NCBI GenBank assembly: GCA_016840065.1
Contig: JAEOTB010000069.1
Coordinates: 1 to 15,465, forward strand
Reading direction: 5' to 3'
From: Candidatus Hermodarchaeota archaeon
GTDB lineage: Archaea > Asgardarchaeota > Hermodarchaeia > Hermodarchaeales > Hermodarchaeaceae
Length of the DNA: 15,465 nt
Shown here: positions 1-15,465 of the stretch, one piece after another
How the letters are laid out: the number at the start of each line of letters is the position of its first letter
Numbering within the stretch: position 1 is the first letter of the stretch
Program-made: the position numbers and the translations under genes
Notes under the pieces: model-generated
Databases searched by the model: none
The model's input: only the letters and a program-made list of their open reading frames with translations
Told to the model about the DNA's origin: nothing

Positions 1-716
1 AGAATCTGGATTGGGCGCTCAGTACCTGCCTTTATCTCGACCTTCTCGATGGCAAGGGCTGAAACCGAGTGAATGTTAATGTTACCACTGTCAAAGGCCA
101 TACGACCACGACCCTTGGTCATGTCTGTTCCATCTGCAATACCTACAAGGGCTGCTTCCTTTGTCAAATCCTTGACATGAGCAGGATGAGCGTAGATAGC
201 ATGGAGAATGTGTCCCCTAATTTCAAACATCACTTCAGGGTCCTTGTATATCTCTGGTAGCAACCTGTTTAGGATAGGAATAGCCAGATAAACCGAGTGG
301 AGGTGATGTTCCTCCCTGTGAACCTGGTTCCCCAGATCATGAAGCAAAGCAGCGGTCATTACAACAAGATGAGCATCATCCTCGTCTCCCGCCTTCATCT
401 CCATAAGATTAGTCACAACACCTGCATCTAGCAGGAGCTTCAGCATCTGCAAAGCATTAGCAGAAGTTATACGGGCGTGGACGCCGCCATGATCGTTGTA
501 CCTGAGACAGCCAACAGCAATGTAATTTGCCATGTCGTGGCATGCGTTGACTTCTGCGTCTTGTTGCAGAAGTCCCCAGAGTTTCTTGGCTTTGGGGTGT
601 TTGGCGATGAGCTTTGTGATTATTTTTTCTGCTCCGATTTTCAAGTCTTCGTAGGAGGAGGGCAGTTCGAGTTCGAAGCCCCTTCCTGTGGCAATTAGTC
701 TTTTTGGTTTGGTCAT
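1..716 (-). CDS. HD-domain metal-dependent phosphohydrolase (COG3294-like), 3' end runs off the window
   Basis: Manual translation from ATG at 716, open to the window edge: MTKPKRLIATGRGFELELPSSYEDLK...RYNDHGGVHAR...AALLHDLGNQVHREEHHLHS...HAIYAH...IADGTDMTKGRGR...NIHSVSALAIEKV. It has the H...HD...D metal-binding motifs. Upstream AGGAAGGTTGA is SD-like. Absent from the ORF track because no stop lies in the window. Confidence 0.93.
   Translation of the reverse strand, partial: MTKPKRLIATGRGFELELPSSYEDLKIGAEKIITKLIAKHPKAKKLWGLLQQDAEVNACHDMANYIAVGCLRYNDHGGVHARITSANALQMLKLLLDAGVVTNLMEMKAGDEDDAHLVVMTAALLHDLGNQVHREEHHLHSVYLAIPILNRLLPEIYKDPEVMFEIRGHILHAIYAHPAHVKDLTKEAALVGIADGTDMTKGRGRMAFDSGNINIHSVSALAIEKVEIKAGTERPIQI
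588..716 (-). repeat. Copy 1 of a 129-bp diverged direct repeat (codons 1-43 of the HD gene)
   Basis: Aligns without gaps to 1687-1815 at offset 1099; 108/129 nt identical; perfect 35-bp core at 652-686. Confidence 0.97.
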
Positions 717-879
717 TTGTATCAACCTTCCTGTTTCGAGGGAGTTTATTCTCTTTGATTAGAATGTTTTGCATTTACTCCTTAGAATTGCTAGGTATCC
801 AGTGGCCTGGTGTGTAGGATTCCTGTTTGACTCGAAATTTAGTATCTCGACAAAATATCGCCCCATTCCCTAAAATCCG

Positions 880-1626
880 TTGACTATGAATCAAAGAGTT
901 TTAAAGAACCTTTCAGATAGATTTACTGCCCCAGTTAAAGAGGGAGTTCGATTGGAACGCTTTTTCCGACAACTACTCAAAGAGGAGCTTGACCACCGTG
1001 GCCGTGTCAGTAGACTAGATTCCGCGATGCTATTCTTAGCCTCCGCCACCAGTCTCGCCTTCGCCTTAATTCAAACATTATTGACAACTTCCCCTACCTT
1101 CATCTTTATCATTCCAGGTCTTCTCCTAGGCTGGTTCGCTCCCTTCTACATCGGATATATACATGGTGCAATAAAAAATAACCCTGTCAATCGAATTCGT
1201 GGCTGGACTTACCTAACGATGGGAAGCATCAGCTATGTTATATTATCGATTTTTAGTCTCTTTATAGTTCCCTTACTGGTGTTAGATGCCGCACTAGGTG
1301 TTTTCATAGCAATCGGATGTACTCTACCGTTCATAATCACGGGCATGGCAGTAACTTCATCGTTAAATCAACGGATTTCTAGAATCTGTAACCACTACGC
1401 AACTCCAGTTGAGCAGAAAGTCGTGAACTCCACGAGAATATCTTCAACGATTCTTGCCCTTGCACTTTCAATTGCAGTTTGTCTTGAATGGGAATATTTC
1501 CATCAACTTCAGGAAGGGATTCTTTTATTCCGGTTCTTTGTTTATACATATGTTCTTATCGGATTATTCTTCGAATTGTATGTTTGGTATCTGATGAGGT
1601 ATAAATCAAAAAGTGTAGTTCAGTGA
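880..1626 (+). CDS. Hypothetical integral membrane protein (~6 TM), cargo between the two HD 5' copies
   Basis: 248-aa ORF (TTG 880 or ATG 886) with several hydrophobic segments and motif-like PFYIGYIHGAI...RIRGWTYL. AT-rich: 24/60 and 20/60 GC in the lines at 1201 and 1501. Confidence 0.8.
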   Translation: MTMNQRVLKNLSDRFTAPVKEGVRLERFFRQLLKEELDHRGRVSRLDSAMLFLASATSLAFALIQTLLTTSPTFIFIIPGLLLGWFAPFYIGYIHGAIKNNPVNRIRGWTYLTMGSISYVILSIFSLFIVPLLVLDAALGVFIAIGCTLPFIITGMAVTSSLNQRISRICNHYATPVEQKVVNSTRISSTILALALSIAVCLEWEYFHQLQEGILLFRFFVYTYVLIGLFFELYVWYLMRYKSKSVVQ

Positions 1627-1651
1627 CAGACCTCTGCAGTGGGGGAGTCTG
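1627..1651 (+). terminator. Possible stem-loop directly after the 880-1626 stop codon
   Basis: CAGAC-CTCT-GCAGTG-GGGG-A-GTCTG pairs with G-T wobbles and a bulge; no strong T-tract follows. Confidence 0.3.
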
Positions 1652-1680
1652 GTTGCTTAGGCTAAATCAGGGTTCTCTTC

Positions 1681-1815
1681 TCAGACGGCTTCGGGGTGTT
1701 TGGCTAGGAGTTTGGTGATGGCTTTTTCTGCTGCTATCTTTAAGTCTTCATAGGAGGAGGGCAGTTCGAGTTCGAAGCCCCTTCCGGTCTGAATCAATCT
1801 CTTTGGTTTAGTCAT
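1681..1815 (-). pseudogene. Truncated 5' stub of the HD phosphohydrolase gene (44 aa), copy 2 of the repeat
   Basis: ATG at 1815 gives MTKPKRLIQTGRGFELELPSSYEDLKIAAEKAITKLLAKHPEAV*, 38/43 aa identical to the HD N-terminus. Homology ends abruptly after codon 43 and a TGA follows one codon later. Confidence 0.92.
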
Positions 1816-1820
1816 GAAAT

Positions 1821-1853
1821 TCACCAATGGGAATTTGGTTTCATGCTTATAAT
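1821..1853 (-). promoter_or_regulatory. TATA-like box and archaeal SD upstream of the HD stub
   Basis: On the minus strand ATTATAAG (1853-1846) lies about 30 nt upstream of the ATG and GGTGA (1825-1821) 5 nt upstream. Confidence 0.6.
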
Positions 1854-1915
1854 TGAATATTGTGTTTTTGCCATTGAAACTTATTCTATCAGGAGTACCT
1901 TAGAATCTTGTGGGG

Positions 1916-2072
1916 TCACTCAAGCAGATTGTCAACCAGACACCTCGCACAAAGACCACGGTGCCCCTCAAACTGCCTCTGCTCCTCTCCATGCGTTACC
2001 TTATCACATACAAGTACTGAGGTGGCTCACAGCACTCCCTGCACTTCTCTTTGATATACCATGTAAACACAC
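1916..2072 (-). pseudogene. Possible degraded small Cys/His-rich (zinc-finger-like) gene
   Basis: GGTGA SD (2085-2081) precedes GTG at 2072. Fragments in three frames read MCLHGISK / EKCRECCEPPQYL / VCDKVTHGEEQRQFEGHRGLCARCLVDNLLE*; two single-base repairs give a 52-aa protein. Confidence 0.3.
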
Positions 2073-2134
2073 AAAACTACTCACCCACCCCCACAAAATC
2101 TCAAGAAATCTTTTAGCTACATAAGATTTTGATA

Positions 2135-3451
2135 CTAGACGCTAGAATCTTCGTATTCTTTACCTGAAATTATCGCCTCATCAATTTCCGCTATTAGCTG
2201 CTTCTTTGAGAGGCTGCTCTTAAGACGGTTCACTATTGTACGACGGGCAACATCTAGAATCTTTCTCGCGAGCTGCTCCAGATCATCACCCTTCTTCCTT
2301 TTAACCTGACTTCCATGAACATAAGCGCTTCTCACTCCATAACTACGACTAACCGTATCATAGATGGACAATGCCTCAGAGCTATTTTGAGCTAACAATC
2401 TACTCACCCGCTGCCCGAGTCTATGACGCAATTCTAACCGCTCACTAGAACCCAGAAGCAAAGCTTCAAGAGCCATAATCGCAAAAAGAAATCGCTCCTC
2501 AAGCGAAGGGGAATCCAAGAGTGCCTTATTGAGCCGCTCTAAAGCAATGGTAAGCTCATCAATCGTTGGGTTAACACAAACACGAGGAGTTATTTTATCC
2601 TCCAGCTCAGAGAAGAAAATCTTCAACTTGTCTCGTTCTTGAATTGACAGTTTATACTCATACGCTGGTGACCGTACCACATTTGGCCAACTAGAGGAAC
2701 CCCCTTCGAAAGGGGATTCACAAGAATAAAATGTCACTACCGCTTTGACTGACCCAACTTTGAAAAGTCTAAGTATTTGAGGTACAGCCTGAACGATGGG
2801 AAAGATTTCTGATTGATTTCGTGCAAGACGGTGTATTTCAACAACTGCTGAAGGTTCTCTATCATATTGTAAACGAGGCGGTCCATGTGTATACCTTGAA
2901 AGGCGTTTCAAATCCATTGGTTGTTTTCTCACAAAGTCGTTGGGTCGTGGCTTTCGTATAATAAAACCATCGTCTAAGACGATGTCATCGTCTTCCATCC
3001 ATACACCCTTAATCAAAACCCTGACATGCCATTGAGCTTTTTCGTTTTTGAGAAATCCTAAGAAGTAATCGATGATATCCATTAGATTCTTGGTTCCATT
3101 TTGAAGCCAGTCACGAGCAATAACCCATAGTAGCTGATCAATACGCATCTTTGTAGCAAATTTATTGAGACTATACTTTTCCTGAATTATCTTTGAAGAT
3201 GCAAGATATTGTTCTGTGGACCTTATGTCGGATTCTAAGGTTTTACGTAACCTCATAGAGTCAATAATGTGTCTTGACTCTGTATCAGATATCGGGCGGA
3301 ATGTTGATCTTCCATCCTTGTATTCGAACTGGTCGACTCCTTCGATATCGATTTCCTCGGTTGCGATAAATGCTGTAGGCTGCCTTTCAATGATTTCAAC
3401 AAGCAGCCGCGCAAGCTTAGCTAATCTTTTCCTTACCTGGCTTTTATCCAA
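2135..3451 (-). CDS. ApeA-like HEPN domain protein (putative RNase, defence/abortive-infection type)
   Basis: 438 aa. The C-terminal ERFLFAIMALEALL...ELRHRLGQRVSRLL...YGVRSAYVHG matches the Apea/HEPN pattern with an intact Rx4H catalytic motif (nt 2315-2332). TTG start; AT-rich. Confidence 0.85.
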   Translation of the reverse strand: MDKSQVRKRLAKLARLLVEIIERQPTAFIATEEIDIEGVDQFEYKDGRSTFRPISDTESRHIIDSMRLRKTLESDIRSTEQYLASSKIIQEKYSLNKFATKMRIDQLLWVIARDWLQNGTKNLMDIIDYFLGFLKNEKAQWHVRVLIKGVWMEDDDIVLDDGFIIRKPRPNDFVRKQPMDLKRLSRYTHGPPRLQYDREPSAVVEIHRLARNQSEIFPIVQAVPQILRLFKVGSVKAVVTFYSCESPFEGGSSSWPNVVRSPAYEYKLSIQERDKLKIFFSELEDKITPRVCVNPTIDELTIALERLNKALLDSPSLEERFLFAIMALEALLLGSSERLELRHRLGQRVSRLLAQNSSEALSIYDTVSRSYGVRSAYVHGSQVKRKKGDDLEQLARKILDVARRTIVNRLKSSLSKKQLIAEIDEAIISGKEYEDSSV

Positions 3452-3779
3452 AACCGAATCAATCCCTTTGTGATTAATCTTCTAAGGGCAATATTCAACA
3501 ATAAATGTCTATTGACAGTCAGCCGTATAGGTTCCAGTTTTAGAGCGTTACAAAGACGGTGCTTCTCGCTAAGGATAAAATACAGAGTGCTGTACGTCAT
3601 CTTCGTCTCAGTCCATCCCTAGCTGGCTCTGCAATACCGGCACTTCTCGTTCTCGGATACTGTTTCGTTTAAAGAAGAGATAAGTGATCTAAATCAAACT
3701 ATAAAGACGATACTCGAAACAAGAACCAACTAAATAGGCACTTGAATCTACCGATAATAGGGCGCAGGGATGTGAAAGG

Positions 3780-4103
3780 TTATGACTCGTCAGGATCGTC
3801 TTCAGGTGGTGGATCGATGTAGAGACCTTGTTTTCGGAGTGCTTCGAGCATTGCTGGCATGGCTTCGAATTGTCGGAGCTGGACTTCCTTCTCGAATCGT
3901 TGCTGTTTCTCTTCGGCTTCGGCTTCTTCGAGCTCACTCTTCGAGTAGGAGTACAGGAGTAAACAACAAAACGTTGATAGCCCAGAGATTATCCACAAGA
4001 TGTTACCAGCTCCGAAGAACGTACCGGTGAAGAAAGTCAATGCTACTCCGCTTCCCTGGGCAGCATGCAAGAGAAATCGGTGGAATTTTCTTTCTTTGGT
4101 CAC
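3780..4103 (-). CDS. Small 2-TM membrane protein with acidic coiled-coil tail
   Basis: 107 aa; GTG start preceded by AGGAGTGG; two hydrophobic segments, then SELEEAEAEEKQQRFEKEVQ and an acidic C-terminus. Confidence 0.75.
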   Translation of the reverse strand: MTKERKFHRFLLHAAQGSGVALTFFTGTFFGAGNILWIISGLSTFCCLLLYSYSKSELEEAEAEEKQQRFEKEVQLRQFEAMPAMLEALRKQGLYIDPPPEDDPDES

Positions 4104-4168
4104 AGAACCACTCCTAACCCTAGCTGGGAACCATTCCTCTTAAATCTAGCATAATTCAAGCATACCCC

Positions 4169-4184
4169 TGCTCCTTAATTTAGG
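4169..4184 (+). repeat. 16-bp direct repeat, left copy (TGCTCCTTAATTTAGG)
   Basis: 15/16 identical to 5403-5418; the two copies flank the 4262-5326 gene. Confidence 0.7.
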
Positions 4185-4204
4185 CTAAAAAATTTGGACG
4201 AGTT

Positions 4205-4257
4205 CGGCGACCTTGGAAGCGGCGACCTTGCCTCTCCATGGTGGAAGTCTAGGCAAG
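4205..4257 (-). terminator. Hairpin plus short tandem repeat just after the stop of the 354-aa gene
   Basis: CTTGCCT (4227-4233) pairs with AGGCAAG (4251-4257), with inner TCCA/TGGA. CGGCGACCTTG occurs twice (4205-4215, 4220-4230). A T6 run follows further downstream on the minus strand. Confidence 0.4.
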
Positions 4258-4261
4258 ATTA

Positions 4262-5326
4262 TTAATCATAAAGCGATGGAATCAAGTTCTCTCGCTCAAC
4301 AATTTTTTTTAGAAGATTGTCAAGTAATGGCACTAACTTCTTGAGTGCTTCAAGAAAATCCGTTCGCACGGTTTTTCCTTCTGATGTAATAAGCCTCGCA
4401 CCATGAAAGCGCTGCCCTTTTATTGTTATAATGGTGACAAGAAAAATACCACATTCATCGACATAAAGGTCCAGATGCAGTTTATTCCCTAAATACGACC
4501 GCTCAGATTCTTCCTCTACTAGTGTGACTTGGCTTTCTAGAGTTCCATTAGAGAGTTTATCGAGTCCCATTTTGTATGCTACTACGATTCCTCTTGCGTC
4601 GCGTAATAATTCCGCTTCTGCATCTAAGAGCCTATTCCAATCACCTTTTGATTCACATTCTAACAATTCAGCTATCACATGATGAAGGGTTGATTTTTGC
4701 GTACTCTGTTTTATCTCTTGTTTGACTAGATAGGTGAATCGGGCTAGAAATAGCCGTCCGAATGTTTTCTGCCATTGTTTCCTGGCCGTCCACCCAAAGG
4801 CAATCATGCCAAGGAATGTAGTGAGGATCAGCATAACTCGGAGGATTAGGGGTAACCAACCAGGAATGAGATTCGCAATAAGAAGGACGGTGAAGCTTAC
4901 GAAGCCCACTACAAAGTTGAAGTAGCTTTCACGATCTCGTTGCATTATTGCATAGCGAAACACATCACTTCTAAACGGTTTCTCGCCAACAAGGGGTTGG
5001 TCTTTATCCTGCGATTTTAGCCTGTTCTTCCAATATTTCTCAATCGGCTGCCAATAAGCGAGGAGTGGAGTGAGGGCGCCTGTTCCGAGAAGGGTAATTG
5101 CAGGAAGGAGTATCGCCGTAACTAGCGTGGGATCGTAGGTAGCCGGGTCGAATCCAAGAGGTACAAACCAGGTAACTAGCAGTGGGCTAAGCAAAGGATT
5201 CGCTTGTAAGAGGGGAACGAGGGAACTGCCGAGGGTTATCAGAAGAAAAATAATGGAGCTCCCAAGAAATAGATACCGAAAGGGCGTGGGCGCCTTTGAG
5301 TCAAGGATAACGGTTGGCAGAGACAT
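4262..5326 (-). CDS. Hypothetical membrane protein (4-5 N-terminal TMs, soluble C-terminal domain)
   Basis: The ORF track gives 4262-5347, but ATG at 5326 (MSLPTVILD...) is preceded by GAGGGAGTG and is the better start (354 aa). No recognised family. Confidence 0.8.
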   Translation of the reverse strand: MSLPTVILDSKAPTPFRYLFLGSSIIFLLITLGSSLVPLLQANPLLSPLLVTWFVPLGFDPATYDPTLVTAILLPAITLLGTGALTPLLAYWQPIEKYWKNRLKSQDKDQPLVGEKPFRSDVFRYAIMQRDRESYFNFVVGFVSFTVLLIANLIPGWLPLILRVMLILTTFLGMIAFGWTARKQWQKTFGRLFLARFTYLVKQEIKQSTQKSTLHHVIAELLECESKGDWNRLLDAEAELLRDARGIVVAYKMGLDKLSNGTLESQVTLVEEESERSYLGNKLHLDLYVDECGIFLVTIITIKGQRFHGARLITSEGKTVRTDFLEALKKLVPLLDNLLKKIVERENLIPSLYD

Positions 5327-5371
5327 TGACACTCCCTCAGTATACAAAATTAGAAGCCACTTGAGGCTAAA

Positions 5372-5385
5372 AAACCTTAAGGTTT
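5372..5385. promoter_or_regulatory. Perfect 14-bp palindrome AAACCTTAAGGTTT upstream of the 354-aa gene
   Basis: Self-complementary, 46-59 nt upstream of ATG 5326; candidate operator or promoter element. Confidence 0.45.
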
Positions 5386-5402
5386 CAAGAAAAGAGCAGG
5401 GG

Positions 5403-5418
5403 TGCTCCTTAATTCAGG
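5403..5418 (+). repeat. 16-bp direct repeat, right copy (TGCTCCTTAATTCAGG)
   Basis: 15/16 identical to 4169-4184; overlaps the small hairpin GAGCA-GGGG-TGCTC (5394-5407). Confidence 0.7.
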
Positions 5419-5624
5419 TTTTAGAGAACGGATTCTACATTTCCTGGGCTCTCACCAGTTCCGACGCCAACTACCACCACTACACTGGAGTTTACATAGT
5501 ATCTGTCTTCGATTCAACGCCTTGGATTATTCTAGCCGCTGAGGTAATACTGGTTGTTATGATAGTAACGACACTGGTGGTTGTAGTTTACCGCTGGAGG
5601 CGACGACGTAGGAACATGTCTTGA
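5403..5624 (+). pseudogene. Probable 3' remnant of a C-terminally anchored surface protein gene
   Basis: Reads ...ENGFYISWALTSSDANYHHYTGVYIVSVFDSTPWIILAAEVILVVMIVTTLVVVVYRWRRRRRNMS*: a TM helix plus basic stop-transfer cluster. No credible start; upstream the frame runs through another gene's promoter and coding sequence. Confidence 0.55.
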
Positions 5625-6556
5625 AGTCTAAGGTAGACCTGAGAAGGTACGCTTATCTCCCCTTGATTAATAATCGAGATGATGAGTTTTTGCTCCTTGA
5701 ATCTTTTTGCGTGGAATTCAGTATGCGCCATCACTCTGTAGAGTATCTCGTAGGCCCTCGGATCTTTTGCCCCAATCCTTAGAAGTTCTGTGATAAGGGG
5801 GTGAATCATCTGGATTAGGTGGGGGTAGGCTTTGTCTACTTTCTCGATTGCGGCTGGTCCCTCAATCTTGAGAAGTGCGACTGCAGTCATGGTTCGTGCC
5901 ATCTCGTTTTCGTTCTCTCTCAACCTCTGGTCTAGAATGGGTACGGCGCGTGGGTCGCTGATTACTCCGAGAGCTTGGGTGCAGCAACCCTGAACGTAGT
6001 CGGGTAGTCCTCCAGAAGGGGATGCTCCCCTGAGTAATGCTTCAAGGGCTGTGGAACCTCCTATCTCTCCAAGGCACATACAAGCGTGGCCGCGTGTCGT
6101 CTCACTTGGGTGTTTTTCAATGACTTCGAGGAGATGTGGGATTGACCTTGTGCCATCCGTTTCTACCATGAGGCGGAGGGCTATAGCGTGGTATTGAAAT
6201 CTGGGTTTTTGCCCGTCTGTGTGTATGTGTAGAAGTCCTTCAAAGCCCCGGTCTCCCATCCTGCGCAAAACCTCCACAATAGCCTCTTTATCCTCGGCTC
6301 TCGGGGCTTGCAACCATGCGTGAATGAAGAGAAGACTCTCGCCGACACTGCCTTCAGTGCCCTCCGCCACGGGTACGCCTTTGTCTAGATGGGTCATCAG
6401 GTCTTCATGGGTGTACCGCTCCGCTATTTCGTCAAAAATCGCCTTTAGGGCTTCAAACTTTTCCATATCAGAGTTCAAGATGTCAGAGAAGGCGGCTTCT
6501 AACCGTTCCATCGTCTCTATTAACTCGATTTTTCCCAAATCATTCTTCCCGCTCAT
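5588..6556 (-). CDS. HEAT/PBS-lyase-like repeat protein
   Basis: 322 aa with tandem HEAT-like units: TTRGHACMCLGEIGGSTALEALL, YVQGCCTQALGVISDPRAVPILDQRL, MARTMTAVALLKIEG. AAGGATAG lies upstream of the ATG. Confidence 0.85.
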   Translation of the reverse strand: MSGKNDLGKIELIETMERLEAAFSDILNSDMEKFEALKAIFDEIAERYTHEDLMTHLDKGVPVAEGTEGSVGESLLFIHAWLQAPRAEDKEAIVEVLRRMGDRGFEGLLHIHTDGQKPRFQYHAIALRLMVETDGTRSIPHLLEVIEKHPSETTRGHACMCLGEIGGSTALEALLRGASPSGGLPDYVQGCCTQALGVISDPRAVPILDQRLRENENEMARTMTAVALLKIEGPAAIEKVDKAYPHLIQMIHPLITELLRIGAKDPRAYEILYRVMAHTEFHAKRFKEQKLIISIINQGEISVPSQVYLRLQDMFLRRRLQR

Positions 6557-6607
6557 ATACTATCCTTACTTTCATACTCTAAAAAAACTTCTCGTAAAAA
6601 CACCATG

Positions 6608-6624
6608 GTCTTTATAGTGAAGAC
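6608..6624 (+). promoter_or_regulatory. TATA box (TTTATA 6611-6616) within an inverted repeat in the divergent HEAT/oxidoreductase intergenic region
   Basis: GTCTT-TATAGTG-AAGAC, about 40 nt upstream of the oxidoreductase start. Confidence 0.45.
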
Positions 6625-6656
6625 AGTACAACTTATTCTGATGTTTGGAGCAGTGA

Positions 6657-8141
6657 TTGACGATGTCTTCAACCTCTTTCAATGTGCGTCGAGTGAGGCG
6701 TCAGCTAGAACATCTCCTCGGTAAGGAGAATGTCTCCGACGCAGAAATCGATAGGATTTGTTATTCACGTGATACTTGGCCACTTCGTCTTATGCAGCTA
6801 GGTCGTCTTGTCACCAAACCACAGCCTGACCTTATTGTATGGCCTACTAGGGTGGAGCATATCCAGCAGGTTCTTCGAGTCGCCAACGCAGAACACATCC
6901 CAGTTACACCAGTTTCTGGAGGCGGTGGCGTCTGTGGTGGTGCGCTCCCAACCCAGGGCGGCATTATCCTCGACTTGAAGAAGATGAATAGGATATGTGG
7001 TTTGGACGAGGAGTCATACACAGTCACAGTGGAGACCGGAGTTTTAGGTTATGAGCTAGAACAGTATCTGTCCGCTCGTGGGTATACGACAGGACATGCC
7101 CCTTCTTCGATTTTCAGCTCTGCTGTGGGCGGCTTTGCGGCAGCCCGCTCAGCTGGGGTGCTAAGCTCAAAATATGGAAAATTCGAGGATATCGTGGTAA
7201 GCCTGGAAGTGGTTCTACCCAATGGTGAAGTGCTCCGCACCAAGACAGTTCCACGCAGCTCCATGGGTCCAGACTTGAAACAACTCTTCATTGGGTCAGA
7301 AGGCACTCTAGGAATCATCACCGAACTAACCCTGCGTATCTGTCCAGTACCCGAATCCACAAAGTTCGCCTCATTCCTCTTCCCAGACCTGCACACAGGA
7401 ATGGAGGCGGTCAAACAAATCTTCCGCAGAGACCTCCGACCAGCCCTCATACGCCTCTATGACGAGAACGAAACCCGCTTCGTCTTGGGAAGGTTCATGT
7501 CTCCCCCTGAGGGAGCGAGTGTACTGAACTTAACCTATAGCGCTACAAAGGAACTTGTGAGTTTAGAACGGCGAACGGTGACAAGAATCTGTGAAGCGGC
7601 CGAAGCCAAATCGCTGGGTCCGAAGCCCTCAAAGCACTGGTGGGATAACCGGTTCGACCTCTACTACCCCTCCAGCATCAACTTAGGTCCAGGCATGCTC
7701 TATGATGTCCTCGACGTTGCCGCCAGTTATGCAAACCTGGAAAAGATGTACTGGAAAATGCGTGAAGCAATAGAGAAGCTGGGAGTCAGTACCATGAGCC
7801 ACTTCAGCCACTTCTACCCCGATGGCGGAAACATCTACGTGATATTCATAGGTCATGCAAGCTCCCCAGAGAAGGCAGAGGCGAAGTACAGCCAGGTCTG
7901 GAAAGTCGGTCTAGACGCTGCTCATCGCGCCGGTGGCACTCTCAGCCATCAACACGGCGTGGGGCTCCTAAAAGCTCCGTGGATGCCCATTGAACACGGT
8001 CCTTCAGGATTTGCCTTAATTGAAGCCATCAAACAACACTTGGACCCCAACAACATTCTCAATCCAGGAAAACTAGGTCTTGGCTCAAATGGCAGCCACT
8101 CACACGAATCCCCTACAGCAAATGGAGGTGTTAATCAATGA
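6657..8141 (+). CDS. FAD-binding oxidoreductase, VAO/PCMH fold, alkyl-dihydroxyacetonephosphate synthase (AGPS)/YgcU-like subfamily
   Basis: 494 aa (TTG 6657 or ATG 6663). Motifs PVSGGGGVCGG, TTGHAPSS, KYGKFED, PRSSMGPDLKQLFIGSEGTLGIITE, PALIRLYDE, HFSHFYPDGGNIY, GGTLSHQHGVG, LDPNNILNPGK. Confidence 0.92.
   Translation: MTMSSTSFNVRRVRRQLEHLLGKENVSDAEIDRICYSRDTWPLRLMQLGRLVTKPQPDLIVWPTRVEHIQQVLRVANAEHIPVTPVSGGGGVCGGALPTQGGIILDLKKMNRICGLDEESYTVTVETGVLGYELEQYLSARGYTTGHAPSSIFSSAVGGFAAARSAGVLSSKYGKFEDIVVSLEVVLPNGEVLRTKTVPRSSMGPDLKQLFIGSEGTLGIITELTLRICPVPESTKFASFLFPDLHTGMEAVKQIFRRDLRPALIRLYDENETRFVLGRFMSPPEGASVLNLTYSATKELVSLERRTVTRICEAAEAKSLGPKPSKHWWDNRFDLYYPSSINLGPGMLYDVLDVAASYANLEKMYWKMREAIEKLGVSTMSHFSHFYPDGGNIYVIFIGHASSPEKAEAKYSQVWKVGLDAAHRAGGTLSHQHGVGLLKAPWMPIEHGPSGFALIEAIKQHLDPNNILNPGKLGLGSNGSHSHESPTANGGVNQ
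8124..8130 (+). promoter_or_regulatory. Shine-Dalgarno GGAGGTG for the Fe-S subunit
   Basis: 7 nt upstream of ATG 8138, which overlaps the upstream stop (ATGA). Confidence 0.8.
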
Positions 8142-9316
8142 GTGGTCCTCCTCCCCCCAGCTCTACTGATTCCCTTGATCAATACGCAAAGGTCAACAGG
8201 CTCTGCAGCCTCTGCAGCCGCATGTGCCGCCATGCCTGCCCCACCCACATCACTACACGTTCCGACGCCTGCAGCCCCGTTGGACGGGCACTAACCATCG
8301 AATTATACCGGGGCAATAAAACCGCCTTGACCGAAGCCCCCGTGAAACGCCTCTACCAATGTACGCTCTGCGGTGCCTGCAAGTCTTGGTGCAAGCCCAG
8401 CCACGAATTACCCCGAATCATCGAACTGGCCAGAGAACGAGTAATTCAAGAACATCGAACACCAGCAGGACTCTTGGATTTCGACCAAATAGTAACTCAG
8501 CATCACAATGTCTATGGCGAACCCCATAGAGAACGCTTTAAAGCCCTCACACTAGCAACCAATCAACCCCCCTCCAATGATACTGTCCTCTATTTCGTAG
8601 GATGCACCACAGCTTATCGCCATCCCGAAATTGCTACCGCGGCAATCCAGGTCCTCAACCACCTTGGAATCAACACTCACCTACTCCAAAAGGAAGTCTG
8701 TTGCGGCTCACCATTGATCCGTGCTGGTTTTACTGAAACCGCTCAAAACCTAGCAAAACAAAATGTGGAAGCCATCACCCAAAGCGGCATAAGAACAATT
8801 ATCACCACTTGTCCCGGATGCGCCCGCGCCCTCAAACTTGACTATCCCAAACTCAACGTTCCTCTCCCAAAAAGCGTACGAGTACTCCACATAACTGAAT
8901 TCCTCACCAGGTCTCGTCAAATGAAAAGGCTAAAACAACACGAAGCTCCACCCCCAGTGGCTGAAATCATACCTGTGGTCTATCATGACCCCTGTCATCT
9001 AGGGAGAGAATTAGGGGTCTACGAGCCACCCAGAAAACTCCTCCGGCTCATACCTGGAATCCACCTTGTAGAATTCCAAAATAACCGAGACCACGCCGAC
9101 TGCTGCGGAGCAGGTGGAGCACTACCTAAAACCTTCCCCGACCTCGCAGCACAAATCGCCAAACGTCGACTCAAAGACGCATTTCAAACCACTGCTGGTA
9201 TGATAACCAGCTCTTGCCCCAACTGCAAACAACACTTCTTACGGCACTCTACCAAAACAGGTCCACTCCTCCCCGTATATGACCTCCTAGAGCTTCTCGC
9301 CGGTGTCCTGAAGTAG
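8138..9316 (+). CDS. (Fe-S)-binding protein: 4Fe-4S dicluster plus two CCG domains (GlpC/GlcF/HdrD-like)
   Basis: 392 aa; CSLCSRMCRHACP and CTLCGACKSWC; CCG1 GC...CCG...CPGC; CCG2 HDPC...CCG...CPNC. Translationally coupled to the flavoprotein. Confidence 0.93.
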   Translation: MSGPPPPSSTDSLDQYAKVNRLCSLCSRMCRHACPTHITTRSDACSPVGRALTIELYRGNKTALTEAPVKRLYQCTLCGACKSWCKPSHELPRIIELARERVIQEHRTPAGLLDFDQIVTQHHNVYGEPHRERFKALTLATNQPPSNDTVLYFVGCTTAYRHPEIATAAIQVLNHLGINTHLLQKEVCCGSPLIRAGFTETAQNLAKQNVEAITQSGIRTIITTCPGCARALKLDYPKLNVPLPKSVRVLHITEFLTRSRQMKRLKQHEAPPPVAEIIPVVYHDPCHLGRELGVYEPPRKLLRLIPGIHLVEFQNNRDHADCCGAGGALPKTFPDLAAQIAKRRLKDAFQTTAGMITSSCPNCKQHFLRHSTKTGPLLPVYDLLELLAGVLK

Positions 9317-9391
9317 CAATGGGCGCAACAGGTATCCAGCCCTTTGCTTGAAAAGGTAAGGCTTATTAGAAAAGACGCTGAGAGATAATCC

Positions 9392-9410
9392 TCTCCTTCT
9401 TCGAAGGAGA
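9392..9410. promoter_or_regulatory. Perfect 8-bp stem hairpin TCTCCTTC-TTC-GAAGGAGA
   Basis: Intergenic, just upstream of the SD GGGAGG (9417-9422) of the next gene. Confidence 0.4.
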
Positions 9411-9434
9411 ACAACCGGGAGGAAAAGAAATCAT

Positions 9435-9926
9435 ATGTCAAGAGACGTTGCGTCACGAGTACTAAGTATACTCGCTGGAGTTTTCTACATCATCAGCTTC
9501 ATAATAGGTATTGTCATCTTCGGGATACGTGCTATCATCATTCTCTTCGCCATTCTAATAGCCATCGCTCTATACACTGGCTTAGGAGGCGGAGAAATGA
9601 CAGATGAAGACCGCGCACTGATATGGTCAATGATCTGGGGCTGGGTCATAATCCCCTTCGCCGCAATGGCATTCTGGCTCATCATAGGCATCCTTGTCCT
9701 AGTATGGCAGAGCGACACCTACTCACGCCGCCCCCACATCATCATCCTCGGCATCCTCGGCGTCGTATTCACCGCCTTAATAGGTGTAGTGATGTTCTTT
9801 GACCCCTTCTTCGCCGCTTTAACCGGCTTCTGGATAGCCGCCCTCGCTGCCTTGATACTAGCCCTTCTTGCAGGCATCCTCGCTTTAATCGCAGGAGCCA
9901 TCGCAGTACCCAAAGGCGGAATATAA
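9435..9926 (+). CDS. Hypothetical integral membrane protein (4-5 TM)
   Basis: 163 aa, almost entirely hydrophobic; SD upstream; ends AGILALIAGAIAVPKGGI. Confidence 0.85.
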   Translation: MSRDVASRVLSILAGVFYIISFIIGIVIFGIRAIIILFAILIAIALYTGLGGGEMTDEDRALIWSMIWGWVIIPFAAMAFWLIIGILVLVWQSDTYSRRPHIIILGILGVVFTALIGVVMFFDPFFAALTGFWIAALAALILALLAGILALIAGAIAVPKGGI

Positions 9927-10050
9927 ACTACTCCAAAGGACCTTCAGCCAACGGAACCAAATTAAAACGCACGCCTAGGTGAAAGAAGGCTAGAAACAAC
10001 CCTGAGCCAAGACGCTATTCTCATCTAGCTACAAAAATCTGTGAAGACTT

Positions 10051-10087
10051 GGAAAAAAGGGGGAACTGGCTGAGACAGGCTCAGCCA
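10051..10087 (-). terminator. Intrinsic terminator-like hairpin and T-tract after the hydrolase gene
   Basis: Minus strand TGGCTGAG-CCTGT-CTCAGCCA (10087-10067) followed by GTTCCCCCTTTTTTCC, 9 nt after the stop at 10097. Confidence 0.65.
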
Positions 10088-10096
10088 ACAACTCGC

Positions 10097-10669
10097 TCAG
10101 AACCAGGGAGACCACCAAATGATTATCGCGAAGATAATCAGGACTATCCCGTTAATGATAAGCCAAGGTCGCTCAAGCGGCTCAGGAACCTTCGTGATAT
10201 TGCCCGGCGCAGAAACTAGCGACCGTTCAATATAAGCGATACCCTCTTTGGGGCTCTTCGAGAAGCGGTTGAGAATCGACTTTGTACTAGGAATCAAGTC
10301 AGTAAATAAGTGGCATGCAACACCAGTAAAGAATATTGAAATGAAGTACCGGTCGGTAGGCCACCACCACGTTATACTAGGCCAAAAAATCGGCCAGAGG
10401 AATCTTAGCGGGAGCCAGATAGCAGCGACGAAGATAAGCGGGAGAACGAAGCTGTGGGAAATCCAGGCGCGGTGACCCATGAAGGGTTTCCAGTCGTGGT
10501 CGAAGTCTGGGAACATTGCGCCCAGCCATCCAACGAAGATAAACCAGATTCCCACGAAATCAGGTATTATTGGTACAGGTAGAGAATACATTGCTTCTAC
10601 GTATTTCATTACTAACCAGATGCCAGCGAATGATGCAGCAGCGAGAACCATGTGATCGAATCTGTTCAT
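10097..10669 (-). CDS. Membrane-bound metal-dependent hydrolase (YdjM/DUF457-like)
   Basis: 190 aa with the family signature M...H, GAMFPDFD, GHRAWISHS, GVACHLFTD between TM helices; GGTGA SD upstream. Confidence 0.85.
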   Translation of the reverse strand: MNRFDHMVLAAASFAGIWLVMKYVEAMYSLPVPIIPDFVGIWFIFVGWLGAMFPDFDHDWKPFMGHRAWISHSFVLPLIFVAAIWLPLRFLWPIFWPSITWWWPTDRYFISIFFTGVACHLFTDLIPSTKSILNRFSKSPKEGIAYIERSLVSAPGNITKVPEPLERPWLIINGIVLIIFAIIIWWSPWF

Positions 10670-10739
10670 GGTAGAAATTCACCTAGCCCTTCTTGCTATC
10701 TTTTCACTTAAAAATGAATTAGTTTTACCGTCTTTACAT

Positions 10740-12065
10740 TCAAGACGGCTTTCGGCTGCGAAGGATGAGGGGTATGACTGCCATGCTACCTGCAATGCTA
10801 ATGACGGCGCAGAGGATGAGGGGGAGGGCGGCGGCTTGATTGGGGTTAGCGGTGGCAGCAAGAATCACCGCGTATGCGTAGCCTCCGATGATGGGGGCGA
10901 TGGCTCTGGCGGCGCTTCCGCTCATACCGAGGAGGCCCATTACCAGTCCCCGTTCTTTGGGGGGTGAGGCTTGAGCGGCTAGGGCAGCTGATGAGGGGAG
11001 TGCCATTGCTCCTCCTATGCCCATCAGTGCACCTATCATGAAGAGGTCTAGGGCGGTTGTGGACAGTATGGCTGTTAGGGCGGCTACTGCGGTTACAACT
11101 CCACTCAAGATGAGGAGCACGTCGTGTCCGATGCTGTCTGATAGCCGACCGAAGATTAACTGGCTCAGCGCATTACTGGAGGCAAAGAAGAGGAAGAAGA
11201 TGCCCAAGTCCAGGGGTGAGAAGGCGAATGTGCGGGGGTCTGTGGCGTATACTGCAAACATTGGTTCAGCAACAGCGATTGAGAAGATTCTCGTGAAACG
11301 AATTACCAAAGCCACAGCTAGTAACGTGCCACCCACTCCGACGACAATGCGATAACGATGAAGGGTTGCCCCAAGCTTTCCCCAGAGCGATTGCGCTTCT
11401 ACCTTCGATGCTGTATCCTCCCTAATCGTCTTGCCTTCGATGTGTTTGCGTGGTTCACGAATAATAATGAATGAAAAGACGAAGGTGAGAGCAGCTAAAC
11501 CCGCGCAGATGAAGAAAGGAACCCGAATACCAAGATATTGAGCGAGAATGCCCCCAATGGTGGGGCCGAAAATCATTCCAGTTGTACGACCTGCCAACAA
11601 TGTGCCGAGGGCGGTACCTCTCTTTTCAGGCGGTGCAAGGTCCGACACCAACGCGTCAGAAGAAGGATAGAGGCCTGCCGTGAATAATCCCTCTGCAGCT
11701 CGCGTAATGAAAAGGAGTAGAATCGAGTTCGCTAGCCCAAAAGCGACAAGGGCCACACTAGAACCTACAAGGGAGAGAAGAATCACAGGCTTACGCCCGA
11801 TACGATCCGAAAGAGCTCCCATTGGTCCAGCAGCAATGAAGGTGCAAAGCGAGAAAGTAGCAACAAGAAGCCCATACTCTAAGGCTCCGCCGCCAAATAT
11901 GGTCAGATAGAAGGGAAGGATTGGCATAACAGCTCCATAACCCAGTAAGAGGAAGGCTTGAGCGATGGCGAGGAGTACAACCTGACCCATGTATTTTGAA
12001 TCAGACGCTGTTGGCGACGGGGTTTGAGTCTGGGGATTCAAGATAAGTTCAACACAAACCAGCAC
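10740..12065 (-). CDS. MFS transporter, DHA1/TetA-like drug:H+ antiporter family
   Basis: About 12 TMs; motif A GALSDRIGRK, motif B RAAEG, motif C GMIFGPTIGG, second-half GRLSDSIG. The true start may be TTG 12041 (MNPQTQ...), about 28 nt after a CTTAAA box. Confidence 0.93.
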   Translation of the reverse strand: MLVCVELILNPQTQTPSPTASDSKYMGQVVLLAIAQAFLLLGYGAVMPILPFYLTIFGGGALEYGLLVATFSLCTFIAAGPMGALSDRIGRKPVILLSLVGSSVALVAFGLANSILLLFITRAAEGLFTAGLYPSSDALVSDLAPPEKRGTALGTLLAGRTTGMIFGPTIGGILAQYLGIRVPFFICAGLAALTFVFSFIIIREPRKHIEGKTIREDTASKVEAQSLWGKLGATLHRYRIVVGVGGTLLAVALVIRFTRIFSIAVAEPMFAVYATDPRTFAFSPLDLGIFFLFFASSNALSQLIFGRLSDSIGHDVLLILSGVVTAVAALTAILSTTALDLFMIGALMGIGGAMALPSSAALAAQASPPKERGLVMGLLGMSGSAARAIAPIIGGYAYAVILAATANPNQAAALPLILCAVISIAGSMAVIPLILRSRKPS

Positions 12066-12127
12066 TTCTTTAAGTGAAAGCCTTGAACCATCTAATCAAC
12101 TGCAAGAGAATCAGGGTCGTGTCTTAA

Positions 12128-13066
12128 ATGGTTGCAGAAAAAACAGGTACCGCAGAGCCCCTAGTCTTTCAAATCGGTGAGTGTATAATTGGAGGAAACC
12201 GCGCCGAATACCCCACAGCGATAATGCTTTCCACCTTTCATCAAGGCGACAAATCCGTTACAGACCATAAAACAGGTCGGTTCAACGAGAAACGGGTACG
12301 CCGCCACCTCAATCGTGCAACCAAACTTAGCGAAACCACTGGGAATCCCCTTGTTCTTGATGTCCTTGCTGAAACGCCTGAAGCTATGGTTCGTTATCTT
12401 GAATTCCTTGCAGAGGCAGCACCCACAACATCGTTCCTCATCGATAGCAGCTCCCAAGAAACCAAGATGGCAGGACTGAAACTTGTTGAAGAAACAGGAC
12501 GCGCCGAATACGCAATCTATGACTCCATCAGCCTCCTCTCAACCGATGAAGAACTGGAGGCTCTCCGCGCCTCTAGCATTGGCGCTGCCATCCTCCTCGC
12601 ACACAACCCCCTCGACCTTGATCCCAAGGGTCGGCTTGACGTGCTTCGTGGCACTAAGGGCAAGGAGGGGCTTCTCGCCAAAGCCAAGAGAGCAGGGATT
12701 ACAAAAATCCTCGTCGACACCGTAGCCCTTGACCTTGCAGGGCTCAGCTTAGCAACCGCTGCTATGCCAATCATCAAACGAGAACTGGGATTGCCTGTGG
12801 GGGCTGGTTCAGCGAATAGTGTAGCAATCTGGCGCCGCTCCAGTCAAATCTCTCCAGCTGCAAAACGATACGTCGCCCCTGCTCTATGCACTTACCTGCA
12901 ATGTGCGGGCGCCAACTTCATTCTCCCTGGACCGCTAAGCAATGCACCCCGCTTCTTCTCCACAATAGCTGTTACCGACGCTCTACTAGCCTTTGCATCA
13001 CCTGAGGGCCCATATCCTCCAACCCCACCCAAAACTCGCCATCACCCTCGCTACACCACACTTTAA
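12128..13066 (+). CDS. mtrH: MtrH-family pterin-binding methyltransferase (stand-alone; tetrahydromethanopterin S-methyltransferase subunit H-like)
   Basis: 312 aa; VFQIGECIIGG...YPT...ETTGNPLVLDV..ETPEAMVRYLEF...FLIDSS...GITKILVDT...GLPVGAGSAN...GANFILPGPL follows the MtrH/MtxH/MtgA pattern. No other mtr genes are adjacent. Confidence 0.9.
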   Translation: MVAEKTGTAEPLVFQIGECIIGGNRAEYPTAIMLSTFHQGDKSVTDHKTGRFNEKRVRRHLNRATKLSETTGNPLVLDVLAETPEAMVRYLEFLAEAAPTTSFLIDSSSQETKMAGLKLVEETGRAEYAIYDSISLLSTDEELEALRASSIGAAILLAHNPLDLDPKGRLDVLRGTKGKEGLLAKAKRAGITKILVDTVALDLAGLSLATAAMPIIKRELGLPVGAGSANSVAIWRRSSQISPAAKRYVAPALCTYLQCAGANFILPGPLSNAPRFFSTIAVTDALLAFASPEGPYPPTPPKTRHHPRYTTL

Positions 13067-13091
13067 TCTCACAATACCGAGTTGTTTTGCG

Positions 13092-13589
13092 TTGAAATCA
13101 ACTATCCGTGACAATCTGGGTCTCTTCTGCATGGTAACAGGTGGGGTGATACTGATACTCGGTAGCCTATTGCTCGTTTTTGATAAGCAACACCAGAGGT
13201 GGCTCTTAGCAGTAGTTATCGAATTTTTCGGAATTGAAGGTTCAACAATCGATATGTTCGAGACGTATATTAGGTCAGTTCCTTTCTGTTCGATACTCGG
13301 GGGGTGTCTGGTTATCGTAGGGGGTGTCGTGTGGTGGTTGAGACCTCCACGTCCAAAATCTGGGGCGGAACTGGTTCTGGTTGCAGGCAAGTTCATTGCG
13401 AGTTTTGGTGCAACCCTCTGCACACTTCCAATCGCTGTGATAATCTTTGGTATCTTTGGAACAATCGTTCTAGTAGGAAGCGGAATCGAGGGTAGCTCAA
13501 TCCTCCTAACTATCCCACATCTTGTTATCCTGATATCAGGCTTGGTACTCGTCTGTCTGGGAAGCCTTCGAGATCCAAAAAGATACTAG
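13092..13589 (+). CDS. Hypothetical 4-5 TM membrane protein
   Basis: The ORF-track start at 12993 overlaps mtrH. In-frame TTG 13092 (MKSTIRDNLGLFCMVTGG...), about 25 nt after TTTAAT (13062-13067), is more plausible (165 aa). Gly-rich TM helices include LGGCLVIVGG and GKFIASFG. Confidence 0.75.
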   Translation: MKSTIRDNLGLFCMVTGGVILILGSLLLVFDKQHQRWLLAVVIEFFGIEGSTIDMFETYIRSVPFCSILGGCLVIVGGVVWWLRPPRPKSGAELVLVAGKFIASFGATLCTLPIAVIIFGIFGTIVLVGSGIEGSSILLTIPHLVILISGLVLVCLGSLRDPKRY

Positions 13590-13664
13590 AGTTGAATTTT
13601 ATTCTATCGCCCCTCTCGATACTCAATGGTTTCCGAAGAGTAAAGCGACTGTATTTGATTTCAG

Positions 13665-13913
13665 CTAGTCTTTATCGAGTTCAAACAGTCTTCGCTGATG
13701 TGTACCTTCCCATTCAGGGGATTCTCCGGTTTCCTGCTCATCTCTCTTGTATTCAGAAATCAGTACATGTCGGTCTCTTTTCAACCGAGGGAGTTTGCAG
13801 CACATACTCACTCCCTTTGGAAGCACGAGCTGGGAGGTCAACTTGCCATGGACCCGGGTTCGCTTCCCGCAGGTGCTGCACCGATAAATCGTGTAGTACT
13901 TGAACTTGGCCAA
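13665..13913 (-). CDS. Small Cys-rich metal-binding protein (YxCxxCG-x21-CC)
   Basis: 82 aa, TTG start with GGCAGGGA upstream; YRCSTCGK...SMCCKLP; fills an otherwise empty gap between convergent and divergent neighbours. Confidence 0.65.
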   Translation of the reverse strand: MAKFKYYTIYRCSTCGKRTRVHGKLTSQLVLPKGVSMCCKLPRLKRDRHVLISEYKRDEQETGESPEWEGTHQRRLFELDKD

Positions 13914-14027
13914 GGCTAGTCCCTGCCGTGCTGCAGTAAGAAGATTGGTTGCTGTTCACCATAAAGGTTTGGGAATTAGTATTTTAAAGATGATGAGTCC
14001 TAAGAAATCGAGTTAATGGCGCTACTG

Positions 14028-14069
14028 TAAAACTTTATATTCGTAATATGTAATAATCTTACACAGGAG
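14028..14069 (+). promoter_or_regulatory. BRE/TATA (AAAAC-TTTATA, 14034-14039), inverted repeat TGTAA-N5-TTACA (14049-14063) and SD AGGAG
   Basis: Canonical archaeal spacing upstream of ATG 14079. Confidence 0.55.
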
Positions 14070-14078
14070 TTTAGAACC

Positions 14079-14720
14079 ATGACAACATGGTATGACGTAT
14101 TTCTTGTATGCCCAAAATGTGAGAAGGCATTCAAAGGAACTTCAATAGGATCCTGTGGATACGCAGGAAAAGATAGTGACTTTTACCCACAATACTGGGG
14201 CGCGAACCCCCTACCCCACTTCGTTAAAGTGTGCCCATCCTGCAACTACGCTGACCTACCCAACAAGTTCAAGCAAGGCACACCAGGACAAGATGCACCC
14301 AGAGAGAAGAATCTCCCCTGTTGGAGACGCTACGAATTAGTTGCAGAAACCCATCGCCAACAAGGCGCCTCTACATTCAGCCTCGCCCAAACCCTCCACA
14401 GAGCAGCCTGGGGCGCCCGGGCAGTAGACGGTGACAAAGCCAAAGAGCAAGAATTTCTGCAGCAAGCCTGTGAATTATTCGAACAAGCCCTTAGAGAAGA
14501 CGGAGTCCCCACGGAACCCGACGATTTACGACCCATAATCACCTATCTCGTGGGTGAGTTATACCGGCGCACTGGAGACAGAGAAACCGCCCTCAAGAGG
14601 TTTGCTAAAGTACCTCCCATGCTCAAAGGTGTCGAGAAACTCGATTGGCTCCAAAAACTAGTTGAGAGCCAAACTGCTTTAACCCAAGAATCACCAAGTG
14701 AGAAATCCACCAAGGGCTAG
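14079..14720 (+). CDS. DUF2225 family protein (zinc ribbon plus TPR-like helices)
   Basis: 213 aa; CPKC...DSDFYP...NP...VCPSCNYA, then LHRAAW and YLVGELYRRTG, typical of DUF2225. Confidence 0.85.
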   Translation: MTTWYDVFLVCPKCEKAFKGTSIGSCGYAGKDSDFYPQYWGANPLPHFVKVCPSCNYADLPNKFKQGTPGQDAPREKNLPCWRRYELVAETHRQQGASTFSLAQTLHRAAWGARAVDGDKAKEQEFLQQACELFEQALREDGVPTEPDDLRPIITYLVGELYRRTGDRETALKRFAKVPPMLKGVEKLDWLQKLVESQTALTQESPSEKSTKG

Positions 14721-14770
14721 TTTTCCTAAAACAAAGGTTTTAACAGGGTAACAGTTTATCCTCCCAAATC

Positions 14771-15465
14771 ATGTCAGGTATACTGAGAGAGTTAGGTGAC
14801 GAGCTCGTTCTCCGCTATCTCCGCAAATCCGATATCAATTCCTTGGAAGAGCATGTAAAACTAGTACATGGCAAATGGGTTGGTAGTATAGTTCAGCGAA
14901 TGATCGACCACTACCCAAAATTTTCTTTGAAAGATAATTTCGTCGTAGTTGACACAAAGGATGAAAAGGTCGTTGCTTACCTCTGCTTAATGAGGAGAAC
15001 CTTTGTTCTCAACGGCGTCAAAATCCCCGTCGGTCAAATGGATATCGTAGGAACTCATCCGGATTACAGGAACAGGGGACTCATTAGACAGTTAAATGAA
15101 GTCTTTGAAGAAAAAGTCGCTGCTTACAAACTACCACTTCTATCAATAGCTGGGATTCCCTACTACTACAGGCAATTTGGATACGAATTCGCGGTACACA
15201 TGACCCAGGGGCTCCCAATTCCCACAGAAAGGATTCCCAAACTGAAAGAGGGCGAGGAGGAGCCAGTCACATTCGAGCAAGTGACCAAGCACACCTTTCC
15301 AACCTATCTTGCCTGCCGTGCAAAGAATAATTCCTTCTTGGATTTGTACTACGAACTCGGATCTGAGCACTTCCTATTCTATTCAACAGGAGAACTAGGC
15401 GAAACCGCATCGATTAGATTCTACATCGTCAAACAGAAAGACCAAGTCGTTGGTGCCTTTTACCT
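14771..15465 (+). CDS. GNAT family N-acetyltransferase (Eis-like), 3' end runs off the window
   Basis: Manual translation from ATG 14771: MSGILRELGDELVLRYLR...IPVGQMDIVGTHPDYRNRGLIRQL...IAGIPYYYRQFGYEFAV, with acetyl-CoA motif A and YxxFGY. TTTTAA at 14738-14743 suggests a leaderless start. Absent from the ORF track. Confidence 0.92.
   Translation, partial: MSGILRELGDELVLRYLRKSDINSLEEHVKLVHGKWVGSIVQRMIDHYPKFSLKDNFVVVDTKDEKVVAYLCLMRRTFVLNGVKIPVGQMDIVGTHPDYRNRGLIRQLNEVFEEKVAAYKLPLLSIAGIPYYYRQFGYEFAVHMTQGLPIPTERIPKLKEGEEEPVTFEQVTKHTFPTYLACRAKNNSFLDLYYELGSEHFLFYSTGELGETASIRFYIVKQKDQVVGAFY

Follow-up and report, generated by a model that had tools for sequence, protein, structure and literature searches.

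A stranded 5' end of an HD phosphohydrolase gene in a Hermodarchaeota genome: candidate scar of recombination between diverged alleles

In the 15,465-nt stretch of a Hermodarchaeota MAG analyzed here (the window), the start of an HD-domain phosphohydrolase gene is present twice, once in the gene itself and once as a short stub. The explanation we favor, and to which we give about an even chance, is that diverged alleles recombined here, through homology on one side and illegitimately on the other, and that the locus is the resulting scar and not a new type of mobile cassette. The stub would represent the 5' end of another, diverged HD allele (its promoter and codons 1-43), stranded in a 5.85-kb island that separates HD from its ancestral divergent neighbor in this genome, the FAD-oxidase/CCG operon.

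Two gene starts shaped by protein-level selection

The HD gene (Pfam HD, PF01966) lies on the minus strand from 716 to 3, where the end of the contig cuts it at codon 238. Its full-length relatives have 299 amino acids and are 87-91% identical, the closest (P0006) at 91%; the remaining ~62 codons were not found elsewhere in the MAG. Codons 1-43 (copy A, 588..716, minus strand) form a gap-free direct repeat of 129 nt with positions 1687-1815 (copy B), with 108 of 129 nucleotides identical and a spacing of 1099. This is the sole significant repeat within 500-6800, and copy B is the only second HD-like stretch in the whole MAG. In copy B the 43 HD-homologous codons are followed by one valine codon and a TGA, which together define the stub (1681..1815, minus strand). 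The stub carries the replacement K42E at a lysine that is otherwise invariant, and no other short protein like this product of 44 amino acids was found in 5.8e9 protein sequences.

The copies differ at 15 codons, 10 of them synonymously and 5 non-synonymously (dN 0.080, dS 0.69, dN/dS 0.115 by the Nei-Gojobori method). When the 21 changes were placed at random, a mean of 13.8 amino-acid changes resulted, against the 5 observed, and none of 20,000 trials gave so few. If a gene start is duplicated and one of the copies then decays neutrally, a dN/dS of 0.5 or more is expected. A ratio as low as that observed, at a dS of 0.69, indicates that each copy served as a functional gene start during almost the whole period in which they diverged, and consequently excludes a recent tandem or target-site duplication, a candidate rejected also in view of the unique DNA between the copies. 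The 84% nucleotide identity of the copies matches the genome-wide distance between this MAG and congener G002 (83-85%). The preliminary description of this DNA had claimed a gap-free repeat with 21 mismatches, one copy of which begins the HD gene while the other ends after one extra codon; this was borne out, its count of 10 synonymous and 5 non-synonymous codon differences was reproduced exactly, and its argument for protein-level selection on both copies and against recent tandem duplication gains from the randomization trials.

Homology between the copies runs past the ATG, and about 60-70 nt of HD promoter homology accompanies each of them. The promoter or leader preceding copy A (717..786, minus strand) aligned locally with the G003 intergenic region with a score of 42 (P<2e-4 against random genome segments), and that preceding the stub (1816..1885, minus strand) aligned with the G003 HD promoter with a score of 35 (P=6e-4, same comparison). 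Since both upstream regions match the HD promoter of G003, the intact copy is preceded by a diverged version of the promoter conserved in G003 and G001 and not by an unrelated replacement, contrary to what had been proposed for the region before the intact copy. A homologous promoter belonging to each copy is expected if both are fragments of whole alleles. Sequence beyond the promoters showed no significant homology to the half of the ancestral spacer nearer the FAD oxidase (P 0.05-0.9).

The intact gene also looks like one natural, coherent allele rather than a hybrid. In P0277, an independent relative whose upstream region is an ordinary conserved HD promoter, the copy A residues A9 and L25 co-occur with the gene-body residues QQ50-51 and H60, and this co-occurrence is what gives the gene the appearance of a natural allele. 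The N-terminus encoded by copy A thus belongs with its own gene body, and the 1099-bp unit is single-copy; the earlier proposal that such a unit was inserted in HD and rebuilt it is not supported by these results.

At its other end the stub meets a junction zone (1627..1686) shared with a convergent membrane-protein gene. Collinear blocks in this zone might be what is left of HD codons 44-57 after several indels and would carry the stub on to about 1628, but the signal is marginal (P 0.02-0.03). Homology across 1627-1686 was non-significant, no microhomology was identified there, and the junction is placed no more finely than this interval.

These features bear on the idea that a second full-length HD gene, either a paralogue or an acquired allele, once lay about a kilobase away and decayed, a deletion sparing only its codons 1-43. 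Such a gene accounts for the low dN/dS and for the stub's own promoter, and the possible decayed continuation and the K42E change at an invariant site resemble pseudogene decay. Against this, none of the congeners carries a pair of HD genes here: the single HD gene of G003 and that of G001 each face the FAD oxidase directly, and a second full-length HD paralogue, which according to the preliminary description would have spoken against an insertion, was found in none of the 3 congeners. Furthermore, at this and three other loci of the MAG described below, the gene fragment that persists is in each case a terminal one pointing away from the insert, a regularity that random decay does not predict. 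We regard a decayed second gene as quite unlikely.

A genome-specific island beside HD

Congener G003 has an empty arrangement, with only 107 nt between HD and the FAD-oxidase/CCG operon. Sequence from about 776/787 to 6624, between the two ancestral divergent promoters, therefore represents an island specific to this MAG. It extends over about 5.85 kb, of which the 1099-nt unit is only a part, and its GC content is low (0.38-0.46) over most of its length. The island contains, besides the gene next to HD, a HEPN-like gene (2135-3451; 438 amino acids), a membrane-protein gene (4262-5347; 361 amino acids) and a HEAT-repeat gene (5588-6556), all three on the minus strand. It has no DNA matches or orthologues in the congeners, and its spacers hold no gene fragments, tRNA, Rfam families or further repeats. 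Beyond it lies the ancestral operon on the plus strand (6625..9316), which comprises a conserved leader (6625-6662, from the leader alignment), the FAD-linked oxidase (6663-8141) and the CCG/Fe-S subunit (8138-9316), the latter two assigned by Pfam; the region is collinear with G003 8404-11714 and G001 1818-2314. At the same intergenic spot G001 holds a TnpB/IS605 element, which belongs to that genome and lies outside this window. An empty allele, which the preliminary description had proposed to look for in relatives, is thus present among the congeners, as is a different insert at this intergenic position. Note that all genomes compared are MAGs.

Exactly one gene lies between the repeat copies, on the strand opposite to HD (886..1626, plus strand, with an alternative TTG start at 880). 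As first described, it encodes a membrane protein and is AT-rich, with a GC content of about 0.40-0.44 against 0.47 for the genome. Its open reading frame predicts a multi-pass protein of 246 amino acids from an unnamed family: no Pfam family matched, a word-indexed search returned only the self-match, and the congeners contained no homologue. A full HMMER search gave 204 distant relatives, the best at 38% identity and none of them Pfam-named, and the notion of an ORFan was consequently rejected. So was truncation of its 3' end, suggested by best relatives of about 290-300 amino acids, since several family members end at the same place and the length of 246 fits the short natural forms of the family. 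Neither the stub nor this gene was found to recur beside HD elsewhere, and the 1099-nt unit, present once in the MAG, is absent from 40 relatives.

Under the explanation we favor, two diverged versions of this hypervariable locus would have recombined, their sources being related and probably co-occurring Hermodarchaeota. On one side, the exchange may have relied on ordinary homology within a core gene of the flank. The other would have been an illegitimate joining, in which one partner was cut within HD, downstream of codon 43-57, and its counterpart immediately beyond the membrane gene, leaving one HD gene whole and the other reduced to its 5' end. This geometry corresponds to 'displacement', or homology-facilitated illegitimate recombination, and would make a dedicated recombinase unnecessary; the same product would result if a small circle integrated by a Campbell-type single crossover. 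The low dN/dS, the coherent intact allele, the promoters proper to each copy, a distance between copies like that to G002, the empty site of G003, the TnpB insertion of G001, the contig breaks within HD in three MAGs and the recurrence of the layout at three other loci support a recombination scar, as do the single-copy unit and the lack of a recombinase, tRNA, Rfam match or terminal repeats. That the stub came from another lineage, and that recombination brought it there, we infer. No donor with the membrane gene beside HD, or with the island beside a copy-B-like HD allele, was found.

Displacement of Rhs C-termini and the orphan modules in Vibrio T6SS effector-immunity arrays provide a precedent for this geometry (PMC5361080). 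In those systems, too, an incoming diverged allele and its neighbor genes are fixed beside the resident without an integrase, the orphan end keeps the same orientation, and the process is repeatable at one locus, itself highly variable between close relatives. The marks of displacement (an orphaned gene end, direct orientation and the divergence of functional alleles) are found at the HD locus and also at the DUF362, inositol-phosphate synthase and GNAT loci of the MAG. The systems differ in what is orphaned, the 3' toxin tip of a polymorphic toxin in one case and the 5' end and promoter of a housekeeping-type hydrolase, in an Asgard archaeon, in the other. At HD no selective logic, for example through the retention of immunity genes, is evident, and the mechanism there is inferred. 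Campbell-type insertion-duplication is alike in that a truncated and a complete copy flank the insert and the repeat length equals the cloned homology. Most known cases involve suicide vectors used in the laboratory. At HD, 1.1-kb circles would have to arise naturally, and recombination would have to bridge 16% divergence with an exact match of 35 nt.

Integrative elements and the identical core

SXT/R391 elements integrate in the 5' end of prfC and supply a new 5' end and promoter. Islands with dusA-specific integrases likewise insert in a gene 5' end and provide a new 5' end with promoter (PMC4482086). The HD locus resembles these elements in its displaced 5' stub with its own promoter, its cargo, its full-length gene and the mostly silent differences between copies. 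It could thus be a remnant or non-autonomous site-specific element targeting the HD 5' end, whose integrase was lost or acts in trans. The topology matches 5'-end-restoring elements exactly (PMC4482086), the cargo lacks close relatives, the site is empty in G003, and an identical core capable of forming a hairpin lies within the repeat. We nevertheless hold this origin to be unlikely. The HD unit is only 1.1 kb long, carries one gene and does not recur, and a tyrosine or serine recombinase was found neither in the unit nor in the MAG. None appeared in domain searches of any open reading frame of the window, in agreement with the preliminary description, and the tyrosine recombinase family PF00589 had 0 matches in the MAG, which is 84% complete. 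The window also contains no tRNA, Rfam match or terminal repeats, and no evidence was found in it of an integron cassette (attC, IntI) or of an insertion sequence or transposon (transposase, inverted repeats, target duplication).

The core is a stretch of 35 nt identical in both copies (652..686 and 1751-1785 in the repeat alignment; codons 11-21/22, GRGFELELPSS). An identical run of this length has a chance probability of about 0.01-0.05, and the core folds as a DNA hairpin with a z of -3.1. Twenty of its nucleotides are invariant also in G001 and G003, congeners without the insert, and constraint must therefore be at least part of the cause of the identity; a hairpin-forming core would also fit a crossover site. 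While the att sites of elements of the dusA, prfC or icd type are one-sided, the HD repeat is homologous on both sides of the core, over 30 nt (codons 1-10) plus the promoter on one side and 64 nt (codons 22-43) on the other. In comparisons with G001 that bear on chimerism across the core and involve short segments, copy B is identical at 27/30 positions of codons 1-10 and copy A at 22/30, and both copies are identical at 53/66 positions of codons 22-43. Overall, of the properties of integrative elements, an empty target site was found, and a recombinase, one-sided homology and recurrence were not; the judgment on one-sidedness takes the 35-nt run as the core, and a crossover at codon 43/44 would render the homology one-sided. 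The match of the copy A N-terminus to its own gene body in P0277, whose promoter is ordinary, also argues against an element, as does the lack of a common core motif at the other stub loci. Of the two origins first suggested, a minimal non-autonomous element or homology-facilitated capture, the latter comes close to the explanation we favor, and the discrete mobile unit finds no such support.

Recurrent stubs and their significance

The layout of gene-end stub, one or two inserted genes and intact gene occurs at no fewer than three, that is at least three, further loci in the MAG. The DUF362 locus has a 56-codon 5' stub with an antisense hydrolase (dN/dS 0.13); the inositol-1-phosphate synthase locus has a 3' stub (dN 0.078, dS saturated) and an empty site in G002; and the GNAT locus has a 3' stub and a cargo that differs in G003. 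Stubs at the four loci measure 129, 168, about 171 and about 234 nt. No common motif was seen at the ends of homology.

Stub sizes that all fall at about 130-240 nt are not obviously predicted by a random illegitimate process. They bring up a broader proposition, which we consider unlikely, that Hermodarchaeota gain genes by a regular recombinase-independent route, taking up 1-2 genes together with 130-240 nt of a neighboring gene end (promoter or stop included) and leaving one stub per event, HD being one of at least four in this 2.6-Mb MAG. In its specific form, small circles of this composition would enter by single crossover on short, diverged homology. The shared layout and similar stub lengths, the exact runs within the repeats (35, 21, 12 and 23 nt) and the variation of GNAT-site cargo between congeners are in its favor. 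However, the 12-nt run at GNAT is too short for ordinary homologous recombination, no circle, donor or shared end structure was seen, and the product would be the same as that of recombination between alleles. We judge the circle route decidedly unlikely.

The recurrence also bears on whether the contig could be chimeric, with sequence from two co-occurring populations fused at 1686/1687. The MAG derives from a mixed community, and in G001, G002 and this MAG alike a contig ends within HD, as is expected where population variants diverge. Moreover, a 127-nt exact contig-end overlap connects the bins of this MAG and G002, which hence appears to derive from the same assembly and in which precisely HD codons 1-85 and the FAD-oxidase region are missing. 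But the longest exact word common to both copies is 35 nt, and the junction lies outside that word, in sequence without homologue, so that a k-mer graph has no path joining there. Each end of the contig has distinct G002 orthologues at 83-85%, and the same layout is found on four contigs, at four independent loci, for two of which other MAGs have a matching stub or an empty site. An assembly artefact is consequently very improbable.

The HD locus alone reveals no new mechanism. As a scar of recombination between alleles it would be clean and datable, indicating that an Asgard archaeon swaps parts of a variable locus with relatives at a divergence of about 15%, and that genes can be added by events of this type without an integrase. 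Given that the same layout is found at several loci of the MAG, gene-end stubs could serve as markers to count and date gene gains in Asgard archaea, where mobile elements are poorly known and such markers would be useful.

The repeated start of the HD gene

The HD-domain phosphohydrolase gene (Pfam) starts at position 716 on the minus strand and is cut off at codon 238 by the contig end. Full-length relatives have 299 amino acids, and the missing tail was found nowhere in the metagenome-assembled genome (MAG) of which the window is the entire contig C51. This MAG totals 2.59 Mb in 131 contigs, at 84% completeness and 5% contamination. Codons 1-43 (copy A, 588-716) form a gap-free repeat with 1687-1815 (copy B), 108 of 129 bases being identical, and the reading frame of copy B holds the 43 homologous codons followed by one valine and TGA. 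The sole ORF between the copies encodes a multi-pass membrane protein of 246 amino acids (886-1626, plus strand). The preliminary description of a repeat, a stub and a lone opposite-strand gene between them proved correct in every element on re-examination. The closest relative of the HD protein (P0006) is 91% identical, and no counterpart of the 44-aa stub exists among 5.8 billion proteins. Copy B carries Q9, as do the congener MAGs G001 and G003, and K42E at a position where lysine is otherwise invariant.

The copies differ at 15 codons, 10 of them silently, with dN of 0.080, dS of 0.69 and a dN/dS of 0.115 that falls inside the range of true orthologues over the same segment (0.06-0.20). 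When the 21 changes were placed at random, a mean of 13.8 amino-acid changes resulted, compared with the 5 observed (0 of 20,000 trials). Since a pair of copies identical at birth, one of which later drifted, is expected to show a dN/dS of at least 0.5, these values indicate that the copies must have diverged while each was a functional gene start, whether in two lineages or as two distinct genes. The earlier proposal that both diverged under protein-level selection, and not by recent tandem duplication, was thus upheld, and the stub itself appears young relative to the divergence.

Scored against segments drawn at random from the same genome, the regions upstream of both copies proved homologous to the G003 HD promoter (717-786, score 42, P<2e-4; 1816-1885, score 35, P=6e-4), and similarity between the two regions is not detectable by direct comparison. 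Each copy consequently comprises the promoter and 43 codons of an HD allele, and the repeat extends past the 129 nt. The region before the intact gene, previously taken for a replacement promoter, aligns as a diverged homologue of the HD promoter rather than as unrelated sequence. Beyond codon 43 the stub may extend, with marginal support (P 0.02-0.03), into degraded HD sequence that carries several indels and reaches as far as the stop codon of the membrane-protein gene, which is convergent. That the stub is what remains of a decayed second HD gene is unlikely.

A variable island between divergent genes

The empty allele that the preliminary description had proposed to look for is present in G003, where HD and an operon of FAD-linked oxidase and CCG genes are divergent neighbors 107 nt apart. 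The operon lies at 6663-9316 in the window. There, HD-proximal homology ends near 776-786 and oxidase-proximal homology begins at 6625, limits that point to about 5.85 kb inserted at the same point of the HD/oxidase spacer. In G001 (C403, 338-1603; L018) a frameshifted TnpB/IS605 element separates the divergent promoters of HD and the FAD oxidase; its two ORFs encode OrfB_IS605, HTH and Cas12f1-like TNB domains. The element occupies the same point at which the island of the window begins.

The 1099-nt unit is only one part of this larger variable island, which holds the membrane-protein gene, the stub, and genes for a 438-aa protein, a 361-aa membrane protein and a HEAT-repeat protein. DNA matches or orthologues of the island are absent in all three congeners, and most of it has a low GC content of 0.38-0.46, compared with 0.49-0.54 for the core genes that flank it. 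In the 438-aa protein (2135-3451, minus strand) an Rx4H motif (RSAYVH) lies close to the C-terminus, and Pfam, NCBIfam and PADLOC gave no match. The proteins that a language model ranks as similar are bacterial and unnamed, and ApeA-type HEPN domains occur in some of them. The 246-aa membrane protein has a homologue in none of 40 relatives searched, and full HMMER recovered 204 distant relatives (best 38% identity) of an unnamed family whose members come in a long form (~290-300 aa) and a short one (~215-246 aa). A conserved segment, GW..P.Y.GY..G...R.RGW.Y, is present, and some family members share the end point of this protein, which makes its gene look intact.

All 3 congeners have the HD gene, and none of 15 sister-genus genomes does. 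Outside the genus, the proteins nearest to it (68-72% identity) bear labels of Thermoproteota type, and other Asgard matches are at 40-49%, a distribution that suggests horizontal acquisition of HD itself. The closest congener, G002, matches HD codons 86-238 at 97% of amino acids and 85% of nucleotides and lacks codons 1-85 and the oxidase region. A contig end interrupts the gene in three MAGs: G001 (start of C403), G002 (end of C59) and the window (position 1). The breaks in G001 and G002 fall at codons 86-88 (452-461 in the window), within three codons of each other, and that of the window at codon 238, as would be expected if co-occurring variants diverge at this place. No repeat that could explain breaks within HD was found, and population-level variants diverging within the gene are a possible cause.

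Cassette, hybrid gene or recombination scar

No recombinase or transposase domain was detected in any ORF of the window. PF00589 had zero matches in the MAG (84% complete) and was matched in 14 of 14 control genomes, and no tRNA, Rfam family or terminal inverted repeat was found at the locus. The stretch 717-2134 is single-copy. A 35-nt identical core (652-686 and 1751-1785) within the repeat is moderately unlikely by chance (P 0.01-0.05) and capable of forming a DNA hairpin (z -3.1). Homology goes on past it in both directions, and G001 and G003, neither of which carries the insert, share 20 invariant nt of it. The core could mark a tract of crossover or conversion, or be no more than a constrained stretch. 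A degraded or non-autonomous site-specific element at this locus retains a small chance.

An HD protein from another metagenome, P0277, combines the diagnostic A9 and L25 of copy A with the gene-body markers QQ 50-51 and H60 of the window, and its translated upstream region is of the ordinary conserved promoter type. Copy A and its attached body would therefore appear to be one natural allele, and this residue comparison gave no evidence of a hybrid joint at the core or at codon 43. Over these short segments, identity to G001 was 27/30 for copy B and 22/30 for copy A in codons 1-10, and 53/66 for each in codons 22-43. The reading of a mobile cassette that rebuilt the gene finds only partial support: the empty allele and the lack of a recombinase stand; the sequence is single-copy, the stub does not recur, and the intact HD gene shows no evidence of being a hybrid.

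The simplest account, judged from the products and given about an even chance, is that two diverged versions of this variable locus recombined and left the stub as a scar. One side would have been held by homologous pairing in a flanking core gene; on the other, an illegitimate join would have severed the HD gene of one partner. The same geometry has been described for Rhs and T6SS effector-immunity loci (PMC5361080), under the name of homology-facilitated illegitimate recombination, or "displacement." An identical product would be expected from a small circle integrating by a Campbell-type single crossover; a systematic circle-based cassette route is quite unlikely.

The distance between the copies (84% nucleotide identity) equals the genome-wide distance between this MAG and G002. 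The end of contig C49 of this MAG overlaps G002:C54 (1-127) over 127 nt at 100% identity, so that a single k=127 assembly is the probable source of both bins, and adjacent contigs may have been divided between them during binning. A suitable donor was thus probably present in the same habitat. All compared genomes are MAGs and the compared segments are short. A chimeric assembly is very improbable, since the junction falls outside any word common to the two copies, each contig end has its own G002 orthologues (83-85%), and the layout was found again, on four contigs in all.

Similar stubs elsewhere in the genome

Self-comparison of the MAG and a terminal-fragment scan showed that the layout of the HD locus recurs on other contigs. 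On C49 (13357-15249; L060) the promoter and first 56 codons of a DUF362 gene are copied 0.9 kb upstream (79% nucleotide identity, dN/dS 0.13, dS 0.89), with a single antisense alpha/beta-hydrolase gene between the copies and the stop of the stub exactly at the homology boundary. This contig additionally carries duplicated luciferase-like monooxygenase and methyltransferase pieces.

On C65 (1712-1945 and 6628-6916; L040) the last ~78 codons of a myo-inositol-1-phosphate synthase gene are copied 4.7 kb downstream, with identity at 61 of 71 positions, the stop among them (dN 0.078, dS saturated). Two genes lie between, a 992-aa ORF and a prenyltransferase-like gene; G002 has an empty site, and G001 the prenyltransferase-like gene without the 992-aa ORF. 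This stub has radical changes at invariant sites yet keeps C-terminal residues of the congeners that are altered in the intact gene, and so looks like a displaced native end. A third, G002-like fragment of 45 nt directly follows the stop codon.

On C108 (3379-3549 and 7094-7264; L041, L051, L052) a 3' stub of a GNAT acetyltransferase gene (dN/dS 0.28) lies behind the gene for a 1045-aa CBM56-like protein and beside a PLP-enzyme gene. The stub next to the PLP-enzyme gene is common to three congeners and the cargo varies, G003 having a different, 430-aa ORF at the same place. G002 has the stub alone, without a full GNAT gene, a sign that a stub can persist beyond the separation of species.

No motif is common to the homology ends of these loci, a finding that speaks against one site-specific recombinase acting at all of them. 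A repeat of the 3' end of a LAGLIDADG gene was also seen in the MAG. On C78 a 165-nt direct repeat (104047-104211 and 117518-117682; L039; 90% identical) brackets 13.3 kb in which several large unknown ORFs accompany a TrmB-AAA ATPase and a PD-(D/E)XK nuclease, a region that looks like a defense-type island.

The HD feature is best filed as a displaced gene-end scar of a kind already known, and its interest lies mainly in the frequency of the same type of scar in this Asgard genome.
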